Shown here in pieces: positions 1-51,686 of a stretch of 51,686 nt of DNA. The stretch spans positions 1 to 51,686 of the forward strand of contig JAFWAA010000031.1 of assembly GCA_017507905.1 (NCBI GenBank), in the 5' to 3' direction. Made by a program: the position numbers and the translations under genes. Source of the DNA: Clostridia bacterium (GTDB lineage Bacteria; Bacillota; Clostridia; Oscillospirales; CAG-272). The notes beneath the pieces are model-generated. The model saw only the letters and a program-made list of their open reading frames with translations. It had not been told where the DNA came from and ran no database searches. Positions within the stretch are counted from its first letter, which is position 1. The number at the start of each line of letters is the position of its first letter.

Positions 1-234
1 CTCGGCTGCCTGCTTCTTGGTACCAACGAACAGGATGGTGCCATTGTTCTCGGAAAGCTCACGAACGTAGTTGTAAGCCTCGTCGAACTTCTTAACGGTC
101 TTCTGCAGGTCGATAATGTAGATACCGTTTCTTTCGGTGAAAATGTACTCCTGCATTTTGGGGTTCCATCTTCTGGTGTGGTGTCCGAAATGAACACCTG
201 CTTCAAGCAGCTGCTTGATCGAGATAACAGACAT
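1..234 (-). CDS. rpsB: 30S ribosomal protein S2, N-terminal part (runs off window)
   Basis: Manual translation [27 protein letters not shown]...IIDLQKT...[10 protein letters not shown], the S2 signature. AAGGAGG RBS upstream. Not in the ORF track because it is truncated. Confidence 0.98.
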
Positions 235-244
235 TTTAATGTCC

Positions 245-335
245 TCCTTCGGTTTTTTCCACCACCGCAACGCATTGCAAAAACCATGAAAAGTCATGGC
301 ACCGCCGCAATGTTCGTCCGGTGTGTGTGATATTT
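245..335 (-). ncRNA. rpsB 5' leader, putative S2 autoregulatory RNA element
   Basis: About 145-nt leader with ACACAC...GGUGC...hairpins...GGAAAAAACC before the RBS. This matches the remembered layout of rpsB leaders; boundaries are approximate. Confidence 0.6.
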
Positions 336-384
336 ATTTTGCCCTGCGGACCGACAAAAGTCGATTGCAACGCAATTACAATAG

Positions 385-413
385 ATTATAGCACATCTCT
401 TATTTTTTTGCAA
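385..413 (-). promoter_or_regulatory. sigma-A promoter of rpsB
   Basis: TTGCAA-17bp-TATAAT with extended TG on the minus strand. Confidence 0.8.
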
Positions 414-510
414 TACCCTTTTCCTTTGTTAACAGTTTTTTTACATTTTTCCAAGGAATTCTCATAAAAAAAGAAGCGCCTGCGGGCAAAAAGCGCAAGC
501 GCTTGTCGCG

Positions 511-801
511 TCAGAGCCATTTGTGCTTTTTCTTTCCGCCGCAACCGCAGGCCGAAAGCTCCTGATGCGTCATGCGCACGAGGACCGTATCCTCGCCGAT
601 GCACTCGATCCTATTCCAAGGGATCACGAGATCCTCCCCCTTCCCGATCCCGAAAAAGCCGCAGCTCCCCTCAACGATCAGGGCAAGGATCCTCGCATCG
701 TCACAGTCAAATTCAAAATCCGTTGCGTATCCCAAGCGCACGCCGTCGCAAAGATTGACGATCTCCAGGCGGCGCAGATCCGCGGTGCTGCAACGCTTCA
801 T
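511..801 (-). CDS. YlmC/YmxH family sporulation protein (PRC-barrel)
   Basis: Motif pattern DLRRLEIVNLCDGVRLG...D.EFD...GEDLVIPWNRIECIGEDTVLV. AAGGAGG RBS. Confidence 0.9.
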   Translation of the reverse strand: MKRCSTADLRRLEIVNLCDGVRLGYATDFEFDCDDARILALIVEGSCGFFGIGKGEDLVIPWNRIECIGEDTVLVRMTHQELSACGCGGKKKHKWL

Positions 802-845
802 TCACAGCGTCCTCCTTCCAAAGAGGCTCAAGGCCCTCCACGGAC

Positions 846-853
846 AGTATATG
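846..853 (-). promoter_or_regulatory. possible sporulation sigma (sigma-E/K type) -10 box
   Basis: CATATACT upstream of the ylmC-like gene. The -35 match is weak. Confidence 0.35.
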
Positions 854-913
854 CAGAGGAAGGAATTTACTTGGCTGTCCGCATTGCGTTTCCCTATTTT
901 TTTATAACGCGTG

Positions 914-967
914 AAAAAAAGGAGAACGCCGCCCCATGGGAGAACCCGTGGGACGGCTTCTTTTTTT
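914..967. terminator. intrinsic terminator after clpE-like gene
   Basis: Imperfect GC stem (GCCG-CCCCATGGG / CCCGTGGGA-CGGC) flanked by A7 and T-run. Confidence 0.75.
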
Positions 968-970
968 GGT

Positions 971-3298
971 TCAGAGGCAGTGGATCACGAAATCTCCGTC
1001 ACGAACGTCGATCTTGGCAGCGGTAAACTGCTTTTTGTAGTCGGCAATAATCTGCGCGGCAAGGCGATCCTCGATCTCTCGCTGGATATAGCGGCGCATA
1101 TTCCTTGCTCCGTATTTGCGCGAGAAGGATTGCTCGGCAATACGGGAAAGGACGGCGTCGGTATACAGCAGCGTGATCTCCTTTTCGCCAAGGGAAAACT
1201 TCAGCTCCTCCATCATGATGCGGGCAATCCGACGGAAATCCTGCTCGTCCAGCGAGCGGAAGGTGATGATCTCGTCCACGCGATTGATGAATTCCGGACG
1301 CAGGAAGGCCTCCAGCGCCTTTTGCGTTTTGTCCTGCTCCATGGCGGCGGTGCCTGTCGAAAAGCCTGCCAGAGCGGACGAGCGGTCCGATCCTGCGTTG
1401 GTGGTCATCACGATGACGGTGTTTTCAAAGTTGACGGTCTTTCCTCTGGCGTCGGTGATGCGTCCGTCGTCCAGGATCTGCAGGAGAATATTGAGCACGT
1501 CGGGATGCGCCTTTTCGATCTCGTCAAAGAGGACGACCGAATAGGGACGGCGGCGGATCTTTTCGGTCAGCTGGCCTGCCTCGTCGTAGCCCACGTATCC
1601 GGGAGGCGCTCCGATGATGCGGGAGACCGAATGCTTCTCCATAAATTCCGACATATCCAGGCGGATCAGCGTTTCGGGAGAGTGGAAAAGATCGTTTGCC
1701 AGGGTCTTGACCAGCTCGGTCTTTCCGACACCCGTAGGTCCTGCAAAGATGAAGGAGACCGGCTTTCGCTTGTACGCGATCCCCGCGCGGCTGCGCTTGA
1801 TGGCGCGTGCGACCGCCTCAACGGCGGCGTCCTGCCCGATGATGTGCTCCTTGAGACGGGCCTCGAGCTTGTCGATCTGCTCGTACTCGTTTTCGGTGAT
1901 GCTGGTGGCGGGGATCCCCGTCCACAGCTCGATCACGCGGGCAACCTCCTCCTCGGTCAGAAGGATCTTTCCTGCCTCACCTTCAAGCTCGGTCAGGCGT
2001 GCCGAAAGCTTCAGCTCGTCGGCACGGATCTTGGCAATCTCCTCGTAGCGTCCCTGCTCGGCAGAGGCGTTCCCTGCGATCTCGCCCTCCAGATCCTCTC
2101 GCTTTTGCTTGAGGTCAAGAAGCTTGTCGCGGATCTCGTAGGTCTCGTTGATGGGCGCGGAGGAAAGCGAAAGGCTTGACGCGGCCTCATCGAGAAGGTC
2201 GATCGCCTTGTCGGGCAGATAGCGGTCGGTGATATAGCGCTCGGAGAGCGTGACGATACGGCGCAGGAGCGGATCGGGCACGAGAATGCCGTGAAATTCC
2301 TCGTAGTAATGCTTGATCCCGCGAAGCATCTCCACCGTTTCGGCAAGAGAGGGCTCGTTGACCGTGACGGGCTGGAAGCGGCGCTCAAGCGCGGTATCCT
2401 TTTCGATATATTTGCGATATTCGTTGAGGGTGGTGGCACCGATGATCTGTACCTCGCCGCGCGAGAGTGCGGGCTTGAGGATATTGGCGGCATTGACGCT
2501 TCCCTCTGCCTCGCCCGTGCCCACGATGTTGTGGACCTCGTCGATCACCAGGATTGCGTTGCCCACCTCGCGAACCTCGTTGAGAAGGCCGAGAATGCGC
2601 GACTCAAACTGTCCGCGGAACTGTGTTCCCGCAACGAGCGCGGTCATATCCAGAAGATAGATCTCCTTGCCGCGGAGCTTGTAGGGGACGTTGCCCTCGA
2701 CGATGCGCATGGCAAGCGCCTCGGCGATGGCCGTCTTGCCGACGCCTGGCTCACCGATCAGGCAAGGATTGTTTTTCTGACGGCGGCAGAGGATCTGGAT
2801 CACGCGCATCAGCTCGCTCTCGCGACCGATGATGCGGTCCAGACGTCCGTCTCTTGCGTATTGGGTCAGGTTTCGGCTGTAAAGTGGAAGGAACTTGAGC
2901 TTTTTGGCATCCTTTTCCTTCTTTTTATTTGCCTTTCCCTCACCGCTCGGGGCATCTGCGTGCGGCGTGACCGCGCCCTCCTGCTTGCTCATCAATCCCG
3001 CATCGCGGAAGAGCTTAGGCAGGTCAATGGCAGGCGCACCGCCGTCGGAGGTGTCGTCCGAGTCGGAGGGAGGAGTGATGGGCTGCTCCATCATGGCAGT
3101 CAGCTCCTCCTCAGCATTCTGGAGCTGATCGGGAGAGATGCCGAACTGATTCATTACGTTTCCAACGATGTTGTCTACGGGAACGCCAAGCTCTCTTGCG
3201 CATTTCAGGCAAAGTCCCTTGGTGGCCTTCTCACCGTTTTCCATCTTGGTAACGAAGATAACTGCCATTCGTTTCTGGCATTGAGAACATAAAACCAT
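971..3298 (-). CDS. Class I Clp ATPase with N-terminal Zn finger (ClpE-like)
   Basis: Two AAA+ modules ([16 protein letters not shown]; Walker B IDEVH, FDEIEK), a coiled-coil middle domain, N-terminal CxxC...CxxC and an AGF ClpP-docking-like loop. Confidence 0.88.
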
Positions 3299-3359
3299 AA
3301 GATTCTTGCTTTAGCCGTTACAAACGGCTCCTTTCTTGATATGCGGTCCTGCCGACGGA

Positions 3360-4070
3360 TCAGCCAAGCAGGTTCTTGAGCAGAACGCCGCCAACGTCAA
3401 GGAAGCGCAACGCCTGCAGGAGGAAGGAATCGCCGAAGAAGCGGACGACAAAGGAGTTGAGATAGATCGGTGCGTGGCCAAAGAAGAGCTTGACGACGGA
3501 TGCGGCCATCAGCAAAAGCATGAGCGCAAGCACAAGTCCCCAAAGAAAACCCAGGAGAGTGTTGATGCGATCGAGAAGCTTGATCTTTTTGGCAAGACCG
3601 TCCACGATCTTGACCACAAACCAAAGGCCGATGAGCGAAAGCACGAACACGACCACGTAGCCGAGAAGATTGGAAAGAAGCGTGGCGATAGGGCTCGTGA
3701 TCACGTCGGTGAGCGTATCCACAAGCTCAAGTCCGCTTCCCTCTGCGGCGGCAAGACGTGCCTGCAGTTCCTCGGTCAGAAGGAATTTGGGGATCAGCCC
3801 GCTGACCTTTTCTGCGCCGAAGGCAGCCTCGGCCTCAAGGTAGAGCGCCTCGACGCGCCCGTAAACCGCACCGCGAACGGCGCCGTGGATAAACCAATCA
3901 AAGAAGAGCTTGCCGACCTGTGTGCCGAGCAGATACGCCAGCACGATGGAGAGGATCCATCTGGCCGAGCGGATCAGATTGGCAATAAAGCCGCGCTTGG
4001 CGCTGACCAGGATAAGGATAACGGCAACGGCAACGAAAATGATGTCAAGAAGAATAGGGGCGAATGACAT
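3360..4070 (-). CDS. CvpA family membrane protein
   Basis: Start reassigned to MSFAPILLDII (GGAG RBS). Motifs SAKRGFI and DRINTLLGFLWG, with 4-5 TM segments. Confidence 0.8.
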   Translation of the reverse strand: MSFAPILLDIIFVAVAVILILVSAKRGFIANLIRSARWILSIVLAYLLGTQVGKLFFDWFIHGAVRGAVYGRVEALYLEAEAAFGAEKVSGLIPKFLLTEELQARLAAAEGSGLELVDTLTDVITSPIATLLSNLLGYVVVFVLSLIGLWFVVKIVDGLAKKIKLLDRINTLLGFLWGLVLALMLLLMAASVVKLFFGHAPIYLNSFVVRFFGDSFLLQALRFLDVGGVLLKNLLG

Positions 4071-4122
4071 GGGGGTCTCCTTTCTGCAAAAAAAGCATTT
4101 GATGGACGTTTTACGGTATGGA

Positions 4123-5346
4123 TCATCTTGAGGGAATCTTGACGTATTCCGCCTTCTTGGCGGTGCATAAAAGGACCTCGTCGCGTCCGATGGCAAGCAT
4201 GATCCTGCCGTCGGCGCGCATGGGATAAAGGGTTGAGGTGCCGCCTCCCGCCCGCACGGCACGAATGCCCTCGGCGCTCAGAAGAAAGGCGGTATTCCCT
4301 GCACGCGAGATCTGCGTCGTGCCCTCGGCAAAGCGTTCCTCTGCGAGAACGCGGCAATCCTTGCCAAAGAGGATCACGGTGTCCTCGGTGGACATCAGCG
4401 AATCGCGCAGGGCGACCGTGATTCCGTCGGCTGTGCAGGAGGCACAGGCAAGGGTGAGCCCCTCAAAGGAATAGGAATTCTGCACGCGGCCGTTCTGGTT
4501 CAGGGCGTAGACACCCTCTGCCGTCAGGACCGAAAGCGTATTACCCTCGGTAAAGGCGCAGGAAAGTCCGAGCGCCGAGCCAACCTCGGCCGTTGCCTTG
4601 AACTCTTTCTCTCCCGGCTCGCAAAGCGCGACCTCGGTAGAAAAGACACCGTTTCGGGTGCCCGAGGTCAGAAGGGCCAGGAGCGTTCCCTTTTCATTGA
4701 TGGCAACGTCGGTCACGTATCCGCTGCGTGCAAAGCGGTTGATTAGGGTGAAATTATCGTTGTAGAGATAAACCTCCGAAACGTACTGCGCGGAGGAGGA
4801 GATGATCGCGTACATTCCCGAGTCCGAAACGGCTGCTCCGCTGATGGGATATTCCGTCTCTCCCGCATAGACCTGCGTGTAGGAATTGTAGAGCGAATAC
4901 TTGGTGCCGCCAAGCTCGTAGACGAGCAGATATTTGCCCGTTCCCACCGCCATGGGGTGCTGGTAGGAGACCGTTTTGCTGACCGTCTGCCGCCCTGCGG
5001 CCGTGAAGATGGTCACCGATCGGTTCCCCGCAACGGCAAGCCCGTTTCGGTAAAGCGTGAAGGATTGCTCGGTGTCGGTCGGATAGGAGACGGCGTCGGT
5101 ATTGATGACGTCCACCCCCTCGACCGAGGCGTTGAGATCCTTGAAGAAGCGGTAGAAGTTCTGGTAGGTGATCAGCTCGGTGTTGGACAGGAAGGAAAGC
5201 ACCACGAAGGCAAAGAGCGAGAAATACAGAATGACCTGAAAAATACCCAATCGCTCAGAAATATGCTCATAGTAGGGATTTTGCGCGTGGTCGGCAGGAT
5301 CCGTTTGTGGATCATGGCGGATCAGGGCCTTGATCTTTCGCTTCAT
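4123..5346 (-). CDS. Membrane-anchored beta-propeller-like protein (DUF5711-like)
   Basis: One N-terminal TM helix followed by repeated beta-rich blades, upstream of cvpA as remembered for clostridial DUF5711. Confidence 0.55.
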   Translation of the reverse strand: MKRKIKALIRHDPQTDPADHAQNPYYEHISERLGIFQVILYFSLFAFVVLSFLSNTELITYQNFYRFFKDLNASVEGVDVINTDAVSYPTDTEQSFTLYRNGLAVAGNRSVTIFTAAGRQTVSKTVSYQHPMAVGTGKYLLVYELGGTKYSLYNSYTQVYAGETEYPISGAAVSDSGMYAIISSSAQYVSEVYLYNDNFTLINRFARSGYVTDVAINEKGTLLALLTSGTRNGVFSTEVALCEPGEKEFKATAEVGSALGLSCAFTEGNTLSVLTAEGVYALNQNGRVQNSYSFEGLTLACASCTADGITVALRDSLMSTEDTVILFGKDCRVLAEERFAEGTTQISRAGNTAFLLSAEGIRAVRAGGGTSTLYPMRADGRIMLAIGRDEVLLCTAKKAEYVKIPSR

Positions 5347-5380
5347 GCGGCGTCTCCTTTCGTCAGAGTGGAAGGCAAGG

Positions 5381-6154
5381 TCAGGTAAGGTCGTGCGGAT
5401 AGACTACGCGGTTAAGGTAGAGTCCGCAGGCGGGAGCGGTTGCCCCAGCCTTTGTGCGGTCACGCCCTTGGGTAATGCGAGGGACGTCCTCGGGAGAGAG
5501 CTTTCCCTGCCCGACCGCGGCAAGCGTTCCGGCAAGAATGCGCACCATATTGTAGAGAAATCCGTCCGCCGAGACGCGGTAGATCAAAAGGTCACCCTCG
5601 CGAAGCATCTCGGAGCGGTAGACCGTGCGCACGGTGTCCACGACCTTCGAGCCCTGTGCCATATAGGCGGCAAAATCCTGCTTGCCGCAAAGGGTTTTGG
5701 CGGCCTCGCTCATGCGCAAGAAGGCCTCCTCGCTGCCAAGGGTCGGAAGATGATAGGCACGCTCCTCCTCGAAGGGATCGCGAATGCGTCCCGTGTAGAA
5801 GCGGTACAGGTATTCCTTCTCAATCACGTCGTAGCGTGCGTGGAACTCCTCGCTCACCCATCTCGCGTCAAAGACGGCAATATCTGCGGGCAGATGCGCC
5901 GAGAGTGCGTGCGGAATGCGCTCGACGGGGATATCGGTCGCGAGGTAATTGGTTCCCTTTTTGGCAACGGTCGCGCAAAAAAGATTGGCGTGTACGCCGC
6001 TATCGGTGCGGCTGCAGCCCACCACGTCACAGGCATACCCAAAGACCGCAAGAGAGGCCTCGTTGAGCCTTTGCTGAACGGTGACGCCGTTCGGCTGGAC
6101 CTGATAGCCGCAGTAGTGCGTGCCGATATAGCGGATCTTCAATAGGATCTTCAT
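5381..6154 (-). CDS. truA: tRNA pseudouridine(38-40) synthase
   Basis: GCSRTDSGVHA catalytic Asp motif, FHARY, GFLYNMVR. Follows ecfT. Confidence 0.97.
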   Translation of the reverse strand: MKILLKIRYIGTHYCGYQVQPNGVTVQQRLNEASLAVFGYACDVVGCSRTDSGVHANLFCATVAKKGTNYLATDIPVERIPHALSAHLPADIAVFDARWVSEEFHARYDVIEKEYLYRFYTGRIRDPFEEERAYHLPTLGSEEAFLRMSEAAKTLCGKQDFAAYMAQGSKVVDTVRTVYRSEMLREGDLLIYRVSADGFLYNMVRILAGTLAAVGQGKLSPEDVPRITQGRDRTKAGATAPACGLYLNRVVYPHDLT

Positions 6155-6162
6155 CGGTCACC

Positions 6163-6987
6163 TCACGAAAGGTGCGGGCCGATGCCCAGTCGGTTGAGGA
6201 AGAAGACGCCAACGCCGAAGGAAAGCATAAGCAGAACGGCAACGAGATCCGAGGCACGGTAGTGCAGGACCTTAAGTCGGGTCCTTCCCTCGTCTCCGTG
6301 ATAGCAACGGCACTCCATGGCCGACGCCAGATCGAAGGCGCGGTTAAAGGCGGACACGAAAAGCGGGATCAGAATGGGGATCAGCGCCTTTGCGCGGTTG
6401 ATCAGACTTCCCGTAGAGAAGCTTGCTCCGCGTGCGCGCTGGGCGTTCATGATCTTTTCGGTCTCCTCGGTCAACGTCGGGATAAACCGAAGTGCTATGG
6501 TCATCATCATGGCAAAATCGTGCACGGGGATCTTGATCTTTTTGAGGGGAGACAAAAGCCGCTCAAGCGCGTCGGTCAGGGCGATGGGCGTTGTGGTGTA
6601 GGTCAGAAAGATGCCCGTTCCCAGGATCAGTGCCGAAATGCGGAGCACCATAAAGAGGGCGTTCCAAAGTCCCTCGGCGTAGATCTTGATGCGCCAATCC
6701 GCAGGGGTCAGCAGATGCTCTCCCTTGGTCATAAAGATGTTAATGACCGAGGTAAAGACGATGATAAAGAGTATGGGGCGCATGGAGCGCAGGATCAGAC
6801 GGAGCGGCAGGTGGCTCAGCACCACCAGAACAAGCGCCGACAGAACAAGGCAGGCAAAGGAGATCGCATTCTTGCACAAAAAGGTGCAAACGATATACAG
6901 GATCGCCAGGATCACCTTGGCTCGCGGATCCATGCGGTGGAGAGGAGAATCGGCAGGATAGTACTGCCCAAAAGCAACGTTTTTCAT
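6163..6987 (-). CDS. ecfT: ECF transporter transmembrane component T
   Basis: LHRMDPRAK, ALRFIP and two XRX motifs (ARG, CRC). Confidence 0.95.
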   Translation of the reverse strand: MKNVAFGQYYPADSPLHRMDPRAKVILAILYIVCTFLCKNAISFACLVLSALVLVVLSHLPLRLILRSMRPILFIIVFTSVINIFMTKGEHLLTPADWRIKIYAEGLWNALFMVLRISALILGTGIFLTYTTTPIALTDALERLLSPLKKIKIPVHDFAMMMTIALRFIPTLTEETEKIMNAQRARGASFSTGSLINRAKALIPILIPLFVSAFNRAFDLASAMECRCYHGDEGRTRLKVLHYRASDLVAVLLMLSFGVGVFFLNRLGIGPHLS

Positions 6988-7039
6988 ATGGTCTTACAGA
7001 ACGTATCCTTTCCCATGATAAAATCGGACAAAGAGGAGA

Positions 7040-7981
7040 TCACTCGGCAAAGAGCGCCTGCACGGCTAAGACGGCGTCCTCGACCGTATAGATGTTTTCG
7101 GGCAGAGGGACACCGCGCTCGCGCAAAAGGCGAACGAGATGCGTGATCTGCGGAATATCCAGCCCCGCATCGGTCAGCTCCTGCGTATGGGAGAAGATCT
7201 CACGGCGCTCGCCCTGCATCAAAACGCGCGCATCGCCCATGACGACGACGTCATCACAGTAGCGTGCCATATCCTCCATGCTGTGGCTGACGATCAGCAC
7301 GGTGGAGCCCGTCGTTCGCTGATAGCGCAGAATGCCGTCCAGAATACGCGTTCTTCCCGCAGGATCAAGGCCTGCGGCAGGCTCATCCAGCACCAGCACC
7401 TCGGGGCGCATGGCGATCACGCCGGCAAGTGCCACGCGGCGCTTCTGTCCGCCCGAGAGATCAAAGGGAGACTTTTGCAAAAGCTCCTCGTCAAGGCCTG
7501 CAAATCTTGCGGCCTCGCGTACGCGCAGACCGATCTCCTCCTCGGAGAGCTTCATGTTGCGCGGACCGAAGGCAATATCCTTCTCCACCGTCTCCTCAAA
7601 GAGCTGGTATTCGGGATACTGCATGACAAGGCCGACACGGAAGCAAAGCTCGGCGCGTCGGCGCGCCACCTCACGGCGGATCGCCTTTTTGCGCGCGCCC
7701 TTGGAAAGATGGGCGTATTCGGGGAGTGCAGACCACTCCTCATACAGATCCTCCGCCTTGGCGTTAATGTCATAGCCGTCCAGAAAAACGCGTCCGGAGG
7801 TCGGCTCGGCAAGCCCGTTGAGCAGCTGCATCATGGTGGACTTTCCCGAGCCGGTGTGTCCGATGATGCCCGTGACGCATCCTGCACGAATGGAAAGTGA
7901 AACGTTATCCAGGGCGACCTGCTCAAAGGGGAGGCCGCGGTTATAAACGTAGCTGACGTTCTCCAAGCGGATCTTATCCAT
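7040..7981 (-). CDS. ecfA2: ECF transporter ATPase A2
   Basis: GHTGSGKS, QYPEYQLF, LSGGQKRR, LDEP. Confidence 0.95.
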   Translation of the reverse strand: MDKIRLENVSYVYNRGLPFEQVALDNVSLSIRAGCVTGIIGHTGSGKSTMMQLLNGLAEPTSGRVFLDGYDINAKAEDLYEEWSALPEYAHLSKGARKKAIRREVARRRAELCFRVGLVMQYPEYQLFEETVEKDIAFGPRNMKLSEEEIGLRVREAARFAGLDEELLQKSPFDLSGGQKRRVALAGVIAMRPEVLVLDEPAAGLDPAGRTRILDGILRYQRTTGSTVLIVSHSMEDMARYCDDVVVMGDARVLMQGERREIFSHTQELTDAGLDIPQITHLVRLLRERGVPLPENIYTVEDAVLAVQALFAE

Positions 7982-8867
7982 GGCACTTCCCTCCCTTCTC
8001 TGCGTGTCTCCCGAGCGCCGCGACGATCAGATCAGCGCAGGACTCTGCAGAGGAGATGCGCTCTCCGGGAATGTCGATCCCCGCCTCACGCAAGCGGCAG
8101 AGCAGCTCGGTGCATTGCGGGACCTCAAGGCCCACCTCGCAAAGCCTTTGCCGCTGAGCAAAGACCTCGTCGGGCGTTCCGTCGGCCAGGAGCGTTCCGT
8201 CGTTGATGACGATCACGCGGTCTGCCTCGGCGGCCTCGTTCATGTAGTGCGTAATATTCAGTATGGTGATGCCAAACTCGCGATTGAGCATACGGAGCGT
8301 GCGCAGCACCTCGCGTCTGCCGCTCGGATCAAGCATGGCGGTGGCCTCGTCAAAGACGATGCACTTGGGCATCATGGCAAGGATCCCCGCGATCGCCACG
8401 CGCTGCTTCTGTCCTCCCGAGAGGCGATGCGGCTCGTGCTGGGCGTAGGCGGTCATATCCAGCGCCTCAAGCGCCTCGTCCACGCGGGTGCGCAGCTCGG
8501 GATGCGGAATGCCGAGATTTTCGGGGCCGAAGGCCACGTCCTCCTCAACGATGGTGGCAACCAGCTGGTTATCGGGATTCTGGAAGACCATGCCAACGTT
8601 TCGGCGAAGCTCGAGAAGCTCCTTCTCGCCGATGCTAGGCGCGGTCAGATCCATTCCCGCAACGGTAAGCCTTCCCGAGGTCGGCTCAAGCAGAAGATTG
8701 AGCAGCTTGGCGAAGGTGGACTTTCCCGAGCCGTTGTGCCCGAGGACGGCCACATATTCCCCTTTATAAATGTCCAGAGTGATCCCCTTAAGCGCCGGCT
8801 GTGCGTCCGGCCCCTCTGCATCGTAGGTAAAGCAGAGATCCTCTGTATGAATAAACAGTTCAGGCAA
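7974..8867 (-). CDS. ecfA1: ECF transporter ATPase A1
   Basis: GHNGSGKS, FQNPDNQ, LSGGQKQR. TTG start chosen from a GGAAAGGAG RBS. Confidence 0.93.
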   Translation of the reverse strand: MPELFIHTEDLCFTYDAEGPDAQPALKGITLDIYKGEYVAVLGHNGSGKSTFAKLLNLLLEPTSGRLTVAGMDLTAPSIGEKELLELRRNVGMVFQNPDNQLVATIVEEDVAFGPENLGIPHPELRTRVDEALEALDMTAYAQHEPHRLSGGQKQRVAIAGILAMMPKCIVFDEATAMLDPSGRREVLRTLRMLNREFGITILNITHYMNEAAEADRVIVINDGTLLADGTPDEVFAQRQRLCEVGLEVPQCTELLCRLREAGIDIPGERISSAESCADLIVAALGRHAEKGGKCHG

Positions 8868-8905
8868 GTGTTTGCTCCTTTCCACGGCGAACGCCGTGAT
8901 TTGCA

Positions 8906-9772
8906 TTATCGCTCAAGAACCCAGCGCGAGCTTGCTCCGCAGGGCAAAAATCCGCCCGTGGAGGAAACGCGAAGGCCAAGCTCTCCCGACTCGGTAACAC
9001 CGCCAAAGCGGCGTCCGATCTTCAGATCCACCAGATAGTGCATGGTCATGGCGGAGAGCCCCGTGGTATAGGAATTGAGCAGGAAGAAGAGCGGCTTGTC
9101 AGAAAGCAACTTTGACGTCAGCTCCAAAAGCTCGTCGATGCTGTCCTCCAGCTTCCAGATCTCTCCGTTCGGACCTCTGCCGTAGGAGGGCGGATCCATG
9201 ATGATGCCCTCGTAGGTATGTCCGCGGCGGATCTCTCGCTCCACGAATTTTTTGCAATCGTCAACGATGTAGCGAATGGGGGCTCCGCCAAGGCCCGAAA
9301 GCGCGGCGTTCTCCTTGGCCTGCGCCACGATCCCCTTGGAGGCGTCCACGTGCACCACGGACGCGCCCGCGGCTGCGGCGGCAAGCGTTGCGCCTCCCGT
9401 GTAGGCAAAGAGATTGAGCACGCGAATGGGACGCTCCTCCTTGCGGATCAGCGCGGAAAACCAATCCCAGTTTGCCGCCTGCTCGGGAAACAGGCCCGTA
9501 TGCTTAAATCCCATGGGACGAAGCAAAAAGCCAAGCTCGCCGTAACGAATGGTCCAGGATTCGGGAAGCTGATTCTTGACCCAAGCGCCGCCTCCCGTGG
9601 AGGAACGGCGGTAAATACCGTCGGCACGCTTCCACATCGGATGCTTGCCGGCTCCCTTCCAGATGATCTGCGGATCGGGGCGGATCAGGATCAGATCTCC
9701 CCAGCGCTCCAGGCGCTCGCCGTCCGAGGCGTCAAGCAGCTCATAGTCCTTCCAGTGTTCAGAATACCACAT
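8906..9772 (-). CDS. Class I SAM-dependent methyltransferase (RlmI/YwbD-like)
   Basis: GLFPEQ, VLNLFAYTGG, DPPSY motifs. Confidence 0.85.
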   Translation of the reverse strand: MWYSEHWKDYELLDASDGERLERWGDLILIRPDPQIIWKGAGKHPMWKRADGIYRRSSTGGGAWVKNQLPESWTIRYGELGFLLRPMGFKHTGLFPEQAANWDWFSALIRKEERPIRVLNLFAYTGGATLAAAAAGASVVHVDASKGIVAQAKENAALSGLGGAPIRYIVDDCKKFVEREIRRGHTYEGIIMDPPSYGRGPNGEIWKLEDSIDELLELTSKLLSDKPLFFLLNSYTTGLSAMTMHYLVDLKIGRRFGGVTESGELGLRVSSTGGFLPCGASSRWVLER

Positions 9773-9795
9773 CGTTTTTTATCCTTCCGTGTCTG

Positions 9796-10293
9796 TCATT
9801 TGTTAAAGTAGTCGGCCAGCCGCGAGCCGCCGCAATGGGCGTGGCAGATGGCGATGGCCAGAGCGTCGGCCGTGTCGTCGGGCTTCGGGGGCTTTTCCAG
9901 TCCCAGAATGCGCGTGACCATGGCGATCACCTGTCGCTTGTCCGCGCGGCCGTAGCCAACGACGGCCTGCTTGACCTGGGGCGGCGTATATTCCTGGACG
10001 GGAACGCCTCCAAGCTCGGCGGAGAGCAGGATAATGCCTCTCGCCTCGGCAACGCGAATACCCGTGGTGATGTTGTTGGTGAAGAAAAGTTCCTCCACGG
10101 CAATGGCCTCGGGACGGTAGGTGGAGATCAGCTCGTTCATGCCCTCGAAGATGGCCTTCAGACGCTCCTCGGTACGCATTCCCGCAGGGGTCTGAATGGA
10201 GCCGTAGGCAAGCGTGCGGAAGCGTGTGTTGCGATACTCGATCACGCCCCAGCCGACGATGGCAAGGCCCGGATCGATGCCGAGAATGATCAT
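9796..10293 (-). CDS. ruvC: Holliday junction resolvase
   Basis: MIILGIDPG start (AAGGGAGG RBS), AVEELF, DDTADALAIA. Confidence 0.96.
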   Translation of the reverse strand: MIILGIDPGLAIVGWGVIEYRNTRFRTLAYGSIQTPAGMRTEERLKAIFEGMNELISTYRPEAIAVEELFFTNNITTGIRVAEARGIILLSAELGGVPVQEYTPPQVKQAVVGYGRADKRQVIAMVTRILGLEKPPKPDDTADALAIAICHAHCGGSRLADYFNK

Positions 10294-10356
10294 GCGCGCT
10301 CCTCCCTTCTTCCTTTTGCTCGCTTGCGAAAGCGACCCGATAATATTCCACATTAA

Positions 10357-10385
10357 ATTATACCACGAATGTCCGCAGAAGTCAA
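10357..10385 (-). promoter_or_regulatory. sigma-A promoter of ruvC operon
   Basis: TTGACT-17bp-TATAAT with extended TG. Confidence 0.8.
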
Positions 10386-10435
10386 ACAGTTCTTTGCATT
10401 TTTCAAAAAATCCGTTCAAAAATACAGATTTGAGG

Positions 10436-10464
10436 TTTACAGACGCTTTTTTTTATGCTATAAT
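10436..10464 (+). promoter_or_regulatory. sigma-A promoter of DUF951-yfhO
   Basis: TTTACA-17bp-TATAAT with extended TG. Confidence 0.75.
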
Positions 10465-10516
10465 TATAGAACAATCTATAAACTGTGTATAAATTCCAGA
10501 AAATCCGGAGGCAGCC

Positions 10517-10744
10517 ATGCAGATCGTCCCCCTCTATCCCGAGAGCCGCATACAACTGAAAAAGCCTCACCCCTGCGGAAATGACGTCTTTCGTATTTTG
10601 CGCGTGGGAAGCGACGTGCGCATTCGCTGTGAGGGCTGCGGTCGGGATATGACGCTTGACCGACTTCGCCTTGAGCGCTCCGTGAAAAAGATCTTAAACG
10701 CTCCGTCAAGCACCTCTGACGGGAAAGGAACGAGCCCATCATGA
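10517..10744 (+). CDS. DUF951 family protein
   Basis: LKKPHPCG...ILRVGSDVRIRCEGCGR signature. GGAGG RBS. Confidence 0.9.
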   Translation: MQIVPLYPESRIQLKKPHPCGNDVFRILRVGSDVRIRCEGCGRDMTLDRLRLERSVKKILNAPSSTSDGKGTSPS

Positions 10745-13695
10745 CCTTGGAACAACCAAAAGCCGTTTGGCAAAAGATACAGGCGCTTTGGAAGCGCCTC
10801 TGGGCACCTGTGCCGCGCTATCTCCTGCTTTGCATAGCGATCCCTCCCATTCTGATGTACCTGATCTATCTGGCCAAGGGCATTCATCCCTTTGGGGACG
10901 GCTGCGTGCTCGTGCTGGATCTGAACGGACAGTACGTCTGGTTCTTTGAGGCGCTGCGCAACTTCGTCAAGGGCGATGCAAGCCTGCTCTATTCCTTCTC
11001 CCGCTCGCTTGGCGGTGAATTTTTGGGCATGTACGCCTACTACCTCGCCTCCCCCCTCTCCTATCTGCTCGCCCTCTTTCCGCGCGACCGAATGCTTGAG
11101 GGCTTGCTCTTCCTCTTCCTCCTGAAGACCGCCATCTGCGGAGGAACCTTCGGCTACTATATGCACAAGACGATGAAGACGCCACGTCCCGTGCCAATCG
11201 TCATCTTCTCGGTCTGCTACGCGCTCTCGGCCTACGCCGTCGTTCAGCAGCACAACACCATGTGGATCGACGCGCTGATGTGGCTGCCGCTGATCACGCT
11301 GGGAATTGAGGAGCTGATCAAGTACGGTCGCTTCAAGCGCTACACCGCCTTCCTTGGGCTGACGCTGATCAGTAACTTCTATATCGGCTACATGGTCTGC
11401 ATCTACTGCCTGCTCTACTTCTTTGCCTACTATATCGCCCACGGCGGCCACAATCGGGAAAACAATCCGCTGTGCGAGACCCGCCATTTTCCCAAGACGC
11501 TCTTGCGCATGGCCTTTTACTCGGTCATCGCGGTCGGTATCGCGGCGATCATTCTCCTTGGCGCATACTATTCGCTCAATTTTGGAAAGACGACCTTCTC
11601 CAACCCAAAATGGGAATGGGAGGTCAAGATGGAGCTGAAGGATCTCTTCTACAAGTTCCTGCCCGGCTCCTACGATACCGTCCGCCCAAACGGCCTTCCC
11701 TTCGTCTATTGCGGCGTGCTCACCCTTTTGCTCCTTCCGGCGTATTTCTTCTCGCGCAACTATTCCATTCGGCAAAAGATCGTTTCTGCCGTATTCATTC
11801 TCATCTTCCTCCTCAGCTTCCTTCTGTCGGTTCCGGATCTGATTTGGCACGGCTTCCAGAAGCCAAACTGGCTCAATTACCGCTACAGCTTTATGCTCTG
11901 CTTCTACCTCTGCGTTCTGGCCTGCCGTACGCTTTCCGATCACGAAAAGCTCCCTCTGCCGGCATGCTTCGGTATGGGCGGCCTTTTGCTGGTCTTTGCC
12001 ATTTCGCTTCGCGGACACACCTCGGGTGAATACGTGAAGGTGGACGGACTTACCTGCGTTCTGACCACGGTGATCGCGGTCCTCATCTACCTTACCCTCC
12101 TCTTTTTCCTCCGTGCGGACAAAAAGCCCCAGCTCATGGCGAGCCTTTTGCTTGGGGTGACGATCGTGGAGGTCTTCCTCGGCGGACTCTGGAACGTAAA
12201 CGGCCTGGACGATGACGTCAACTTTACCCGTTACAGCTACTACAACGGCTTTTTGGACAAGACCCGTCCCATCGTGGAGCAGGTGCAAAAGGCAGACTCC
12301 TCCTTCTACCGCATGGAAAAGACCTTCTTCCGCAAGTTCAACGACAACATGGCCTTCGGCATTCGCGGACTTTCGGGCTCGACCTCCACGCTCAACAAGG
12401 AAACCATCATGTTTCTGGAAAAGATGGGCTACCGTGCCGACGCACACCGCTCTAAATCCCTTGGCGGAACCCCCGTCAACGACTCCCTGCTCGGGCTGAA
12501 GTATATCATCTCCGACAATCCCGTCTACGAGAACTACTATTCGGTCTTTGCCAAGGATGAGGAAAACGGCTACACCGCCTACTATAACCCCTACAGCCTC
12601 TCGATCGCCTACGGTGTGGACGAGGAGCTGATGGAGTTTCCGCTTGGCTTCCTTCCCGCCGAGGTGGAAACGGATTCCGCGATCGCCTCAATGCTCGCAT
12701 CGGTCAAGGGCGCTTTGAACCGTCTTCTCAACATCGACGAAACGGTCAACTCGGCCGAGTATGAGGACGAGTATGCCAGCCCCTTTGCCCGCATGAATGC
12801 GATCCTCTCCGCAATGCTTGGTGAGGAGGTGGAGGTCTTCGTTCCCGTAGAGGACGTAACCACCGCGATGCAAAACCTCGAAAAGGCGAACACCACCAAC
12901 GGACAAACGCGCTATGAGCCCAGCAATAACAGTCTGAGCGGCATGCTGACCTATTCTCTGGAAATGCCCGTGGAGGGCGAGCTCTTCTTCTATGCTCCCG
13001 CAACCAACAAGCGTGAGGTGGCCCTCTCACTCAGTGTCAACGACGGTGAAGCAAAGGGCGTTGGAAGATTCAACGGCACCGAGACGCGGCACATCATCTC
13101 GCTCGGCTGGCAGGAGGCCAACGCCGATCTCGACCTGAAGGTCACCTTGAAGGACAAATACTTTTACGTCACGCGCGGGGAGTATTGCTTCTACTACATT
13201 GACTGGGCGGCCTTTGAGGACGTGATGGGAAGACTCGCACAGGATCAGCTCGTGATCGAGGACTATACCGAATCCTCCTTTGAGGGCAGCTTTACCGCAA
13301 GCCGCGCAAACGAGCGTGTTTTGACCACTCTGCCCTACGATAAGGGCTGGAAGATCTACGTGGACGGCGAGGCCGTGGAGACCGAAAAGGCTCTGGGCGC
13401 GCTCGTCTCCTTCCGCATTGAGGGTGAGGCGGGAGACGTGCACAGCATTCGTATGGTCTACCGTCCCAACGTAGTTTGGGTGGGGCTTTCGATCTCCTGC
13501 ATCTCTCTTGCCCTCCTGATCCTGCTGACCGTTCTGGAAAAGCGGATCAAAAAGATCAAATATCTCCGCACGCTCGTCTCGATCCCCGAGTGCTCTGTTC
13601 CCAAAAAGCCCGACCCCGAGGAGAGCCCAAAGACGGACAAGACGGACAAGACGGACAAGACAGACAAGACGAGCAAGACGAAGCCGCGTACGTAA
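10741..13695 (+). CDS. YfhO family polytopic membrane glycosyltransferase (GT-C)
   Basis: DLNGQYV, YYLASP, SNFYIGYM, YRYSF, TLPYDKGW motifs. About 12 TM segments plus a large external domain. Confidence 0.88.
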   Translation: MTLEQPKAVWQKIQALWKRLWAPVPRYLLLCIAIPPILMYLIYLAKGIHPFGDGCVLVLDLNGQYVWFFEALRNFVKGDASLLYSFSRSLGGEFLGMYAYYLASPLSYLLALFPRDRMLEGLLFLFLLKTAICGGTFGYYMHKTMKTPRPVPIVIFSVCYALSAYAVVQQHNTMWIDALMWLPLITLGIEELIKYGRFKRYTAFLGLTLISNFYIGYMVCIYCLLYFFAYYIAHGGHNRENNPLCETRHFPKTLLRMAFYSVIAVGIAAIILLGAYYSLNFGKTTFSNPKWEWEVKMELKDLFYKFLPGSYDTVRPNGLPFVYCGVLTLLLLPAYFFSRNYSIRQKIVSAVFILIFLLSFLLSVPDLIWHGFQKPNWLNYRYSFMLCFYLCVLACRTLSDHEKLPLPACFGMGGLLLVFAISLRGHTSGEYVKVDGLTCVLTTVIAVLIYLTLLFFLRADKKPQLMASLLLGVTIVEVFLGGLWNVNGLDDDVNFTRYSYYNGFLDKTRPIVEQVQKADSSFYRMEKTFFRKFNDNMAFGIRGLSGSTSTLNKETIMFLEKMGYRADAHRSKSLGGTPVNDSLLGLKYIISDNPVYENYYSVFAKDEENGYTAYYNPYSLSIAYGVDEELMEFPLGFLPAEVETDSAIASMLASVKGALNRLLNIDETVNSAEYEDEYASPFARMNAILSAMLGEEVEVFVPVEDVTTAMQNLEKANTTNGQTRYEPSNNSLSGMLTYSLEMPVEGELFFYAPATNKREVALSLSVNDGEAKGVGRFNGTETRHIISLGWQEANADLDLKVTLKDKYFYVTRGEYCFYYIDWAAFEDVMGRLAQDQLVIEDYTESSFEGSFTASRANERVLTTLPYDKGWKIYVDGEAVETEKALGALVSFRIEGEAGDVHSIRMVYRPNVVWVGLSISCISLALLILLTVLEKRIKKIKYLRTLVSIPECSVPKKPDPEESPKTDKTDKTDKTDKTSKTKPRT
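13630..13680 (+). repeat. 9-bp tandem repeat (AAGACGGAC)n encoding KTD repeats
   Basis: Three perfect and about 2.7 degenerate units at the yfhO 3' end. Confidence 0.9.
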
Positions 13696-13743
13696 CGCGC
13701 TCCCGTCGATGCATCACAATTCCGCGAAAGGAACAAGCCTTCT

Positions 13744-14367
13744 ATGTTTTACTATCTCAAGGGTGCCCTCGTGCATCTGGAAAACGGACTTGCCGTTCTG
13801 GACGTTGGCGGTGTTGGCTACAAGCTGACCGTAAGCGGAACCACCTACGACGCCATGCCCCCAAATCGCTCGGTCGCCACCCCTCCCACCGTCTGCCTCT
13901 ATACGCACATGGCCGTCAGAGAGGATGACGTTGAGCTTTTTGGCTTTGCCACGCAGGAGGAGCTGGCCTCCTTCAAACTGCTCATTTCGGTTTCGGGTAT
14001 CGGTCCCAAGGCGGCTATGTCCATTCTCACCCTGCTCTCTCCCAAAAAATTTGCGCTCGCCGTTTGCACCGAGGACAAAAAGACCATCGCCAAGGCCAAC
14101 GGCATCGGCCCAAAGACCGCCGCGCGCGTGATCCTGGAGCTGAAGGACAAGCTGATGAAGGAGACCGATCTCTCCTCTCCCATTTCCGCATCCCCCGCGG
14201 CAAGCGCCACGGGCACCTCGCGCGGAAAGCTTTCCGAGGCAGTGGACGCCCTGGTCGTTCTTGGCTATTCCCGAGCCGAGGCGTCCGGTGTTCTGAAGGA
14301 CCTCGACTCCTCACTTGAGCTGGAGGAGCTGATCCGCGCCGCCCTCAAAAAGCTGATGAAATTCTGA
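13744..14367 (+). CDS. ruvA: Holliday junction DNA-binding protein
   Basis: [46 protein letters not shown]. Confidence 0.97.
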
Positions 14368-14410
14368 CCGCCAAGGCGCGCCCGACCAAACGAAAGAAAG
14401 GACCGAACCG

Positions 14411-15490
14411 ATGGATACCAACGATTTCGATTTTGAAAACCGGATCATGACCACAAGCTACACCGCCGAGGATTCGGACGTGGAGACCTCTCTGCGCCCC
14501 AGACACCTTGAGGAGTACGTCGGCCAGGAAAAGGTAAAGGAAAATCTCAAGATCTATATTGAAGCCGCAAAGCAAAGAGGTGAGCCGCTTGACCACGTTC
14601 TGCTTTATGGCCCTCCCGGTCTTGGAAAGACCACGCTCTCCAACATCATCGCCACCGAGATGGGCGTCAATATCCGCATCACCTCCGGCCCTGCCATTGA
14701 AAAGCAAGGCGACCTTGCCGCCATTCTAACCAACCTCAACGAGGGTGACGTGCTTTTCATTGACGAGATCCACCGTCTTTCGCGCTCGGTCGAGGAGATC
14801 CTTTATCCCGCGATGGAGGATTACGCCCTGGACATCATCATCGGCAAGGGCCCGTCCGCCAGAAGCATTCGCATTGATCTTCCCCGCTTTACCCTGATCG
14901 GCGCGACCACGCGCGCGGGACAGATGACCACGCCTCTGCGCGACCGCTTTGGCGTGATCCTCAAGCTTGAGCTTTACACGCCCGAGGAGCTGGCCACCAT
15001 CGTTCGCCGCAACGCAGGGATCCTTGGCATGGAGATCGCGGACGACGGCGCGATTGAGATCGCAAGCCGCTCTCGCGGAACCCCCCGTATTGCCAACCGT
15101 CTGCTCAAGCGCGTGCGCGATTTTGCCCAGATCATGTCCGACGGCGCGATCGACCGAAAGATCGCAAGCTACGCGCTCAACAAGCTGGAGATCGACCACC
15201 TGGGGCTGGACAACGTGGACCGCAGAATGCTCGAGACCATCATCAAGTTCTACGACGGCGGACCCGTTGGTCTTGAAACGCTTGCCGCAACGGTGGGCGA
15301 GGAGGCCGTGACGCTTGAGGATATGTACGAGCCTTATCTGATGCAGATCGGCTTTTTGAGCCGTACGCCGCGAGGCAGATGCGTCACCCGTCTGGCCTGC
15401 GAGCACCTCGGACTTCCCTACCGCGCCCCCCGTGCTGTGGGCGGCGATCAGATCCGCTTCTTTGACGAAGCCGAGGACAAGCACGAATAA
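14411..15490 (+). CDS. ruvB: Holliday junction branch-migration ATPase
   Basis: [40 protein letters not shown]. Confidence 0.98.
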
Positions 15491-15519
15491 CGAGAATACA
15501 AAAAACGGTCTGCCCTGTA

Positions 15520-15723
15520 GGCGTGATACTCTTAGCGGAGTATCACGCCAACTCTATTCGCCTGCGGCGAGTGATATTGCTTCGCAGTGTTATTCGGCTT
15601 ACGCCGAGTGGTATTCGCTTCGCGAGTTTCAGGGCGAATAGAATATCACTGAAGCCGCAAGGCTTCAATATCACGATTGCGATAGCAATCATATCACTCT
15701 TTGCGAGAGCAAAGAATATCACT
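15520..15723. repeat. Inverted array of AATATCAC spacers alternating with variable GN(N)A-loop hairpins (REP/REPIN-like)
   Basis: Four (A)ATATCAC on plus (15642, 15667, 15691, 15715), three GTGNTATT on plus (15571, 15587, 15608), seven short hairpins and a perfect 12-bp hairpin at 15520-15549. Confidence 0.85.
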
Positions 15724-15732
15724 GAAAGCAGA

Positions 15733-15778
15733 AAAAGAGAGAGCAAAGCGGTTTTTCTTTCCGCATTGTTCTCTCTTT
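15733..15778. terminator. Hairpin between convergent ruvB and membrane-protein gene
   Basis: AAAGAGAGAGCAAAGCGG pairs imperfectly with CCGCATTGTTCTCTCTTT. Confidence 0.6.
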
Positions 15779-15902
15779 ATGTTTTTATCGCAAGTTTCGC
15801 ATTTGTTTAACAAATGCATCGGGCTATGCCCATACCCCTATTATAAATTCTCCGATAAGGACATCACCCGTGAGGGCAGACCGTTTTTTCTTGTGCGAGG
15901 GA

Positions 15903-16499
15903 TCAACGCTTGCGGCGCTTATTCTGCAGGCGCTCTCTCTCGGTCTCGTTGACGTAGGAGCTGAAGGCCGAGGTGAATTTGACGTCACGCAATCCGAGAT
16001 TGTAGGTGATCGCCGAAAGAAGCATGGCCGGGATCGGGAGCAGGAAATAGACCCACCAAAAGGAATTGAGCGGCACACCGCCAACGGGAATGGCAAGCAG
16101 TCCCACGAACATTCCCTCCAGAATCGTTGCGGCAAAGGCACCGATCGCACCGAGATGGCTGGTAAAGGGGGTATCCAAAAGCGAGCCGAGCATAATAAAG
16201 ATCGCCAGCAGGAAGTTGACCGCATTGGCGGCCAGCGAGATCCAAAGGCCGGTCAGGGGTGCTCTCGGCTTGCGTCCGGACTCTACCGACACGCGGTCGC
16301 GGTAGCCGATGTCCCAGGTCATCGTGTAGAGCAGGAAGAGATAAAACAGGATCGCTCCAACGCTCGTGACGTTGCGCAGGACGGGGCTTTGGGCGTGTCC
16401 TGCCGCGAGGGCAAGCGAAAAGCCGAAGATCGCCGTTCCAAACTGATTGAGGAACATCTTGAGCATATCGTAGGAATAAGTCTTAAAAAAAGCTTTCAT
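15903..16499 (-). CDS. Hypothetical membrane protein (about 4-5 TM)
   Basis: Host-like codon usage, GGAGG RBS, own promoter, hydrophobic segments. Family not recognised. Confidence 0.8.
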   Translation of the reverse strand: MKAFFKTYSYDMLKMFLNQFGTAIFGFSLALAAGHAQSPVLRNVTSVGAILFYLFLLYTMTWDIGYRDRVSVESGRKPRAPLTGLWISLAANAVNFLLAIFIMLGSLLDTPFTSHLGAIGAFAATILEGMFVGLLAIPVGGVPLNSFWWVYFLLPIPAMLLSAITYNLGLRDVKFTSAFSSYVNETERERLQNKRRKR

Positions 16500-16525
16500 G
16501 GTATACCTCCAAAAGGATTACCTCT

Positions 16526-16554
16526 ATTATACCGAAAACCCATGCCGAAAGCAA
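16526..16554 (-). promoter_or_regulatory. sigma-A promoter of membrane-protein gene
   Basis: TTGCTT-17bp-TATAAT. Confidence 0.7.
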
Positions 16555-16603
16555 CCGAAGCGCACAAAAATTTACAATTTATCAACTAAAATATCACGAT
16601 GTG

Positions 16604-16612
16604 TGCTATAAT
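16604..16612 (+). promoter_or_regulatory. Extended -10 promoter of recombinase gene
   Basis: TGCTATAAT, no good -35. Confidence 0.55.
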
Positions 16613-16684
16613 AAAAGGAGGAAAGGCGCAAAACGAGCCGTTTTTTTGCCGCACCGCATCTTTTTTCGGAAAGGAGGAATACGC

Positions 16685-17692
16685 ATGGGAAAGCTGATCT
16701 CGATTCGGGAGTTCTCTCCCCTCATTCAGGAATTCGCCGCCTATAAATCCTCCATTCAGGGCTGCTCGCAAAAAACGGTGGAGGAATATCTGCTCGATCT
16801 GCGCACCTTCTTCCGCTATCTCGTGGCGCGGGAAAAGGATATCGATCCGCACTCCGCGGAGTTTTCTACCCTTGATATCAGCTCTATCGGTCTGCGCGAG
16901 CTGGAAAAGATCCACGCCGAGGATCTCTACGATTTTCTGCTTTACGTCAATCACACGCGCGAAAACCAATGGGCGGCGCGCTCGCGCAAGCTCTCGGCCA
17001 TTCGTTCGCTTTACAAATACCTGGTCAACAAAAAGCACTATCTGGAGTACAACCCCACCACCGACATTGATTCCCCCAAGCCCGCAAAGGCTCTGCCCAA
17101 GGTGCTGACGCTGGACGAGGCCGAGCGCCTGCTGGACGCCGTGGACAAGGATCGCAATTCCCCCACGCGCGTTCGCGATTACGCGATCCTCACGCTCTTT
17201 CTCAACTGCGGAATGCGTGTTTCCGAGCTTGTTGGCATTGATCTGCGCGATCTTGATTCGGATTTTCAGTCGGTGCGCGTTACGGGAAAAGGAAACAAGG
17301 AGCGCATCATCTATCTTAACCAGGCCTGCCAGACCGCGCTTTGCGATTACGCGATCCAGAGGCTGAGCCAGAAATACGCCAAAGTGCATGACCCTGCCCT
17401 CTTTTTAAGCCGCCTGGAAAAGCGCATCAGCGTCAAGACCGTGCAAGCCATGGTCTACAAGTATCTGCGCGCCGCGGGACTCGGCTCCAAGGGATACTCG
17501 GTACATAAGCTCCGCCACACCGCCGCCACGCTGATGTATCAATCCGGGCAGGTGGACGTGCGCGTGCTGAAGGAGATCCTGGGCCACGAGCAGCTCAACA
17601 CCACGCAGATCTATACGCACGTCAGCAACACGGACATCGAACGCGCTATGCAAAAGAATCCCCTCGCAACAAAGAGGAGATCGAAGAAATAA
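16685..17692 (+). CDS. Tyrosine recombinase, XerC/XerD family
   Basis: Complete R-K-H-R-H-Y set (GMRVSEL, GKGNKER, HKLRH, LGHEQL, TTQIY) and an N-terminal SAM-like domain. Start MGKLIS after AAAGGAGG. Confidence 0.92.
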   Translation: MGKLISIREFSPLIQEFAAYKSSIQGCSQKTVEEYLLDLRTFFRYLVAREKDIDPHSAEFSTLDISSIGLRELEKIHAEDLYDFLLYVNHTRENQWAARSRKLSAIRSLYKYLVNKKHYLEYNPTTDIDSPKPAKALPKVLTLDEAERLLDAVDKDRNSPTRVRDYAILTLFLNCGMRVSELVGIDLRDLDSDFQSVRVTGKGNKERIIYLNQACQTALCDYAIQRLSQKYAKVHDPALFLSRLEKRISVKTVQAMVYKYLRAAGLGSKGYSVHKLRHTAATLMYQSGQVDVRVLKEILGHEQLNTTQIYTHVSNTDIERAMQKNPLATKRRSKK

Positions 17693-17729
17693 AGAACGCA
17701 CCCCCGATCGCCAAGGGCGAATTTCACTG

Positions 17730-17763
17730 AAAAAAGCACGTCTGCATCGCAGACGTGCTTTTT
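17730..17763. terminator. Bidirectional terminator after recombinase
   Basis: A6-GCACGTCTGC-ATC-GCAGACGTGC-T5. Confidence 0.9.
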
Positions 17764-17802
17764 GTTGGCCGCGCAGATCTTAAAGTCAAACACCGCCATC
17801 GT

Positions 17803-17881
17803 GGATACAAGGGCGGCCCGTCGCCCTTGATGATATACGCCTCGCTTCGCGCGGCGATGATATGCCAAGCCTGCGGCTTGG
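17803..17881. repeat. Second spacer/hairpin array (ATGATAT spacers, three hairpins)
   Basis: CAAGGGCG/CGCCCTTG; GATGATATAC; CGC-TTC-GCG hairpin; GATGATATG; CCAAGCC-TGC-GGCTTGG. Confidence 0.75.
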
Positions 17882-17931
17882 ATAAAAAAAACGCTGCAGA
17901 AAAGTACCCTTTTCTGCAGCGTTTTTTTTAT
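17882..17931. terminator. Perfect 23-bp inverted repeat terminator (probable original ssrA terminator)
   Basis: ATAAAAAAAACGCTGCAGAAAAG-TACC-CTTTTCTGCAGCGTTTTTTTTAT. Confidence 0.88.
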
Positions 17932-17961
17932 GAGTAATTGGTGAATAGGATACAAAATCCT

Positions 17962-18035
17962 AATGGGTTCATTTTGCAAAATGGGTTCACTTTTTGTAGA
18001 AAATGGGTTCACTTTTTTTGCAAAAAATGGGTTCA
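17962..18035 (+). repeat. Four direct repeats AATGGGTTCA
   Basis: Exact 10-mers at 17962, 17980, 18002 and 18026. Confidence 0.9.
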
Positions 18036-18055
18036 AATTTAACGATTGCCAAGCA

Positions 18056-18796
18056 TTAGTCTTCGTTGTTTTTTGTTATCATTTTCCAAGTCAAAGAACG
18101 TGCGCGGAAATATATATATTCCTCCGTTAATTCTTCTACACTCTCTATGCAGTCGTCAACCCAATAAACAAATCCATCGTGGAACAAAATGTTCGAATCC
18201 ATAATATCGGGCATAGTGTTGTCGTCATAATTGAAGTGTATTAAAACATCCTTTTTAAATTCTAATATAATATCGCATTCCCAACATCCAGTAAATAATA
18301 CACGAACGCAGCTTGAATCATTATAGTTTTCTTTTAATTCATAACTAATGTTTTTTATTCTAGCATCATGAAATCCCCAAGCGGCACTCAATAAATTATC
18401 TGCATCTTTGAGGTTTTTAACTCGTTTCCATTCGCCTGTATCAATGTTTTTGTTTTGCTCTTCTGCAATTTTGATGTATTTTTCATCAACAGGTTTCCCG
18501 TCTTTGATTTGCTTTATTAAGTCACAATTATCCAAAAGCCAAGAATATCCGAAGCAGTCTTTATAAGTTGTTACCATAGATAGTTTAATTTCTTTCTTTT
18601 CGACCATATCTGCAATATCAGTATCTATTATAAAGACCTTTCTTTTAAGAGAAGGCTTCGTATTATATACATTCAGTAATTCAAATTGTTTATTTTCAGT
18701 ATCAAAAACGATTACACACTCATACCATCCGGGATTAAATTTTGCAAATATATGTGAATAGTATTCTCTATTATCAGATACAATTTTTGCAAGCAT
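18056..18796 (-). CDS. AT-rich hypothetical protein (horizontally acquired)
   Basis: 246-aa ORF with AGGAGGTG RBS and its own promoter. Codon usage differs from the host. Contains an FHDA motif. Confidence 0.85.
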   Translation of the reverse strand: MLAKIVSDNREYYSHIFAKFNPGWYECVIVFDTENKQFELLNVYNTKPSLKRKVFIIDTDIADMVEKKEIKLSMVTTYKDCFGYSWLLDNCDLIKQIKDGKPVDEKYIKIAEEQNKNIDTGEWKRVKNLKDADNLLSAAWGFHDARIKNISYELKENYNDSSCVRVLFTGCWECDIILEFKKDVLIHFNYDDNTMPDIMDSNILFHDGFVYWVDDCIESVEELTEEYIYFRARSLTWKMITKNNED

Positions 18797-18824
18797 AAGG
18801 CACCTCCTATAATAAGTTGGTTAT

Positions 18825-18853
18825 AGTATATCATAAAATCATCAATTATGCAA
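18825..18853 (-). promoter_or_regulatory. sigma-A promoter of islet gene
   Basis: TTGCAT-17bp-TATACT with extended TG. Confidence 0.75.
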
Positions 18854-18902
18854 TGACTATTGCAGGTGTATTTTTTTGAATCGCAGTTTTAATTAAGGAT
18901 CT

Positions 18903-18996
18903 ATTTTAACGATTACTCCCACAAATTTAACGAATACACACAATTTTAACGAAACACCATAAAATTAACGAATACCTACAATTTTAACGCAAGCAA
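18903..18996 (+). repeat. Five direct repeats with TTAACG core, period 21/19/19/19 bp
   Basis: Units such as ACAAATTTAACGAATACAC, ACAATTTTAACGAAACACC, ATAAAATTAACGAATACCT, ACAATTTTAACGCAAGCAA. Confidence 0.88.
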
Positions 18997-19154
18997 AAGG
19001 AGACCATCGACCGAAGGAGCAAATAATCTCGGAAGATAGGCTTTCTTTATCGAAAACTGTGATTTTTATGCGTCAAAAGGGCAAAAATACCCCTAAAAAG
19101 CAATAAAAACGCAGATTAGGCACAAATAATTGTATCCTATTCTGCGTTCTTATT

Positions 19155-19547
19155 TGGTGGAGATGAGGAGAATCGAACTCCTGTCCGAAAACCCCTTGAT
19201 AAAACTTTCTTCGTGGGCAGTCTGTTGTTTAGAATTCCCTCGCGAGGACGCGAACAGACACGCTTCCTCTTGCGGTAGCCCTTTTTTGCTTGATCGGTTC
19301 AAGAGCGAACGGCCGATGCAAGTTCACCGCTCAAATGACGCTCAGTCCAAGGCCGCGGTACTCCTTGGAGGAACGGGTGACCCGCAGGTCACGGCACTGC
19401 CGGTTTTACGTCAAACGACGTAAAACTTAGGCAGCCATAGCAACAGTATTGTTGTCGTTTATTGTTTAATGTTAGGCCTTTATCGAGATTGCCCGGCTCG
19501 CCACGCTTATCTTATCGCAGAATCCCCGTCGAAACCATTGCACCCCC
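19155..19547 (-). ncRNA. ssrA: tmRNA
   Basis: 5' GGGGGUGCAAUGGUUUCGAC; 3' GGAGUUCGAUUCUCCUCAUCUCCACCA; G3-U70 wobble; tag ORF (A)DNNTVAMAA-stop at 19456-19427. Directly downstream of smpB. Confidence 0.97.
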
Positions 19548-19569
19548 ATAGTTGTGGGTACGCGGTATT

Positions 19570-19598
19570 ATTATAGCCCTTTTTGTCCGACTTGTCAA
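19570..19598 (-). promoter_or_regulatory. Consensus sigma-A promoter of ssrA
   Basis: Perfect TTGACA-17bp-TATAAT. Confidence 0.92.
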
Positions 19599-19606
19599 GT
19601 CCTTTT

Positions 19607-20083
19607 TCAGCTCTCGTAGGAGCGATCCTTCATGTGTCGGTCAATATCGCGGTTTGCCTGCCGTTCGGCATCGGCATCGCGCTTATCGTAGAGCTTCTTG
19701 CCTCGGCAAAGCCCAAGCTCGACCTTGACGTAGCCCGAAAAATACATGGAGAGCGGAACGAGCGTATACCCCTTCTGCTGGACCAGGCCCTGCAGACGCA
19801 TGATCTCGCGCTTGTGCATGAGCAGCTTTTTATCGCGCATGGGATCGCGGTTGAAGATGTTGCCGTGATCGTAAGGGCTGATGTGCAGTCCTACCGCAAA
19901 AAGCTCGCCCTTCTCAAAGGAGCAGTAGGAATCCTTGAGGTTTGCCCCTCCCTGCCGCAGGCTCTTGACCTCCGTGCCGTGCAGGGCGATGCCTGCCTCG
20001 TATTTTTCTTCTACGAAATAGTCGTGCCACGCCTTTCGGTTTTGCACGATGCTTCTTGTTTTTTCCTGTTTTTTCTCTGCCAT
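19607..20083 (-). CDS. smpB: SsrA-binding protein
   Basis: NRKAWHDY, EAGIALHGTEVKSLR, RDKKLLMHKREI, GKKLYDKR. Confidence 0.98.
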   Translation of the reverse strand: MAEKKQEKTRSIVQNRKAWHDYFVEEKYEAGIALHGTEVKSLRQGGANLKDSYCSFEKGELFAVGLHISPYDHGNIFNRDPMRDKKLLMHKREIMRLQGLVQQKGYTLVPLSMYFSGYVKVELGLCRGKKLYDKRDADAERQANRDIDRHMKDRSYES

Positions 20084-20093
20084 ACCGTCCGCC

Positions 20094-20522
20094 TTATCCG
20101 TTACTGTCGTTGTAGATGATCTCCTCGTCCGGGAAATACAGCCCGAGGAATTCCTTTGCGATCTTGACGATGTACTCCTTGTTTTCGGATTCGTTGATCA
20201 TCGCCTGCAGCTCTGCCTTGCGTGCCTCCCAATCGGTCAGCGCGTCCTTAAGGTCGCTTTCCGACTTCATGGCCTCCTCGTACCTCTCGTAGTCCGAGAG
20301 CAGCTCCTTGACCTGCTCGGCCGAGCCCATCAGCTCATTCAATTCTTCCCGCGTATCCCGAAGGTTATTCAGGGCGGTCTCAAGCTTTGCCCGCTCGCGC
20401 TCAAGCTCGTTGAAGCGCATCAGGCTATTGGCAAATATGCCGATGGACACCACCACCATCACGCCCAGAAGAATGCGCACGAGCAGACTGAGGCTGAACT
20501 GTTTTTTGTTTTCCTTTGCCAT
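20094..20522 (-). CDS. Septum formation initiator (DivIC/FtsB family)
   Basis: Basic N-terminus, one TM helix, a coiled coil and EYIVKIAKEFLGL...EII. Downstream of yabQ. Confidence 0.8.
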   Translation of the reverse strand: MAKENKKQFSLSLLVRILLGVMVVVSIGIFANSLMRFNELERERAKLETALNNLRDTREELNELMGSAEQVKELLSDYERYEEAMKSESDLKDALTDWEARKAELQAMINESENKEYIVKIAKEFLGLYFPDEEIIYNDSNG

Positions 20523-21150
20523 GTTGTTTTTCCTTTTTTCCTTTGTGCGGCACGGGCAGCTCCTCGGGAAGCATGCCGCAAGCGTCCCGCGTCAGCCGCT
20601 TTTGTCGCAAAGCGGTATAGCGCCGTCTTTCCCTGAGTCCTATCCGCGCACGTGCTAGGCGAACCAAAGCGCCCGCCGCGCGACAGAGCAAGCGCCGCAG
20701 CGCCCGAATGGGATAGAGCAGAAAGAAGACGAGATAGCGCACCGCCGTTCCGATCCCGAAGGCGATCCACTCCGAGGCATACATCACCAGCCTGCCAAGC
20801 GTCAATCGGTAAAGACCGAAGCCAAGCCCCGTGCAGACCAGTGCCAAAAAGCGAAAGCGTCCGTTATTTTGCGCGTAAAGCAGCAGAATAAAGGCAACTC
20901 CCGAGAGAATGCAGAAGAGGAGATCCTCAAGGAAGATCGCAAGCCCCAAAAATCGGCTCTCCGCATGAGGGGGCTTCCCCTTCAAAAAAGGCAAGCGGAG
21001 GCCTTGTAACCGTTTGGCAACACGACGGCTGTAATGCGCTCCCAGGAATATGCGCGTTATCCGGAACCCGTCATAGAGCAATCCAAGACAGATGCCGAGA
21101 ATCCCCGCATACACGTGGAGAAGCAGCAAAGCATACTGTGAGATCTCCAT
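20425..21150 (-). CDS. yabQ: Spore cortex biosynthesis protein YabQ-like
   Basis: GLLYDGFR, EDLLF, NNGRFR motifs. Follows yabP. Confidence 0.8.
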   Translation of the reverse strand: MEISQYALLLLHVYAGILGICLGLLYDGFRITRIFLGAHYSRRVAKRLQGLRLPFLKGKPPHAESRFLGLAIFLEDLLFCILSGVAFILLLYAQNNGRFRFLALVCTGLGFGLYRLTLGRLVMYASEWIAFGIGTAVRYLVFFLLYPIRALRRLLCRAAGALVRLARARIGLRERRRYTALRQKRLTRDACGMLPEELPVPHKGKKEKQHGKGKQKTVQPQSARAHSSGRDGGGVHRHICQ

Positions 21151-21155
21151 GCGCC

Positions 21156-21452
21156 TTACCGAAACAGCTTACCGAAAAATCCGCCCTTTCCGTTGGGATC
21201 GGATTCCTCGGCGTCCTCATAGGATACCGCATCGATTCTGCCGTCCATGGTGACGATCCCCTCCTCCATGCTCAGCACATGGATATGCAGAGAGGCGCCC
21301 TCCACAGTCATCGTACCGCAAACCGTTTGCAAGACCACCGCTTGCTCATCAAAGCTGATCACGTCTGTCACACCGCGCACCTCAAGCCCCTCTCTTGCGC
21401 GGAGAGAGACGGTATGCTCGGTCCTTCTTGTCTTCTCACGGTCCATATCCAT
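21156..21452 (-). CDS. yabP: Sporulation protein YabP
   Basis: HTVSLRAREGLEVRGVTDVISFDE...G.IDAVSY...GFFGKLFR. Confidence 0.9.
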   Translation of the reverse strand: MDMDREKTRRTEHTVSLRAREGLEVRGVTDVISFDEQAVVLQTVCGTMTVEGASLHIHVLSMEEGIVTMDGRIDAVSYEDAEESDPNGKGGFFGKLFR

Positions 21453-21482
21453 TCCTTCGTCCTCCGTTATCCGTATTGCTAC

Positions 21483-21511
21483 AGAATATGCGGAGGACGC
21501 GGGAATTATGC
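21483..21511 (-). promoter_or_regulatory. sigma-E-type promoter of yabPQ-divIC
   Basis: GCATAAT-14bp-CATATTCT, matching the remembered sigma-E consensus and spacing. yabPQ is sigma-E controlled in B. subtilis. Confidence 0.65.
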
Positions 21512-21531
21512 CGTGAGAGGGCGAAGGTGGA

Positions 21532-21774
21532 TCAGAGGATCACCTCGTACAGCTCCGAGGCCTCAGCCTTGGTGGTGTACTCCTTGACGTTTCGCACCCT
21601 GACCTTCAGGGTGCGCTGGCCGAAGGTAATTTCCAGAATATCGCCCTCCTTGACGTCGTAGGACGCCTTTGCGCGCTTTCCGTTCACAAAAACGTGCTCG
21701 GCATCGCAGGCATCATTGGCGACGGTGCGGCGCTTGATGATTCTGGAGACCTTCAAAAACTTGTCCAATCTCAC
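21532..21774 (-). CDS. S4-domain RNA-binding protein (YabO/RqcP-like)
   Basis: MRLDKFLKVSRIIKRRTVANDAC signature. Confidence 0.92.
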   Translation of the reverse strand: MRLDKFLKVSRIIKRRTVANDACDAEHVFVNGKRAKASYDVKEGDILEITFGQRTLKVRVRNVKEYTTKAEASELYEVIL

Positions 21775-22046
21775 GAATTTGCTTTATCCTTCAGGGTCTT
21801 GCTCGCAGAGAAAGTGACACGCTTGCTTGCCGGGATCTCGATGGGCTCGTTGGTCTTGGGGTTGCGTCCGGTGCGGGCTGCCTGTGCCTTAACGGTCCAG
21901 GTGCCAAATCCGGGGATCTGTACGGTCTCGCCTGCAGCAACGGCCTCGCCGATTGCCGCAAGAATGGCGTCCAGAGCCAGAGCGGTGTCCTTCTTGGTCA
22001 GACCGGACGTCTGAGCTGCCTTGTCGATCAACTGTGTCTTTTTCAT
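21771..22046 (-). CDS. hup: HU family DNA-binding protein
   Basis: VQIPGFGTW, ARTGRNPKTNEPIEIPA. Confidence 0.93.
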   Translation of the reverse strand: MKKTQLIDKAAQTSGLTKKDTALALDAILAAIGEAVAAGETVQIPGFGTWTVKAQAARTGRNPKTNEPIEIPASKRVTFSASKTLKDKANS

Positions 22047-22085
22047 GAGAAATCCTCCATAAATTTATTGCTTTGGGGTAACTTC

Positions 22086-22114
22086 ATTTTACCACATCTG
22101 TGGAAAAAAAGCAA
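22086..22114 (-). promoter_or_regulatory. sigma-A promoter of hup
   Basis: TTGCTT-17bp-TAAAAT with extended TG. Confidence 0.7.
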
Positions 22115-22166
22115 GAGTTTTTTTGGGATGTATTCACAAAAAATGCAAAAAAATGGAGTTTTTTTC

Positions 22167-22871
22167 TCAATTTTCGGCTATTTTGTCAATAACGCGATCG
22201 GTATGATGGCTGAGCGCCTCCTCGGCATCCACCTTGGCAAGGCGAGAGAGGTGCGTGACCGTCATCAAAAGTGCTCCGATCTGCTCGGACGTGGGGGCCT
22301 CGCAGGAGCGCATCTCCTCCACCTGTGCGGCAAGCTCGTCCAGTGCATCACCGCAGGAGCGATCGGCAAACAGCTCGGCCTTCTTGCCCACCTTGGTCGC
22401 GCGCATCAGTGCGGGAAGCATGGGAGGAACGGCGCGAAGTCGGTCAACGAGGGTGTTTCTCTGCTTCTCCTCGGTCTTGATCGCCTCCCAGTTGGAAAGG
22501 ACCTCCTCGCTGTCCTTGACCTGTACCGTGGAAAAGACGTGCGGATGGCGGTGGATCATCTTGTGGGAGATATCGTGAATAACGTCGCCCATGCAGAAGC
22601 GTCCTTCCTCCTCCTCGATGCAGGCGTGAAAGACCACCTGGAACAGCAGATCGCCAAGCTCCTCGCGCAAAAGCACGGGATCGTCCGTGTCGATCGCCTC
22701 GATCACCTCATAGGCCTCCTCGATCAGCGAGGAGCGAATGCTGTGGTGATCCTGCTCACGATCCCAGACGCAGCCCTCCTCGGAGCGCAGGATCTGCATG
22801 ATGGTGCAAAGATCATCAAAGTCAAGACGCTCCTTGGAAACAAGAGCGTCCTTTTTTTCTTGTGTCGTCAT
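22167..22871 (-). CDS. mazG: MazG family nucleoside triphosphate pyrophosphohydrolase
   Basis: LRSEEGCVWDREQ, EEAYEV, EELGDLLFQVV, RHPHVF. Confidence 0.92.
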   Translation of the reverse strand: MTTQEKKDALVSKERLDFDDLCTIMQILRSEEGCVWDREQDHHSIRSSLIEEAYEVIEAIDTDDPVLLREELGDLLFQVVFHACIEEEEGRFCMGDVIHDISHKMIHRHPHVFSTVQVKDSEEVLSNWEAIKTEEKQRNTLVDRLRAVPPMLPALMRATKVGKKAELFADRSCGDALDELAAQVEEMRSCEAPTSEQIGALLMTVTHLSRLAKVDAEEALSHHTDRVIDKIAEN

Positions 22872-24553
22872 TTTTTGGATTCCTTTCTCAAAACGGCTTC
22901 CCTGTCCTCCCGACGCAAAAGGTGCGCGCGACCGAGCATACGCCAGAGGCGCTCCCCCATGGGAAGCGAAAGCGCATCCTCACGCTCAAGAACCCCCAGG
23001 CGGCAGGAGAAAAGCAGATAGCAGATAGCGGTGATCGCGAGTGCCGCAAGCGTGAGCAGCGCACTCGGGGGGAAAGAACGAAGAAGAAGCGTATACGCTC
23101 CGTAGGAAACGCCCACCGAAAGCGCCGACGCCATAAAAGGGCGTCCGAACAGAGGGACAGGCGACGGAGCGCGGCAGAGCGATGCGGCAAAGTGGAAATT
23201 CAGCAGCAGCACCGTGGCGTTGCAGACGAAGGTACTGATCGGTGCGCCTGCAAGTGTAACGGTGGGCAGACCGATCAAAAGATAAGAGGTCAGGATCTTG
23301 AGGAGCGCGCCCGCAAGCATAGAGAGGATCGGTCGATTGACCCGTTGATAGGCGTGCAGAACCGAATTGGTTGCCGTGATCATGCAGGAAAGCAGGACCG
23401 AAGCCCCAAGCCCCGATAAAAGCGGTGCTGAGATTGCAACAGCAGTCTCCTCGCCCGAAAAGAGCAGGCGCAGGATCGGCTCGGCATAAACGGCAAGGGA
23501 GAGCGAAGCGGGCATCGCCAAAAACACGGTCAGGCGGTAGGAAATGCCCACCATTTGCTCCTGGCGCTCCGAATTTCCCTCGGCGATCGCCGCCGAAAGC
23601 ATGGGAACGAGAGGGAGCGCGATGGAATTGATGAGCGAAGGCAAAAGCGCGTAGACCGAGAGAGCCAGCGTCGTGTAGCTCCCGTATGCCTCGTTCGCCA
23701 TGACCTCGGTAAAGCCGATCGCCTGCAAGCGCCGAAGGATCATCGTCATATCCACAAGCTTGGTCAGGCTCACGAGGGACGCCCCCAGCGTCATCGGTAC
23801 GGAGAGCCTTCCCAGATCGCGCAGAATGCGATAGCTCTCCTCGCCTGTTCGCACATGAGGGTGGGCGTCCGCCTCTATCCGTTCGGCCTTCCCTGCCCGA
23901 TCAAAGCGAAGCTTTTCGAGGGCGAGATAAAGGACCGAAAGAAGCATTCCCAGCGTCAGCCCAAGACCTGCAAAGGCGGCAACGGTAGGGGTATCGTATC
24001 CCGAATACAGCGCATACCGAGCAAGCAAAAGTCCGAAGATCAGCTTTCCAAGCGCCTCCAGAAGCTGGGAGAGCGCCGTGGGAAGCATGCGTTGATGTCC
24101 TTGAAAATAGCCTCGCAAGGCCGAGGCGATGCAGCCCAAAAGAACGGTTGGCGCAATGGTGAGCATACAGGCATACGCCCCATCGCTCTTGATCCATCCG
24201 CAAAAGCGGCGCGCCAGCAGGAGCATCACAAGGCTCCCGAGGATCCCGATGCCCAAAAAGAGCAAAAGAGAGGTGCGGTAGATCCCCGTTACGCACTTCC
24301 CGTCTCCCTTGGCGATCGCCGAGGAGATCAGGACCGAAAGCGCTACGGGAAGTCCTGCCGTGGCGATCACGCAAAAGAGCGCGTAGACCTCGTAGGCAGA
24401 ATTGAAATAGCCCATGCCCTCCGCACCAAGATAGGCGAGCATGGGTATTTTGTAGAGGAGCCCGATCACCTTGACCGAGACGGTGGACAACGTCAGAAGA
24501 AGAACCCCCGAAAAGAAGGTCTTACCAACCGTTTTTGCCGCCCGCTCTGCCAT
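22868..24553 (-). CDS. SpoVB/YabM-like polysaccharide flippase (MOP family)
   Basis: KVIGLLYKIP, AGLPVALS, LRGYFQG, SQLLE. Position upstream of mazG. Confidence 0.88.
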   Translation of the reverse strand: MAERAAKTVGKTFFSGVLLLTLSTVSVKVIGLLYKIPMLAYLGAEGMGYFNSAYEVYALFCVIATAGLPVALSVLISSAIAKGDGKCVTGIYRTSLLLFLGIGILGSLVMLLLARRFCGWIKSDGAYACMLTIAPTVLLGCIASALRGYFQGHQRMLPTALSQLLEALGKLIFGLLLARYALYSGYDTPTVAAFAGLGLTLGMLLSVLYLALEKLRFDRAGKAERIEADAHPHVRTGEESYRILRDLGRLSVPMTLGASLVSLTKLVDMTMILRRLQAIGFTEVMANEAYGSYTTLALSVYALLPSLINSIALPLVPMLSAAIAEGNSERQEQMVGISYRLTVFLAMPASLSLAVYAEPILRLLFSGEETAVAISAPLLSGLGASVLLSCMITATNSVLHAYQRVNRPILSMLAGALLKILTSYLLIGLPTVTLAGAPISTFVCNATVLLLNFHFAASLCRAPSPVPLFGRPFMASALSVGVSYGAYTLLLRSFPPSALLTLAALAITAICYLLFSCRLGVLEREDALSLPMGERLWRMLGRAHLLRREDREAVLRKESKK

Positions 24554-24569
24554 GTGATCTCACCGCCGT

Positions 24570-25859
24570 TTACTCAAAATAATGAGCAAACACCTCTTGG
24601 CTCTCGCGGCGGAGACGCTCCTCATCAATAGAAGTATACTCGCCGTTGCGGTAAAGTATGCGTCCGTCGACCATGGTCATGCGCACGTCGGCGCTCTCCG
24701 CGCTGTAAGCGAGCATGGCGTGATCGTCGTAGGTGGGCAGGTTGTGGATCGAATGGCGATCGATCAGGGTAAGGTCCGCGCGCGCCCCGATGGCGAGGCG
24801 GCCGCAATCCTCTCTGCCCTGTGCGCGTGCGCCGTTCTCGGTGGCCAGAGGCAAAAGCTCGGAGGCTACAAGGCAGGCAGGATCGCGCGAGATCCCCTTG
24901 TGCAGGATCGCCGCGGTCTGCATCTCGCGCAGAACGTCAAGGCGGTTGTTCGAAGCAACGCCGTCGGTGCCGAGCGCTACGTTGACACCTGCATCCAGAA
25001 GCTTACGCAGCTGCATCACGCCGCTTCCCAGCTTGAGATTGCTGACGGGATTGTGTACGGCAGTAACGCCCTTTTCGGCGAGAATGGCAATATCCTCCTC
25101 CGAGAGCCAGACGCAGTGTGCTGCCGAGGTGGGGGCATCAAAGACGCCGAGATCGGCGAAGAAGGCCGAGGGTGTCTTGCCGTGACGCTTGATGCAGGCC
25201 TCGTGCTCCTCCTCGGTCTCCGAGAGGTGCAGCTGCATCAGAAGGCCGTGCTCCTTGGCATAGCGGCCAACGTACGCGCAGTAGTGCGGCAGATTGGTGT
25301 ATTCGGCGTGCAGGGAGAAATCGATCTTCAAGGCGCCGTCCGCAGCCATGTGATACTCCTTGGCGAGGGCGATCGCCTCGGCAAGGCGGGAATCGGTTTT
25401 CGGATCGACGGTAGGATCAAAGGAAACGAGCGAGCGCGCAAGGTTTGCCTTGATTCCTGTCTCCAGCACCGCATCGGCCACGGCGTCCTCGAACATATAC
25501 ATATCCGAGAAGGAGGCAATTCCGCGGCGAAGCATCTCGGCAATTGCCCACTTGGTCGCCACGTACACGCTCTTGCGCGTGAGAAGCTCCTCGGCGGGAA
25601 AGATCTTCTCGTTCAGCCAACGGTGCAGAGGAAGGTCCTCTCCGTAGCCGCGGAAAAGCGTCATGGCGGCGTGACAGTGTGCATTGTAAAAGGCGGGGAT
25701 CAGAAGATTCCCTCCGCAATCCACCACGTCAGCGCCCGTTTCGTCAAGGGGTGACTCGGTAATGGCGGCAATCCGCTTGTTCTCGATCACCACCTGTACG
25801 GGACGTCCTGCAAAGCCATGCTCGGGGAGCAGAGTCGCGTTTTTCAAAATCGTCTTCAT
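24570..25859 (-). CDS. Amidohydrolase, MTA/SAH deaminase-like
   Basis: NAHCH, HAEY, HLSET, AHCV, GTDG metal ligands; HNPVSNLKLGSG. Confidence 0.85.
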   Translation of the reverse strand: MKTILKNATLLPEHGFAGRPVQVVIENKRIAAITESPLDETGADVVDCGGNLLIPAFYNAHCHAAMTLFRGYGEDLPLHRWLNEKIFPAEELLTRKSVYVATKWAIAEMLRRGIASFSDMYMFEDAVADAVLETGIKANLARSLVSFDPTVDPKTDSRLAEAIALAKEYHMAADGALKIDFSLHAEYTNLPHYCAYVGRYAKEHGLLMQLHLSETEEEHEACIKRHGKTPSAFFADLGVFDAPTSAAHCVWLSEEDIAILAEKGVTAVHNPVSNLKLGSGVMQLRKLLDAGVNVALGTDGVASNNRLDVLREMQTAAILHKGISRDPACLVASELLPLATENGARAQGREDCGRLAIGARADLTLIDRHSIHNLPTYDDHAMLAYSAESADVRMTMVDGRILYRNGEYTSIDEERLRRESQEVFAHYFE

Positions 25860-26783
25860 TTATATAAATTCCTTATAGAGTGAATTTTCACGGATATACG
25901 CCAAGCTGACGACGGGAATGTCTCTCAGCTGATGCAGAACGGTCTCGGCATCCTTGAAGAAGGGATCCTCGGGAGAGAAATCCCGCAAAAGCTCGAGCAG
26001 ATAGGGCTTGAGCATACCGACCTCATAGGGCATCGTGGAGTCGATGCAGTAATCGCAGGTGTGCACGTAGGGGAAAATGCTGGTATCCTCGTTAGCGCGC
26101 ACGCTCTGCCAGAGGTAGAAGGTAAAGGCGGCCTTGGCCCCGCGGTAGCGCGAATCACGCACCAATCGGCGCATCAGACGAAGCTCCTCGGGGTCAAAGA
26201 CCTCTCCGCCCTGCTCAATGGAGGATGCGGGATAGATATAGATGCAGCGGTAGATCCCCCGATTGAGGATCTCGCGCACCTTGGGATAAAGGACTTGAAT
26301 GCCCTCGAAGAGGAAAACGTCGCTCTCCCTTGGTTGTATGAGCTTTCCCTCCACGCGATAGCCGGTCTGGAAATCAAAGCGCGGAAGTCGGGTCTCCCGA
26401 CAAGCCATCAGCGCCTCGACCTTCTCGCGCAGAAGCTCGATGTCGATGGTCGCCTCCGAATCGTAGTCGATCTCCACGTCGGGATCGTCCTCGGCCATTT
26501 CGTGCAGATAATCCTTATCGTAATAGAAATCGTCGATGGAGATCACGTGGACGCGGTGTCCATACTCCTCAAGGCATTCGGTCAGCTTGCGCGCGGCGGT
26601 CGTCTTGCCCGAGCAGGTGGGTCCTGTAAGACCGATAAACCGAAGCTCGGGAATGCTTGCCACCTGCCGTGCCACGGCGTCCATGCGCATTTCGAGATCG
26701 TCGTCACAGCGCTCCACAAAGGACTTCCACTCCTCGGGGGTCCGGTAAGGCATTACGGTCAGTGTCCGGGAATCACGTTTCAT
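25860..26783 (-). CDS. Uridine/nucleoside kinase family protein
   Basis: P-loop GPTCSGKTT, SIDDFY, FEGI, RRLVRD. Start moved to MKRDS. Confidence 0.78.
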   Translation of the reverse strand: MKRDSRTLTVMPYRTPEEWKSFVERCDDDLEMRMDAVARQVASIPELRFIGLTGPTCSGKTTAARKLTECLEEYGHRVHVISIDDFYYDKDYLHEMAEDDPDVEIDYDSEATIDIELLREKVEALMACRETRLPRFDFQTGYRVEGKLIQPRESDVFLFEGIQVLYPKVREILNRGIYRCIYIYPASSIEQGGEVFDPEELRLMRRLVRDSRYRGAKAAFTFYLWQSVRANEDTSIFPYVHTCDYCIDSTMPYEVGMLKPYLLELLRDFSPEDPFFKDAETVLHQLRDIPVVSLAYIRENSLYKEFI

Positions 26784-26821
26784 CAGTAAGCCCTCTCCTT
26801 TCGTTTGGGTAAACGGGGATC

Positions 26822-28324
26822 TCAGGTATCCAACACGCCCTGGCGGCGGTAGAATTCCTCGATCGCCGCACATTTCTCCTGCGTGCTTTCGTCACGCAGA
26901 TATTCGTAGGGATACTTGGGATAGAATAAGCGCTCGATCACGGGCTTTCCGCCGTCATCGGGGCGATAATTGACCATTTTGGATACGGCACCCGCACCTG
27001 CCGCAAAGATGGAATGGACCTCCTCCATCATGTAGATGTTGTAGCGTCCCTCGTATCCGTCAAGTGAGAAGCCCACGTTCTCGAGGTTGCCTACCGTATT
27101 CTTCTGGCGGTACATATAGTACGGGATATAGCCATCCTGCTGGGACTTGAGCTGGGTATAGTCCACGCACTTTCCGGCATCGCCGCCGCGCATGGAGTAG
27201 ACCTGCCCTCCCGTCTGTCGCAGAATGTCGGAGGCCTTCTTGATGCAGAAGGTATGTACCGTAATGTTCTCGGGATGCAGAGCAAGAATGCGGTCGAAGG
27301 TTCCCGAGAAGGTCTTGAAGCTGTCGCCGGGAAGACCGACGATCAGATCGGTGTTGATGCAGGAGATGCCCGACTCGCGGGCGATCGAAAACGCACGGTA
27401 AAAGTCCTCGGCGGTATGGCTTCTGCCGATATTGCAGAGCACCTCGTCGCAGAGCGACTGCGGATTGACGCAAACGCGGGTAACGCCGTATTCCTTGGCC
27501 ACGGCAAATTTTTCGGCCGTGATGGTGTCCGGGCGTCCCGACTCAAGGGTGTACTCCTCAAGCGTTGAAACGTCAACCAGCTCGGCGATCGCCGAAAGCA
27601 AAAAGCGAAGCTGATCTGCCGAAAGGATCGTGGGCGTTCCGCCGCCGATATAGACCGTCTTGATGGAAAGTCCAAGCTCGCGGATCTTGCCTACCGTCAT
27701 GCGGATATCCTTGACCAAGTGCAAAAGATACTCGGGGATCAAGGCCAGGAGCTTTTCGGAGGTATAGGACACGAAGGAGCAATAGGAGCATCTCGTGGGG
27801 CAGAACGGAATGGAGATATAAAGGCTGCAATCCTTTTTCTGCGGCTCGCCGATGATGCGCTGCTCGTTGAGGGCAACGTCGGTGGCCAGGGCCGCCTTTT
27901 TGGGGATCACGAAATAATCCGTGTTGAGCGTCTTCTTGACGCGCGTCTTGCTCATGCCCGCCTGCAAAAGCTCGGTTGCCACCTTCGAGGGACGAACGCC
28001 GGTGAGCATTCCCCAGGAGGGGCGGTAGCCCAAGAGCTCGCCAAGCGCCGAGATCACGGCCGCACCGCAGGCCAGCTTTGCCGTCTTTGCACGGTCGACC
28101 TCGCCGGAATACGCCTGAAAGCGCTCGGCAGTTGCCGCCTTACCGTCAAAGGCTGCAAAGACACTTGCAGAAAGCCCCTCTGCCTCCTCGCGCAGCGAAA
28201 GCTTGAGCACGGGCGCATCCTCGCGCGTCTCCTCACCTGCACCGAATTTTTCGCCGGGGAAAAAGATCATGCAGAGCGTCTGCACGTAGTATGGATTGAT
28301 TTTTCCGTCTAAAATCAGCTTCAT
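26822..28324 (-). CDS. hemZ: Radical SAM protein HemZ
   Basis: IPFCPTRCSYCSF, YIGGGTPT, GRPDTI, PYYMYRQKN, N-terminal RPSK. Confidence 0.92.
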   Translation of the reverse strand: MKLILDGKINPYYVQTLCMIFFPGEKFGAGEETREDAPVLKLSLREEAEGLSASVFAAFDGKAATAERFQAYSGEVDRAKTAKLACGAAVISALGELLGYRPSWGMLTGVRPSKVATELLQAGMSKTRVKKTLNTDYFVIPKKAALATDVALNEQRIIGEPQKKDCSLYISIPFCPTRCSYCSFVSYTSEKLLALIPEYLLHLVKDIRMTVGKIRELGLSIKTVYIGGGTPTILSADQLRFLLSAIAELVDVSTLEEYTLESGRPDTITAEKFAVAKEYGVTRVCVNPQSLCDEVLCNIGRSHTAEDFYRAFSIARESGISCINTDLIVGLPGDSFKTFSGTFDRILALHPENITVHTFCIKKASDILRQTGGQVYSMRGGDAGKCVDYTQLKSQQDGYIPYYMYRQKNTVGNLENVGFSLDGYEGRYNIYMMEEVHSIFAAGAGAVSKMVNYRPDDGGKPVIERLFYPKYPYEYLRDESTQEKCAAIEEFYRRQGVLDT

Positions 28325-28339
28325 AAAAAACTTCCTTCG

Positions 28340-28795
28340 TTATTTCTTCTTCAGCACGTCACTGTCCATGACGATGGTTACGGGGCCGTCGTTGAGAAGC
28401 GAGACCTCCATGTGCGCGCCGAAGATGCCGCTCTCCACGCGCTTGACCTCTTTTGCGGCAAGGGATTTGAAGAATTCGTAGAGGCGCTCGGCCTCCTCGG
28501 GTCTTGCAGAGGCCAAAAAATCCGGGCGGTTGCCGTGGCGGTAATTGGCCATCAGGGTAAACTGGGAGATCACGAGAAGCTCGCCGTCGATATCCTTAAT
28601 GGAGCGATTCATCTTCCCTGCCTCATCCGGAAAGATGCGCAGGTTGACGATCTTGCGGCAGAGCAGCTCTGCGTCAAGCTCGGTATCTCCCTCGGCTACA
28701 CCGAGCAGGAGAAGAAATCCGCGTCCGCAGCTGCCGACCACCGATCCGTCCACCGCGACCGATGCGTGCGCTACCCGTTGTATCACTGCTTTCAT
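28340..28795 (-). CDS. dtd: D-aminoacyl-tRNA deacylase
   Basis: MKAVIQRV, SQFTL, NDGPVT. Confidence 0.97.
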   Translation of the reverse strand: MKAVIQRVAHASVAVDGSVVGSCGRGFLLLLGVAEGDTELDAELLCRKIVNLRIFPDEAGKMNRSIKDIDGELLVISQFTLMANYRHGNRPDFLASARPEEAERLYEFFKSLAAKEVKRVESGIFGAHMEVSLLNDGPVTIVMDSDVLKKK

Positions 28796-28852
28796 AAGCC
28801 TTCACCTTAGTCTGCCCTGCAGACTCCTTTTTGTTGAACTTCCGCGCACGGA

Positions 28853-31084
28853 TCACGAAAATCCGCGCACGATACTGAATACGCCGTCCAGCGTTTTGAG
28901 CCTGGAGACGATGGAATGGTAATGATCAATGTTGCGGCAGCCGATCTTGAGGTTGACGATGGAGCGCTCCTCATTGCGGCTGACCACGCCGACCTGAAGA
29001 ATGGATACGCGCATATCGGCAAGCGCCACCGAGATATCGGCCAGCATACCGATGCGGTCGTCCACGTGGACCTGCAGAAGTGCCTCGTACACGCTCTGTG
29101 CGTCTCCGCGCGTCTGTGCAGCCTCCCAATGAGCCTCCTTCCAGCGGTCGGCATTCTCGGGATTTTGCTTGCCCTGAAGGACGTTCGGGCAATCCTGCTT
29201 GTGAATGGAGATACCAAAGCCCTTGGTGACAAAGCCGATGACGGGATCCCCCGGCAAGGGATTGCAGCACTTGGCAAACTTGACGGCGCATCCGCCCTCG
29301 CCGTCCACGATGATGCCGCTGTTGGAGCGGATCTTCTTGGTTGGCCTTACCACGGGCAGATCCTCGGGGAGAAGCTCAACAGGCGCCTCCTCTACCTTGA
29401 CCACGCGGTCGCACTCGTCCTGCAAGCGCTTGAGGATCTTGGACATCATCAGTCCGCCGTAGCCGATCGCGCAGAAGAAATCCTCCGCGCAGCTGAAGCC
29501 CAGCCGTGCGGCAAGCGTTGCAGTGATGGCATCGCTCTGCGCCTCGGTGACGGTGCGACAGTGCTTGCGGATCTCGGCCTCCACGGCAGAGCGTCCGACG
29601 TGAATGTTCTCGGGCCGCTTCTCCTTTTTGAACCATGCGCGGATCTTGGAGCGTGCCTGGCTGGTCTTGACCATGGAGAGCCAATCGCGGCTCGGTCCGC
29701 GCGAGGCGGAGGAGGTCAGGATCTCCACGATCTCGCCGTTCTGCAGAACGCGATCGATGGGCACGATCATGCCGTTGATCTTTCCGCCGATCATCTTGTC
29801 GCCGACCGCCGAGTGAATGGCGTAGGCAAAGTCGATCACGTTTGCTCCGTTGGGCAGCGCGATAACGTCACCCTTCGGGGTAAAGACGAAGACCTCGTCG
29901 TGGAAGATATCGGTCTTGAGCGCGTGCATAAATTCGTCTGGATCGCGCTCCTCGTTTTCGGTCTCGATCAGACGGGCGACCCACTCCAGCTTCTTATCCA
30001 TCTCCTCCTTGGAGGAGGCACCGGACTTGTATTTCCAATGCGCCGCGATACCGTACTCGGCCACGTGGTGCATCTCCCAGGTGCGGATCTGCACCTCAAA
30101 GGGAATGCCGTCACGGCCGATAACCGTGGTGTGCAGAGAGCGGTACATATTCGGCTTCGGGGTAGAAATGTAATCCTTGAAGCGTCCGGGGATCGAGTTG
30201 AACATCTCGTGGATCAGACCAAGCGCCGTGTAGCACTCAAGCTCGGTATCCACGATGATGCGCAGGGCGTAAAAATCGTAGATCTGGTCGAAGGACTTAT
30301 TCTGGTTATACATCTTCTTGTAGATGGAATAAACCGACTTGATGCGTCCCTCTAAGGTAAAGTGAATGCCGTTCTCGGCCATTTTGTGACCGACGTCGGC
30401 GCGGATATGCTCAATAAAGCCAAGCGTCTCGCCGTACTTCTCCTCAATGTACTGCTGTACCTCGGCGTATCCGATGGGATCGAGGTATTTCAGGCTGAGG
30501 TTCTCCAGCTCCTGCTTGATCTTTTGCATACCGAGACGGTGTGCTAAGGGAGCGTAGACCTGCATGGTCTCCAGAGCCGTGGTGCGGCGCTTGGGATCGG
30601 GCTTGACCGAAAGCGTGCGCATATTGTGCAGTCGGTCGCAAAGCTTGATGAAGATCACGCGGATATCGCGGGACATGGCAAGAAGCATCTTGCGCAGGTT
30701 CTCGATGTGCGCCTCCTCCTTGTCGTCCACCTGCATGATCACGATCTTGGTCAGACCGTCCACCAAAAGGGCAACGTTTTCGCCAAAGAGCTTCTCGATC
30801 TCCTTCAGATCGGTCTTCTCTGCGCAATCCTCGACCGTGTCGTGCAGAAGCGCCGCGCAGATGGAGTCGGTATCCAGCTCCAATCCCGCAACGATCTCCG
30901 CGACCGCGATGGGGTGGGAAATATAAGGATCGCCACTGACGCGGAACTGCCCGCGGTGCAGATCGTTGGCATACTCGTAGGCCTTTGTGATCTTTTCCAG
31001 ATTGTATTTTTTTCCGGTGGCGCGGAGAATATCCAGCAAGCGCTGAATGCCACTCTCGGCAACGGTCGGATGTTGATCGGTCAT
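28853..31084 (-). CDS. rel: Bifunctional (p)ppGpp synthetase/hydrolase
   Basis: HD motif LLHDTVED, RFKD, YRSLHT, TGS (VFVFTPKG), zinc finger and ACT domain. Confidence 0.96.
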   Translation of the reverse strand: MTDQHPTVAESGIQRLLDILRATGKKYNLEKITKAYEYANDLHRGQFRVSGDPYISHPIAVAEIVAGLELDTDSICAALLHDTVEDCAEKTDLKEIEKLFGENVALLVDGLTKIVIMQVDDKEEAHIENLRKMLLAMSRDIRVIFIKLCDRLHNMRTLSVKPDPKRRTTALETMQVYAPLAHRLGMQKIKQELENLSLKYLDPIGYAEVQQYIEEKYGETLGFIEHIRADVGHKMAENGIHFTLEGRIKSVYSIYKKMYNQNKSFDQIYDFYALRIIVDTELECYTALGLIHEMFNSIPGRFKDYISTPKPNMYRSLHTTVIGRDGIPFEVQIRTWEMHHVAEYGIAAHWKYKSGASSKEEMDKKLEWVARLIETENEERDPDEFMHALKTDIFHDEVFVFTPKGDVIALPNGANVIDFAYAIHSAVGDKMIGGKINGMIVPIDRVLQNGEIVEILTSSASRGPSRDWLSMVKTSQARSKIRAWFKKEKRPENIHVGRSAVEAEIRKHCRTVTEAQSDAITATLAARLGFSCAEDFFCAIGYGGLMMSKILKRLQDECDRVVKVEEAPVELLPEDLPVVRPTKKIRSNSGIIVDGEGGCAVKFAKCCNPLPGDPVIGFVTKGFGISIHKQDCPNVLQGKQNPENADRWKEAHWEAAQTRGDAQSVYEALLQVHVDDRIGMLADISVALADMRVSILQVGVVSRNEERSIVNLKIGCRNIDHYHSIVSRLKTLDGVFSIVRGFS

Positions 31085-31120
31085 ATCGATCTCCTTTCTA
31101 TCGGAGGGAAACCCGCTCGC

Positions 31121-33322
31121 TTAGGAACGGGGCATGCTCTTGTGCATTTGGGATTTGAGACGGTGGAGGATCGAGGATTTCTCCAGATTCGTCTTGGAGG
31201 TATGAAAATAGAACTCAAATACGTAGCGGTCCTCGGAAGGCTCGGTCACACCGCAGATCTGCAGCTCCTGCATGATGCGAATGATGAACTTGAGCTTGAC
31301 GTAGCCGATGGAGTCCACGCCCTGCGCGTGCAGAAGCGAGAGAATGCGACGGATCGGGAAAACGCTCTTCCCTGCGCGGAATTCGCGGCGCAGAAGCGTA
31401 TAAACGATCGCCATATCGTCGCGTGTGGGAACGAGATCCTCCTCGGGGAAAAGCTCTCCGCCCGCTCGGATCTCCTCATAGCGCGCCTTCTCACGGGTAT
31501 ACGTCTCCTCCTCGCTCTCCGAACGGTGCAGATCCTGCAGGAGCAGCTGAATGGAGGTGATGCCGTGGAATTCGTTGACGTTGAGCTGGAAGAGCAGATC
31601 GACCGTATCCATCGGCTCAAGCTCAAGACGTGCGGGATTGACGTTGAACCAAACGGCGTTCAGCTCGATGCCGTCCTTCTCCAGGGTAAGCTTGGTATGC
31701 TTTCCGCCGCCCATCGGAAGCACGCGAAGGACTCTTGCCTCGCGCAGGACCAGATTGGGGACGGGATTGGATACGCCGAAGGGCTCCATCCGTGCGATCT
31801 CGGTTGCCAGGCGCATATGCAGCTCGCACGCCTCGACCTCGCAATCGGCCTCCAGACGAATGGAGAAGGACTCCTCGCCAAGATGCTCTGCCGCATACTC
31901 GTTGATGCGGCGGCGGAACTCCTCGATCATACAGCGGCGGACAGTAAGACCAGCCGCCAGCTCGTGACCGCCAAAGCGGACCAGCGAATCCTCACACGCG
32001 GTAAGTGCCTCGACCAGATTCATTCCCTTGATGCTGCGGCCGGATCCCTTGCCCAGATCGTCCGGGGCGGGATAGCCGCGCGTTGCTCCGTCAAAGGAGA
32101 TCAGAATGGAGGGAAGACCGTATTTTTCGGTAATGCGTGAGGAAACGATACCGATAATGCCCTGCTGCCAGGTGTCATCGTCGATCACGATCACACGGTC
32201 GCGTGTGGGATCGAGCGTCTTTTCGATCTTTTTGTATGCCTGCTCGGCAATTCGGTTTTCCTCGACCTGACGCGTCAGGTTCAATTCGCAAAGCTCCTCC
32301 GCATAGCGGCGAGCCGTCTCCACGTCCTCGGCCAGAAGCATCTCCACGGCGATCGACGCGTTGCTGACGCGTCCTGCCGCATTGATGCGGGGGGCGATGA
32401 CGTAGCCGATAAAGCCGGAATTGATCTTTCTCTTTTTGCGTGCCTGCGAGCCGTTTCCGCTTCGCTCGGAGACGGCGTCAAAGAGTGCGCGAAGTCCCGG
32501 GCGTCGTGTCTCCTCCAAAAGAGCAAGACCAAGGGTAACGATCAGGCGATTTTCGTCCACGATGGGCATGACGTCGGCAATGGTGCCGATGGCCACGAGG
32601 TCGGCATATTTCTTGCAGATCTCGCGAACGCCGTCAAGCTCGGAGATCCCCTCCTCGCGGCATCTGGTCATCTCCAGGGCGCACACCACCTTGAAGACCA
32701 CCCCAACGCCTGCAAGCTCGGGGAAAGGATAGGTGTCATCCGCACGGTGCGGATTGACCACCGCCTCGGCCTTGGGAAGCTCGGCGCGGCACTCGTGGTG
32801 ATCGGTGACCACCGTGTCGATCCCCAGTCCCTTGGCATATTCGATCTCCGCGTTTGCCGTAATGCCGGTATCCACGGTGATCATCAGCTTGACCTCTCGC
32901 TCGGCAAGACGGTCGATCGCCGGCTCGGAAAGGCCGTAGCCCTCGCGGATACGGCTGGGAATGTAATAGCCCACGTCTCCGCCACGGGAGGTCAGATATA
33001 AGTAGAGCAGACTGACGGAGGTAACTCCGTCAACGTCGTAGTCTCCGTAAATGGCGATCCTCTCGCCACGCTTCAGCGCCAGATGAATGCGCTCCACCGC
33101 GCGCTCCATATCCTGCATACCGTAGGGATCATGCAGCTGCGTTTCCTCCTGATGGAGAAACGCGACCACCGCCTCGGGCGTGGTAAAGCCGCGCGTATAG
33201 AGCAGGCGCGCCATGACCGGGGAGAACCCGGTTGCCTCGACGATGCGCTCCACCGCCGCCTCGGCCGCGGCGCTTCCCTTCGGATAGCGCAAGGACCAGG
33301 TCTTTTTCTTCTGTTCCGTCAT
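31121..33322 (-). CDS. recJ: ssDNA exonuclease
   Basis: GDYDVDG, DHH, PRINAAGR, GGHELAAG. Confidence 0.96.
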   Translation of the reverse strand: MTEQKKKTWSLRYPKGSAAAEAAVERIVEATGFSPVMARLLYTRGFTTPEAVVAFLHQEETQLHDPYGMQDMERAVERIHLALKRGERIAIYGDYDVDGVTSVSLLYLYLTSRGGDVGYYIPSRIREGYGLSEPAIDRLAEREVKLMITVDTGITANAEIEYAKGLGIDTVVTDHHECRAELPKAEAVVNPHRADDTYPFPELAGVGVVFKVVCALEMTRCREEGISELDGVREICKKYADLVAIGTIADVMPIVDENRLIVTLGLALLEETRRPGLRALFDAVSERSGNGSQARKKRKINSGFIGYVIAPRINAAGRVSNASIAVEMLLAEDVETARRYAEELCELNLTRQVEENRIAEQAYKKIEKTLDPTRDRVIVIDDDTWQQGIIGIVSSRITEKYGLPSILISFDGATRGYPAPDDLGKGSGRSIKGMNLVEALTACEDSLVRFGGHELAAGLTVRRCMIEEFRRRINEYAAEHLGEESFSIRLEADCEVEACELHMRLATEIARMEPFGVSNPVPNLVLREARVLRVLPMGGGKHTKLTLEKDGIELNAVWFNVNPARLELEPMDTVDLLFQLNVNEFHGITSIQLLLQDLHRSESEEETYTREKARYEEIRAGGELFPEEDLVPTRDDMAIVYTLLRREFRAGKSVFPIRRILSLLHAQGVDSIGYVKLKFIIRIMQELQICGVTEPSEDRYVFEFYFHTSKTNLEKSSILHRLKSQMHKSMPRS

Positions 33323-33449
33323 TTCTTCTTATCCCTCAAAGCACCGCAGATCCATCGGCCTCTGCGGCCTTATTCTCTCTTTCATCTATGTTCCGTAGTC
33401 GTGTATGCGTCAAAAGATCCCCGCTCTCGGGGAAATGCGCCGAAAACGC

Positions 33450-35093
33450 TCAGCCCCGGGTCTTCGGTGCGTGTGCGGCCATAAGGGCCATGGCCGAGCG
33501 GAGGCCGTCCACGGCCGCGCTCGTGATTCCTCCCGCGTATCCTGCACCCTCGCCTGCGGGATAGACCAGGCTGTGCCCGATCCCCGTGAGCGTGCTTGGA
33601 TCGCGAAGGATGCGCAAGGGAGCAGAGGTCCTGGTCTCGGGGGCGGTCAAGACCGCATCCCGACAGGCAAAGCCCGCAAGCTTTCGGTCAAAGGAAAGAA
33701 AGCCCCTGCGCAGAGTGGTGAGGACGTATTCCGGAAGGATCGCGGAAAAGTCTGCCGGCGTCACCGCGCCGCCTCGGTAGGTGGGCAGGATCCGTTGAGG
33801 AGCCGTTCCGCGCTTCCCCTCCAGAAAATCGCCCATCGTCATGATCGGGGCGCGGTAATCTCCGCCCCCTGCCAAAAACGCCGCGCGCTCGATTTTGCGC
33901 TGGTATTCGATCGCACCGAGCGGAATACTGCCCTCGATCGGCGCAATATCCTCGGGACGGATCGAAACCGCCACGGCAGAGTTTGCATTTCTTCCGTCTC
34001 TGGCATGATGGCTCATGCCGTTGACCACAATTCCGCCTGCTTCACTTGCCGCGGCGACCACCTCGCCGCCTGGGCACATACAGAAGGTATACACGCCTCG
34101 CTCGCCCGTGGTATCCGAAAGGGCGTACTCGGCAGGACCAAGTGCAGGATGCCCGGCCAAACGACCGTAAAGCGCCTCGTCGATCTCCGCCTGCAGATGC
34201 TCCACACGCACACCGACCGAAAAGGGCTTTGCCTCAACGGCATAGCTCTTGCGGATCAGAGTACGGTAGGTATCGCGCGCACTATGCCCGGGAGCCAGGA
34301 TCAGCGCTCCGCAGGGAATGTCCCCCTGGGAGGTAACGGCGCAAATCCCGTCGGCGCACTCCACGATATCGTCAAGACGGCAGCGGTAACGCAGCTGACC
34401 GCCCAGCCGCTCGATCTCCCGAAGCATGGCCGAGACCACGCCGCGCAAAAGATCCGTGCCCACGTGGGGCTTGGCCTTGAACAGGATCTCCTTCGGTGCG
34501 CCAAACTCGACCAGCGTCTCCAGAACCAACGAGCAATAGGGATCCTGAATGCGCGTGATCAGCTTGCCGTCCGAGAAGGTCCCTGCCCCGCCCGCGCCAA
34601 ACTGAATATTGGAATCCGGGTCGAGCGCTCCCTCAGCGGTAAAGCGGGCAACGTCGCGTACGCGATCCTCAACCGAGGCGCCGCGATCGATCAGAATGGG
34701 CGCATAGCCGTTTCTCGCCAGCAGCAGAGCCGCAAAAAGCCCGGCAGGCCCCATGCCGACGACCATCGGCGGATAGGCGAGCGGATGCTCCCCGATAACG
34801 GGAGCGAGCGTCTCTCGCTTCAGGATCCGCGCATCGGCGCGCGAAAGAACCGTCTCGGCAAGTGCCTTTTCGGGAAGCTCTCCCTCGGCAAGCACGGTGC
34901 AAACGAAGCGGATATCCTCGCGGTGTCTGGCATCAACAGACTTTTTATAAAGCCGAAAATGAAGCGTGGAGGTTGGAATACCCGCCCGCTTCATTTTGTC
35001 CCTTGCTTTGTTTAAGATCTCCTGCTCGGCAGAATCCACACCCACGCGGATCCCGCCGATCAGAAGCTGTGTGCATACGGTGCGTTTGGTCAT
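33450..35093 (-). CDS. NAD(P)/FAD-dependent oxidoreductase (uncharacterised)
   Basis: VGMGPAG Rossmann motif, FGAGGAGTFSDGK, FCMCPGG, GEGAGYAGGITSAAVDG. Confidence 0.88.
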   Translation of the reverse strand: MTKRTVCTQLLIGGIRVGVDSAEQEILNKARDKMKRAGIPTSTLHFRLYKKSVDARHREDIRFVCTVLAEGELPEKALAETVLSRADARILKRETLAPVIGEHPLAYPPMVVGMGPAGLFAALLLARNGYAPILIDRGASVEDRVRDVARFTAEGALDPDSNIQFGAGGAGTFSDGKLITRIQDPYCSLVLETLVEFGAPKEILFKAKPHVGTDLLRGVVSAMLREIERLGGQLRYRCRLDDIVECADGICAVTSQGDIPCGALILAPGHSARDTYRTLIRKSYAVEAKPFSVGVRVEHLQAEIDEALYGRLAGHPALGPAEYALSDTTGERGVYTFCMCPGGEVVAAASEAGGIVVNGMSHHARDGRNANSAVAVSIRPEDIAPIEGSIPLGAIEYQRKIERAAFLAGGGDYRAPIMTMGDFLEGKRGTAPQRILPTYRGGAVTPADFSAILPEYVLTTLRRGFLSFDRKLAGFACRDAVLTAPETRTSAPLRILRDPSTLTGIGHSLVYPAGEGAGYAGGITSAAVDGLRSAMALMAAHAPKTRG

Positions 35094-35287
35094 AAGACCT
35101 CTCCCGCGCGCACCTCTACGTCATCTGCGCCAGCCTCCTTGGCAGACACCTGCGTATTGACGATCAGGAGCCAGAGAAGCATGGCAAGAAGCAAGCAAAA
35201 AAGTCGGGGCAAAATATCCCAGCGGCGCAAGCGCTTCTTTACCGTTTCCTTGGGGGCCATCATGTGGCCGATCGCATTTTTCTTCAC
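35090..35287 (-). CDS. Mini-CdaR-like single-TM protein
   Basis: GTG start with RBS. ILPRLFCLLLAMLLWLLIV resembles the CdaR N-terminal TM. ATGA coupling to the next gene. Confidence 0.65.
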   Translation of the reverse strand: MKKNAIGHMMAPKETVKKRLRRWDILPRLFCLLLAMLLWLLIVNTQVSAKEAGADDVEVRAGEVL

Positions 35288-35312
35288 GGTTACGTCCCTT
35301 CCTTTCTCTTGC

Positions 35313-36365
35313 TCAGCGGTCCCCGTCCTCGGTGGACTCGCCCGATCTCACGTGCGTAAATGCATCCTCCTCAACGGAGAGCTGCTCGCCGTCCTCGGCA
35401 AGGAATTCCTTGATCTGCTCATCCAGGTCCTTGGAGGCCTTACGCTTTGCAGGCTTCGGCACCTTGACGGCGGCGATGTTATCCAGCATCTTGAGGTATT
35501 CCTCACGCATATTGGCGCGCTTATTGCGAAGGTATGCATTACCTGCGATATAGGTCATCAGAATATCGCGCAGGGTGTTTTCGTCCAGCTCACGCAGAAG
35601 CTTGCCGTTCTGTGCGACCGAGACGATTCCCGTCTGCTCGGAAACGACCACGACCAGTGCGTCACTCACCTCGGTGACGCCGACCGCAGCGCGGTGACGG
35701 GTTCCCATGGTGCCAAAGTTGGTCTTGCCGCGATTGGAGGGCAAAACGCAGCTGGCGGCGTAGATCCGCATATCGCGGATGATCACTGCACCGTCGTGCA
35801 GGGGGGATTTGTCAAAGAAAAGGTTGCGCAAAAGCTTTGAGCTGACAGCGGCATCCAGGATAGTCGCGCCCTGGGTGTAGTCGCCAAGCTTGGTCAGGCC
35901 CTCAAAGACGATCAGCGCGCCCGTGCGCTTATCCGACATCGTAAAGACGGCGTCGATCACCTCGCTCGTCAGCTCCTCTGCCAGATGGAGCTTCTTGCGG
36001 GAGAGGGTGTTGCTTCCGGGATTGAAAAGGGTTTGGTTGCCCAGATGCTCAAGCGCGTCGCGGATCTCGGGCTGGAAGATAACGACGATGCAGAAGAAGG
36101 CTGCCGACGCAAAGAGCCCCGCGATATAGGAAAGTGCGGGAAGCTTGGCGAGAGAGACGATGATCCCAAGAAGGATCACGGCCGCCAATCCAAACAGCAC
36201 GCGCCCTGCACGGCGGTTGCGGCAGAAGCGATACATCAGGTAAAGCAAGGTCGCCAAAAGGAGAACGTCCACAACGTCCGTCCAATGCATGGCGAGCACG
36301 GGTTTTACCACGTATTCAGTTACAAAAGCACAGATTTGTTCCCAAACCGTCTTCAAAAATTCCAT
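35313..36365 (-). CDS. cdaA: Diadenylate cyclase CdaA
   Basis: Three TM helices plus a DAC domain: FQPEIR, GALIV, LHDGA, GTRHRAA. Start MEFLK after GGAGG. Confidence 0.93.
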   Translation of the reverse strand: MEFLKTVWEQICAFVTEYVVKPVLAMHWTDVVDVLLLATLLYLMYRFCRNRRAGRVLFGLAAVILLGIIVSLAKLPALSYIAGLFASAAFFCIVVIFQPEIRDALEHLGNQTLFNPGSNTLSRKKLHLAEELTSEVIDAVFTMSDKRTGALIVFEGLTKLGDYTQGATILDAAVSSKLLRNLFFDKSPLHDGAVIIRDMRIYAASCVLPSNRGKTNFGTMGTRHRAAVGVTEVSDALVVVVSEQTGIVSVAQNGKLLRELDENTLRDILMTYIAGNAYLRNKRANMREEYLKMLDNIAAVKVPKPAKRKASKDLDEQIKEFLAEDGEQLSVEEDAFTHVRSGESTEDGDR

Positions 36366-36430
36366 GATCTGCCCTCCGCGATACAAAACGAAAATTGATC
36401 AGACGCCAACTAAAAAGACGAACCTATTCT

Positions 36431-36459
36431 ATTATAGCATATCCTTTTGGAAATTCCAA
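36431..36459 (-). promoter_or_regulatory. sigma-A promoter of cdaA operon
   Basis: TTGGAA-17bp-TATAAT with extended TG. Confidence 0.7.
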
Positions 36460-36552
36460 TAGGTTTTTGAAAAAAAGTTCGCAAAAGCGCTTCTTTTTTT
36501 GCAAAAAAAGAAGCCGTACGGTGCCTTTTTCCCGCAACGGACGAGAAAGTCG

Positions 36553-36590
36553 AAAAAAGAAGGGCGGCAGAGATCTCCCTGCCGTCCTTC
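36553..36590 (-). terminator. Terminator after pncB
   Basis: 12-bp stem GAAGGACGGCAG/CTGCCGCCCTTC followed by T6 on minus. Confidence 0.8.
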
Positions 36591-36604
36591 CTTGTCGACG
36601 GATC

Positions 36605-38065
36605 TTATTTTTGATACACGCCCTTGGCCTTGAGCATATCGTTCTTGATGTCCCAAAGCTTCTGCGAAAGGTCAACGTAGTAGTTGTGCGGGTTGCTGAA
36701 ACGGCGAACCTCGTCCCACATTCCCTCGATCTCCTCCTTGCAGTGCTGACGGATCTCGGTAAGGGTGGGCAGCTCGTAGACCAGCTCTCCGCTCTTGAAA
36801 ATGGGCTTGAGAAGCTCCTCTGCCTTGAAATTCTCGAGCGTCTTGCGCTTCCAGGTGTGGTGAGGATCAAAGATCTCCAGCGGCTTCGTATCGTCCACCG
36901 TCTCGTCCCATACGCAAAGCAGGTCGGCCTCTGCCTTTCCGGTATCGCGTCCGCGCAGGCGGTAGATCTTTTTGAAGTGCGGCGTGGTGATCTTGCCCAC
37001 GTTCTCGCTGATCTTGATCTTGGGCAGAATGCTTCCATCCTCACGCTCCACGGCGCAAAGCTTGTAAACGCCGCCGAAAACGGGATCGCTCTTTGCCGTG
37101 ATCAGACGCTCACCAACGCCAAAGGCATCTACCTCTGCGCCCTGGCGGATCAGCTCACGGATCAGATACTCGTCCAGCGAGTTGGAGATCACGATGCGGC
37201 AGTCGGTCCAGCCGGCATCGTCCAGGATCTTGCGCACCTTTTTGGTCAGATAGGTCACGTCACCCGAGTCGATGCGGATACCGCAGCTCTTGATGCCCTT
37301 CGGTGCCAGGACCTCGTTGAAGGCGCGGATCGCATTGGGAATACCCGACTCAAGAACGTTATAGGTATCCACAAGAAGCGTGGCGTTGTTGGGATAGATC
37401 TCGCAATAGGTCTTGAAGGCCTCGTACTCGCTGTCAAACATCTGCACCCAAGAATGCGCCATCGTTCCCGTGGCGGGAACACCGAAGGCGACGTCGCTGA
37501 TGGTGCAGGCCGTTGCGTTAACGCCGCCGATATACGCGGCACGTGCGCCGAGGATCGCCGCATCAGCACCCTGTGCACGGCGCGAGCCGAACTCGCTGAT
37601 CGCCCTTCCCTTTGCCGCACGCGTAAGACGGGCAGCCTTGGTGGCGATGAGGGATTGATGGTTGATCATCATCAGAACGTAGGTCTCGATAAACTGTGCC
37701 TCGATCGCTTTTCCGCGAACGATCATCAAGGGCTCACCCGGGAAGACCACCGTGCCCTCGGGAATGGCCCAGATGTCACCCGTAAAGCGAAAATCGCGCA
37801 AAAAGGCAAGAAACTCCTCCGAAAAGCAGCCCTTACCGCGGAGGTACGCGATGTCTTCCTCGTCAAAGTGCAACGCCTTAACGTACTCAATCACCTGCTC
37901 CAGTCCTGCGACGATCGCGTAGCCGCCGTTGTCCGGATTGTCGCGGTAGAAGACGTCAAAGTAAACGATCTTGTCCTTCATTCCGCTGGTAAAATAGCCG
38001 TTGCTCATCGTCAGCTCGTAAAAATCACAGAGCATCGTCAAATTTCTGGATATGTCCTTCATCAT
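36605..38065 (-). CDS. pncB: Nicotinate phosphoribosyltransferase
   Basis: DFYELTM, EFGSRR, GTMAHS, LVDTY, RIDSGD, GVYK. Confidence 0.94.
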   Translation of the reverse strand: MMKDISRNLTMLCDFYELTMSNGYFTSGMKDKIVYFDVFYRDNPDNGGYAIVAGLEQVIEYVKALHFDEEDIAYLRGKGCFSEEFLAFLRDFRFTGDIWAIPEGTVVFPGEPLMIVRGKAIEAQFIETYVLMMINHQSLIATKAARLTRAAKGRAISEFGSRRAQGADAAILGARAAYIGGVNATACTISDVAFGVPATGTMAHSWVQMFDSEYEAFKTYCEIYPNNATLLVDTYNVLESGIPNAIRAFNEVLAPKGIKSCGIRIDSGDVTYLTKKVRKILDDAGWTDCRIVISNSLDEYLIRELIRQGAEVDAFGVGERLITAKSDPVFGGVYKLCAVEREDGSILPKIKISENVGKITTPHFKKIYRLRGRDTGKAEADLLCVWDETVDDTKPLEIFDPHHTWKRKTLENFKAEELLKPIFKSGELVYELPTLTEIRQHCKEEIEGMWDEVRRFSNPHNYYVDLSQKLWDIKNDMLKAKGVYQK

Positions 38066-38116
38066 GCTTCTCCTTTGTTTTTATCCGAAGTTTTTCCGAA
38101 ATTTTCTTATGCTGAC

Positions 38117-38145
38117 AGTATAGCACACTTTCGGGAAAAATGCAA
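38117..38145 (-). promoter_or_regulatory. sigma-A promoter of pncB
   Basis: TTGCAT-17bp-TATACT. Confidence 0.7.
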
Positions 38146-38186
38146 GAAAAAATGGAAATTTCTCCGCAATTTGCAGGACGTATAGC

Positions 38187-38227
38187 AAAAAAAATCCCCG
38201 AGGAGAGCGTTTTGCTCCCTTCGGGGA
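38187..38227 (-). terminator. Terminator of hydrogenase operon
   Basis: TCCCCGAAGGGAGC/GCTCTCCTCGGGGA stem followed by T8 on minus. Confidence 0.82.
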
Positions 38228-38283
38228 CGCTTATGCGCAGTGAGGAAGAGGAAGACTCCCCTTCCTCACCGTCGATCCATCGA

Positions 38284-40041
38284 TCAATACAGGCCTCTCT
38301 TGATGTAAGAGGTGTGCAGGATCTCGTGTGCCTTGTGGCTGTTGGGCTCGCCGAAGAACTCGTCGTAGAGCTTCTGAACGGCCAGGTTGTCCTGCGACTT
38401 GCGCAGAGTCTCGTTGGCGTCGTCGTTGTAAAGAACGGCGGCACGAACGGCGCGCAGATCCATGTTCATGCGAACGGATGCGGGCTGAATGGGCTGTCCG
38501 CCACCGTTGACACATCCGCCGGGGCATCCCATGATCTCGATGAACTGAACGTCCAGCTCACCGGCCTTGACCATGTTGAGCAGCTTCTTTGCCATACCGG
38601 TGCTGGAAGCAACGGCAACGTTGACGGTCAGATCGCCAAGCTTGTAGGAGGCGGTCTTGATGCCCTCTACGCCGCGAACCTCGGTGAAGTCGACCTTCTC
38701 CAGTTTCTTGCCCAGAATGGCCTCTGCAGCATAGCGGAGAGCAGCCTCCATAACGCCGCCAGTAGCGCCGAAGATCGCGCCTGCACCGGAGCCGATGCCG
38801 AAGGGCTCGTCAAACTGTGCATCCTCAAGAGCGCGGAAGTTGATGCCGGCCTTGTGGATCATTCTGCCCACCTCGCGGGTGGTGATCGCAAAATCAACGT
38901 CGGGAACGCCTGCGGCAGACTGATCGGGACGGCCTACCTCAAACTTCTTTGCGGTACAAGGAATAGCGGAAACCATCACGATATCCTTGGGATCCCAGCC
39001 CATCTTCTGTGCGTAGTAGGTCTTGACCACTGCGCCGAACATCTGCTGAGGAGACTTGCAGGTAGAGAGATTCTCGGTGAACTCCGGGAAATAGTGCTCG
39101 CAGTACTTGATCCATCCGGGCGAGCAGGAGGTGATCATGGGAAGCGTGCCGTTGTTCTGGATTCTGCCCATGAGCTCGGTAGCCTCCTCGACGATGGTCA
39201 GGTCGGCGGTGAGGTTCATGTCGTAAACGCCGTCAAAGCCGAGAGCCTTGAGAGCGGCAACCATCTTGCCCTCGCAGTCGGTGCCGGGCTCGTAGCCAAA
39301 GCACTCGCCGATCTGTGCGCGAACGGAGGGTGCGGTGCAGATCACGGTGTGCTTGGTGGGATCTGCAATTGCCTCGAGGACCTTATCGGTGTCGTCTCTC
39401 TCGTAGAGAGCGCCAACGGGGCAAGCCACGATGCACTGTCCGCAGTTGATGCAGGAGGTGTCTGCCAGATCCATACCGAAGGAGGATCCGACGTAGGTAT
39501 CAAATCCGCGGTTGTTGGCGCCGATAACGCCGATCTCCTGGACCTTTGCGCAGGTTGCTACGCAACGGCGGCAGAGAATGCACTTGCTGTTGTCGCGGAT
39601 GATGGGAGAACGGTCATCGATTCTGGACTCGGTGACCTCACCCCGGAACTTGGAGGAGGTTACGCCGTACTCACGGCAGAGGGTCTGCAGCTCGCAGTTG
39701 GTGGAGCGAACGCAGGAGAGGCAATCCTGATTGTGGTTGGAGAGCAGCAACTCAAGATTCATCTTGCGCGAAGCGGTGATCTTGGGCGTGTTGGTCTTGA
39801 TCTCCATTCCCTCGGTGCAGGGGTACACGCAAGCGGTGACCATGCGCCAGGGGCCAAGTGCGGGGCCGCGCATCTCGGCGACCTCAACCAGGCAGAGACG
39901 GCAAGCGCCGATCTCGTTGATGTCCTTCAAATAGCAGAGCGTAGGAATATCAATATGCGCTGCCTTAGCGGCTTCCAGAACCGTGGAACCCTTGGCAACG
40001 GAATACTCCTTGCCGTTAATCTTTACATTAATCATATCCAT
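38284..40041 (-). CDS. [FeFe]-hydrogenase catalytic subunit (HydA/HndD, group A3-like)
   Basis: H-cluster motifs TSCSPGW, PCTAKKFE, EIMGCPGGCVNGGGQ; N-terminal 2Fe-2S, His-ligated 4Fe-4S and 2x4Fe-4S. Confidence 0.95.
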   Translation of the reverse strand: MDMINVKINGKEYSVAKGSTVLEAAKAAHIDIPTLCYLKDINEIGACRLCLVEVAEMRGPALGPWRMVTACVYPCTEGMEIKTNTPKITASRKMNLELLLSNHNQDCLSCVRSTNCELQTLCREYGVTSSKFRGEVTESRIDDRSPIIRDNSKCILCRRCVATCAKVQEIGVIGANNRGFDTYVGSSFGMDLADTSCINCGQCIVACPVGALYERDDTDKVLEAIADPTKHTVICTAPSVRAQIGECFGYEPGTDCEGKMVAALKALGFDGVYDMNLTADLTIVEEATELMGRIQNNGTLPMITSCSPGWIKYCEHYFPEFTENLSTCKSPQQMFGAVVKTYYAQKMGWDPKDIVMVSAIPCTAKKFEVGRPDQSAAGVPDVDFAITTREVGRMIHKAGINFRALEDAQFDEPFGIGSGAGAIFGATGGVMEAALRYAAEAILGKKLEKVDFTEVRGVEGIKTASYKLGDLTVNVAVASSTGMAKKLLNMVKAGELDVQFIEIMGCPGGCVNGGGQPIQPASVRMNMDLRAVRAAVLYNDDANETLRKSQDNLAVQKLYDEFFGEPNSHKAHEILHTSYIKRGLY

Positions 40042-40061
40042 TTGTCCACAATTCCCCTTTC

Positions 40062-41882
40062 TTACTGCTTGGAAATAGCCTTGAACTTACAAGTGGGCAG
40101 GCAAGCACCGCACTTCACGCACTTCTGCGGATCGATCGAGAAGGATGCCAGCTTGTGACCGGGAGCCACGTAGTCGGTTCTCGTGATGGCAGATGCGGGG
40201 CACTGTCTTGCGCACATGCCGCAGCCAATGCACTTGTCCGCGTCGATGACGAACTGAAGCAGGCTCTTGCAAACGCCGGCAGGACACTTCTTGTCCACGA
40301 TGTGTGCGATATACTCCTCACGGAAGTAACGGAGCGTCGAGAGAACGGGGTTGGGCGCAGTCTGGCCAAGGCCGCAGAGAGATGCGGACTTGATGTAGTT
40401 GGAAAGCTCCTCCAGACGGTCCAGATCCTCAAGCTCACCCTTACCAGCAATGATCTTGTCCAGGATCTCAAGCAGACGCTTGGTACCCACGCGGCAGGGC
40501 GTGCACTTTCCGCAGGACTCGTCTACGGTGAAGTCCAGGAAGAAGCGGGCAATATCAACCATGCAGTTGTCCTCGTCCATAACGATCAGACCGCCCGAGC
40601 CCATCATAGAGCCAATCTCGAGCAGGTTATCGTAGTCGATCGGAGTATCGATCAGATGTGCGGGAATGCATCCGCCGGAGGGTCCGCCGGTCTGTGCAGC
40701 CTTGAACTTCTTGCCGTTGGGGATACCGCCACCGATCTCCTCGATGATGTGACGGAGCGTCGTTCCCATAGGAACCTCAACAAGGCCGGTGTTCTTGATC
40801 TTTCCGCCCAGAGCGAAGACCTTGGTTCCCTTGGACTTCTCGGTTCCCATGGAGGAGAACCAATCGGGACCCTTGAGAATGATCTGGGGAATGTTGGCGT
40901 AGGTCTCAACGTTGTTCAGAACGGTGGGACGGTCGAACAGACCCTTGACTGCGGGGAACGGAGGACGGGGACGGGGCTCGCCGCGCTTACCCTCGATGGA
41001 GGTCATCAGAGCGGTCTCCTCGCCGCAGACGAATGCGCCTGCACCGAGACGGATATCCAGGTTGAAGCTGAAATCAGAGCCGAAGATGTTGTTGCCGAGC
41101 AGGCCGTATTCCTTGGCCTGGTCGATCGCCTTCTGCAGACGCTGAACGGCGATGGGATACTCAGCACGAACGTAAACGTAGCCCTGGTCTGCGCCGATCG
41201 CATAGCCGGCGATTGCCATAGCCTCGATCAGTGCGTGGGGGTCGCCCTCAAGGACGGAACGGTCCATGAATGCACCCGGGTCACCCTCGTCGGCGTTGCA
41301 GCAGACGTACTTCTGTACGTTTCCGCGGTTGCCGGAAGCGAACTTCCACTTCATACCGGTCGGGAAGCCTGCGCCTCCGCGTCCGCGAAGTCCGGAAGCG
41401 AGAATGGTGGAGATAACGTCATCGGGAGTCATCTCGTTGACGACCTTGCCCAGAGCGGCATAGCCGTCCATAGCGATGTATTCCTCGATGTTCTCGGGGT
41501 CGATCACGCCGCAGTTACGCAGAGCAACGCGGTGCTGAGACTTGTAGAAGGTGGTGTCGTTCAGGGAAGCGTGGGTTGCATCCTTGATGGGCTCGCTGGT
41601 CTCGTTGTAGATCAGTCTCTCAACGGGACGGCCCTTGAGCAGGTGCTCGTTGACGATCTCGGCAACGTCATCTACCGTAACGTTGGAGTAGAAGGTACCG
41701 TCGGGATAAACGATAACGACGGGGCCCAGAGCGCAAAGGCCGAAGCAACCGGTCTGCACGACGCTGATCTCCTCAGCCAGACCTGCCTTTTCGAGCTCCG
41801 CGCGGAAAGCGTCCTGAATTCTCGGGCTTCCGGAAGAAGTACATCCCGTACCGCCACAACATAATACATGTGCACGAATCAT
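40062..41882 (-). CDS. NADH/FMN-binding diaphorase subunit (HydB/HndC, NuoF-like)
   Basis: GLRGRGGAGFP, NADEGDPGAFMD, GAGAFVCGEETAL, ESCGKCTPCRVG; C-terminal 2x4Fe-4S. Confidence 0.95.
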   Translation of the reverse strand: MIRAHVLCCGGTGCTSSGSPRIQDAFRAELEKAGLAEEISVVQTGCFGLCALGPVVIVYPDGTFYSNVTVDDVAEIVNEHLLKGRPVERLIYNETSEPIKDATHASLNDTTFYKSQHRVALRNCGVIDPENIEEYIAMDGYAALGKVVNEMTPDDVISTILASGLRGRGGAGFPTGMKWKFASGNRGNVQKYVCCNADEGDPGAFMDRSVLEGDPHALIEAMAIAGYAIGADQGYVYVRAEYPIAVQRLQKAIDQAKEYGLLGNNIFGSDFSFNLDIRLGAGAFVCGEETALMTSIEGKRGEPRPRPPFPAVKGLFDRPTVLNNVETYANIPQIILKGPDWFSSMGTEKSKGTKVFALGGKIKNTGLVEVPMGTTLRHIIEEIGGGIPNGKKFKAAQTGGPSGGCIPAHLIDTPIDYDNLLEIGSMMGSGGLIVMDEDNCMVDIARFFLDFTVDESCGKCTPCRVGTKRLLEILDKIIAGKGELEDLDRLEELSNYIKSASLCGLGQTAPNPVLSTLRYFREEYIAHIVDKKCPAGVCKSLLQFVIDADKCIGCGMCARQCPASAITRTDYVAPGHKLASFSIDPQKCVKCGACLPTCKFKAISKQ

Positions 41883-41900
41883 ATTGCTGTTCCCTCCTTA

Positions 41901-42266
41901 TTATGCGTTTGCGGCGGTGTATTCGGTAACGATCTTTCCGCCCTTGACGTGCTCCTTGAGCACGCGCTCTGCCTTCTCGGCAGTCATGTTGATGTAAGTC
42001 ACCTTATCCTGACCCTTGCAGAGGATCTCGACCACGGGCTCGCGCTCGCAGCCTCCGATGCATCCGGACTGGAGGACGACTGCCTTGCCGTGCAGGCCTT
42101 CCTTGTCAATGCCCTCAACGAAGGCGTGAAGAACGGAGCGTGCGCCTGCTGCGATGCCGCAGGTACCCATTCCGACCACGATGCGAATGCTATTGCCGCT
42201 CTCGCGAAGGACGATCTGATCCTTCACTCTTTCGCGAATCGCAGCAAGTTCTGCCAAAGATTTCAT
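41901..42266 (-). CDS. Thioredoxin-like [2Fe-2S] subunit (HydD/HndB)
   Basis: VGMGTCGIAAGA, SGCIGGCEREP. Confidence 0.9.
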   Translation of the reverse strand: MKSLAELAAIRERVKDQIVLRESGNSIRIVVGMGTCGIAAGARSVLHAFVEGIDKEGLHGKAVVLQSGCIGGCEREPVVEILCKGQDKVTYINMTAEKAERVLKEHVKGGKIVTEYTAANA

Positions 42267-42308
42267 AATGTTCAGTTCCTTTCCTTCCTAAAAGATATAT
42301 GTTTTTCT

Positions 42309-42854
42309 TTATTGATACTGTTCCGTCAGGTATTCCCCGATCCACCGAAGGACCTCCGGCGTGCTCAGAGGAACGCCCGTTCCCAGGATCGCGCGCAGTT
42401 CCCTTGTGTCAAGGGTGACCGTGCGTGTTGCGAACACATGGGAAAAATGCAGCTCGACCTCGGGGCTGCCCTGCAGAAGTGCAAGAAGCGTTGCCACCGT
42501 GTCTCCCACGGGGGGACAGTCGATATGCGTGCTGATCAGCTCTGCCGTAAGGGTCGTGCCGTGGGAAGTAGGATAACGCTCCCGATCCCGTGAGGCAAGA
42601 TGAAGCGATCCGCCCGTCCGCTCGGCCGTCCGCAAAAGCAGGTAAAGACCAAGTCCCGCGCCCTCCGTCTCCTTTGTGGAAAAGAATGGCTCAGTGGCGT
42701 GTGCGAGAATGCTTTGAGGCATTCCCTCACCGTCGTCCTCTACCGTCATGCGGATGTGCCCTTCCCGCTCGTCCAGCGCGATGCGAAGATGCTTCGCCCC
42801 GGCGCGCAGAGAATTTTGGGCAACGTCGAGAAGATGTAGGGAGAGATCCTTCAT
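42309..42854 (-). CDS. Stand-alone GHKL (HATPase_c) ATP-binding protein
   Basis: MKDLSLHLLDVAQNS (N box), DDGEGM, FFSTK, GLGL. No HisKA or sensor domain. Confidence 0.85.
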   Translation of the reverse strand: MKDLSLHLLDVAQNSLRAGAKHLRIALDEREGHIRMTVEDDGEGMPQSILAHATEPFFSTKETEGAGLGLYLLLRTAERTGGSLHLASRDRERYPTSHGTTLTAELISTHIDCPPVGDTVATLLALLQGSPEVELHFSHVFATRTVTLDTRELRAILGTGVPLSTPEVLRWIGEYLTEQYQ

Positions 42855-42879
42855 GTCCACCCGTTGGCAGACGTCCTCT

Positions 42880-43374
42880 TTACTGATACTTTGCAAGAAT
42901 GGTATCGACGTCGTCTACGGTGATCTTACCGTAAACCTCTCCGTTGACGGTGAGAACGGGAGCAAGTCCGCAAGCACCGATGCAGCGGGTCGCCTCGATG
43001 GAATACTTGCCATCGGGAGAGGTGCTGCCAACGGGAACGTTAAGCTTCTGAGAAATCGCCTCAATGATATCACCCGAGCCCTTGACGTAGCAAGCGGTTC
43101 CCAGGCAAACGGCGATCGCATACTGACCGTCGGGGTTAAGCTTGAACTGTGCGTAGAAGGAAATGATACCGAAGATCTCCTCCATGGAGACGCCCGTCTT
43201 CTCGGCAATGATGGTCTGAACCTCGATGGGCAGATATCCGTAGATCTCCTGCGCCTCCTGAAGGATCGGCATCATAGCACCGCGCTGACCGGCATGCTTC
43301 TCGATCACGGCAAGCAGCTTTTCTTCCTGCTCCTTGGTGCCCTGAAAAGCAACCGTAGTCAATTTCTTTTTCAT
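42880..43374 (-). CDS. [2Fe-2S] subunit (HydC/HndA, NuoE-like)
   Basis: ILQEAQEIYGYLP, FYAQF, VCLGTACYVKG, RCIGACGLAP. Confidence 0.95.
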   Translation of the reverse strand: MKKKLTTVAFQGTKEQEEKLLAVIEKHAGQRGAMMPILQEAQEIYGYLPIEVQTIIAEKTGVSMEEIFGIISFYAQFKLNPDGQYAIAVCLGTACYVKGSGDIIEAISQKLNVPVGSTSPDGKYSIEATRCIGACGLAPVLTVNGEVYGKITVDDVDTILAKYQ

Positions 43375-43418
43375 AAGTCTACAACCTCCTGAAAATTTTT
43401 ATCGCTTCCGAGAAAAGT

Positions 43419-43436
43419 TTGTCTGATTTTTCACAA
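43419..43436 (-). promoter_or_regulatory. Putative Rex operator
   Basis: TTGTGAA-AAAT-CAGACAA against consensus TTGTGAA-N4-TTCACAA. Lies downstream of a TATAAT at 43463-43468. Confidence 0.55.
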
Positions 43437-43797
43437 ACGTTCACGGACACACTGATGGCTCTATTATACTACATATTAAAGAAAAAATCTATACCTTTTT
43501 CAAAATTTTTTCAAGAACTTTTTGGTTTTTTTGAAAAAAATGCGTTTTTCGGGCAAAATAACGAACAAGGAGGGCTCGTCATGCCCTTTTTCGCGCAACA
43601 GCCGCAGAAAGCGCGACCTTTTTTCACCCTTTTTGCTTTGCCCTTCGCCTTTTTTTCGCCGTTGCCTCTTATCCTTTTTCCATTTTTTTACATTTTGCAG
43701 AGAAAGTGACAAAATCCACCCCTGCCTCGGCGGTATAATAAGAGAAAAAATGCGTCTGCCGAAAGGCGGAGCTTTGGAAAGGATGATCAAATCAACT

Positions 43798-44349
43798 ATG
43801 CTTTGCGAACAATGTAAAAAACGAACGGCAACGGTATTCTACAACGAGAAGCTGAACGGCCGCTCCCGCTCGCTCTCCCTCTGTGGGGAATGCGCCTCCA
43901 AGCTGCGCGAGAGCGGAGAAATCCGTGACGTCACCTCCATGATCGGCAGCTTTGCCGACCCCTTCTCCGCCCTGCAGGACGAGCGTTTCGGGGATTTCTT
44001 CGGCCTTCGTATCCTTCGGGCGAAGGAGGAAAAGATCCTCTGCCCCTGTTGCGGACGGGCTCTTGCGGCGATCCTGAACGACGGAAAGGTGGGCTGTGCG
44101 GAATGCTATTCCGCCTTCTCGGGGGAGCTTTCCCCTCTGCTCCGATCCCTGCACGGAGGAGCGACGCACCGCGGAAGGATCCCTTCGAGATTGCTTGCCA
44201 GAAGGGCGCGCATCGAGCAGCTTTCGCGTTTGCGCGAGGAGCTGCAAAAGGCGATCACGGAGGAAAAATTTGAGGAAGCGGCACGTCTGCGCGACGAGAT
44301 CCGCGTTCTGGAGGAGCAAAAGGAGGGCAACGGCAATGGCTTGGTATAA
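43798..44349 (+). CDS. mcsA: McsA (four CxxC motifs plus UVR domain)
   Basis: MLCEQC...CGEC...CPCC...GCAECY...HRGRIP...[14 protein letters not shown]. Confidence 0.92.
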   Translation: MLCEQCKKRTATVFYNEKLNGRSRSLSLCGECASKLRESGEIRDVTSMIGSFADPFSALQDERFGDFFGLRILRAKEEKILCPCCGRALAAILNDGKVGCAECYSAFSGELSPLLRSLHGGATHRGRIPSRLLARRARIEQLSRLREELQKAITEEKFEEAARLRDEIRVLEEQKEGNGNGLV

Positions 44350-45349
44350 CGATCGCGGAAAGGCTTCCGAATCCGTGCTCTGCACGAAGGTACAGCTCAG
44401 GCGTAACCTTGGCGCCTATCCCTTCCCCGTTTCACTTGAGGCGGCCTCGGCAAACGAGATCCTGCAAAAGCTTTCGCCTCCTCTTGAAGCGCTCGGCTTC
44501 CGCAAGATCAATTTTTCGGATATTTCGGCGATCATGGCGACCTCCTACGTGGAAAAGCACTACGCCAGCCCCGCCTTTGCCTCGGTTGGCGGACCGCACG
44601 TCCTTCTTCTGCAGGAAAAGCCGGACATTGCCGTGACGCTTTGCGGCGAGGATCATCTGCGCATCTGCTGTATCCTCCCGGGGCTTGACCCGAAGGAGGC
44701 CTTTGCCCACGCCTCGGAGATCGAGCGCGTGCTGGACGGAGAAAACGAGCTTGCCTTTGATCCCGATCTCGGTTATCTGACGCAATCCCCGGCTGATCTC
44801 GGGACGGGGCTTTCGGTGTCGGTGATGCTTTTTCTTCCTGCACTTGCCGAAAGCCTTTGCATCGGCTCGCTCGCCTCGCATCTTGGAAAGCTCGGGCTCA
44901 GCCTGCGCGGCGGCTTTGGCGAGGGGGTCAGCACCTCCTGCGGTCTCTTTGAGCTGAGCAACCGCGTAACGCTCGGCAAGGACGAAAACGAGATCCTCTC
45001 CCTTGTGGAGGAGGTCACTCTGCAAATCCTTGAGCGCGAGGAGGAGGCGAGACGTGCCATCCGCAAGGAGCCGCTTGACCGTCTGACCGACCGCATCCGC
45101 CGCAGTGAGGCCATTCTCAAGTCTGCCCTGCTGCTCTCCTCGGAGGAATTTCTCCGTCTGTTTGCCGACGTCCGTCTCGGCATCGCGCTCGGCATTGTTC
45201 GCGGGATCACCTACGAGCAGCTCTCAACGCTTTTGGTTGAGGGAATGCCCGCAACCCTGACGCTCTCCGCGGATACGACTCCGCGCAGTGAACACGCACG
45301 CGACGCACTTCGCGCAAAGCGCGTACAGGCTCTGCTCCATGAAGCATGA
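44336..45349 (+). CDS. mcsB: McsB homologue with degenerate kinase site
   Basis: Phosphagen-kinase fold motifs (EDHLRI, GYLT..P..LGTG, RG..GEG, DVRLG), located between mcsA and clpC. Confidence 0.88.
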   Translation: MAWYNDRGKASESVLCTKVQLRRNLGAYPFPVSLEAASANEILQKLSPPLEALGFRKINFSDISAIMATSYVEKHYASPAFASVGGPHVLLLQEKPDIAVTLCGEDHLRICCILPGLDPKEAFAHASEIERVLDGENELAFDPDLGYLTQSPADLGTGLSVSVMLFLPALAESLCIGSLASHLGKLGLSLRGGFGEGVSTSCGLFELSNRVTLGKDENEILSLVEEVTLQILEREEEARRAIRKEPLDRLTDRIRRSEAILKSALLLSSEEFLRLFADVRLGIALGIVRGITYEQLSTLLVEGMPATLTLSADTTPRSEHARDALRAKRVQALLHEA

Positions 45350-45384
45350 TCCGCACAGCCGCCAAAGGAAAGGAACGCACCCAT

Positions 45385-47850
45385 ATGATCAACCGATTCA
45401 CGCAAAAAGCGCAAGGCGCTTTGCAATTCACCCTTCAGGCAGCCGCCGAAATGGGGCATACCTATATCGGCTCCGAGCATCTTCTGCTTGGCCTTCTCCA
45501 CGAGCCCTCCTCCATCGCCGCGCGCTGCCTTTCGGAGCGAGGCGTGGATCGGGAGACCGTGCGTGCCGCCGTCGGCAATCTTGCAGGCGTTGGCAATCGC
45601 ACGTCCCTCTCGGCATCCGACATGACCCCACGCACGCGAAGCATTATCGAAGCATCTCTGGCCGAGGCACAACGCCTCGGCCAGAGCGTCATCGGCACGG
45701 AGCATCTTCTTCTTGCCCTGCTTGAGGAACGGGACTGCGTGGCCGTTCGCGTGCTGGAAAGCCTCGGCATCCAGATCCACGAGCTTCGAAACGACGTTCT
45801 GCACGTCCTCGGCGCCCCCTCACCGCGGGAATTGCGCGACGCGGAAAAGGCCTCCGCCAAGAGCGCGGAGCAAGGCTGTCTTGCAGGCACGCAGGTGCTG
45901 AAGCATCACGGACGTGACCTGACGCTGCTTGCCCGTCAAGGAAAGCTCGATCCCATCATCGGTCGCGAAAAGGAGACCGAGCGCGTGATCCAGATCCTTT
46001 CCCGAAGGACGAAAAGCAACCCCTGTCTGATCGGTGAGCCGGGGGTGGGAAAGACGGCGGTGGCCGAGGGGCTTGCGCGCAGGATCGCCGAGGGGAGCGT
46101 GCCCGAAAATCTGGCGGGCAAGGCGATCGTCACGCTGGACGTTCCCTCCATGATCGCAGGAGCAAAATACCGCGGCGAATTTGAGGACCGCCTCAAGAAC
46201 GTCATGGCCGAGGTGCGCAAGGATACGCGGATCATTCTCTTTATCGACGAGATCCACACCATCATCGGTGCGGGGGCGGCAGAGGGGGCGGTGGACGCCG
46301 CCAACATCATCAAGCCTGCCCTGGCACGGGGCGAGCTACAGGTGATCGGAGCCACCACCATCGCGGAATATCGCAAGCACATCGAAAAGGACGCGGCTCT
46401 TGAGCGTCGCTTTCAATCGGTTCTGGTCGGAGAGCCCACCGAGGAGGAGACGGTGCGCATTCTCCGCGGCCTGCGCGAGCGATACGAGGAGCATCACCGT
46501 CTCTCCATCAGCGACAAGGCCATTGAGACCGCCGTTCGCCTTTCCATGCGCTATATCCCCGACCGTTTTCTGCCCGACAAGGCGATCGATCTGATCGACG
46601 AGGCCGCCTCACGCGTCCGCATCGGTGCGCTCACCTCCCCTGCGGACCTTCGGGAAAAGGAGAACGAGCTTTCGCGCCTCGGCAAGGAAAAGGAGTACGC
46701 CATTCTCGCCCAGAATTTTGAGGAGGCCGCGCGTCTGCGAGACCGCGAGCAGGCTTTGCGCACCGCATACGACGCCGAGAAAAGCGATTGGGAGCATAAA
46801 CAGGAAAAGCACGGCCTTGCGGTGACCGAGCACGACGTTGCCGACATTCTCACCCAATGGACGGGCATTCCCGTAGGGCGCCTTCTCGAAAGCGAGGGGG
46901 AGCGTCTTTTGCATCTGGAGGAGGCTCTGCACAAGCGCGTGATCGGGCAGCGGGAGGCCGTCTCCACGGTTGCGCGCGCCATTCGGCGCGGACGCATGGG
47001 GCTTCAGGATGCGCGCCGTCCGATCGGATCCTTCCTCTTTCTCGGCAGCACGGGTGTGGGAAAGACCGAGCTGGCAAAGGCGTTGGCCGAGGTGCTCTTT
47101 GGCAGCGAGGAGGCTATGATCCGTCTGGATATGTCGGAATATATGGAAAAGCACAGCGTTTCCCGTCTGATCGGCTCCCCTCCCGGCTACGTTGGCTACG
47201 AGGAGGGCGGACAGTTGACCGACCGCATTCGTCGCACGCCCTACGCCGTTCTTCTCCTGGATGAGATCGAAAAGGCACACCCCGACGTATTCCATCTGCT
47301 CTTGCAGGTATTGGAGGACGGTGTGCTGACCGATTCACAGGGACGGCGCGCGGATTTTCGCCATACGGTCATCATTTTGACCTCCAATGCAGGGGCAACC
47401 GCGCAAAACGGCGCCTCTCGGCTTCTCGGCTTTACCGCCGACGAGGAAAAGGCGGAAAATGCACAAAAGGAGAAAATGCTTACCGCTCTGCGTGGGATCT
47501 TCCGCCCCGAATTTCTCAACCGTATCGACGAGATCATCGTCTTTCACCGTCTGGAGCGTGAGGAGATCGGGCAGATCGCCGATCTGATGCTTCGGGAGCT
47601 GCAGGGCCGCATCGCCAAGCTTGGAATGCGCATTCACTTTGACGACTCGGTGCGGGAGCTGCTGATCCGCGAGGGAACGGATCCGCTCTACGGCGCCCGT
47701 CCGCTCCGCCGCGCCACGGTGCGCCTGGTGGAGGATGCCCTCGCGACCGAGATGCTTGAGGGTAAGCTTCGGGAGGGAGATCGCATTCTGGCCTGCGCGG
47801 AAGGAGAAAAGGTCGTCTTCAAGCCGGAAAAGGAGGAGGATGGCGCCTGA
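45385..47850 (+). CDS. clpC: ATP-dependent Clp protease ATPase ClpC
   Basis: Duplicated Clp N-repeats (GSEHLL, GTEHLL), two AAA+ modules, a UVR middle domain and an LGF loop. Confidence 0.95.
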
Positions 47851-47899
47851 GACCTCCCTCCTCCACGGAAATATTTTGTCGGATTTGGTCAGAAAGGTA

Positions 47900-47928
47900 T
47901 AGACAATCCCGAAAAAATATGCTATAAT
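47900..47928 (+). promoter_or_regulatory. sigma-A promoter of MBL-gltX-glnS
   Basis: TAGACA-17bp-TATAAT with extended TG. Confidence 0.78.
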
Positions 47929-48004
47929 AATATGTCTTATTATATCCGCACGCATTTTTATACGCGCGAGAAAGGCAAAATCGGTGAAAGGCGGAGGAAA
48001 AGCG

Positions 48005-48619
48005 ATGCAGATCCAAAATCTTTATCCGGGCTCCTGGGGCTCAAACTGCTATCTGCTCACCTCGGGCACGCACGCCGCCGTGGTCGATCCCAGCGCAAAG
48101 GCAGAGACCATTCTGCACGCCGTTGCACAGGCGGGCTGCACGTTGGAGATGATCCTTTTGACCCACGGGCATTTTGATCACATCGTATCCATCGATACCC
48201 TGCGCGATGCTTCGGGCGCGCCTCTCCTGATCCATTCCTACGATCGGGATATGCCGAGTGACGGACACAAAAACGCCTTTTACCGCGTGTTTGGAATGCA
48301 ATCGCCCGTCTACCGCGATGCGGAGCGTACCCTATCCGACGGCGAGGTGCTGACGCTTGGCGAAGAAAGCATCCGCGTCATTCACACGCCGGGACACACG
48401 GCAGGCTGCGTCTGCTTTTTGTGCGGTGAGGATATCCTCCTGACGGGAGACACCCTCTTCGCCGGCGGCATCGGGCGCTGTGACCTTTACAGCAGCGATC
48501 CCCTTTGCATGGAGGCCTCTCTGAAAAAGCTGGGAGCGCTCCCACCCGATCTGACCGTCTATCCCGGGCACGGACCAACCATGCGCCTTGGCGACGCATT
48601 GGATCGCGTCGGATTTTAA
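48005..48619 (+). CDS. MBL-fold metallo-hydrolase (glyoxalase II-like)
   Basis: THGHFDH, HTPGH, TGDTLF, PGHG. Start MQIQNL after GGAGG. Confidence 0.9.
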   Translation: MQIQNLYPGSWGSNCYLLTSGTHAAVVDPSAKAETILHAVAQAGCTLEMILLTHGHFDHIVSIDTLRDASGAPLLIHSYDRDMPSDGHKNAFYRVFGMQSPVYRDAERTLSDGEVLTLGEESIRVIHTPGHTAGCVCFLCGEDILLTGDTLFAGGIGRCDLYSSDPLCMEASLKKLGALPPDLTVYPGHGPTMRLGDALDRVGF

Positions 48620-48679
48620 TTTCGTCTAAACTGCGGCAGGGCTCTCCTTTGCCGCTCCACCATAGAAAGGAAACACACC

Positions 48680-50359
48680 ATGGATCACGCACGTCTTGCA
48701 GACCTACTCTTTCCCAACGTCACCCGTACCCCCGAGGACATTGAGGCGCTCTATCCGCCCCGTCAGCTTCCCGAGGGTGCCAAGGTCACCCGCTTTGCCC
48801 CCAGCCCCACGGGATTTGTCCACTTTGGCGGACTTTTCCCCACCACCATCGGTGAGCGTCTGGCGCACCAAAGCGGCGGCGTATTCTATCTGCGCATCGA
48901 GGACACCGACGCCAAGCGCGAGGTCGAGGGCGCGGCCGAGGGTCTGATCCGCACGCTGGAGCATTACGGCATTCACTTTGACGAGGGCGCCGTGATCGGC
49001 GAGGACGGCAAGATCTGTGATCGCGGCATCTACGGTCCCTACCGTCAGAGCCAGCGCGGCCCGATCTATCACGTCTACGCCAAGCAGCTCGTTGCCCTTG
49101 GCAAGGCCTATCCCGTCTTCACCACCAAGGAGGAGCTGGAGGCCATGAACGCCGTGGACAAGAAGGCCGAGATCAAGGCCAAGGACTGGCACGAGGATCA
49201 AACCGCCCAGCGTGAGGCCATGCTCCGCGCAAGAGAGATCACGCTCGAGGAGGTCGAAAAGAACCTCGCCGAGGGCAATCCCTTCGTCCTGCGCATTCTG
49301 GCAGACGGCGATCCCGAGAAGAAGGTCCCCTTCACCGATCTGATCAAGGGTAAGCTGGAGATCCCCGAGAACGACGAGGATTTCGTCCTGCTGAAATCGG
49401 ACGGCATTCCCACCTATCACTTCGCCCACGCCGTGGACGATCATCTGATGGGAACGACGCACGTGATCCGCGGTGAGGAATGGCTCCCCAGCCTTGCCAA
49501 GCACATCATGCTCTTCCGTTACCTCGGCTTCCGTATGCCGAAATATATGCACATCGCGCAGATCATGCGTCTGGACGAGAACGGCAACAAGAAAAAGCTC
49601 TCCAAGCGCGATATGGGAGCAAACATGGACGATTACAGCCGCATGGGCTACGCTCCCGCCTGCGTTTGCGAATACATTATGACCCTGCTCAACTCCAACT
49701 ACGAGGAGTGGCATATGCAAAACCCCGACAAGCCCTATACCGACTTCCCCTTCAACATCAAGAAGATGAGCAACTCGGGCTGTCTCTTTGATTTCGACAA
49801 GCTCAACGACGTCAGCAAGAACATCATCTCGCGCATGAGCGCCGAGGAGGTCACGGCTCTCGTCACCGCATGGGCAAAGGAATACGATCCCGCCTTTGGC
49901 GAGCAGCTTGCAAGGGATCCCGCCTTCACACAGGCCATCTTTGCCATCGGCAGAGGCGGCAAGAAGCCGAGAAAGGACCTTGCCACCTGGGCTGACGCAA
50001 AGCCTTATATGGGCTTCTTCTTCGATCCTGCACAGATCGACGCCTACCCCGAGCAGTTCTCTATCGAGGACATCAAGGCAGCGCTCGTCGGCTTCCTTCG
50101 CAGCTACGATCCTGCGGACGAGATGAACGCGTGGTTTGATAAGGTCAAGGCCGTGGCACGCGAGATCGGCTACGCCGACGATATGAAGGCATACAAGGCT
50201 GATCCCTCCGCCTTCCGCGGAAGCATTGCCGACGTGAGTATGTTCCTGCGCGTTGCGGTCACGGGCAAAATGAACGCGCCCGACCTCTACACCGTTATGC
50301 AGATCCTTAGCAAGGACGAGACGGTGCGCCGCGTGCAGAGCATGATCGACAGACTCTAA
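48680..50359 (+). CDS. gltX: Glutamate--tRNA ligase
   Basis: TRFAPSPTGFVHFGG, LRIEDTD, YRQSQR, PTYHFAHAVDD, KLSKR. Confidence 0.92.
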   Translation: MDHARLADLLFPNVTRTPEDIEALYPPRQLPEGAKVTRFAPSPTGFVHFGGLFPTTIGERLAHQSGGVFYLRIEDTDAKREVEGAAEGLIRTLEHYGIHFDEGAVIGEDGKICDRGIYGPYRQSQRGPIYHVYAKQLVALGKAYPVFTTKEELEAMNAVDKKAEIKAKDWHEDQTAQREAMLRAREITLEEVEKNLAEGNPFVLRILADGDPEKKVPFTDLIKGKLEIPENDEDFVLLKSDGIPTYHFAHAVDDHLMGTTHVIRGEEWLPSLAKHIMLFRYLGFRMPKYMHIAQIMRLDENGNKKKLSKRDMGANMDDYSRMGYAPACVCEYIMTLLNSNYEEWHMQNPDKPYTDFPFNIKKMSNSGCLFDFDKLNDVSKNIISRMSAEEVTALVTAWAKEYDPAFGEQLARDPAFTQAIFAIGRGGKKPRKDLATWADAKPYMGFFFDPAQIDAYPEQFSIEDIKAALVGFLRSYDPADEMNAWFDKVKAVAREIGYADDMKAYKADPSAFRGSIADVSMFLRVAVTGKMNAPDLYTVMQILSKDETVRRVQSMIDRL

Positions 50360-50394
50360 TCATTTTCCTCTAAGAAAGGTTTTGGATAACTACC

Positions 50395-51686
50395 ATGGCA
50401 GAAATCGAGAGAAATTTTATTCACGACATCATTGACGAGGATCTTTCCCGCGATCCCGAGCTCAAGATCCACACCCGTTTCCCGCCCGAGCCCAACGGAT
50501 ACCTGCACATCGGCTCGGTCAAGGCCATCTGCGTCAATACCGACGTAGCCAACAAGTACAACGGCCTGTTCAATCTTCGCTATGACGATACCAACCCCGC
50601 AAAGGAATCGGATGAGTTCGTCCGCTCCATTCGCGAGGATCTGGAGTGGCTCGGTGCCGCTCCCACGGGAGGCGTATTCTACGGCTCGGATTATTTCGGA
50701 AAGTGCTACGAGTTTGCCGTTCAGCTGATCAAGCAGGGCGACGCCTACGTTTGCGATCTCTCCAAGGACGATCTTGCCGACTACAAGGGCACCGACCGCT
50801 CCGTGGCCTCCAAGGAGTCCCCCTACCGCAACCGCTCCGTGGAGGAGAATCTCGAGCTCTTTGAGCGAATGAAGAACGGAGAGTTTGAGGACGGTGCAAG
50901 AACGCTTCGCGCCAAGATCGATCCCTCCTCCGACAATCCCTATCTCCGCGATCCCGTCATTTACCGCATCAAGCACATTCACCATCACCGCCAGGGTGAC
51001 GAATGGTGCGTCTACCCGATGTATGATTTTGCGCATCCCATTCAGGACGCGCTTGAGGGCATTACCCACTCGCTCTGCTCGAGCGAATTCCGCAACCACA
51101 GACCGCTCTACGACTGGGTGGTCGAAAAGATCGGCTTTGCCCAGAAGCCGCACCAGTGGGAGTTCGGCCGCATGAACATCACCTATACCGTCATGTCCAA
51201 GCGCTATCTCCGCCAGCTGGTTGAGGAGGGTCACGTGGACGGCTGGGACGATCCCCGTCTCCCCACCCTTTGCGGTCTGCGCCGCCGCGGATATACTCCC
51301 TCGGCACTCTTCACCTTCGTTCGCGAGGCAGGTGTGACCAACACCGACCACACCGTGGACGTCCGTCAGCTTGAGGCCTGCGTGCGCGACGATCTCAACG
51401 AGAATGCGCTTCGCCGCGTTGCGGTAGTCAATCCCATTCGCGTGGTGATCGACAACTACCCCGAGGACAAGGTGGAGATGATCACGCTCCCCAACCATCC
51501 GCAAAAGCCCGAGCTTGGCACACGCGACGTTCCCATGACGCGCGAGGTCTTTATTGATGCCGAGGACTTTGCCGAGGTTCCACCTCCCAAGTTCTTCCGC
51601 CTCAAGCCCGACGGCGAGGTCCGTCTTATGGGCGGATATATCATCAAGTATGCGGGTATCGAGAAGAATGAAGACGGAAGCATCAA
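50395..51686 (+). CDS. glnS: Glutamine--tRNA ligase, partial (runs off window)
   Basis: Manual translation MAEIERNFIHDIIDEDL...TRFPPEPNGYLHIGS...LRYDDTNP...IYPMYDF-type motif...VMSKRYL. Not in the ORF track. Confidence 0.95.
   Translation, partial: MAEIERNFIHDIIDEDLSRDPELKIHTRFPPEPNGYLHIGSVKAICVNTDVANKYNGLFNLRYDDTNPAKESDEFVRSIREDLEWLGAAPTGGVFYGSDYFGKCYEFAVQLIKQGDAYVCDLSKDDLADYKGTDRSVASKESPYRNRSVEENLELFERMKNGEFEDGARTLRAKIDPSSDNPYLRDPVIYRIKHIHHHRQGDEWCVYPMYDFAHPIQDALEGITHSLCSSEFRNHRPLYDWVVEKIGFAQKPHQWEFGRMNITYTVMSKRYLRQLVEEGHVDGWDDPRLPTLCGLRRRGYTPSALFTFVREAGVTNTDHTVDVRQLEACVRDDLNENALRRVAVVNPIRVVIDNYPEDKVEMITLPNHPQKPELGTRDVPMTREVFIDAEDFAEVPPPKFFRLKPDGEVRLMGGYIIKYAGIEKNEDGSI

Follow-up and report, generated by a model that had tools for sequence, protein, structure and literature searches.

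The ruvB locus and the two-armed array

The stretch of DNA that was analysed, hereafter the window, is a contig of 51,686 nucleotides from a Clostridia bacterium. In it, ruvB is followed by a convergent gene, with which it has a bidirectional terminator in common, and by a tyrosine recombinase gene (16601-17692) and the tmRNA gene. The terminator is interrupted: its apical loop holds an element of 351 bp without ORF, starting with GGCGTGATAC and ending with CATCACCCG (Table 1). An earlier note on this locus had described an array of hairpins ending at 15723; these bounds are too short, and the note had missed that the array forms the core of an element with terminal inverted repeats, placed within a split terminator. 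The terminal repeats are evident from the left core GTGATACTCTTAGCGGAG, which matches the right end when the latter is read in reverse complement (GTGATGTCCTTATCGGAG). The stem at the left end is invariant in 71 distinct copies, with the caveat that this stem was fixed by the scan pattern that retrieved them. One copy (C7:493-522) has the 10-nt loop of its left-end hairpin in inverted form, TCCGCTTGGA vs TCCAAGCGGA in the copies on contigs C17 and C33.

Table 1. Features of the element at ruvB and of the terminator that it interrupts
Feature	Position	Strand	Description
Left part of ruvB terminator	15500-15515	+	A-run and left half-stem CGGTCTGCCC (15506-15515); pairs with 15874-15883
Left copy of 2-bp duplication	15518-15519		TA (right copy TG, imperfect here)
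Whole element	15520-15870		351 bp
Left end	15520-15549	+	Terminal inverted repeat folded as hairpin GGCGTGATAC-N10-GTATCACGCC
Left arm	15550-15642	+	Four hairpins, AGTGNTATT linkers; enclosed by pair 15553-15562 / 15633-15642
Right arm	15643-15722	-	Four ATATCAC words with a hairpin in each of the three gaps; reads as Gut-1 on the minus strand
First word and hairpin of right arm	from 15643	+	ATATCAC, T-GAAGCC[GCAA]GGCTTC-A
Second word and hairpin	from 15668	+	ATATCAC, GATTGC[GATA]GCAATC
Third word and hairpin	from 15691	+	ATATCAC, TCTTTGC[GAGA]GCAAAGA
Fourth word	from 15716	+	ATATCAC
Internal two-way terminator-like hairpin	15731-15786		AAAGAGAGAGCAA ... TTGTTCTCTCTTT; A-run before, T-run after
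Two-hairpin module, ~55 nt	15787-15845	-	Conserved, TATAAT in front; recognised by comparison of copies
Right end	15850-15870	-	Terminal inverted repeat CTCCGATAAGGACATCACCCG; pattern match 15850-15867 on the - strand
Right copy of 2-bp duplication	15871-15872		TG
Right part of ruvB terminator	15874-15889	+	Half-stem GGGCAGACCG (15874-15883) and T-run

The two-armed grammar of the array, in which constant short words alternate with variable hairpins, had been read correctly and was confirmed on the sequence, by word count and by folding. In the right arm the hairpins are perfect and the ATATCAC words are spaced at 25, 23 and 25 nt. Read on the minus strand, the left arm obeys this grammar too; its linkers are ATACCAC, ATAACAC and ATATCAC, and its hairpins are capped by the loops GAA, GTAA, GAA and GCA. 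ATATCAC occurs nine times in the whole window against 2.75 expected, a count that none of 100 shuffles reached, and five of the nine copies lie within 15571-15722. Single arms folded with z values of -4.5 to -6.6 relative to shuffles, as DNA or RNA and on either strand. For the whole insert (15501-15890) z was -13.0 on the plus strand and -12.5 on the minus strand, and both folds are closed by the split terminator stem, which re-forms. The internal terminator-like hairpin also forms in both of these folds and is kept in gene-less copies of other genomes; a simple terminator scan omits it because its loop is longer than 8 nt.

Both arms match the Gut-1 motif

A permissive Rfam scan of 15400-16000 matched each arm to the full-length model of Gut-1 (RF01706): the left arm at 15549-15619 on the plus strand (model 1-77, 48.1 bits, E 2e-8) and the right arm at 15638-15724 on the minus strand (model 1-77, 43.9 bits, E 2.3e-7). 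The curated gathering cut-off is 50 bits, and the scan of the window at gathering thresholds returned tmRNA only, both arms falling under that value. Five paralogous arrays of the same genome exceed it (50.5-69.6 bits), and the 1.61-Mb genome contains 28 Gut-1 matches, many of them not more than a few hundred bases from the end of a contig. As both arms match the full-length model, they are two convergent copies of a catalogued motif, which agrees with the earlier proposal that the arms are inverted copies of one unit. The strand preferred in that proposal is the opposite of the one that Rfam models in each arm. The motif itself is thus already catalogued and the arms are near-threshold members of it. 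The earlier note had considered an undescribed family and had named a match to a known Rfam family as the outcome that would remove the novelty; at the level of the motif, the novelty is gone.

The array at ruvB has in common with Gut-1 the three tandem hairpins, linkers of the GUGAAAU type, the first hairpin UUCGCC...GGCGA and the gut as source. It differs from the catalogued motif in scoring below the cut-off, in having GUGAUAU as linker and in being here a multi-copy domain of an insertion element. Gut-1 was described from human-gut sequences by Weinberg et al. 2010 (PMC2864571), who rated it a likely non-coding RNA with covariation; the paper has no word on repeat nature, inverted pairing or mobile context. 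Rfam files the motif as 'Gene; sRNA'. Our literature search returned no paper on the function of Gut-1 and none on terminator-loop MITEs.

The structure of the array is under selection

Covariation was analysed in an alignment of 71 distinct copies of the left end and left arm, taken from the matches listed. In this alignment 99% of the cells are paired, and double changes occur in 6-7 pairs (32-41 cells), a number reached in none of 500 shuffles, with slid controls far lower. The compensatory changes fall in hairpins 3 and 4 of the left arm and in the long-range helix, one pair of which is CG in 59 copies, UA in eight and AU in one. These data uphold the earlier suggestion of selection on structure and show that the proposed long-range pairing of TCTATTCGCC (15553-15562) with GGCGAATAGA (15633-15642) is real. 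Right arms among the matches listed have from zero to three units, mostly three (57/90), drawn from a shared position-specific pool, and their loops vary freely. The stems do differ from one another, as had been noted, but they do not vary freely: the hairpins are position-specific, and the pool from which they come is limited, 209 units comprising 76 distinct ones. Moreover, the fourth linker of the left arm covaries with the first linker of the right arm (A/T 39, G/T 22, G/C 9, A/C 1; Fisher p 0.002, not corrected for relatedness), which fits the cross-arm pairing predicted by the fold of the whole element.

Which strand and which molecule acts was approached through the loops and the wobble pairs. 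Among the 65 hairpin units in 26 arrays of the genome, the closing pair is C-G in 60, and on the ATATCAC strand 51 have loops of the G..A type (GAA 22, GCA 11, GCAA 9). Loops of the C-GNA-G and C-GNNA-G forms belong to a class of very stable DNA mini-hairpins, and their presence favours the ATATCAC strand. On the other hand, each left-arm hairpin has at its base a T.G wobble that does not vary and is present only on the Gut-1 strand; this favours the Gut-1 strand of each arm. Inside the stems there is no asymmetry between G.T and A.C mismatches, both of which are equally rare.

The ruvB site is empty in a sister genome

In the comparison of the ruvB locus among relatives that had been proposed, the site is occupied in the window and empty in the sister genome G017. 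In that genome, which is 95% identical across ruvB, the query segments 1-616 and 975-1600 lie only 5 nt apart, and the joint (contig C190) reads AAAAAAACGGCCTGCCC-ATCAC-GGGCAGACCGTTTTTT, an intact two-way terminator. A contig from a public sequencing run carries another empty-site allele, CTGCCC-CGTGA-GGGCAG (joint 15504 to 15867). The sister genome also contains a partial copy, the right part, of the variant found at ruvB. This copy is 99% identical and lies at another locus in a different terminator; it ends in CATCACCCA-GA, after which follows the 3' half of that other terminator. A BLAST search of 15441-15960 against the 1.6-Mb genome of the window found about 11 copies of the composite element, and the word depth of the arm sequences in gut metagenomes is about 1000 times that of the single-copy genes on either side. 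The loop of the empty terminator, ATCAC in the sister genome and CGTGA in the metagenome allele, looks as if it had been flipped.

Taken as a whole, the segment 15520-15870 is very probably a non-autonomous MITE-like element with a Gut-1 array as its core, lodged in the loop of the ruvB terminator. Within this element the array is a domain that is conserved and selected for its structure, and not a locus-specific regulator of ruvB. The earlier statement that it is not itself a terminator also holds, and the array is a dispersed, structure-selected repeat.

A family of elements in terminator loops

A scan with the left-end hairpin pattern, using one genome per species, gave at least 120 loci. 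The carriers among the matches listed are all uncultured Oscillospiraceae, Acutalibacteraceae, Eubacteriales or Clostridia, from animal and human guts. Fifty-nine of the elements among the matches listed have both of the conserved ends, 46 of them measuring 298-395 bp and 13 being larger. The flanking dinucleotides are identical in 50 of these 59 (TT 41, AT 6, TA 2, AA 1), while the pair TA/TG at ruvB is an imperfect duplication. In 36 of 56 listed elements the two flanks can pair with each other over 8 bp or more, as against 1% of control pairs of mismatched flanks; an A-run is present on the left in 48 of the 56 and a T-run on the right in 53. Eight insertions were inspected by eye: those on C21 and C33, three recovered by joining contigs that overlap by 141 nt, and three in other families of the order. 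In every one of them the insertion point is the loop of an A-run/stem/T-run hairpin. With respect to the flanking genes the orientation of insertion is unbiased (10 against 6). No match to the element was found in a plasmid collection, and a phage collection gave one weak match to the left arm, in an unannotated faecal phage contig.

The distribution bears on the Rfam classification of Gut-1, according to which the array would be a free-standing sRNA gene acting in trans or on ruvB or its neighbour. That filing, the covariation by which Weinberg et al. rated the motif a likely RNA, the T.G wobbles seen on the Gut-1 strand only and the presence of pieces of the element in metatranscriptome assemblies would all suit such a gene. 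The metatranscriptome contigs are unstranded, however, and the depth ratio of the element to its flanks in RNA is close to that in DNA runs. Gut-1 counts in 41 relatives range from 0 to 34 per genome, are patchy within a genus and often include convergent pairs, and neither this range among close relatives nor the empty locus in the sister genome suits a resident gene; the unbiased orientation of insertion also speaks against it. The two arms face each other, and therefore no single transcript has both in Gut-1 orientation. Furthermore, no promoter leading into the arms was found in the ruvB copy. We therefore consider a free-standing sRNA gene improbable and retain the mobile element as the explanation of the locus.

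Cargo genes and the mobilising enzyme

Longer relatives of 0.7-2.2 kb have the same left end and array as the gene-less form, with cargo genes added. Their order is left end, array, promoter, a leader module of about 55 nt, an AT-rich gene, terminator and right end. The cargo encodes small unknown proteins, a YcxB-like protein and a DUF5714 protein with a low-molecular-weight phosphatase (ArsC-like), as well as proteins that by eye resemble the HAD, NUDIX and GNAT families. A member of 2.2 kb (L069; G078:C13:67800-70600) contains between the family ends a restriction-modification pair, an EcoO109I-type endonuclease recognised by Pfam and a 378-aa ORF that reads by eye as a C5 cytosine methyltransferase. 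In four cargo elements (L082, L100, L146 and L170) the gene directly behind the array belongs to the PF05635 family; most elements do not carry such a gene.

The leader module is present in the ruvB copy too, where it is inverted relative to its orientation in front of the cargo gene and has the internal two-way terminator behind it; a sigma-70 consensus scan gave no full match in that copy. Its stem is GCATTTGT/ACAAATGC at ruvB vs GCCTTTGT/ACAAAGGC elsewhere. The module is made up of GGGC-N3-GCCC, then GCNTTTGT-N3-ACAAANGC and then GAAACTGGCGATAAAA. It has a compensatory change from A-U to C-G, is found in either orientation among the window copy and the cargo copies E1-E4, and leads unrelated cargo genes. 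No Rfam family matched it.

The cargo elements inspected, up to 2.2 kb from end to end, contain no transposase gene. Profiles PF01797, PF00665, PF13358 and PF01609 gave no match in the genome of the window, which is 91.8% complete, or in most carriers. The absence of transposase families is weak evidence, since insertion sequences are often lost from MAGs and all of these genomes are of that kind. The distribution of the profiles for rve (IS3/IS30/IS481), DDE_3 (IS630) and DDE_Tnp_1 (IS4/IS5) has no association with the carriers, and these candidates were rejected. A self-BLAST of the genome gave no multi-copy repeat of the size of an insertion sequence.

Two other routes of mobilisation were considered. 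In the first, the element would be of the REP/REPIN type and its hairpins single-stranded DNA substrates of a RAYT or an IS200/IS605-type Y1 HUH nuclease, a link that had been suggested earlier. The G..A loops and C-G closing pairs of the ATATCAC strand would suit such an enzyme, and palindromes headed by GTAG (GTAGGGGCGAAC...GTTCGCCC) adjoin some arrays. But PF01797 is absent from the genome of the window and from the Gut-1-rich relatives G001, G008, G022, G027 and G036, with 18-34 copies each. It is found in only 6 of 41 relatives, where it has no correlation with Gut-1 copy number, and terminal inverted repeats with a 2-bp duplication are features that Y1 elements lack. With PF01797 absent from most Gut-1-rich relatives, the link to HUH nucleases is largely refuted, and this route is highly improbable.

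In the second, the elements would move by site-specific serine or tyrosine recombination, as small integrative mobilisable elements do, and the flanking dinucleotide would be a crossover core instead of a target duplication. TT in 41 of the 50 matched pairs is what would be expected if a circle carried the core between sites. Besides, no DDE or Y1 transposase was found among the profiles searched, and the tyrosine recombinase of the window lies 730 bp from the element. However, AT, TA and AA pairs occur in elements with different right-end variants, so that the dinucleotide looks target-determined, and no recombinase is near the other copies, which lie at unrelated housekeeping loci. Because of these unrelated loci, no link between the element and its recombinase neighbour is apparent, and recombination of this kind is unlikely.

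For the MITE-like element, mobilisation would involve a trans-acting enzyme that makes staggered cuts of 2 bp and inserts the element into the loops of A-run/stem/T-run hairpins. Its dense self-folding on the two strands, together with the internal two-way terminator, may render the insertion nearly harmless to the flanking genes.

Possible functions of the array

The genome of the window has three genes for PF05635 proteins, found by phmmer on six-frame ORFs (C12:25861, C43:3362 and at the C39/C46 junction), and all three have a two-armed array directly in front. Each array has its own word: ATGAAGT/ATGATGT, CATGGAAT or GTGATAT. The array ahead of the C39/C46 gene uses GTGATAT/ATATCAC, the same word as the element at ruvB, and the proteins encoded after arrays with the word GTGATAT have diverged from each other. 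The three arrays occupy C12:25570-25800, C43:3180-3350 and C39:20217-20441, two of them directly after a tRNA gene and its terminator. The closest solved relative of these proteins is PDB 2rld, which has five chains. The S23p protein of Xanthomonas is a homopentameric toroid (PMC4990558). The gene for S23p lies in intervening sequences of 23S rRNA, which are selfish inserts located where helix 45 has its tip, with borders that form a long stem (PMC4990558).

Among the functions considered for the array, protein docking ranks as the most likely, followed by insulation or stabilisation at the RNA level. According to the first, which we put forward tentatively, the array might be a multivalent platform on which a small oligomeric protein that binds nucleic acids would dock. 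Such a platform would display identical short words between position-specific hairpins. The best candidate for the docking protein would be the four-helix-bundle family PF05635 (23S-rRNA-IVS protein), as the adjacency of the genes suggests. Words that are constant within an array and different between arrays, separated by structured spacers, would fit an oligomeric reader of sequence and shape better than a terminator or a stabiliser. Of the functions listed in the earlier note, the protein-docking scaffold thus stands as the best guess.

According to the second, the element would replace the split terminator with a two-way insulator or 3'-end stabiliser acting on RNA, each arm serving the transcripts from its own side. 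The convergent Gut-1 orientation of the arms suits this function, as do the compact fold on both strands, the ability of the split stem to re-form and the stems themselves, whose pairs are of the Watson-Crick type on both strands, G.T mismatches being as rare as A.C mismatches. A simple scan also calls two hairpin units terminator-like, each in Gut-1 orientation. Nevertheless, the AUAUUC tail after each hairpin is a poor U-tract, and sister array families of the same genome have the tails GAAAUC or GAAGU, which are not U-rich. Moreover, insulation leaves unexplained why words of 7-9 nt are identical within arrays and different between them, and a strong two-way terminator is present inside the element in any case. 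We consider this function rather unlikely.

The docking reading may be extended to the whole family, in the sense that the two-armed Gut-1 arrays would be the specific partners to which pentameric PF05635 proteins (S23p/Avd-like) bind, and that array and protein would form the core of a new class of elements that seek hairpin loops and have no classical transposase. The ruvB copy, the cargo cassettes and the 23S intervening sequences would be variants of it. This wider proposal is speculative and, in our estimate, somewhat doubtful.

Relation to known systems

Bacterial MITEs and mobile insertion cassettes, such as Correia, RUP and MIC231, are short, gene-less or with cargo only, and mobilised in trans. 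The element at ruvB resembles them in its terminal inverted repeats, its many copies, the empty sites in relatives and the short duplication seen across the family. It differs in that neither a parent insertion sequence nor a transposase whose ends match was found for the family, in that shape and not sequence defines its target, the apical loop of terminator hairpins, and in that about 200 nt of it are a conserved hairpin array with compensatory changes.

Intervening sequences of 23S rRNA with an S23p/PF05635 ORF are known from Coxiella and Leptospira. They too are selfish inserts of about 350-450 nt at a hairpin tip, with complementary borders forming a long stem, and some members of the present family have a PF05635 four-helix-bundle gene. 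In contrast, the host hairpin here is the mRNA terminator between ruvB and the convergent ORF and not rRNA helix 25 or 45; the ruvB copy is without ORF and has terminal inverted repeats, and a 2-bp duplication is typical of the family.

Like REP, BIME and REPIN sequences, the arrays are dispersed extragenic palindromic units, clustered and often placed between convergent genes. In contrast to them, there is no RAYT gene in the genome of the window, the constant part is the linker and not the stem, and inverted repeats with a duplication are present here. IS1397 and ISKpn1, autonomous elements of the IS3 family with an rve transposase, insert into the loops of REP palindromes. They share with the present family the insertion into a palindromic hairpin loop and the short duplication, but rve is absent from the genome of the window and the target here is terminators.

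The Gut-1 core belongs to a terminator-loop-seeking mobile family, none of whose members was seen to encode a transposase, and this is a more unusual object than a plain sRNA or a terminator would be. Gut-1, an orphan 'sRNA' in Rfam since 2010 whose description consists of a single sentence, can now be placed as the folded core of a mobile element found at more than 100 loci in gut Clostridia. For this family the loops of terminators are a safe-haven target chosen by shape. Accessory genes equipped with a promoter (restriction-modification, arsenate-reductase-like, NUDIX and GNAT) are delivered to such sites by elements that encode no recognisable transposase. The element is among the commonest repeats of the gut community, and it breaks assemblies. 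In addition, its adjacency to PF05635 genes proposes a nucleic-acid partner for a protein family that has had no known function since the 23S rRNA intervening sequences were described.

Other repeats in the window and the genome

A second array, one-armed, is located at 17803-17881, with a terminator on either side, where the tyrosine recombinase faces ssrA. After each of its GATGATAT linkers comes a hairpin whose loop is TTC or TGC. Beyond it, an AT-rich stretch (17935-19159) adjoins the 3' end of the tmRNA (19155-19547). A minus-strand ORF of 246 aa without Pfam match is located at 18056-18796, with repeats of the TTTAACGA type on both sides.

The self-BLAST of the genome also brought up a GC-rich repeat family of about 500 bp, free of ORFs and with the conserved string GGGCGAGGCTTCGAAGAAGTCCACGAGCG, copies of which are found at C7:1991-2512, C9:33592-34116, C40:2140-2635, C45:14684-15178 and elsewhere. 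Beside some of these copies there are GTGATAT arrays with a period of 18 and the GTAG-headed palindromes GTAGGGGCGAAC...GTTCGCCC.

Follow-up and report, generated by a model that had tools for sequence, protein, structure and literature searches.

A promoter-carrying, recombinase-less single-gene cassette behind ssrA, beside a chromosomal Xer-type recombinase gene

The islet that lies behind the ssrA (tmRNA) gene of this Clostridia bacterium is a non-autonomous, promoter-carrying single-gene cassette, inserted precisely into the A-run between the CCA end of ssrA and the terminator of that gene. It belongs to a family of small recombinase-less cassettes that is widespread in gut Clostridia, being found in at least 44 species, and that is apparently undescribed. 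We analysed a stretch of 51,686 nucleotides (contig JAFWAA010000031.1 of assembly GCA_017507905.1), which we call the window. A first-pass annotation of this DNA had read a tyrosine recombinase pointing towards ssrA, a hairpin array and the foreign cassette between them as parts of what may be a resident gene-capture locus resembling an integron. The comparative data support another view, namely that the recombinase, the array and the islet are very probably three things brought together by chance and not one system. In what follows this genome is G000, related genomes carry labels of the form G0xx, and cassette loci are labelled L0xx or L1xx.

At the left of the locus, and outside the cassette, a gene for a membrane protein of 198 aa (15903 to 16499, minus strand) is divergent to the recombinase gene and serves as a marker of the core-genome context; neither Pfam nor NCBIfam assigned its product to a family. 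The Xer-type tyrosine recombinase gene (16685 to 17692, plus strand; 335 aa), a housekeeping core gene with the PF00589 domain, is closed by a bidirectional intrinsic terminator (17731 to 17763) whose 15-nt arms are 100% complementary and flanked by an A-run and a T-run, and of which the sister genome G017 has an identical copy. All on the minus strand then come what remains of the first arm of a Gut-1-like array of hairpins and linkers of the TATATCAT type (17808 to 17881; three hairpins with their linkers), the original ssrA terminator (17882 to 17931; 23-nt arms, 100% complementary), which is now 1.2 kb from ssrA, the right-end (RE) module of the cassette (17932 to 18055; tail, hairpin and repeats), the cargo gene (18056 to 18796; 246 aa), the left-end (LE) module (18797 to 19154; the hairpin T1, a second hairpin, iterons, promoter and RBS) and ssrA itself (19155 to 19547). 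The latter was found by ARAGORN, which gives its tag peptide as DNNTVAMAA, and by the Rfam model RF00023 (153.7 bits); its CCA end is the docking point. The recombinase, the two terminators, the array, the cassette and ssrA are thus all at or near the places at which the first-pass annotation had put them. The rules on loops and stems in the promoter/terminator scanner made it overlook the main hairpins, which rest on an inverted-repeat search and a fold test, in which the stretch of terminator and array had a folding z of -11.7 and none of 200 shuffles folded equally well.

The islet (17932 to 19154) has 29-37% G+C, against about 56% in its flanks, and contains a single ORF, that of 246 aa. 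The promoter and repeat-rich ends that had been ascribed to it are present: TTGCAT-17-TGATATACT (-35 at 18848 to 18853, extended -10 at 18825 to 18833) is followed by the RBS AGGAGG (18804 to 18809), and there are four copies of AATGGGTTCA at one end and five to six of TTTAACGA at the other. In the LE, the 19-bp hairpin T1 comes right after the CCA end (19102 to 19154), then the second hairpin, then five TCGTTAAA iterons (18905 to 18990). The RE comprises the tail ..CACCAATTACTCAT, the hairpin AGGATTTTGTATCCT (17947 to 17961), four GAACCCATT repeats and one TCGTTAAA.

G017 lacks the islet and carries a different gene, of 108 aa. It provides the empty site, CACC-A7-CGCTGCAG, in which the terminator abuts the ssrA CCA end directly (..CTCCACCAAAAAAACGCTGCAG..). 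The two junctions in G000 read CACC-A3-TAAGAACG and CTCAT-A8-CGCTGCAG; at the far end of the islet (..CACCAATTACTCAT/AAAAAAAACGC), identity with the target is limited to the A-run. A displaced fragment of ssrA is absent, and the crossover lies in 3-4 nt of the A-run, outside the gene. The cassette would have entered by site-specific recombination in that A-run, leaving the target gene unduplicated, and its hairpin T1 would now terminate ssrA. Since the 3' flank of ssrA differs in every member of the genus, the proposal that a slot with variable cargo lies behind ssrA was well founded. The tail CACCAA is present at other tRNAs too; it is brought in by the cassette and varies in sequence, and we therefore ruled it out as an att repeat derived from the tDNA. 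A transposon with terminal inverted repeats and a target duplication was also ruled out: there is no duplication, and the inverted repeats are subterminal.

We define the T1/RE family by an LE that starts with T1, placed directly behind either a CCA end or an earlier cassette's tail, and by an RE in which GAACCCATT repeats, a GGATTTTGTATCCT hairpin and a tail are followed by the host terminator. The present islet has both ends in this form, with its T1 20-mer 5 nt after the ssrA CCA end, and its LE can be aligned to about 30 loci across more than 300 nt. Exact copies of the 20-mer occur in 44 species genomes and in 6 metagenome contigs. At 27 loci T1 starts 4-6 nt past the CCA end of tRNA-Ser, Arg, Glu, Leu, Gln, Pro, Ala or tmRNA, and at the remaining loci it follows a displaced tDNA end or, in tandem, the tail of a previous cassette (L123, L124). 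The LE can be aligned over 250-330 nt in about 30 species with differing cargo, each cassette having the promoter TTGAAA-17-TGnTATAAT, and the 110-nt RE closes cassettes with other cargo at more than 15 loci; the RE at 17932 to 18055 matches L074, L076, L089, L095, L100 and others. Conserved ends around variable cargo, as had been predicted for related loci, are therefore the property of a whole family to which the islet belongs. At L074 the same cassette (90% protein identity, identical right end) lies behind tRNA-Ala. This had prompted the idea of an element specific for tRNA-Ala and tmRNA through their shared CTCCACCA end, which was ruled out by the presence of T1 behind seven tRNA types.

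The 246-aa cargo protein has no match in Pfam, NCBIfam or PADLOC, and its AlphaFold model (pLDDT 91.7) matched no PDB fold at E < 0.001. Its homologues form 64 clusters, with 29-98% identity, in varied contexts. Elsewhere in the family the cargo includes an Mrr nuclease, C5 methylases, an exonuclease-BRCT protein, PadR/DUF2812, lipoproteins and orphans.

The recombinase gene belongs to the chromosomal core: vertically inherited and kept in a conserved context, it encodes a Xer-type enzyme. Pfam finds PF00589 (6e-39) and the SAM-like N-terminal domain PF02899 (5e-10), the N-terminal domain having an insert of about 35 aa, and the top PDB match is E. coli XerD (1a0p, 8e-33), with IntI4 in seventh place (2.5e-15). 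In NCBIfam it scores 228 bits as XerC and 215 as XerD, missing both equivalog cut-offs (335 and 330); against the integron integrase model TIGR02249 it reaches 94.9 bits (cut-off 265) and against PRK15417 64 (cut-off 435). All 41 relatives have an orthologue. Identity is 67-76% among members of the genus and 42-52% across the order, while the G017 enzyme is 98% identical. The head-to-head pair with the membrane-protein gene was found by tblastn in 21 of the 22 genus genomes; the downstream neighbours across the genus are ordinary and varying. No other complete PF00589 gene occurs in the 1.6-Mb assembly, which also has an integrase fragment at C6:4-201; being 92% complete and split into 63 contigs, the assembly could lack a second recombinase. 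The caveat of the first-pass annotation that the enzyme could simply be the housekeeping Xer has in this way become the reading that we adopt. Most likely it resolves chromosome dimers, a role that we infer from its conservation, since in the 92%-complete assembly no sequence came within 7 mismatches of dif from B. subtilis or E. coli, and no 11-6-11 site was convincing.

Proximity of this gene to ssrA is not a feature of the genus. A tmRNA gene within 1.5 kb of the recombinase was seen only in G000 and G017, that is, in 2 of 22 genus genomes; the distance is 31 kb in G011 and 51 kb in G015, where the interval is filled by core genes, among them truB and trmB, whose G000 homologues are on another contig. 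The resident recombinase-ssrA locus that had been postulated is therefore absent from most relatives. A lineage-specific rearrangement, which otherwise only G017 has, probably put the 3' end of the recombinase gene beside ssrA. For annotation, this recombinase is better named Xer than island integrase.

The hairpin array at ssrA is one copy, truncated, of a Gut-1-like repeat that recurs throughout the genome behind tRNA and tmRNA terminators. It has three perfect small hairpins (17808 to 17829, 17838 to 17856 and 17865 to 17881) with the separators ATGATATA and ATGATATG. Full two-armed copies lie behind tRNA-Ser, tRNA-Val and tRNA-Arg in G000 and behind ssrA in G017, and the G000 genome has at least 15 hairpin clusters, six of them directly behind tRNA or tmRNA genes. 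The array had thus been correctly spotted but is incomplete, only the first arm of a two-armed element being present, and its dispersal in the genome speaks against the role of a locus-specific att array in an integron-like capture machine. What is left of it derives from an older module of the array type that lay behind ssrA. Compensatory changes in 21 of the 55 predicted pairs, including pairing of linker to linker, are consistent with a single-stranded form in which the linkers would pair arm to arm and the small hairpins would project as side branches. The two-armed element is a dispersed repeat, placed behind the terminator of a tRNA-type gene and ahead of the promoter that follows. A motif search for a RAYT-type transposase signature, a weak test, found none in the genome.

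The Gut-1 motif (RF01706) came from the gut habitat, and its function is not known (Weinberg et al. 2010, PMC2864571). Although the hairpin-and-linker arrays of G000 obey the Gut-1 grammar, the linker at ssrA is TATATCAT/ATGATATA, the array at 17808 to 17881 has no match to the Rfam model, and full TATATCAT arrays score at most 25 bits against a threshold of 50. In addition, the model spans one arm, whereas the elements described here are two-armed and tied to a terminator. Matches above the threshold were obtained on contig C36 of G000 (69.6 bits) and on the metagenome contig L076 (64.7 and 58.1 bits), and another array in the window, at 15549 to 15724, is borderline (48.1 and 43.9 bits against the same cut-off).

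Three other explanations were weighed against that of a family cassette placed by chance next to Xer. The one implied by the first-pass annotation, in which cassettes are inserted and excised at ssrA by the neighbouring recombinase, with the hairpins as its single-stranded att sites, draws on the facts that the enzyme is intact, faces ssrA and is the sole complete tyrosine recombinase of the assembly, that G000 and G017 have different cargo in the interval from its gene to ssrA, and that cassettes of the family can stack in tandem like those of integrons. This integron-like platform is nevertheless largely refuted by the comparative data, and we consider it highly improbable. The adjacency is confined to two genomes, the score against the integron-integrase model is well below its cut-off, the array is a dispersed repeat with no ORFs between its units, the cassette has its own promoter, and the junction arms, 13 bp long and 25 nt apart, are unlike dif (11-6-11) or attC. 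Moreover, the family occurs at seven tRNA types in 44 species without a recombinase within about 4 kb, and comparable islets at ssrA and at many tRNAs likewise have none in the vicinity. Much of what the first-pass annotation had itself set against its proposal has therefore been found: the variability of the ssrA flank holds, and the capture mechanism fails.

An islet that is the decayed, CIME-like stump of a tRNA/tmRNA island or prophage, with its tyrosine integrase lost and its repeats left over from arm-type sites, is also unlikely, if less so than the capture platform. Islands with a tyrosine integrase have tmRNA and tRNA genes as their standard targets (PMC4383910), and CIMEs without an integrase are known (PMC5704250). 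Iterons at both ends of the islet agree with such an origin, as does the integrase fragment on contig C6, which adjoins tRNA-Ser. Partial target-gene copies behind ssrA are classical island scars, and other members of the genus have partial copies of the ssrA 3' end in that position. At the present site, however, there is no displaced ssrA fragment, and the crossover is outside the gene; one end module behind seven tRNA types and tmRNA is not what a single tDNA-specific integrase would be expected to leave, and ends kept whole around unrelated single genes in many species point to an intact design, not to random decay. Least probable of all is that metagenome assembly created the adjacency or the islet through the repeated hairpin and terminator sequence. 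Contigs do break beside many tRNA genes carrying such repeats, and the array is a multi-copy repeat, but the separately listed genome G017 has the same order of recombinase, junction, array and ssrA, and its junction sequence is unique. Furthermore, 20 public gut and faecal runs contain 42-70% of the words sampled from the stretch, and the same cassette with both ends lies on independent contigs (L074, L071).

Which enzyme, then, moves the cassettes? None of about 60 cassette loci has a recombinase gene within about 4 kb, and neither an HMM of the Xer orthologues nor a serine-recombinase motif matched any of the 1029 ORFs of the cassette loci. An autonomous element with LE, RE and recombinase was found neither among the 44 genome loci and 6 metagenome loci nor among viral contigs, plasmids and phages, these last three giving no cassette match at all. 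Regex scans of the genome for motifs of serine recombinases and of the IS200-type Y1 kind, a weak test, hit only spurious frames. The enzyme presumably acts in trans. From the cassette ends we infer that the cassette moves as a circle. Joining of the ends would create a quasi-palindromic site of about 51 bp, made up of 13-bp inverted arms around a spacer of about 25 nt, with a central crossover; the recombinase acting on this site would be encoded elsewhere or have been lost in the meantime. Large serine recombinases (SCC-like systems) use an attP of about 50 bp with crossover at a central dinucleotide. Such an enzyme fits the geometry best and is our leading candidate, held at somewhat below an even chance, and this preference is weakened by the iterons at the two ends, which a tyrosine integrase could use as arm sites. 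An integrase of that kind comes next, as a conceivable but doubtful mover; another route altogether is a possibility that we take seriously. The neighbouring Xer is unlikely, and so is the boldest form of the hypothesis, in which the host's sole Xer-type recombinase does the moving.

We tentatively raise the possibility that the T1/RE units represent a new self-expressing, recombinase-less single-gene cassette system. Its units would dock at the A-run between a CCA end, or the tail of a previous cassette, and the terminator hairpin, would stack in tandem, and would depend on a mover encoded elsewhere, the Gut-1-like arrays being a second type of front module. With such a structural target, an A-run before a terminator hairpin, any tRNA-type gene would therefore be usable. 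Genes for tRNA and tmRNA are classic landing sites of mobile DNA, each integrase normally having one target gene; here one pair of ends recurs behind tmRNA and behind tRNA genes of seven types, across at least 44 species of uncultured Clostridia from gut and rumen. If the docking mechanism is distinct, some of the gene turnover between strains of gut Firmicutes would be explained by it, and the orphan Gut-1 motif would gain a genomic context. Restriction nucleases, methylases and many orphan genes are among the cargo. A compact, promoter-equipped module that inserts at terminators could also become a tool.

Several known systems share features with this locus. The arrays resemble REP/BIME elements in being dispersed, clustered extragenic palindromes that are intergenic, near terminators, and cause assembly breaks; they differ in that their stems vary from unit to unit around a constant linker of 7-9 nt and in that the two arms are mirror images. 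The recombinase resembles the XerC/XerD, XerS, XerH and XerA resolvases in domain architecture, best matches and core-gene conservation, and G000 may, like the hosts of XerS, XerH and XerA, have a single-recombinase system; the recombinase differs in its scores below the XerC and XerD equivalog cut-offs and in its N-terminal insert. IMEX elements exploit Xer at dif, whereas the islet sits at the junction of the ssrA CCA end and the terminator and has longer, more widely spaced arms.

The T1/RE cassettes share with integron cassettes their small, mostly single-gene make-up, conserved structured ends, unrelated cargo and tandem arrangement at one docking site. Integron cassettes are delimited by attC, mostly promoterless and expressed from the promoter of the platform. 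In contrast, T1/RE loci have no IntI-type enzyme, their ends are not attC, and the cassettes bring their own promoter and terminator and dock at many tRNA-type genes instead of one attI. With the tRNA/tmRNA-targeted genomic islands, both Islander-type tDNA islands (PMC4383910) and integrase-less CIMEs (PMC5704250), they have in common foreign low-GC DNA at the 3' end of a tRNA-type gene, an element that provides the downstream sequence of that gene, tandem stacking, and non-autonomous forms that need an enzyme in trans. Unlike tDNA islands, the cassettes have no integrase and no duplicated target fragment, because the crossover falls within the A-run that follows the CCA end; a single end module suffices for tmRNA and for seven types of tRNA, and the cassettes are tiny, single-gene units built on a standard promoter module of 250-330 nt.

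In order, the locus holds ruvA (13744-14367, +), ruvB (14411-15490, +), genes for a 198-aa membrane protein (15903-16499, -) and a 335-aa tyrosine recombinase (16685-17692, +), a 246-aa ORF (18056-18796, -), ssrA (19155-19547, -) and smpB (19607-20083, -), past which lie what we take, from translations read by eye, to be sporulation and division genes (divIC, yabQ, yabP and others). Between the recombinase and ssrA there are a terminator with perfect 15-bp arms (17731-17763), three small perfect hairpins with spacers ATGATATA and ATGATATG (17808-17881), a terminator with perfect 23-bp arms (17882-17931) and an islet (17932-19154) whose sole ORF is the 246-aa gene. Four AATGGGTTCA repeats stand on the islet side next to the 23-bp-arm terminator, five to six TTTAACGA repeats on the opposite side of the ORF, toward ssrA, and a hairpin with 19-bp arms (19102-19154) touches ssrA. 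G+C content falls from ~56% to 29-37% across ~17.9-19.15 kb, and the single-stranded fold of 17725-17935 gives z = -11.7 against shuffles. The first-pass annotation had thus observed the locus correctly.

The relative G017 carries the empty site. There the 23-bp-arm terminator abuts ssrA (..CATCTCCACC-AAAAAAA-CGCTGCAG..), while in the source genome (G000) the same ssrA end and terminator are separated by 1223 bp. The ssrA-side junction reads CACC-AAA-TAAGAACGCAG and the far junction ..ATTACTCAT-AAAAAAAA-CGCTGCAG; no ssrA sequence is duplicated at the islet junctions. Judged by these junctions, the islet is a precise insertion between the CCA and the terminator, which confines the exchange point to three or four A residues. 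Excision would leave CTCCACCA-A(n)-CGCTGCAG at the empty site and ..ATTACTCAT-A(n)-TAAGAACGCAG at the junction of the circle.

The islet is a member of a cassette family in which the ends are conserved and the cargo varies. The first hairpin of its left end (T1, 20-mer GAACGCAGAATAGGATACAA) has exact matches in 44 genomes, each representing a species of uncultured gut Clostridia (under the labels Eubacteriales, Christensenellaceae, Candidatus Scatosoma or Oscillospiraceae), and in six metagenome contigs, with zero matches in viral contigs. At 27 loci T1 starts 4-6 nt past the CCA end of a tmRNA gene or of a tRNA gene for Ser, Arg, Glu, Leu, Gln, Pro or Ala; at other loci it is preceded by a displaced tDNA 3' end or by the tail of a previous cassette, as in the tandem stacks L123 (..TTTACTC|AAATAAGAACGCAG) and L124. 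The left-end module can be aligned over 250-330 nt past T1 in ~30 species. Within it a second hairpin is joined by two to five TCGTTAAA(A/T)TTATGG iterons and by a promoter of the form TTGAAA-17-TGATATAAT. The right-end module is conserved as well as the left. It contains TCGTTAAA, GAACCCATTTT in two to four repeats, a hairpin (GGATTTTGTATCCT) and a short tail, and the local terminator comes next. A second copy of this right end, with its GAACCCATTTT repeats and GGATTTTGTATCCT hairpin, lies at C37:33256-33330 on another contig of the source genome. Because it follows an ORF of >882 aa (44-48% G+C), with no T1 left end to be found in the 3 kb around it, right-end modules close far larger cargo as well.

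Cargo genes at different loci are unrelated. They include an Mrr nuclease, C5 methylases with an XRE regulator, an RNase T-like exonuclease with BRCT, a SAP-domain protein, PadR with DUF2812, 304-aa lipoproteins, a 124-aa zinc-ribbon protein and many orphans. An independent contig (L074) has the window cassette at 90% identity, complete with both ends, 3' of tRNA-Ala, and more distant copies of its gene are found beside tRNA-Ser (L068) or in defence-type neighbourhoods. The 246-aa protein had zero family or defence-system matches; its confidently predicted structure (pLDDT 91.7) has two beta-rich domains linked by helices, and no PDB fold matched the model at E < 0.001. The N-terminus of the 473-aa cargo protein of L100 (MLAKILSNGSVYHSPVFAV) is similar to that of the 246-aa protein (MLAKIVSDNREYYSHIFAKF); the two may have a common N-terminal domain, the C-terminal part of the L100 protein being longer, with membrane segments. 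The variable-cargo slot proposed at ssrA is therefore real, with conserved ends, unrelated cargo and an empty counterpart in G017.

Its proposed coupling to the neighbouring recombinase was not borne out. The recombinase is a housekeeping Xer. Among protein families (NCBIfam) it scores highest with XerC (228 bits) and XerD (215 bits), the integron-integrase model gives 95 bits where the cut-off is 265, and the closest solved structure is E. coli XerD (8e-33), with IntI4 much weaker. An orthologue is present in 41 of 41 relatives searched (identity 67-76% within the genus, 42-52% within the order); the divergent upstream membrane-protein gene is retained beside it in 21 of 22 genus genomes, and downstream lie ordinary genes, different in each genome. 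In the 1.6-Mb assembly, an incomplete metagenome assembly, PF00589 is matched by one complete gene, this one, which encodes the sole Xer-type enzyme; the only other match is a C-terminal fragment (C6:4-201). Since no dif site was found in this 92%-complete assembly, we can only infer that chromosome-dimer resolution is its role. Only G000 and G017, whose recombinases are 98% identical, have a tmRNA gene no more than 1.5 kb from the recombinase, and the interval is missing in most relatives. The two genes are 31 kb apart in G011 and 51 kb apart in G015, with core genes including truB and trmB in between in the latter; the G000 homologues of truB and trmB are on a different contig from the recombinase. 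Because of this distribution, the adjacency is a recent rearrangement and not a conserved linkage. Moreover, similar islets occur without the recombinase at ssrA (G015, G014, L097) and at many tRNA genes. These points go against the coupling on the terms that the first-pass annotation itself had set.

The reading of the hairpins as att sites also failed, as the array by ssrA is one copy of a Gut-1-like repeat dispersed in the genome. A whole-assembly scan found 15 clusters with at least three perfect hairpins and constant linkers, and reading 400 nt 3' of every tRNA gene revealed a shared layout, with full arrays directly 3' of the terminators of tRNA-Ser, Val, Arg, Glu, Tyr, Gln, Pro and a second Val, and also 3' of displaced tRNA 3' ends. 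The plan of the TATATCAT type is fixed: terminator, TATCCAAGCCGCAGGCTTGG, three units of hairpin plus (C/T)ATATCAT, a centre, three units of ATGATATA plus hairpin, promoter and gene. Other types use the linkers CATCAT/ATGATG, TATGGAATC/GATTCCAT, GTGAAAT/ATTTCAC or ATATCAC/GTGATAT, and in all types reverse-complementing the first-arm linker gives that of the second arm. RNAalifold, run on seven aligned full copies, paired the linkers arm to arm, with compensatory changes in 21 of 55 pairs. With the Rfam Gut-1 model (RF01706), the tRNA-Val copy scored 69.6 bits and the window array at 15549-15724 scored 48.1 and 43.9 bits; TATATCAT-type arrays were not recognised. Gut-1 is an orphan motif, known from human gut metagenomes alone (PMC2864571).

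Beside ssrA the source genome retains the first arm only; in G017 the ssrA terminator is followed by a full two-armed array, a promoter and a 108-aa gene. In the two variable hairpins compared (window 17808-17856, L002 3170-3245), the G000 ssrA array is nearer to the tRNA-Val and tRNA-Arg arrays of its own genome than to the G017 ssrA array, which suggests exchange or conversion among copies within one genome. A 360-bp element with a two-armed ATATCAC-type array (15514-15873) sits in the loop of the bidirectional terminator common to ruvB and the membrane-protein gene. As this terminator is intact in G017 (aaaaaaacggcctgccc-atca-cgggcagaccgtttttt), the element has been recently mobile, with the terminator hairpin loop as target.

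Other insertions were seen at tRNA and tmRNA genes. At the ssrA 3' end, G015 carries a 1.8-kb low-GC islet of its own (L059, G015:C18, ~15730-17510), 51 kb from the Xer gene, with what we take from the sequence to be an XRE-type regulator, two small membrane proteins with SHOCT-like tails and tRNA-like fragments. In the source genome, units of 150-250 bp, repeated at some loci, lie behind tRNA-His and tRNA-Leu (C27), tRNA-Arg (C39), tRNA-Leu (C56) and tRNA-Gly (C29), each ending in a copy of the tRNA 3' end with its own terminator; they give the impression of classical, target-duplicating miniature insertions made in series, and differ in kind from the T1 cassettes. Many contigs (C6, C8, C10, C16, C19, C29, C36, C56) have a start or an end 50-450 bp from a tRNA gene. 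The assembly probably breaks there at the repeated terminator and array modules that lie behind tRNA genes, and accessory DNA is probably concealed from this genome as a result.

Which enzyme, then, moves the cassettes? A tblastn search with the Xer protein against ~60 cassette loci of 2-12 kb gave no matches, nor did a profile of 24 Xer orthologues or a serine-recombinase motif, and the islet had no match in plasmid and phage collections. Because the cassette loci carry no recombinase, the enzyme works in trans or has been lost. The integrase fragment on C6 is convergent with tRNA-Ser (C6:454-542) at the contig edge and looks like part of a classical integrase-bearing island severed by the assembly; its integrase is a possible trans-acting candidate. 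Joined, the cassette ends would place 13-bp inverted arms (TTGTATCCTATTC and GAATAGGATACAA) around a ~25-nt spacer, giving a site of ~51 bp with the crossover near the spacer centre. Such a site is unlike dif (11-6-11) or attC. In size and symmetry we infer a resemblance to the attP of a large serine recombinase; alternatively, the iterons at both ends would suit the arm-type sites of a tyrosine integrase.

What the first reader, a model, noticed from the sequence alone, without database searches (positions are those of the whole stretch)
17803..17881. Second, one-armed member of the spacer/hairpin family next to the ssrA-side terminator
Seen (minus): CCAAGCC[GCA]GGCTTGG-CATATCATC-GCCGCGC[GAA]GCGAGGC-GTATATCATC-AAGGGCG[ACGGGC]CGCCCTT-GTATCC. 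It has the same GCC-GCA-GGC and CGC-GAA-GCG caps as the 15.5 kb array, with spacer ATATCAT instead of ATATCAC. Inference: the two arrays are variants of one dispersed element or share a binding protein.
Basis: partly seen in the sequence, partly recalled or inferred. Interest (0 to 1): 0.62.

Follow-up and report, generated by a model that had tools for sequence, protein, structure and literature searches.

The report
Truncated tRNA-flank hairpin-array element copy
The three small hairpins next to the tmRNA terminator are the surviving half of a roughly 200-base repeat that uncultured gut Clostridia place directly behind tRNA and tmRNA genes; intact copies usually sit in front of a small ring-forming protein gene of unknown function, so this copy is a relic but its family is an undescribed relative of the unexplained "Gut-1" motif.

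Summary
Window 17804-17881 carries three hairpins separated by two copies of GATGATATRC. A covariance model built without this copy scores it 75.5 bits (E about 1e-12).

It is not a separate small array. It is the tRNA-proximal arm of a roughly 200-bp two-armed element, here called family A:
- There are 8 copies in this genome, matches in 23 of 41 relatives, and more than 119 stretches in public Oscillospirales MAGs.
- The element nearly always abuts the terminator of a tRNA or tmRNA gene, in one fixed orientation.
- The orthologous ssrA locus of a near-identical strain holds the full element plus an outward promoter and a small gene. The window copy lacks those roughly 590 bp.

Hairpin stems covary strongly, while the 10-nt spacers stay constant. 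The hairpins fold better on the ATATCAT strand, mostly with C(GNA)G triloops.

The 15.5-kb array (Rfam Gut-1-like) shares this architecture, but neither model detects the other family.

Intact arrays are the regular upstream partner of PF05635 (Avd-like four-helix-bundle) genes, and the protein sequence changes with the spacer word. That protein is the best candidate reader of the spacers. The adjacent tyrosine recombinase is a housekeeping Xer-type gene and is unrelated.

No expression data could be obtained.

The parts
17804..17808 (-). GATAC, remnant of the innermost degenerate spacer (GATGAGATAC in full copies). The deletion junction lies just to its left.
   Evidence: Alignment with full copies and comparison with the orthologous locus L021.
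17808..17829 (-). Hairpin R3, CAAGGGCGG/CCGCCCTTG type: 8-9 bp stem, 4-6 nt loop.
   Evidence: The same hairpin module occurs in copies C43a, C59, C27 and C29.
17829..17838 (-). Constant 10-nt spacer GATGATATAC (GTATATCATC on the tmRNA-sense strand).
   Evidence: Nearly invariant across 24 full copies.
17838..17856 (-). Hairpin R2 with a C(GAA)G triloop on the tmRNA-sense strand and one internal G.A mismatch. Copies C27 and G017-Gln carry the same mismatch.
17856..17865 (-). Constant 10-nt spacer GATGATATGC.
17865..17881 (-). Terminal hairpin CCAAGCC-GCA-GGCTTGG, the most conserved module of the family. It marks the tRNA-proximal end.
   Evidence: Largely invariant columns in all 8 genomic copies. 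The exact 28-nt word containing it is found in more than 119 public stretches.
17884..17929 (-). Bidirectional intrinsic terminator that travels with the array. It is the ssrA terminator of the ancestral locus and is now separated from ssrA by a 1.2-kb cassette.
   Evidence: 23-nt arms, 100% complementary. It matches the terminator that directly abuts tmRNA in L021 (the wider block L021 768-869 / window 17825-17928 is 89.6% identical). Terminator classes recur with the array at different tRNAs.
17764..17804 (.). Flank shared with the sister strain, distal to the deletion. In the sister strain about 590 bp lie between this flank and the arm: a small gene, an outward promoter, the distal arm and the centre.
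   Evidence: L021 1-179 matches window 17626-17804, and L021 768-869 matches window 17825-17928.
19155..19547 (-). tmRNA gene (ssrA), the RNA gene whose 3' flank the element marks.
16682..17692 (+). Xer-type tyrosine recombinase. It is a neighbour only and not part of the element.
   Evidence: Phage_integrase domain; single copy in 39 of 41 relatives, usually far from ssrA, with no relation to array content.

Best explanation
Window 17804-17881 is the tRNA-proximal arm of a decayed copy of a roughly 200-bp two-armed 'hairpin-and-word' element, here called family A.

The intact element reads, from the RNA gene outwards:
- tRNA/tmRNA CCA end and an intrinsic terminator;
- the terminal hairpin CCAAGCC-GCA-GGCTTGG;
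- two or three units of [GTATATCATC + variable hairpin];
- a centre;
- three inverted units;
- a 25-nt linker and an outward sigma-70 promoter (TTGAAT-N17-TATAAT);
- a cargo gene, most often a PF05635 (23S-rRNA-IVS/Avd-like) four-helix-bundle gene.

Compared with the sister strain, the window copy lacks the centre, distal arm, promoter and cargo (about 590 bp). A 1.2-kb cassette later inserted between ssrA and the terminator. The copy is therefore most likely an inert relic.

How the intact element works is inferred, not shown. The hairpins are selected for structure only and fold on the strand that carries ATATCAT. Their C(GNA)G and GNRA caps would make them clamps that present the constant 7-10-nt words. 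The words would be read sequence-specifically by the cognate PF05635 protein encoded just downstream, giving cis control of the adjacent promoter or of the module. I put this specific reader model at about 0.35-0.4. The identity of the relic I put at over 0.9.
For: Identity:
- blastn finds 8 copies in the genome, 86-96% identical to the window arm.
- Model R1, built without the window copy, scores it 75.5 bits; the left arms of full copies score 47-57 bits on the opposite strand.
- The orthologous ssrA locus of a strain with 100% identical ssrA carries the full element plus promoter and gene.

tRNA flank:
- 7 of 8 copies in this genome lie downstream of a tRNA or tmRNA gene, as do 26 of 40 loci in relatives.
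- Of 82 public occurrences, 47 lie within 80 nt of a tRNA/tmRNA 3' end, 10 within 81-400 nt and 6 within 401-2000 nt. They cover 26 anticodons plus tmRNA and are never in the other orientation.

Structure:
- 85.7% of hairpin cells are paired and 24 of 48 pairs show changes on both sides. The covariation score is 0.243 against 0.091 in shuffles (0 of 500 reach it) and at most 0.106 in slid controls.
- The spacers are nearly invariant.

Strand:
- 64 of 74 units are more stable on the ATATCAT strand and 6 on the other. G.U pairs number 30 versus 4.
- 125 of 201 triloops are C(GNA)G, and 0 of 98 opposite-strand tetraloops are UNCG.

Protein link:
- All 3 PF05635 genes of this genome lie just behind an array.
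- 13 of 58 ORFs distal to family A in public MAGs are PF05635; no other cluster has more than 2 members.
- Similarity between loci runs from the terminator to the PF05635 stop codon and ends there.
- 27 of 40 PF05635 genes in relatives have an array within 500 nt upstream, against 23 of 3000 random windows.
- Phyletic co-occurrence across 41 genomes: both present in 23, neither in 10, arrays only in 5, protein only in 3.
- The 13 proteins next to ATATCAT arrays are 78-96% identical to one another. The protein next to the ATGGAAT variant of the same scaffold is 60-66% identical to them. Those next to the ACATCAT and ATATCAC arrays are 32-52% identical.
Against: - RNA versus single-stranded DNA, and any protein binding, remain inference.
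- Word-protein covariation in my data rests on few independent events and is confounded by linkage of array and gene.
- This genome has seven ATATCAT arrays but no ATATCAT-clade PF05635 gene in its 92%-complete assembly. Arrays therefore persist without a cognate protein.
- In many copies a promoter lies between array and gene, so the array is not in the mRNA.
- Both arm topologies occur, which no simple transcript model explains.
- The window's hairpins R3 and R2 differ from those of the sister strain, so a single clean deletion is not the whole history.
Confidence: 0.72

Rival explanations
1. The arm still works by itself as a fail-safe terminator or insulator behind ssrA. Read-through RNA would fold into three stable capped hairpins that stop or stall RNA polymerase, or block 3' exonucleases.
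For: It lies between two intrinsic terminators. On the tmRNA-sense strand the hairpins carry the favourable GNA caps and G.U-tolerant stems. The family sits behind highly transcribed RNA genes and in front of promoters.
Against: The hairpins are followed by GUAUAUCAUC, not a U-tract, so they are not intrinsic terminators; a proper terminator already precedes them. Arrays occur in both arm topologies. The strict conservation of the 10-nt word is not explained by a pure hairpin barrier.
Confidence: 0.12
2. It is a structured non-coding RNA of the Gut-1 kind, functional in its own right as an sRNA or 3'-trailer element.
For: Gut-1 was classed as a probable RNA from covariation (PMC2864571). The hairpins covary, and GNRA tetraloops occur in 36 of 98 tetraloop units.
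Against: - No promoter faces the arm, and it lies beyond a strong terminator.
- 61% of loops are triloops, mostly C(GNA)G, which from general knowledge are hallmark stable DNA mini-hairpins rather than RNA motifs. No UNCG loops occur on either reading.
- The favoured strand switches between the two arms, so no single transcript carries all the good hairpins.
- The Rfam Gut-1 model does not detect it.
Confidence: 0.08
3. It is a REP/BIME-like or MITE-like selfish repeat moved by a transposase supplied in trans. The window copy would be a dead fragment, and the PF05635 link would be incidental.
For: - It is dispersed, with many copies at contig ends.
- The outer ends are imperfect inverted repeats.
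- The same terminator-plus-array unit occurs at different tRNAs.
- Two near-identical strains carry different arrays at tRNA-Gln.
- A 46-nt palindrome is inserted in a hairpin loop of copy C27.
Against: - No Y1/RAYT transposase is present in this genome or in most array-rich relatives.
- There are no matches in phage or plasmid collections and only one in IMG/VR.
- No target-site duplication or empty-site pair was found.
- The fixed position and orientation at tRNA CCA ends, and the conserved promoter-plus-PF05635 unit, fit a module better than a free MITE.
Confidence: 0.06
4. The array and the neighbouring tyrosine recombinase form an integron-like cassette-capture system at ssrA.
For: The recombinase gene points toward ssrA, a foreign cassette sits at the ssrA end, and the folded hairpin sites loosely recall attC.
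Against: The recombinase is single-copy in 39 of 41 relatives, 42-76% identical in relatives other than the sister strain (98%), and mostly tens of kb from ssrA. Its presence is independent of array content. It has no paralogue next to the other 7 copies.
Confidence: 0.02

Closest known systems
Gut-1 RNA motif (Rfam RF01706; Weinberg et al. 2010, PMC2864571)
   Same: A series of short, covarying hairpins separated by a constant heptamer (GUGAAAU there). It is found only in uncultured gut bacteria and has no known function. The 15.5-kb array of this window and about 28 other sites in this genome match the model.
   Different: The word is ATATCAT. The Rfam model gives no hit on the window arm and only 13-16 bits on full copies. 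The unit is a two-armed roughly 200-bp element with a fixed terminal hairpin, tRNA-flank position and outward promoter, none of which is part of the Rfam description. The loops favour the strand opposite to the one Rfam models.
REP/BIME elements with RAYT (TnpA-REP) transposases of proteobacteria
   Same: Extragenic, dispersed, hairpin-forming units, often paired in inverted orientation behind genes and terminators. A short conserved single-stranded motif lies next to each hairpin, and one DNA strand is favoured for folding.
   Different: There is no Y1/RAYT gene. The hairpin sequences vary while the linker is constant, the reverse of REPs. The element is strictly associated with tRNA 3' flanks and with PF05635 genes.
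Avd (accessory variability determinant) of diversity-generating retroelements and the GC-rich hairpin/cruciform next to avd
   Same: The partner protein belongs to the same Pfam family (PF05635). Its closest solved relative, 2RLD, was deposited with five chains. From general knowledge, bAvd is a basic pentamer that binds nucleic acid, and the DGR target site needs a DNA hairpin.
   Different: There is no reverse transcriptase, template repeat or variable repeat nearby. Here there are many hairpins and a repeated word rather than a single hairpin.
23S rRNA intervening sequences carrying an S23p/IVP ORF (Leptospira, Coxiella)
   Same: A PF05635 gene is tied to a stable-RNA gene and to flanking inverted repeats, with a patchy distribution that suggests mobility (general knowledge).
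   Different: The module sits behind the RNA gene rather than inside it. The repeats form an array upstream of the gene rather than a stem enclosing it.
Integron attC sites
   Same: Structure is conserved while sequence varies, only short core motifs are constant, and one strand is favoured for folding.
   Different: There is no integron integrase, the units are 15-22 nt hairpins rather than 60-140 nt bulged stems, and there is no cassette array bounded by these sites.

Membership tests
Gut-1 RNA motif (RF01706) | Scores at or above the family gathering threshold (50 bits) with the Rfam covariance model. | tested here: not met
   No hit on 17803-17881 at E<=10. Full family-A copies score 13-16 bits. 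The 15.5-kb array scores 48.1 and 43.9 bits.
Gut-1 RNA motif (RF01706) | Three or more short hairpins separated by a constant heptamer, with stems supported by covariation. | tested here: met
   The word is ATATCAT instead of ATTTCAC.
Gut-1 RNA motif (RF01706) | Functions as a transcribed RNA in the GUGAAAU orientation. | not testable with these tools
Loop and G.U statistics favour the opposite strand.
Family A two-armed tRNA-flank element (defined here) | Matches model R1, built from 24 other copies. | tested here: met
   75.5 bits, E=1.7e-12 at 17804-17885.
Family A two-armed tRNA-flank element (defined here) | Terminal hairpin CCAAGCC-GCA-GGCTTGG followed by a terminator that abuts a tRNA/tmRNA CCA end. 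| tested here: met
   The hairpin and terminator are present. The terminator abuts tmRNA in the orthologue, and here a 1.2-kb cassette intervenes.
Family A two-armed tRNA-flank element (defined here) | Second, inverted arm, centre and outward promoter. | tested here: not met
   Absent from the window copy and present in the orthologous locus L021. The window copy is therefore a truncated member.
REP/BIME with RAYT | A Y1 (RAYT/IS200-type) transposase gene is present in genomes carrying the repeats. | tested here: not met
   PF01797 is absent from G000 and from most array-rich relatives.
Intrinsic terminator | GC-rich hairpin immediately followed by a T-tract. | tested here: not met
   The array hairpins are followed by GTATATCATC. 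Only the flanking elements at 17730-17763 and 17884-17929 qualify.
Integron-like system with the neighbouring tyrosine recombinase | The recombinase co-occurs and is co-located with the sites. | tested here: not met
CRISPR array | Constant repeats of 23-50 nt, non-palindromic spacers of foreign origin, cas genes. | tested here: not met
   The constant word is 7-10 nt, and the variable parts are self-complementary hairpins shared between copies. No search for cas genes was made.

The most novel reading that the evidence does not exclude
The hairpin-and-word arrays (Gut-1 and its unrecognised relatives, such as this ATATCAT family) may be the cognate nucleic-acid partners of the very large, function-less PF05635/Avd-like protein family. 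Each ring-forming protein would read its own 7-10-nt word, displayed between clamp hairpins. Terminator, array, promoter and protein gene would together form a self-contained module that is exchanged at the exact 3' end of any tRNA or tmRNA gene. Orphan arms like the one in this window would be the fossils of such exchanges.
Probability: 0.3. Interest if true: 0.8.

Novelty: new variant of a known kind. Interest (0 to 1): 0.5.

Why it matters
Gut-1 has been catalogued since 2010 with no function, and I found no later study of it. PF05635 is a large protein family with no known role outside diversity-generating retroelements.

This window adds three things:
- There is a whole subfamily of Gut-1-like arrays that the Rfam model cannot see.
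- That subfamily is tied to the 3' flank of tRNA and tmRNA genes with a fixed polarity.
- The spacer word changes together with the linked PF05635 protein.

This makes a direct binding experiment possible for two orphans at once. It also explains a class of assembly breaks and unannotated repeats in gut Clostridia MAGs. The window copy itself is only a relic.

Tried and rejected
1. Adjacent tyrosine recombinase as partner: rejected. It is single-copy and near-universal, usually far from ssrA, and has no paralogues at the other copies.
2. REP/RAYT reading: rejected. There is no Y1 transposase.
3. Phage or plasmid origin: no match in either collection and only one match in IMG/VR.
4. Pairing of left-arm with right-arm spacers into a ladder of four-way junctions. 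The fold is predicted and 92.5% of cells pair, but the covariation comes from a single sequence and single-site changes are not compensated. Left as unproven.
5. Long-range helix between the centre half-hairpin and the terminal hairpin. It shows 93.9% pairing and a covariation score of 0.242 against 0.074, but this rests on about two events and fits an inverted partial duplication equally well.
6. Cross-detection of the two window arrays with covariance models: negative in both directions.
8. Literature on Gut-1 or on PF05635 with hairpin arrays: nothing beyond the 2010 catalogue.
9. A tRNA T-arm mimic at the distal end of family A, as seen in the mini-cassettes at ssrA in congeners: not found.

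Full report
**Context.** The window is contig C21 of a 1.61-Mb, 63-contig, 57% G+C genome that is 92% complete. Public relatives are MAGs labelled Oscillospiraceae, Acutalibacteraceae, Faecousia and similar, from animal and human gut. Around the finding lie:
- ruvA and ruvB (13744-15490, + strand);
- the 15.5-kb array;
- an unannotated ORF;
- a tyrosine recombinase (16682-17692, + strand);
- a bidirectional terminator (17730-17763);
- the finding (17804-17881);
- a second terminator (17884-17929);
- a 1.2-kb AT-rich stretch with one ORF;
- the tmRNA gene (19155-19547, - strand) and smpB.

**Observation.** The constant part is really 10 nt, GTATATCATC. GATGATATRC occurs 3 times in the window against 0.12 expected. 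The arm alone folds only slightly better than shuffles (z about -2), so folding energy is not the argument.

**A dispersed family.** Clusters of ATATCA[CT] pick out about 25 arrays in the genome, many at contig ends. They fall into subfamilies. The finding belongs to family A, which has 8 copies:
- four full-length two-armed copies of about 200 bp: C43:32461-32661, C59, C27 and C19;
- one full copy in which all six words read ATGGAAT/ATTCCAT: C43:3188-3365;
- three truncated copies: the window, C29 and C37.

The full element folds with z about -8 as DNA or RNA. Covariance model R1, built from 24 right arms that exclude the window copy, scores the window arm 75.5 bits (E=1.7e-12). It also finds the left arms of full copies on the opposite strand at 47-57 bits, so the two arms are inverted versions of one unit plan.

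**The window copy is a truncation.** Genome G017 has 100% identical ssrA and a 98% identical recombinase. Its orthologous locus runs: recombinase, terminator, the same 40-nt flank, a roughly 110-codon gene on the other strand, a TTGAAT-N17-TATAAT promoter, a full two-armed family-A element, a matching terminator, and then the tmRNA gene with nothing in between. Relative to it the window lacks about 590 bp (gene, promoter, distal arm, centre) and has gained 1.2 kb between the tmRNA CCA end and the terminator. The two inner hairpins of the window arm differ from those of G017. Instead they match copy C27 (95.7% over 69 nt), so hairpin modules are exchanged between copies.

**Position.** In this genome 7 of 8 copies lie downstream of a tRNA or tmRNA gene, always with the CCAAGCC hairpin toward the RNA gene.
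- In 40 loci from relatives, 26 have the RNA gene's 3' end within a few tens of nt of the element's end.
- In 82 occurrences of an exact 28-nt word in public genomes, 47 lie within 80 nt of a tRNA/tmRNA 3' end, 10 within 81-400 nt and 6 within 401-2000 nt. Seven sit at contig ends and 12 have no tRNA. They cover 26 anticodons plus tmRNA, and no tRNA appears in any other orientation.
- The terminator between the tRNA and the array falls into a few recurring classes that are shared between different tRNAs and genomes, so terminator and array travel together.
- At tRNA-Gln, G017 carries family A whereas this genome carries a different terminator and an AACATCATT-word array. The difference starts exactly at the CCA end.

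**Structure and strand.** In 24 full copies, 24 of 48 hairpin pairs show changes on both sides. The covariation score is 0.243 against 0.091 in shuffles (0 of 500 reach it) and at most 0.106 in slid controls. The 10-nt words are nearly invariant.
- Pairing of left words with right words is possible (92.5% of cells), but its covariation comes from one sequence.
- An 11-nt complementarity between the centre and the terminal hairpin covaries in about two events.
- Units fold better on the strand carrying ATATCAT in 64 cases against 6, and G.U pairs number 30 against 4.
- Among 327 distinct hairpins of the superfamily, 201 have triloops, of which 125 are C(GNA)G. GNRA makes up 36 of 98 tetraloops, and no UNCG loop occurs on the other strand.

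From general knowledge, d(C-GNA-G) mini-hairpins are exceptionally stable in DNA, so I lean toward single-stranded DNA. This is inference. Because the arms are inverted, the favoured strand switches at the centre, and both arm topologies exist in the superfamily.

**Relation to the 15.5-kb array and Gut-1.** Rfam Gut-1 (RF01706) matches the two arms of the 15.5-kb array at 48.1 and 43.9 bits against a threshold of 50. It matches 28 sites in the genome at E<1e-3. It gives no hit on the finding and only 13-16 bits on full family-A copies. R1 does not detect the 15.5-kb array. The two arrays share an architecture and a similar word, but they are separate families. Gut-1 itself is described only as an unexplained motif from human gut metagenomes, and I found no later work.

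**Partner gene.**
- All three PF05635 (23S_rRNA_IVP, Avd-like four-helix-bundle) genes of this genome lie directly behind a two-armed array. A fourth hit is the same gene split across two contig ends.
- Next to family A in public MAGs, 13 of 58 distal ORFs are PF05635; no other cluster has more than 2 members.
- Between loci at different tRNAs, similarity runs from the terminator through the array and promoter to the PF05635 stop codon and ends there.
- In relatives, 27 of 40 PF05635 genes have an array, detected de novo, within 500 nt upstream, against 23 of 3000 random windows. The words are very diverse: GTGAAAT, GTGATAT, ACATCAT, GTTATGA, AGTTATA, ATGAATT and others.
- Across 41 genomes, arrays and PF05635 are both present in 23, both absent in 10, arrays only in 5 and protein only in 3.
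- The 13 proteins beside ATATCAT arrays are 78-96% identical to one another. The protein beside the ATGGAAT variant, which keeps the same outer hairpins and linker, is 60-66% identical to them. Those beside the ACATCAT and ATATCAC arrays are 32-52% identical.
- The closest solved relative is 2RLD, deposited with five chains.

This supports sequence-specific reading of the words by the linked protein but does not prove it.

**Excluded.** The neighbouring recombinase is a single-copy, near-universal Xer-type gene that is mostly far from ssrA. No Y1/RAYT transposase accompanies the arrays. There are no phage or plasmid matches.

**Limits.** All genomes are fragmented MAGs. The word-protein link rests on few independent events.

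**Earlier scan notes.** After my own analysis I consulted earlier notes of this scan. Several report the same tRNA-flank position and PF05635 link in other genomes. They agree with my results but are not independent evidence.

**Verdict.** The finding is a real but decayed half-copy of an undescribed Gut-1-like family. The relic itself is ordinary. The family is of moderate to high interest.

Noticed in passing
G000 contig C27:32575-32640 (locus L003): The terminal CCAAGCC hairpin of this family-A copy carries a 46-nt palindromic insert (GGGAACCCCCAAAGCTCGGCAAGCTCGCTTCGGGGAACCCC) exactly in its loop. A similar insert is seen in G001 (L011/L023). Hairpin loops appear to be insertion targets.
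   Followed up: no
Loci L060-L070 (ssrA 3' flanks of congeners); G000 C27:32360-32560; G000 C29:3540-3700: Serial roughly 170-200-bp mini-cassettes behind tmRNA and tRNA genes. Each ends in a copy of the RNA gene's 3' end with one extra base in the T-loop (GAATCAGAAC or GAATCTGAAC) and carries its own terminator.
   Followed up: partly
window 17930-17960 and 19125-19150: The 1.2-kb cassette between tmRNA and the terminator has 11-nt inverted repeats, ATAGGATACAA, about 14 nt inside each end, and brings its own terminator next to the CCA end. Contig C37 (about 33220-33300) has the same cassette end next to a family-A remnant.
   Followed up: partly
window 17960-18080: Four direct copies of GAACCCATTTT at the distal end of the cassette. 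Five TTCGTTAAAAT-type 19-bp repeats lie upstream of its promoter (18900-19000).
   Followed up: no
window 15740-15860; G000 C17, C32, C40, C57, C39: A conserved module, TATAAT-AGGGGTATGGGC...GCCTTTGTAATACAA, accompanies the ATATCAC (family B) arrays. It occurs in either orientation relative to the array and looks like a promoter plus the start of a small transcript. No Rfam family matched.
   Followed up: no
G000 C4:17340-17398, C45:5750-5806, C9:200-273, C61:260-319, C57:73514-73560: A further repeat, GGGCGAGGCTTCGAAGAAGTCCA(C/T)GAGCGA, flanks the short-period (18 nt) GTGATAT arrays and the ATTTCAT/ATATCAT mixed arrays.
   Followed up: no
G000 C52:21334-21700 versus G017 locus L042: Two strains with identical tRNA-Gln carry different terminator-plus-array modules behind it: an AACATCATT word in one and ATATCAT in the other. 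The swap starts exactly at the CCA end.
   Followed up: partly
G000 C39:20493-20669 and C46:45433-45680: These two contig ends overlap inside one PF05635 gene, so the assembly broke there. The array in front of this gene is followed directly by the ribosome-binding site, with no promoter in between.
   Followed up: partly
G000 C43:3365-3400: In the ATGGAAT-word copy the linker and promoter are deleted, so the PF05635 ribosome-binding site follows the distal hairpin directly. This gene may be silent or expressed only by read-through from tRNA-Glu.
   Followed up: no

Follow-up and report, generated by a model that had tools for sequence, protein, structure and literature searches.

Staphylococcal SCC and pseudo-SCC elements, which are moved by the large serine recombinases (LSRs) CcrAB and CcrC, use the 3' end of one conserved RNA-related gene as their insertion site, form tandem arrays and include recombinase-less members that are moved in trans, features shared by the cassettes described below. 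SCC elements are 10–60 kb long and use a single target, with direct repeats of 15–18 bp inside rlmH. One account of them lists defense genes among their cargo (PMC11470126). The present cassettes differ in being about 1 kb long, in lacking a direct repeat, in having many tRNA and tmRNA targets and in their ends, which mimic the tRNA T-arm. In Dehalococcoides, the ssrA islands are reportedly of large size, encode a recombinase themselves and create an ssrA duplication of about 20 bp, and we know of none at tRNA genes in general. As portrayed in one study, their integration site is the 3' terminus of ssrA, a single-copy gene, and they occur in tandem and are mobilized site-specifically (PMC3146451); to that extent they resemble our cassettes.

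Elements that lack recombination genes of their own are also familiar. CIMEs and integrative mobilizable elements are characterized, in the source consulted, as bounded by recombination sites, devoid of recombination genes, dependent on other elements and accumulating at tRNA sites (PMC5704250). The islet studied here likewise has no recombination or transfer genes. However, a CIME is a deletion derivative between the attL and attR direct repeats of a known ICE, whereas the cassettes have neither direct repeats nor a known parent, and follow a uniform one- or two-gene design. Integron cassettes are similar in being mostly single-gene and recombinase-less, in their structured, imperfectly palindromic site, and in forming arrays of swappable cargo, defense genes included, at one docking point. 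Integrons, however, depend on the tyrosine recombinase IntI and on folding of single-stranded attC, with crossover at one end (G|TT), and a promoter is usually missing from their cassettes. The present units come with a promoter and a terminator each, dock at any tRNA or tmRNA CCA end, and would have their crossover in the center of a 52-bp joint. In the tycheposons of Prochlorococcus, cargo is stacked beside tRNA and tmRNA genes and newer copies push older ones outward (bioRxiv 10.1101/2020.12.28.424599). Unlike the cassettes, tycheposons carry their own, mostly tyrosine-type integrase, are flanked by partial tRNA repeats and measure 10–20 kb.

Insertion at the CCA End of ssrA

The window, by which we mean the whole 51,686-nt stretch of DNA analyzed, contains the following features at the ssrA locus:

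17790..17881, no strand: truncated right arm of a GATGATAT/hairpin array, complete in sister genome G017
17882..17931, no strand: original bidirectional ssrA terminator, abutting the CCA end directly in G017
17929..17930, plus: left junction dinucleotide, TA in this copy and TG in 45/49 distinct left ends of the family
17930..19154, no strand: inserted cassette (islet), from composition and the empty allele in G017
17931..17947, plus: 17-nt inner arm of the left end, TGAGTAATTGGTGAATA, holding the TTGGTG of the preliminary description
17948..17960, plus: left outer motif GGATACAAAATCC, with a small hairpin AGGAT-ACAAA-ATCCT
17962..18035, plus: four direct AATGGGTTCA repeats at spacings of 18, 22 and 24 bp
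18038..18045, plus: lone TTTAACGA box at the inner edge of the left end
18056..18796, minus: cargo gene for a 246-aa orphan protein, co-oriented with ssrA
18905..18990, plus: five TTTAACGA-type boxes with a period of ~19 bp, upstream of the cargo promoter
18991..19101, plus: conserved R1 block, ~80% identical between cassettes with differing cargo
19102..19154, minus: R1 hairpin followed by a U-run (fold −27.5 kcal/mol, z −6.35)
19155..19156, plus: right junction dinucleotide TG, complement of the terminal CA of ssrA and proposed crossover point
19155..19547, minus: ssrA (tmRNA gene), tag DNNTVAMAA (ARAGORN; Rfam RF00023, 153.7 bits)

A discrete insertion of about 1.2 kb, carrying a single gene, sits exactly at the CCA end of ssrA (the complement of 19155–19157), where it separates the final base of the tmRNA gene from the terminator. 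Its GC content of 31.8%, compared to 53.8% and 54.4% in the flanks, agrees with the earlier estimate by eye of about 30%. The sister genome G017 has the empty allele, reading ...CTGCAGCG-T7-GGTGGAG, in which the terminator is joined straight onto the CCA end of ssrA; this is the arrangement that the preliminary description had obtained by deleting the interval on paper. The perfect 23-nt arms that it gave for the terminator were borne out by the hairpin analysis (fold −33 kcal/mol, z about −9.4). Since the empty allele lacks ATGAGTAA, the junction falls between the terminator T-run and the TG of TGG, outside the TTGGTG repeat, which is the outcome that the preliminary description had named as refuting its reading. 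Placement at the CCA end holds, but the extent first proposed (17935–19159) has to be shifted: the true insert, 17930–19154, reaches about 5 bp further on the left.

The 9-bp direct repeat that had been proposed to bound the insertion is present, as TAATTGGTG at 17935–17943 and TATTTGGTG at 19151–19159, but it does not exceed chance, with 5 occurrences of the 9-mer (≤1 mismatch) in the window against 5.6 expected. TTGGTG is also untenable as a core site, because the empty allele in G017 is without it and because its left copy lies within a 17-nt segment that recurs, as variants, at this position in the family; L092 (resolved at tRNA-Arg), L095, L096 and L107 carry AGTAATTGGTGAA or TGTAATTGGTGAA there. 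The far (left) end of the islet reads T-run / TA / TGAGTAATTGG. No displaced ssrA fragment forming a direct repeat was found there, nor any displaced tRNA fragment or block of identity. The bases shared at the junctions are T residues only, with no target duplication beyond these. What the two ends do share, at a significant level, is a 13-bp perfect inverted repeat, GAATAGGATACAA, at 17943–17955 and 19130–19142 (2 observed, 0.02 expected), the right-hand copy of which is the partner of the tRNA T-loop-like left outer motif. The only ORF in the islet matches no recombinase family, in keeping with the original view of it as integrase-less.

At the right end, TTGTATCC at 19130–19137 is followed by exactly 17 nt, and the R1 hairpin with its U-run probably acts as a replacement terminator for ssrA, judging from its predicted fold. 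A structured RNA in the R1 block was considered and rejected, as covariation there was weak (4/33 pairs). The TTTAACGA-type boxes at 18905..18990 are kept in the long-form R1 ends of other cassettes. The ssrA gene has a perfect TTGACA-17-TATAAT promoter at 19598–19570, and an Rfam search over window positions 16000–20500 returned tmRNA and nothing else credible. Beyond the terminator, the truncated array at 17790..17881 is what remains of an earlier cassette-like unit. Within the genus, the xer–ssrA interval is variable.

Related Cassettes in Gut Clostridia

A search for the same ends at other tRNA or ssrA loci, as had been suggested, yielded 48 related left ends besides the window's own, in metagenome-assembled genomes of gut Clostridia; we found no published description of this widespread family at tRNA and tmRNA ends. 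Members whose full length could be read are 0.7–3.3 kb long, with both ends conserved and no integrase or integrase fragment. No recombinase ORF occurred within the cassettes or in the 8-kb loci, save for unrelated neighboring LSR elements. The left flank is a terminator-like hairpin with T-run in nearly all loci. On the right, without exception, the cassettes abut the 3' end of a gene for tRNA (Leu, Ser, Arg, Gln, Glu or Pro) or tmRNA, or of a fragment of either; the resolved right flanks comprise 10 different tRNA isoacceptors plus tmRNA, all with single-nucleotide precision. These relatives make mobilization in trans, one of the two origins initially envisaged, the natural reading.

TG lies 17 nt ahead of GGATACAA in 45/49 distinct left ends, and all 21 true right ends have TGTATC(C/A), then 17 nt, then TG. 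Both spacings and the TG are far better conserved than the adjacent sequence. The inner left arm is 17 nt throughout the family and comes in a few sequence variants, such as TGAGTAATTGATGAAAA and TGAAAGGGCTACGAAAA; beyond it, members have up to four AATGGGTKCA copies, and a few have none. Cargo is swappable, the same cargo being seen at differing tRNAs and with differing end types. The cassette in L102, beside a tRNA-Pro fragment, is 85% identical in nucleotide sequence to the islet, the homology stopping at the TG of TGG; the two have cargo and R1 end in common, but differ in their 17-mers. In G074, tandem cassettes share a right-end/left-end joint with a spacing of 17/16. The orientation of the cassettes is constant, as would be expected of an asymmetric central dinucleotide.

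Genomes, IMG/VR, and phage and plasmid collections contained no parent element with these ends: the left-end 21-mer and the joint pattern had no match in IMG/VR, and BLAST with the left end gave none among the phages of INPHARED or the plasmids of PLSDB. Among JGI metagenome contigs, there were just 9 matches, all short. Hairpin arrays and four-helix-bundle genes were seen at many cassette ends.

Proposed Mobilization of the Cassettes

On balance, we lean towards the view that the islet is a satellite cassette, belonging to a family of recombinase-less cargo units at tRNA and tmRNA ends, and moved in trans by an LSR. Both ends have the motif TTTGTATCC/GGATACAAA at a distance of exactly 17 nt from a TG, which is complementary to the last CA of CCA. 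The left, distal end consists of TG, 17 nt and GGATACAAAATCC, mostly followed by up to four AATGGGTKCA repeats, and the right, tRNA-proximal end of a terminator-like hairpin with TTGTATCC, then 17 nt and TG. In a circularized cassette, the joined ends would form a symmetric site with the layout 8-17-TG-17-8, and this reconstructed joint, at 52 bp, fits an attP of ~50 bp with inverted half-sites around a non-palindromic dinucleotide. The outer 9-mer TTTGTATCC resembles a tRNA T-loop (TTCGAATCC), yet its distance from the crossover exceeds that of the target gene's actual T-loop by 5 bp; the best match of the motif to tRNA ends is at offset 13, compared to 18 in the cassette end. In LSR sites, the motif for the zinc-ribbon domain is 5 bp nearer the center in attB than in attP (PMC3783163). 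On the tRNA side, the offsets fit this inward shift and count in favor of an LSR; on the terminator side, an inwardly shifted match was confined to tRNA-Met of G000.

LSRs do occur in genomes that carry cassettes, where LSR prophages use these CCA ends for integration. Six LSR prophage arms (G000 C27, L066, L123–L125 and L127) run up to a ...CCA, beyond which lies a terminator or the right end of a cassette, and all have TTCG in the exact register of the cassette TTTG, 5 nt further out than the TTCG of the tRNA. Among 57 unique tRNA and tmRNA 3' flanks, GGATAC was found only at offset 17, in cassette right ends, and at offset 12; the sole case of the latter is the tRNA-Met site occupied by the LSR prophage of the window's genome. 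Several observations count against an LSR, however. The prophage arm in the window's genome, TTCGGATAG, matches TTTGTATCC at just 6/9 positions, and the phage attB sites seem to have their center of symmetry 2–3 nt within CCACCA, not on the terminal CA. LSR sites usually show some inner-arm symmetry, which is missing from the two 17-nt arms of the cassette joint. A conserved motif on the terminator side of the target is absent at most loci, and repeat arrays such as AATGGGTKCA and TTTAACGA are not, to our knowledge, a feature of LSR sites. None of the LSRs in the same genomes could be linked to the cassettes. The LSR beside the cassette in L066 and that in L092 proved to belong to separate neighboring elements. 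No excised circle, helper element or transfer event came to light, and the left-end motif was missing from IMG/VR, INPHARED and PLSDB.

Movement in trans by a tyrosine recombinase, either a helper integrase or the sole Xer-like recombinase of the host (16601–17692), in the manner of Xer-exploiting elements or pdif modules and with T-run/TG as a short overlap region, seems unlikely. The Xer-family gene, 240 bp away from the terminator, was the only tyrosine recombinase detected by tblastn in the window's genome, which is 92% complete; the direct-repeat arrays resemble the arm-type sites of lambda-like attP regions, and the TTTAACGA boxes are similar to the outer portion of XerD arms and to integron R' boxes. 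However, the gene is present at the same place, with 95% identity, in the empty-site genome G017, and no tyrosine recombinase was found in any of 48 family loci, two other tmRNA loci included, so that it was rejected as the islet's own integrase. The 17-2-17 spacing of the motifs is also unlike the 6–8-bp overlap between 9–13-bp core sites of tyrosine recombinases, and the left end has neither a displaced tRNA fragment nor an identity block. An integron cassette was rejected on its T-run/TG junctions and the lack of IntI, the sole tyrosine recombinase scoring far below integron-integrase cut-offs. Slightly less probable again is a spread that is not, or is no longer, site-specific, by homologous recombination after DNA uptake between framework segments (the tRNA gene and the right- and left-end blocks), with the precise junctions inherited from a few ancient events. 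Cargo and end types have been reshuffled, as between the window and L102 and in close cargo homologues with other ends, and the framework blocks, 100–250 bp at about 80–90% identity, could serve as homology arms; homology within one tRNA cannot, however, explain identical ends at at least 10 tRNA species plus tmRNA with single-nucleotide precision, nor the conservation of TG and the 17-nt spacings far beyond that of the neighboring sequence.

The hairpins near both ends, the insertion directly after a hairpin and T-run, the absence of target duplication and the fixed orientation could also suggest a non-autonomous HUH/Y1 (IS200/IS605-like) or other transposon derivative that targets terminator hairpins 3' of the T-run. 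We regard this as improbable, since the end motifs are inverted, with double-strand symmetry, unlike the same-strand hairpins of Y1 transposases, the right flank is always a tRNA or tmRNA 3' end or fragment rather than any terminator, and no HUH/Y1-type transposase was seen at any family locus. A DDE transposon, IS or MITE was rejected because the inverted motifs lie 17 nt inside dissimilar tips and target-site duplication is absent, and a group II intron after the terminator (GTGAG start) because the cargo is on the opposite strand, the ends read have no domain V-like 3' end, and the Rfam search of 16000–20500 turned up no intron. Decay from a larger, integrase-bearing ssrA island, the other origin first suggested, is hardly credible: ssrA is a classical island target, with a variable neighborhood in this genus, but all relatives of readable content are small and recombinase-less, with both ends conserved, and the far end of the islet has no displaced ssrA fragment. 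The lack of its own integrase and of a direct repeat from a displaced target fragment likewise led us to reject an Islander-type tDNA island.

In the favored model of mobilization in trans, an LSR from elsewhere in the cell would recombine the attP-like joint with an attB made up of the tRNA or tmRNA 3' end and its terminator, with crossover at TG (CA on the gene strand). The enzyme could come from a co-resident prophage, as at tRNA-Met here, or from a relative with GTATCC specificity. The target gene would be left intact and receive a new terminator from the cassette, and the cargo gene, with its own promoter, would be placed downstream. In the window's genome, the cassette would have entered ssrA after the split from G017. 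Since the TA in place of TG at the left junction is a mismatch that would block excision by a serine recombinase, this copy may be locked in place.

Implications

A wider interpretation, which we put forward as speculative and rather doubtful, is that tRNA and tmRNA genes anchor an integron-like economy of gene cassettes in this clade of gut Clostridia, with a trans-acting LSR that reads the universal T-arm as the catalyst. Nearly any tRNA CCA end would then take up, stack and exchange units of one or two genes, each bringing a promoter and a replacement terminator; the ends of the units would be T-arm mimics placed 5 bp further out, and the hairpin arrays and four-helix-bundle genes would be further parts. 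If so, a single recombinase could use dozens of chromosomal sites without harming them, by reading the invariant T-arm and cutting at the CCA end, and uncultured gut anaerobes would hold a reservoir of small, self-contained accessory and defense cassettes, overlooked by island finders, whose search relies on an integrase and a displaced tRNA fragment. The 52-bp joint and the tRNA-end target, both short and defined, might then offer a multi-site landing system. For annotation, the cassettes would account for much of the odd AT-rich DNA and of the repeat arrays downstream of tRNA genes in these genomes.

The Cargo Protein

The 246-aa cargo has two beta-rich domains in its AlphaFold2 model (pLDDT 91.6) and is predicted to be an orphan cytoplasmic protein: it belongs to no family in Pfam or NCBIfam, and the model has no fold match in the PDB. 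The genes that keep company with such cassettes encode TIR, RES-like and GNAT proteins and lipoproteins, and from this company our best, low-confidence guess is an accessory gene of defense or immunity type. The homologues of the cargo fall into 64 clusters, all unnamed. Close homologues are found with other end types, and remoter ones in ordinary islands without cassette ends.

The islet at the ssrA end and its empty allele

The islet and its surroundings comprise the following features:

16601-17692, gene for a Xer-family tyrosine recombinase, of host-like GC content and with its own terminator, beyond the terminator and hairpin array
17790-17881, truncated array of GATGATAT-spaced hairpins, left of the islet beside the terminator
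17882-17931, bidirectional terminator with a perfect 23-bp stem, left of the islet
17930-19154, low-GC block (the islet), 31.8% GC against ≈54% in both flanks
18056-18796, minus strand, cargo ORF of 246 aa, the only ORF of the islet
19155-19547, minus strand, ssrA (tmRNA gene; ARAGORN, Rfam RF00023), with smpB directly upstream

The preliminary description had proposed an AT-rich, integrase-less insertion at the end of ssrA. The composition agrees with this, and the insertion is real. The islet has a single ORF and no recombinase. The empty allele was found in the sister genome G017, in which ssrA and the xer gene are 99% and 95% identical to those of the window, and the end of ssrA directly adjoins the same terminator (...CTGCAGCG-T7-GGTGGAGATG). 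The core had been placed at TTGGTG, but ATGAGTAA is absent from the empty allele. The islet is therefore bounded at the T-run, which is followed by (A)TGAGTAATTGG on the left, while on the right GTTCTTATT adjoins TGGTGGAG; only T residues are duplicated. The junction thus falls outside TTGGTG, an outcome that the preliminary description had itself given as refuting its proposal, and the proposed core repeat is wrong. The two sequences taken as a 9-bp direct repeat, TAATTGGTG and TATTTGGTG, are present where they were described, but 9-mers with one mismatch occur at chance frequency (five in the window, 5.6 expected). The repeat that does reach significance here is GAATAGGATACAA, present as perfect inverted copies of 13 bp at 17943-17955 and 19130-19142 (2 found, 0.02 expected).

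Between xer and ssrA, G017 also carries a 128-aa gene and a complete two-armed hairpin array (locus L002, G017:C190, ≈940-1500). Both have been deleted in the window's own genome, G000, leaving the right arm of the array alone.

A family of cassettes at tRNA and tmRNA genes

The islet is one copy of a family of cassettes that target the CCA end of tRNA and tmRNA genes, for which we found no description in the literature. The 21-mer AGGATACAAAATCCTAATGGG matched 39 loci in MAGs of gut Clostridia, Eubacteriales and Christensenellaceae, as well as 9 short metagenome contigs. Nineteen of the 39 loci have a tRNA or tmRNA gene on the minus strand 0.85-3.3 kb rightward (Leu-CAG/TAG/GAG, Ser-TGA/GCT, Arg-CCG/CCT, Gln, Glu, Pro or tmRNA), and at several further loci the right end adjoins a partial tRNA or tmRNA 3' end of 12-27 nt. 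At nearly all loci a terminator-like hairpin and T-run form the left flank, which in many cases belongs to an older cassette as its right end; in genome G074, two tandem cassettes are joined right end to left end. Parts of both ends are present in six further species of the genus. Cassette length is 0.7-1.8 kb, with a median of ≈1.0 kb and a single 3.3-kb member, and the one to three genes inside point the same way as the tRNA. No cassette encodes a recombinase; tblastn queries with the Xer protein and with a large serine recombinase (LSR) gave no match inside any of them. The islet is unlikely to be the remnant of a larger island, as had been suggested, since all readable cassettes are 0.7-3.3 kb long and lack a recombinase; the other suggestion, mobilization in trans, was judged right.

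The left end occurs once more in G000 (C37:33233-33327), again after a terminator T-run and bordering lower-GC DNA. There (C37:33233-37398) it precedes DNA of ≈45% GC encoding a protein of cysteine-rich repeats, >1300 aa long and cut off by the contig end, so that some family members may have very large cargo.

The same genes recur at different sites. A cassette 85% identical to that of the window, with its 246-aa gene at ssrA, lies beside a tRNA-Pro fragment in locus L102, the homology stopping exactly at the TG of TGG. Likewise, a 147-aa gene is found at tRNA-Leu and tRNA-Gln sites, a 124-aa gene at tmRNA and tRNA-Arg sites, and a 163-aa lipoprotein gene at tRNA-Ser and tRNA-Arg sites. Cargo and end types are reshuffled between cassettes, and distant homologues of the cargo reside in ordinary islands without cassette ends.

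Geometry of the ends

Of 49 distinct left ends, 45 have a TG separated from the following GGATACAAAATCC by exactly 17 nt. The true right ends, 21 in number, uniformly read (T)TGTATC(C/A), then exactly 17 nt, then the TG of the tRNA's TGG. When joined, the ends describe a 52-bp site (8-17-TG-17-8) whose centre of symmetry is the complement of the CA that closes CCA. The left junction in the window has TA instead of TG; this copy is probably locked. On the gene strand, the right end folds into a strong hairpin (-27.5 kcal/mol, z -6.35) with a U-run after it, so that the cassette supplies a replacement terminator for ssrA.

Candidate enzymes

Judged from these sequences, an LSR is our best guess for the enzyme that moves the cassettes, whose ends would mimic the T-arm as LSR attP (element) sites mimic attB (target) sites. 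LSR attP sites are ≈50 bp long and symmetric about a central dinucleotide, and the outer motif of the zinc-ribbon domain is 5 bp further out in attP than in attB (PMC3783163). In the cassette end, GGATACAAA (gene strand TTTGTATCC) is at offset 18; its best match in tRNA ends is at offset 13, the T-loop, with a mean of 5.5/9 over 30 tRNA/tmRNA genes against a background of ≈2.3. In 57 unique tRNA/tmRNA 3' flanks, GGATAC is confined to two positions, 17 nt after CCA (nine times, at cassette right ends) and 12 nt after CCA (once, at the tRNA-Met site of an LSR prophage). TTCG is located 22 nt from the terminal CA in all six LSR-family arms (C27, L066, L123, L124, L125 and L127), which matches the position of TTTG in the cassettes; the TTCG of the tRNA T-loop is 5 nt closer in.

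In G000, an LSR prophage occupies the CCA end of tRNA-Met (C27:1-3043), and C10:1-180 represents the uninterrupted tRNA-terminator allele. The 3' end of the LSR gene on C27 passes into ...GTCCACCA and then a terminator, the reading frame continuing through the att junction. On C10 the tRNA-Met is intact (...GCCCACCA) and precedes this same terminator; C27 and C10 share 108 identical nt that extend to TGGTGG. Since both alleles were assembled, the sampled population is polymorphic for the prophage or contains excising copies.

Several observations fit an LSR less well. The phage arms are TTCGGATAG or TTCGAATAG, not TTTGTATCC; the attB symmetry centre of the LSR phages is seemingly 2-3 nt inside CCACCA; and the cassette joint has asymmetric inner arms. 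Arrays of AATGGGTKCA and TTTAACGA are foreign to the LSR paradigm, and no helper element with the same ends was found in viral, phage or plasmid collections. It is possible that a tyrosine recombinase moves the cassettes in trans. The Xer-family gene at 16601-17692 is the only tyrosine recombinase detected by tblastn in the 1.6-Mb MAG, and its product does not reach the equivalog cut-offs for XerC and XerD, on which grounds it may constitute a single-recombinase Xer system. Homologous exchange of framework-flanked cargo and a single-strand transposase targeting hairpins are likewise possible.

Cargo

Homologues of the 246-aa protein fall into 64 clusters, every one unnamed, and the protein matched no family in Pfam or NCBIfam. 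Its AlphaFold2 model is of high confidence (pLDDT 91.6, pTM 0.88) and mostly beta, with two domains, and had no significant match in the PDB (best E 0.05, TM < 0.21). AGGAGGTG is located ≈6 nt upstream of the ORF, which is also preceded by a weak promoter match. Other cassettes carry TIR, RES-like, GNAT, pyrophosphatase-like and lipoprotein genes; by weak analogy with these, the 246-aa cargo might be an accessory defence or immunity-type gene. Locus L078 (3626-8000; = L100) has a left end followed by lipoprotein, TIR-domain (345 aa), RES-like (375 aa) and IS3-type transposase genes, possibly a defence cargo.

A four-helix-bundle gene (TIGR02436) beside a hairpin array is very frequent in the family. 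This gene, of 115-121 aa, is tRNA-proximal in L064, L066, L070, L077, L079, L086, L090, L092, L098, L099 and L101, and the array is always adjacent to it in these loci (TIGR02436 is the 23S rRNA intervening-sequence protein/Avd-like family).

Hairpin arrays and a possible second miniature element

The arrays consist of variable, perfectly paired hairpins with constant 9-mer spacers (TATATCATC three times, a centre, GATGAKATA three times), followed by a terminator. They are found 3' of at least seven tRNA/tmRNA genes, and form the tRNA-proximal end of cassettes in other genomes. Rfam gave no match to the window copy, which, like that on C37, is truncated to the right arm. Sister types have GATTTCATC, GTGAAATA or ATCATT spacers. 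Besides the window copy (17790-17881), the arrays in G000 are:

C19:150-340
C27:32450-32900
C29:3380-3500
C43:32440-32690
C59:38830-39030
C37:33150-33230

Units of ≈170 bp, in 2-3 tandem copies beside ssrA or tRNA genes, appear to represent a second class of miniature element at tRNA ends. Each unit combines 17-27 nt of a tRNA/tmRNA 3' end, copied with a changed T-loop (AATCTGAAC), ≈105 nt of GC-rich DNA containing a hairpin (GGCGAAATTGCCGC...GCGGCAATTCGCAG), and a terminator. Their positions are:

L027 (G008:C315), 1-420
L071, 4810-5000
L068, 3720-3905
L057, 9400-9560
G000 C29:3520-3690

Follow-up and report, generated by a model that had tools for sequence, protein, structure and literature searches.

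McsB is cast in the literature as the writer of the Gram-positive phospho-arginine (pArg) degradation tag. C167 is the catalytic residue of McsB, and the C167A variant is inactive and found only as a dimer, yet it assembles with McsA (PMC11046695). The B. subtilis C167S variant is kinase-inactive, gives ~50% activation of the ClpC ATPase and supports disaggregation, and it interacts with the ClpC NTD and is found at aggregates (bioRxiv 10.1101/2022.09.15.508104). The McsB receptor-site mutant is R337A/D338A (PMC8370763), and in arginine kinase a cluster of Arg124/126/229/280 steers ATP into the active site (PMC12467219). Our literature searches turned up no description of naturally occurring pseudo-McsBs.

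Here we analysed an mcsB homologue with a degenerate active site from an uncultured gut-type Clostridia bacterium (GenBank assembly GCA_017507905.1; genome G000). The gene lies in a window of 51,686 nucleotides, the whole stretch of DNA analysed (contig JAFWAA010000031.1, positions 1 to 51,686), and is referred to as mcsB*, with McsB* as its product. We conclude that McsB* is probably a pseudokinase, retained for a role with McsA and ClpC that does not depend on phosphorylation. Residue numbering is that of B. subtilis McsB, except where McsB* positions are given.

Results

mcsB* is a full-length member of an mcsA-mcsB-clpC locus

The mcsB* gene had been described in a first-pass annotation of the window as full length and coupled to mcsA, and both features held: translation gave 337 residues without a stop, and the mcsA stop codon (44347-44349) overlaps the mcsB* start (44336), an overlap that is conserved (Table 1). 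McsB* matched the PF00217 profile (E 2.7e-38, 131.9 bits vs a cut-off of 22.4) and aligned with G. stearothermophilus McsB (6fh1) over residues 2-331 (E 8e-54). It scored under the curated equivalog cut-offs (NF002194, 264.1 bits vs 385; NF053707, 236.4 vs 500), and its orthologues are named 'hypothetical protein' by NCBI. McsB* carries both DVRLG and RDxxR, the motifs by which the C-terminal McsB dimerisation domain was recognised, and PF27454 (McsB_C) is precomputed on all of its close homologues.

The mcsA product matched the UVR profile PF02151 (E 7e-9) and scored 123 bits against NCBIfam NF053706, under the cut-off of 210, the match beginning at residue 6 of the longer ORF. The second ATG (MLCEQC) is the likely start of mcsA; the first (43783) is put out of frame by a 1-nt indel in the sister species G017. 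In ClpC the equivalents of E32 and E106 are there (GSEH and GTEH), and the start of clpC, MINRFTQ, is conserved and lines up with those of G017 and L032, in both of which the gene order mcsA-mcsB-clpC is the same. The 35 nt between mcsB* and clpC (45350-45384) are poorly conserved, with an indel in G017.

Table 1 Features of the mcsA-mcsB*-clpC locus, in window coordinates.
Feature	Coordinates	Strand	Description
Region 5' of mcsA	43375..43797	.	Intergenic; position of ctsR in relatives; no ctsR, no significant CtsR box, no CIRCE
mcsA	43798..44349	+	Two CxxC...CxxC zinc fingers and a C-terminal UVR motif
mcsB*	44336..45349	+	McsB homologue, 337 aa, full length, degenerate active site; no internal stops on translation
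K18-V-Q20	44387..44395	+	In place of R29-I-R31 (two ATP-phosphate-binding arginines); sequence and alignments
G104-E105-D106-H107	44645..44656	+	Part of the NEEDH motif; E120G, catalytic E121 kept
S151-P-A153-D154-L-G-T-G-L-S160	44786..44815	+	In place of C167-P-T-N-V-G-T-G-L-R176; catalytic Cys loop and phosphate-binding Arg
R322-D323-A-L-R326	45299..45313	+	Equivalent of pArg receptor R337/D338/R341; intact in the query
clpC	45385..47850	+	821 aa; Clp_N repeats, two AAA modules, UVR middle domain; Pfam

The catalytic cysteine and three phosphate-binding arginines are replaced in McsB*

McsB* was aligned with G. stearothermophilus and B. subtilis McsB, with its 120 nearest homologues and with 29 members of the genus; residue roles were assigned from PMC11046695, PMC8370763 and PMC12467219, with the help of position counts along the PDB (6fh1) alignment. 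McsB* carries the changes R29K, R31Q, E120G, C167S, T169A, N170D and R176S. The first-pass annotation had read SSRIRLARN as changed to CTKVQLRRN with the loss of two ATP-binding arginines, and had called a catalytic Cys-to-Ser and a further Arg-to-Ser change; the formal alignments, in which VLCTKVQLRRN stands against SSRIRLARN, bear these out as R29K and R31Q, and as C167S and R176S. Comparing TQSPADLGTGLS of McsB* with TSCPTNVGTGLR yields the last two together with T169A and N170D, additional derived changes beyond those first called out. The reported change of NEEDH to CGEDH stands in part: because canonical members of the genus read CEEDH, the N-to-C replacement is usual there and only E120G is derived.

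The five phosphate-binding arginines R29, R31, R125, R176 and R207 thus correspond to K18, Q20, R109, S160 and R191 in McsB*, with 3/5 replaced, and Ser151 sits at the catalytic C167, a position that is Cys in 118/120 nearest homologues. The full canonical residue set is present in 118/120 of these homologues and in 27/29 genus members; judged from the alignments, the substitution set of McsB* is far beyond chance. The catalytic glutamates E121 and E212 (E105 and E196 in McsB*) are kept, as are H123, R125 and R207. Also kept, as first noted, are the C-terminal motifs, present as ADVRLG and R322-D323-x-x-R326. The description of this region as a 'pArg-sensing tail' holds for the motif, which is intact, and is doubtful for sensing, given that no pArg-making kinase was found in the genome and that a sister lineage carries D338Q.

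Among the 120 nearest homologues and the 29 genus members, the changes were limited to a small monophyletic clade made up of this genome, a 91%-identical sister species (G017) and a 69%-identical metagenomic lineage (P0003). The monophyly of this degenerate clade received a support of 100; it is sister to a canonical clade, and its stem is ~3x longer (0.35 vs 0.11). E120G occurs in all three degenerate lineages, and the S-P-A-D...S loop motif was invariant in 20/20 listed variants checked (14 of a 26-member cluster and 6/6 of the other). All 20 natural variants were intact with dead motifs, save one 319-aa N-terminally shorter entry. The further arginine losses separate by branch: the R29K/R31Q pair is common to the query and G017 only, the P0003 lineage still reading R-V-R, and R125Q/E and one R31Q belong to the P0003 lineage, in which D338Q is also found. 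The receptor triad R322/D323/R326 was intact in the query, in G017 and in 13/14 listed variants of their cluster; for the fourteenth the triad search pattern gave no match.

We found no convincing compensation for the lost residues in McsB*, the only candidate being A33R, which was gained in the McsB* lineage on the strand that carries R29 and R31; of 120 canonical representatives, 118 have A and 1 has G at position 33. Phosphagen kinase Cys-to-Ser mutants (arginine and creatine kinase) can retain slight activity, and McsB* could be a weak or re-tuned arginine kinase in which Ser151 serves for Cys and K18 for Arg, with Arg22 (A33R) compensating; low-level pArg tagging would then go on, perhaps tolerably without a phosphatase. 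The retention of E121, E212, H123, R125 and R207, the conservative nature of R29K, the occurrence of A33R only in the lineage without R29 and R31, the intact pArg receptor triad and the retained ClpC E32 and E106 equivalents would all be consistent with such an enzyme. We nevertheless regard it as unlikely, since C167S is the standard kinase-inactive allele of B. subtilis and the phosphate pocket has taken on the non-conservative replacements R176S, R31Q and N170D. In the sister lineage, moreover, other arginines (R125Q/E, R31Q) and D338 have been lost, which points to relaxed constraint and not to re-tuning, and position 33 is invariantly small in canonical McsB, so that an arginine there is argued to obstruct the site, not to rescue it.

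No CtsR or YwlE was found in the genome

The mcsB* gene is the only PF00217 gene of the genome, and neither a second McsB copy nor another phosphagen-kinase gene was found by Pfam search and tblastn in this 92% complete assembly. No ctsR was found at the locus or in the genome (no PF05848 match and no tblastn hit). An alternative regulator of this ctsR-less operon was sought 5' of mcsA as a CtsR box or CIRCE element and none was found: the CtsR box scan stayed at chance level with no significant site, CIRCE gave 0 matches, and the region held weak promoter-like sites only. A search for a YwlE-type LMW-PTP, as proposed by the first-pass annotation, likewise found none in the genome (no PF01451 match and no tblastn hit); the syntenic ywlE slot is taken by a lipoprotein ORF, and relatives have the YwlE-type P-loop CTGNTCRS. 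Because the genome is 92% complete, a gene missing here could lie elsewhere; at the positions expected from synteny, however, both ywlE and ctsR are demonstrably missing.

ClpP is present in the genome, and so is MecA (G000 C32:14803-15417), which rules out McsB* as the only ClpC adaptor and means that it is not needed in that capacity. A dead McsB is not a trait of the wider order, as 13/13 order-level relatives with McsB are canonical and have ctsR 5' of mcsA; within the genus, ctsR occupies this position in 19/27 canonical loci, with one partial hit in addition. Loss of ctsR and ywlE does not always go with kinase death either: a six-species clade of the genus and G015 are without the operon ctsR, and mostly without ywlE, and still have a canonical McsB. 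Partner loss therefore does not force kinase loss.

mcsB* is under purifying selection

Between G000 and G017, the dN/dS of mcsB* was 0.06-0.08 at a dS of ~0.65, all ratios being computed pairwise only (NG86 and ML). By domain it was 0.07-0.08 for the kinase and 0.04-0.09 for the dimerisation domain, and for the neighbouring genes 0.04 (mcsA) and 0.10-0.12 (clpC). Canonical McsB pairs gave 0.02-0.08, a range whose upper end takes in the omega of mcsB*. The omega of 0.13-0.23 between G000 and P0003 is near saturation (dS 1.1-1.7) and only indicative. Conserved columns show 24 clade-wide changes; 23 of these fall in the kinase domain, and those outside the motifs are mostly conservative. The reading frame is unbroken even in lineages that share only 69% identity. 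The mcsB* gene is under purifying selection and is not a pseudogene. In the AF2 model of McsB* (pLDDT 75) the predicted fold is that of McsB, with a Foldseek TM of 0.86 to 6fh1. Taken together, the alignments, dN/dS and genome searches support the first-pass proposal of a catalytically dead yet selected McsB.

Degenerate McsBs recur across the family

Widening the comparison to the 145 full-length representatives (50% identity) closest to the query gave 25 degenerate McsBs, with many independent losses. The recurrent replacements were N170D (13x), E120G (11x), C167S (9x) and T169A (9x). The receptor triad was kept in 10/25 degenerate vs 105/120 other McsBs (Fisher p = 1.6e-6). Three other independently degenerate McsBs lie in ctsR-less mcsA-mcsB-clpC modules, and in all four degenerate cases where the upstream region is visible (this window and three representatives) it is without ctsR. 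It is possible, and we propose it tentatively, that a kinase-dead McsB is a recurrent convergent state of the McsA-McsB-ClpC module and not a one-off. If true, the core ancestral job of McsB would be that of a ClpC co-factor, with arginine phosphorylation an add-on shed after the loss of CtsR and YwlE. A carboxylate introduced by the recurrent N170D might sit at the gamma-phosphate position, giving an 'ATP-bound-like' lock recognised by ClpC or McsA.

Discussion

McsB* is best explained as a pseudokinase that has probably been kept as a partner of McsA and ClpC independent of phosphorylation. In all likelihood the McsA-McsB-ClpC module operates independently of arginine phosphorylation, because CtsR, the usual target, and YwlE, the partner phosphatase, are also gone. 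That McsB* is inactive as a kinase and that it acts as a ClpC adaptor are both inferences, the latter drawn from operon coupling and by analogy with the behaviour of B. subtilis C167S. McsB* would have kept the McsB fold and dimerisation domain and lost arginine-kinase activity; with McsA it would bind and regulate or activate the ClpC unfoldase and bring misfolded proteins to ClpC/ClpP without a phospho-arginine tag, and selection would keep it on account of this ClpC role.

Three steps probably led to this state. The regulatory arm would first have been dismantled with the loss of the operon ctsR and of YwlE, and the canonical sister lineage G035 is in the same state. The kinase centre would then have been killed in one ancestor (E120G, C167S, T169A, N170D, R176S), after which the unneeded phosphate-binding arginines would have eroded independently, as R29K/R31Q in the query and G017 and as R125Q/E and R31Q in P0003. 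The intact pArg pocket of McsB* is probably vestigial or structural: because the genome yielded no pArg-making kinase, the sister lineage has D338Q and, across the family, degenerate McsBs have dropped the triad much more often than the others, its retention is more likely recent or structural than a sign of pArg sensing.

With MecA there as a conventional adaptor, McsB* could instead have been kept for a non-activating role, as a brake or anti-adaptor on ClpC or McsA or as a stand-alone aggregate holdase. The kinase-domain surface is still selected without catalysis (omega 0.07-0.08), and in B. subtilis ClpC and McsA modulate McsB, so that contacts are two-way (PMC11046695). Such a role appears improbable given that tight operon coupling to clpC is conserved in at least four independent degenerate lineages and that B. 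subtilis C167S activates ClpC and does not inhibit it.

It is very improbable that McsB* is a pArg reader, whose receptor pocket would recognise pArg made by an unrelated kinase and hand the proteins to ClpC. Arginine phosphorylation without McsB has reportedly been seen in mycobacteria, and the query, G017 and nearly all listed variants of their cluster have the triad R322/D323/R326 unaltered; however, the searches of the genome recovered neither a further phosphagen-kinase homologue nor an arginine phosphatase, D338Q is found in the P0003 lineage, and across the family the triad was lost along with catalysis. That mcsB* is a young decaying pseudogene whose stops are yet to come is scarcely credible, for all its long stem branch, sub-cut-off NCBIfam scores, 'hypothetical protein' orthologues and omega at the top of the canonical range, when omega is this low at a dS of ~0.65, the frame is intact to 69% identity and in the natural variants save the one shorter entry, the overlap with mcsA is conserved, and the clade-wide changes are concentrated in the kinase domain and mostly conservative outside the motifs.

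A natural McsB that is under selection, probably dead as a kinase and the single copy in its cell, without the YwlE eraser or CtsR, argues that McsB can serve as an adaptor or scaffold alone, and that whole lineages may carry out ClpC quality control with no pArg. The best-known McsB substrate, CtsR, is itself absent from this genome, as searched in the 92% complete assembly. The material is apt for testing: active-looking and dead McsBs occur in sister species of one genus at 60% identity, and the key C167S change is a laboratory allele of known behaviour. The presence in this genus of canonical, ctsR/ywlE-less canonical and dead forms would make a stepwise series that is directly testable. 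For annotation it matters that an mcsB homologue in gut Clostridia is not evidence of arginine phosphorylation; the labels of orthologues vary between 'protein arginine kinase', 'ATP--guanido phosphotransferase' and 'hypothetical protein'.

Comparison with known systems

McsB* shares the two-domain architecture of the McsBs of Bacillus subtilis, Geobacillus stearothermophilus and Staphylococcus aureus (PDB 6fh1-3, 6tv6, 8wtb/c, 8gqd; TM 0.86) at 32-34% identity. As with canonical McsB, the gene order is mcsA-mcsB-clpC with overlapping genes and E121, E212, R125, R207 and R337/D338/R341 are kept; unlike canonical McsB, it has seven active-site changes and sub-cut-off NCBIfam scores, in a genome without ctsR and YwlE. 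On our reading of the alignment, the autophosphorylation sites R190 and R194 of the Bacillus octamer are not conserved anywhere in the query's genus. The engineered B. subtilis C167S protein has the same substitution of the catalytic cysteine, whereas, unlike in the engineered C167S and C167A, the change in McsB* is natural, fixed in its clade and accompanied by the loss of three phosphate-binding arginines, and McsB* is the only McsB of a cell whose genome is without CtsR or YwlE.

The action proposed for McsB* is that of the MecA-type ClpC adaptors, namely non-enzymatic ClpC binding with substrate delivery and activation; MecA has an unrelated fold, and the two, both encoded in this genome, would act in parallel. 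With C167S and three arginine losses, McsB* is an enzyme homologue without residues required for catalysis, and in this sense a pseudoenzyme. Bacterial Ser/Thr pseudokinases and trypanosomatid prozymes are likewise without catalytic residues, selected and found beside their original partners, but unlike those pseudokinases McsB* belongs to the phosphagen (guanidino) kinase superfamily and not to the ePK fold.

Active site of a full-length McsB homologue

The first-pass annotation described a full-length ORF coupled to mcsA, and this was borne out, the frame being uninterrupted and the mcsA stop overlapping the mcsB start. The product (McsB*) matched the phosphagen-kinase catalytic domain PF00217 (E 2.7e-38) and aligned full-length to the solved G. 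stearothermophilus and B. subtilis McsB structures (6fh1, E 8e-54, residues 2-331). Its AlphaFold2 model (pLDDT 75, pTM 0.80) superposed over the full length on McsB 6fh1 and 6tv6 (TM 0.85-0.86). All five NCBIfam McsB equivalog models matched far under cut-off, the best at 264 bits (cut-off 385) and 236 bits (cut-off 500), and in line with these scores close orthologues are named 'hypothetical protein' in NCBI. The public names given to this protein in cluster members P0272 and P0273 (MBQ2249042.1, MBQ1262439.1, others) disagree ('hypothetical protein' at NCBI, 'protein arginine kinase' at JGI); canonical relatives carry the public name 'ATP--guanido phosphotransferase'.

Features discussed in the text
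Feature	Position	Strand	Description
tyrosine-recombinase/integrase-like ORF	16601-17692		beside tmRNA/smpB
low-GC ORF	18056-18796		246 aa; beside tmRNA/smpB
tmRNA gene	19155-19547	-	tag DNNTVAMAA
smpB	19607-20083	-	adjoins tmRNA gene
NuoF/HydB-like	40062-41882	-	upstream of mcsA, divergent
small ferredoxin-like	41901-42266	-	upstream of mcsA, divergent
histidine-kinase-like ATPase	42309-42896	-	upstream of mcsA, divergent
NuoE-like	42880-43374	-	upstream of mcsA, divergent
mcsA	43798-44349	+	upstream of mcsB; two zinc fingers and UVR motif
mcsB	44336-45349	+	337-codon ORF, uninterrupted
clpC	start at 45385	+	downstream of mcsB
ywlE-slot ORF	C9:11734-12560 of the source genome, outside the window		unrelated, ~255 aa; between dCMP-deaminase-like gene and rimI/tsaD

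Residues were numbered after B. subtilis McsB from a HMMER alignment whose anchors (C167, R190, R194, E212) fell at their literature positions. McsB* carries R29K, R31Q, E120G, C167S, T169A, N170D and R176S and retains E121, D122, H123, R125, R207, E212 and the DVRLG motif. The motif strings quoted in the first-pass annotation were exact, and T169A and N170D are derived changes beyond those it named. Its change of NEEDH to CGEDH holds in part: the motif in canonical genus relatives, with the full catalytic set, is CEEDH. The Cys is thus usual for the genus, E120G is the sole derived change, and the catalytic Glu is kept. C167 is described as the catalytic cysteine, its C167A mutant being inactive and lacking pArg-dependent oligomers (PMC11046695); the S. 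aureus equivalent is termed catalytically essential (PMC12467219), and B. subtilis C167S is in use as a kinase-inactive allele (bioRxiv 10.1101/2022.09.15.508104). The Arg124/126/229/280 cluster of arginine kinase steers ATP into the site (PMC12467219). Some residual activity may persist, given that E121, E212, R125 and R207 are kept, and A33R is a possible but improbable compensator; of 120 canonical representatives, 118 have Ala and one has Gly at position 33, which varies in degenerate ones.

A probable single inactivation in the clade

The complete canonical set (RR..EEDH.R..CPTN..R..R..E) was present in 118 of the 120 nearest homologues and in 27 of 29 same-genus McsBs. The exceptions form one three-member clade, comprising the source genome (G000) and its variants at 99%, the separate species G017 (91% amino acid identity) and a metagenomic lineage (P0003/L032, 69%). 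This clade has support of 100 in the ML tree, its sister (support 97) is canonical G035 with P0004-6, and the stem of the degenerate clade is three times as long as that of its sister (0.35 vs 0.11 substitutions per site). E120G, C167S, T169A, N170D and R176S are common to all three members; R29K and R31Q are confined to G000 and G017, and R125Q (R125E in variants) and D338Q to the P0003 lineage, one variant of which has an independent R31Q. If an active site is dead and constraint on it relaxed, one ancestral inactivation with later, separate erosion of the leftover phosphate-binding arginines is the expected pattern.

Purifying selection on mcsB

The dN/dS check proposed in the first-pass annotation pointed to purifying selection, with 0.06-0.08 between G000 and G017 mcsB (dS ~0.65), against 0.04 for mcsA and 0.10-0.12 for clpC (first 484 codons). 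Both domains are constrained (kinase 0.07-0.08, dimerisation 0.04-0.09). Canonical genus pairs at similar dS gave 0.02-0.05 where ctsR is present and 0.05-0.08 in a clade lacking it, so constraint on the dead McsB is at most mildly relaxed. Conservation reached 96% or more at 158 columns of 30 canonical genus-level sequences; all three degenerate lineages had changed at 24 of these columns, and 23 of the 24 fall within the kinase domain (Fisher p = 0.049). Clade-wide changes away from the catalytic motifs were mostly conservative (e.g. D/E, I/L, M/L, Y/F). The natural variants listed (n=20, two 90% clusters) combine an intact frame with dead motifs, bar one 319-aa N-terminally shorter entry. 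The low dN/dS, intact variants, constraint on both domains and McsB-like model rule out a pseudogene.

The pArg pocket

A retained 'pArg-sensing tail' had also been claimed. The motif is kept in sequence, with the receptor R337/D338/R341 present as R322/D323/R326, but pArg sensing itself is doubtful: no kinase able to make pArg was found in the G000 genome, D338Q in the P0003 lineage alters a residue of the receptor-dead R337A/D338A mutant (PMC8370763), and degenerate McsBs lose the triad far more often than canonical ones (R-D-R retained in 105/120 canonical vs 10/25 degenerate among 145 full-length representatives; p = 1.6e-6). R341 is invariant wherever the position aligns (147/150 representatives) and may therefore be structural. 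Nor is the presence of E32 and E106 equivalents in ClpC informative on pArg, since the resting state of ClpC is anchored through these pockets as well (PMC12583610).

Loss of ctsR and ywlE

The G000 genome (1.61 Mb, 92% complete) carries one PF00217 gene, two copies of ClpP, and MecA. CtsR, the usual McsB target, was found neither in this genome nor in the mcsA-mcsB-clpC operon, and neither a CtsR box nor a CIRCE element was found ahead of mcsA; ctsR lies directly upstream of mcsA in 13/13 order-level relatives and 19/27 canonical genus loci, with one further partial hit. Divergent minus-strand genes (40062-43374) occupy the ctsR place of relatives and, judged by eye, have the usual make-up of an electron-bifurcating [FeFe]-hydrogenase cluster. 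Elsewhere in the window, GC at 16601-20083 falls to 0.41 (~0.57 in the rest), and this region resembles a small integrative element that has entered at ssrA.

The proposed search for a YwlE phosphatase returned no LMW-PTP in G000. Relatives carry one with P-loop CTGNTCRS, the YwlE signature, between a dCMP-deaminase-like gene and rimI; these neighbours are contiguous on C9 with an ORF bearing a lipoprotein-type signal (MNNRQHLLRLSSLLLLLLLLLTSCASV...) in the slot, so the absence is real and not an assembly gap.

The canonical sister G035 has an operon without ctsR and no ywlE was found in its assembly, which is just 71% complete. In another clade, of six species (G029, G006, G003, G004, G009, G014; loci L008, L009, L012, L013, L018, L025), the operon is without ctsR through loss and a YwlE-type LMW-PTP is lacking (the only match in G004 is weak, 136 aa), but the McsB catalytic residues are all conserved. 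G015 (L027) likewise lacks operon ctsR and has only a pTyr-type LMW-PTP (CHGNICRS) with canonical McsB. Regulator and phosphatase losses therefore came first and were insufficient alone to kill the kinase; they seem to set the stage for its death, perhaps because cells pay a cost for a kinase that no phosphatase counteracts. McsB omega was higher in ctsR/YwlE-less canonical lineages (0.05-0.08) than in ctsR-bearing ones (0.02-0.05); the former may run the kinase without eraser and main target, or be an intermediate stage. The G019 McsB match (L023, G019:C42:156449-157453) contains one in-frame TAG per the genome search; possible explanations are an error in sequencing, a pseudogene and recoding.

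Degenerate McsBs across the family

HMMER, run exhaustively against 1.84 billion representatives, gave 2,687 relatives at E <=1e-10. Scoring the nearest 150 (145 of at least 300 residues) for three or more catalytic substitutions, we found 25/145 degenerate. With catalytic columns masked, these were scattered among canonical sequences in the tree, implying many independent losses, including a second within the genus-level clade of McsB* (P0122). Replacements recur (N170D 13 times, E120G 11, C167S and T169A 9 each), with convergence on an 'SPAD' loop (C167S+T169A+N170D) and on 'GEDH' (E120G) among P0122-P0271. Because several of them need only one nucleotide change, the recurrence may owe something to mutational bias or to constraint that preserves the fold. 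Three of three degenerate contigs examined (P0157, P0134, P0126) hold mcsA-mcsB-clpC modules without ctsR.

Probable function

C167S, the arginine losses and a dN/dS of 0.06-0.08 support the original reading of a catalytically dead yet retained McsB; the gene is under purifying selection, and we infer from sequence that its product is kinase-dead by nature, without residual activity. Full-text literature searches returned no account of natural McsB pseudokinases. B. subtilis C167S binds the ClpC N-domain, activates ClpC ATPase to ~50% of wild type and co-localises with aggregates; it also sustains disaggregation by ClpC in vitro and, in part, in vivo (bioRxiv 10.1101/2022.09.15.508104). By analogy, McsB* would act as a ClpC partner without phosphorylation, and McsB* with McsA most probably retains this phosphorylation-independent function. 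The Cys-to-Ser change at C167 is common to the laboratory allele and to McsB*, in which it is natural.
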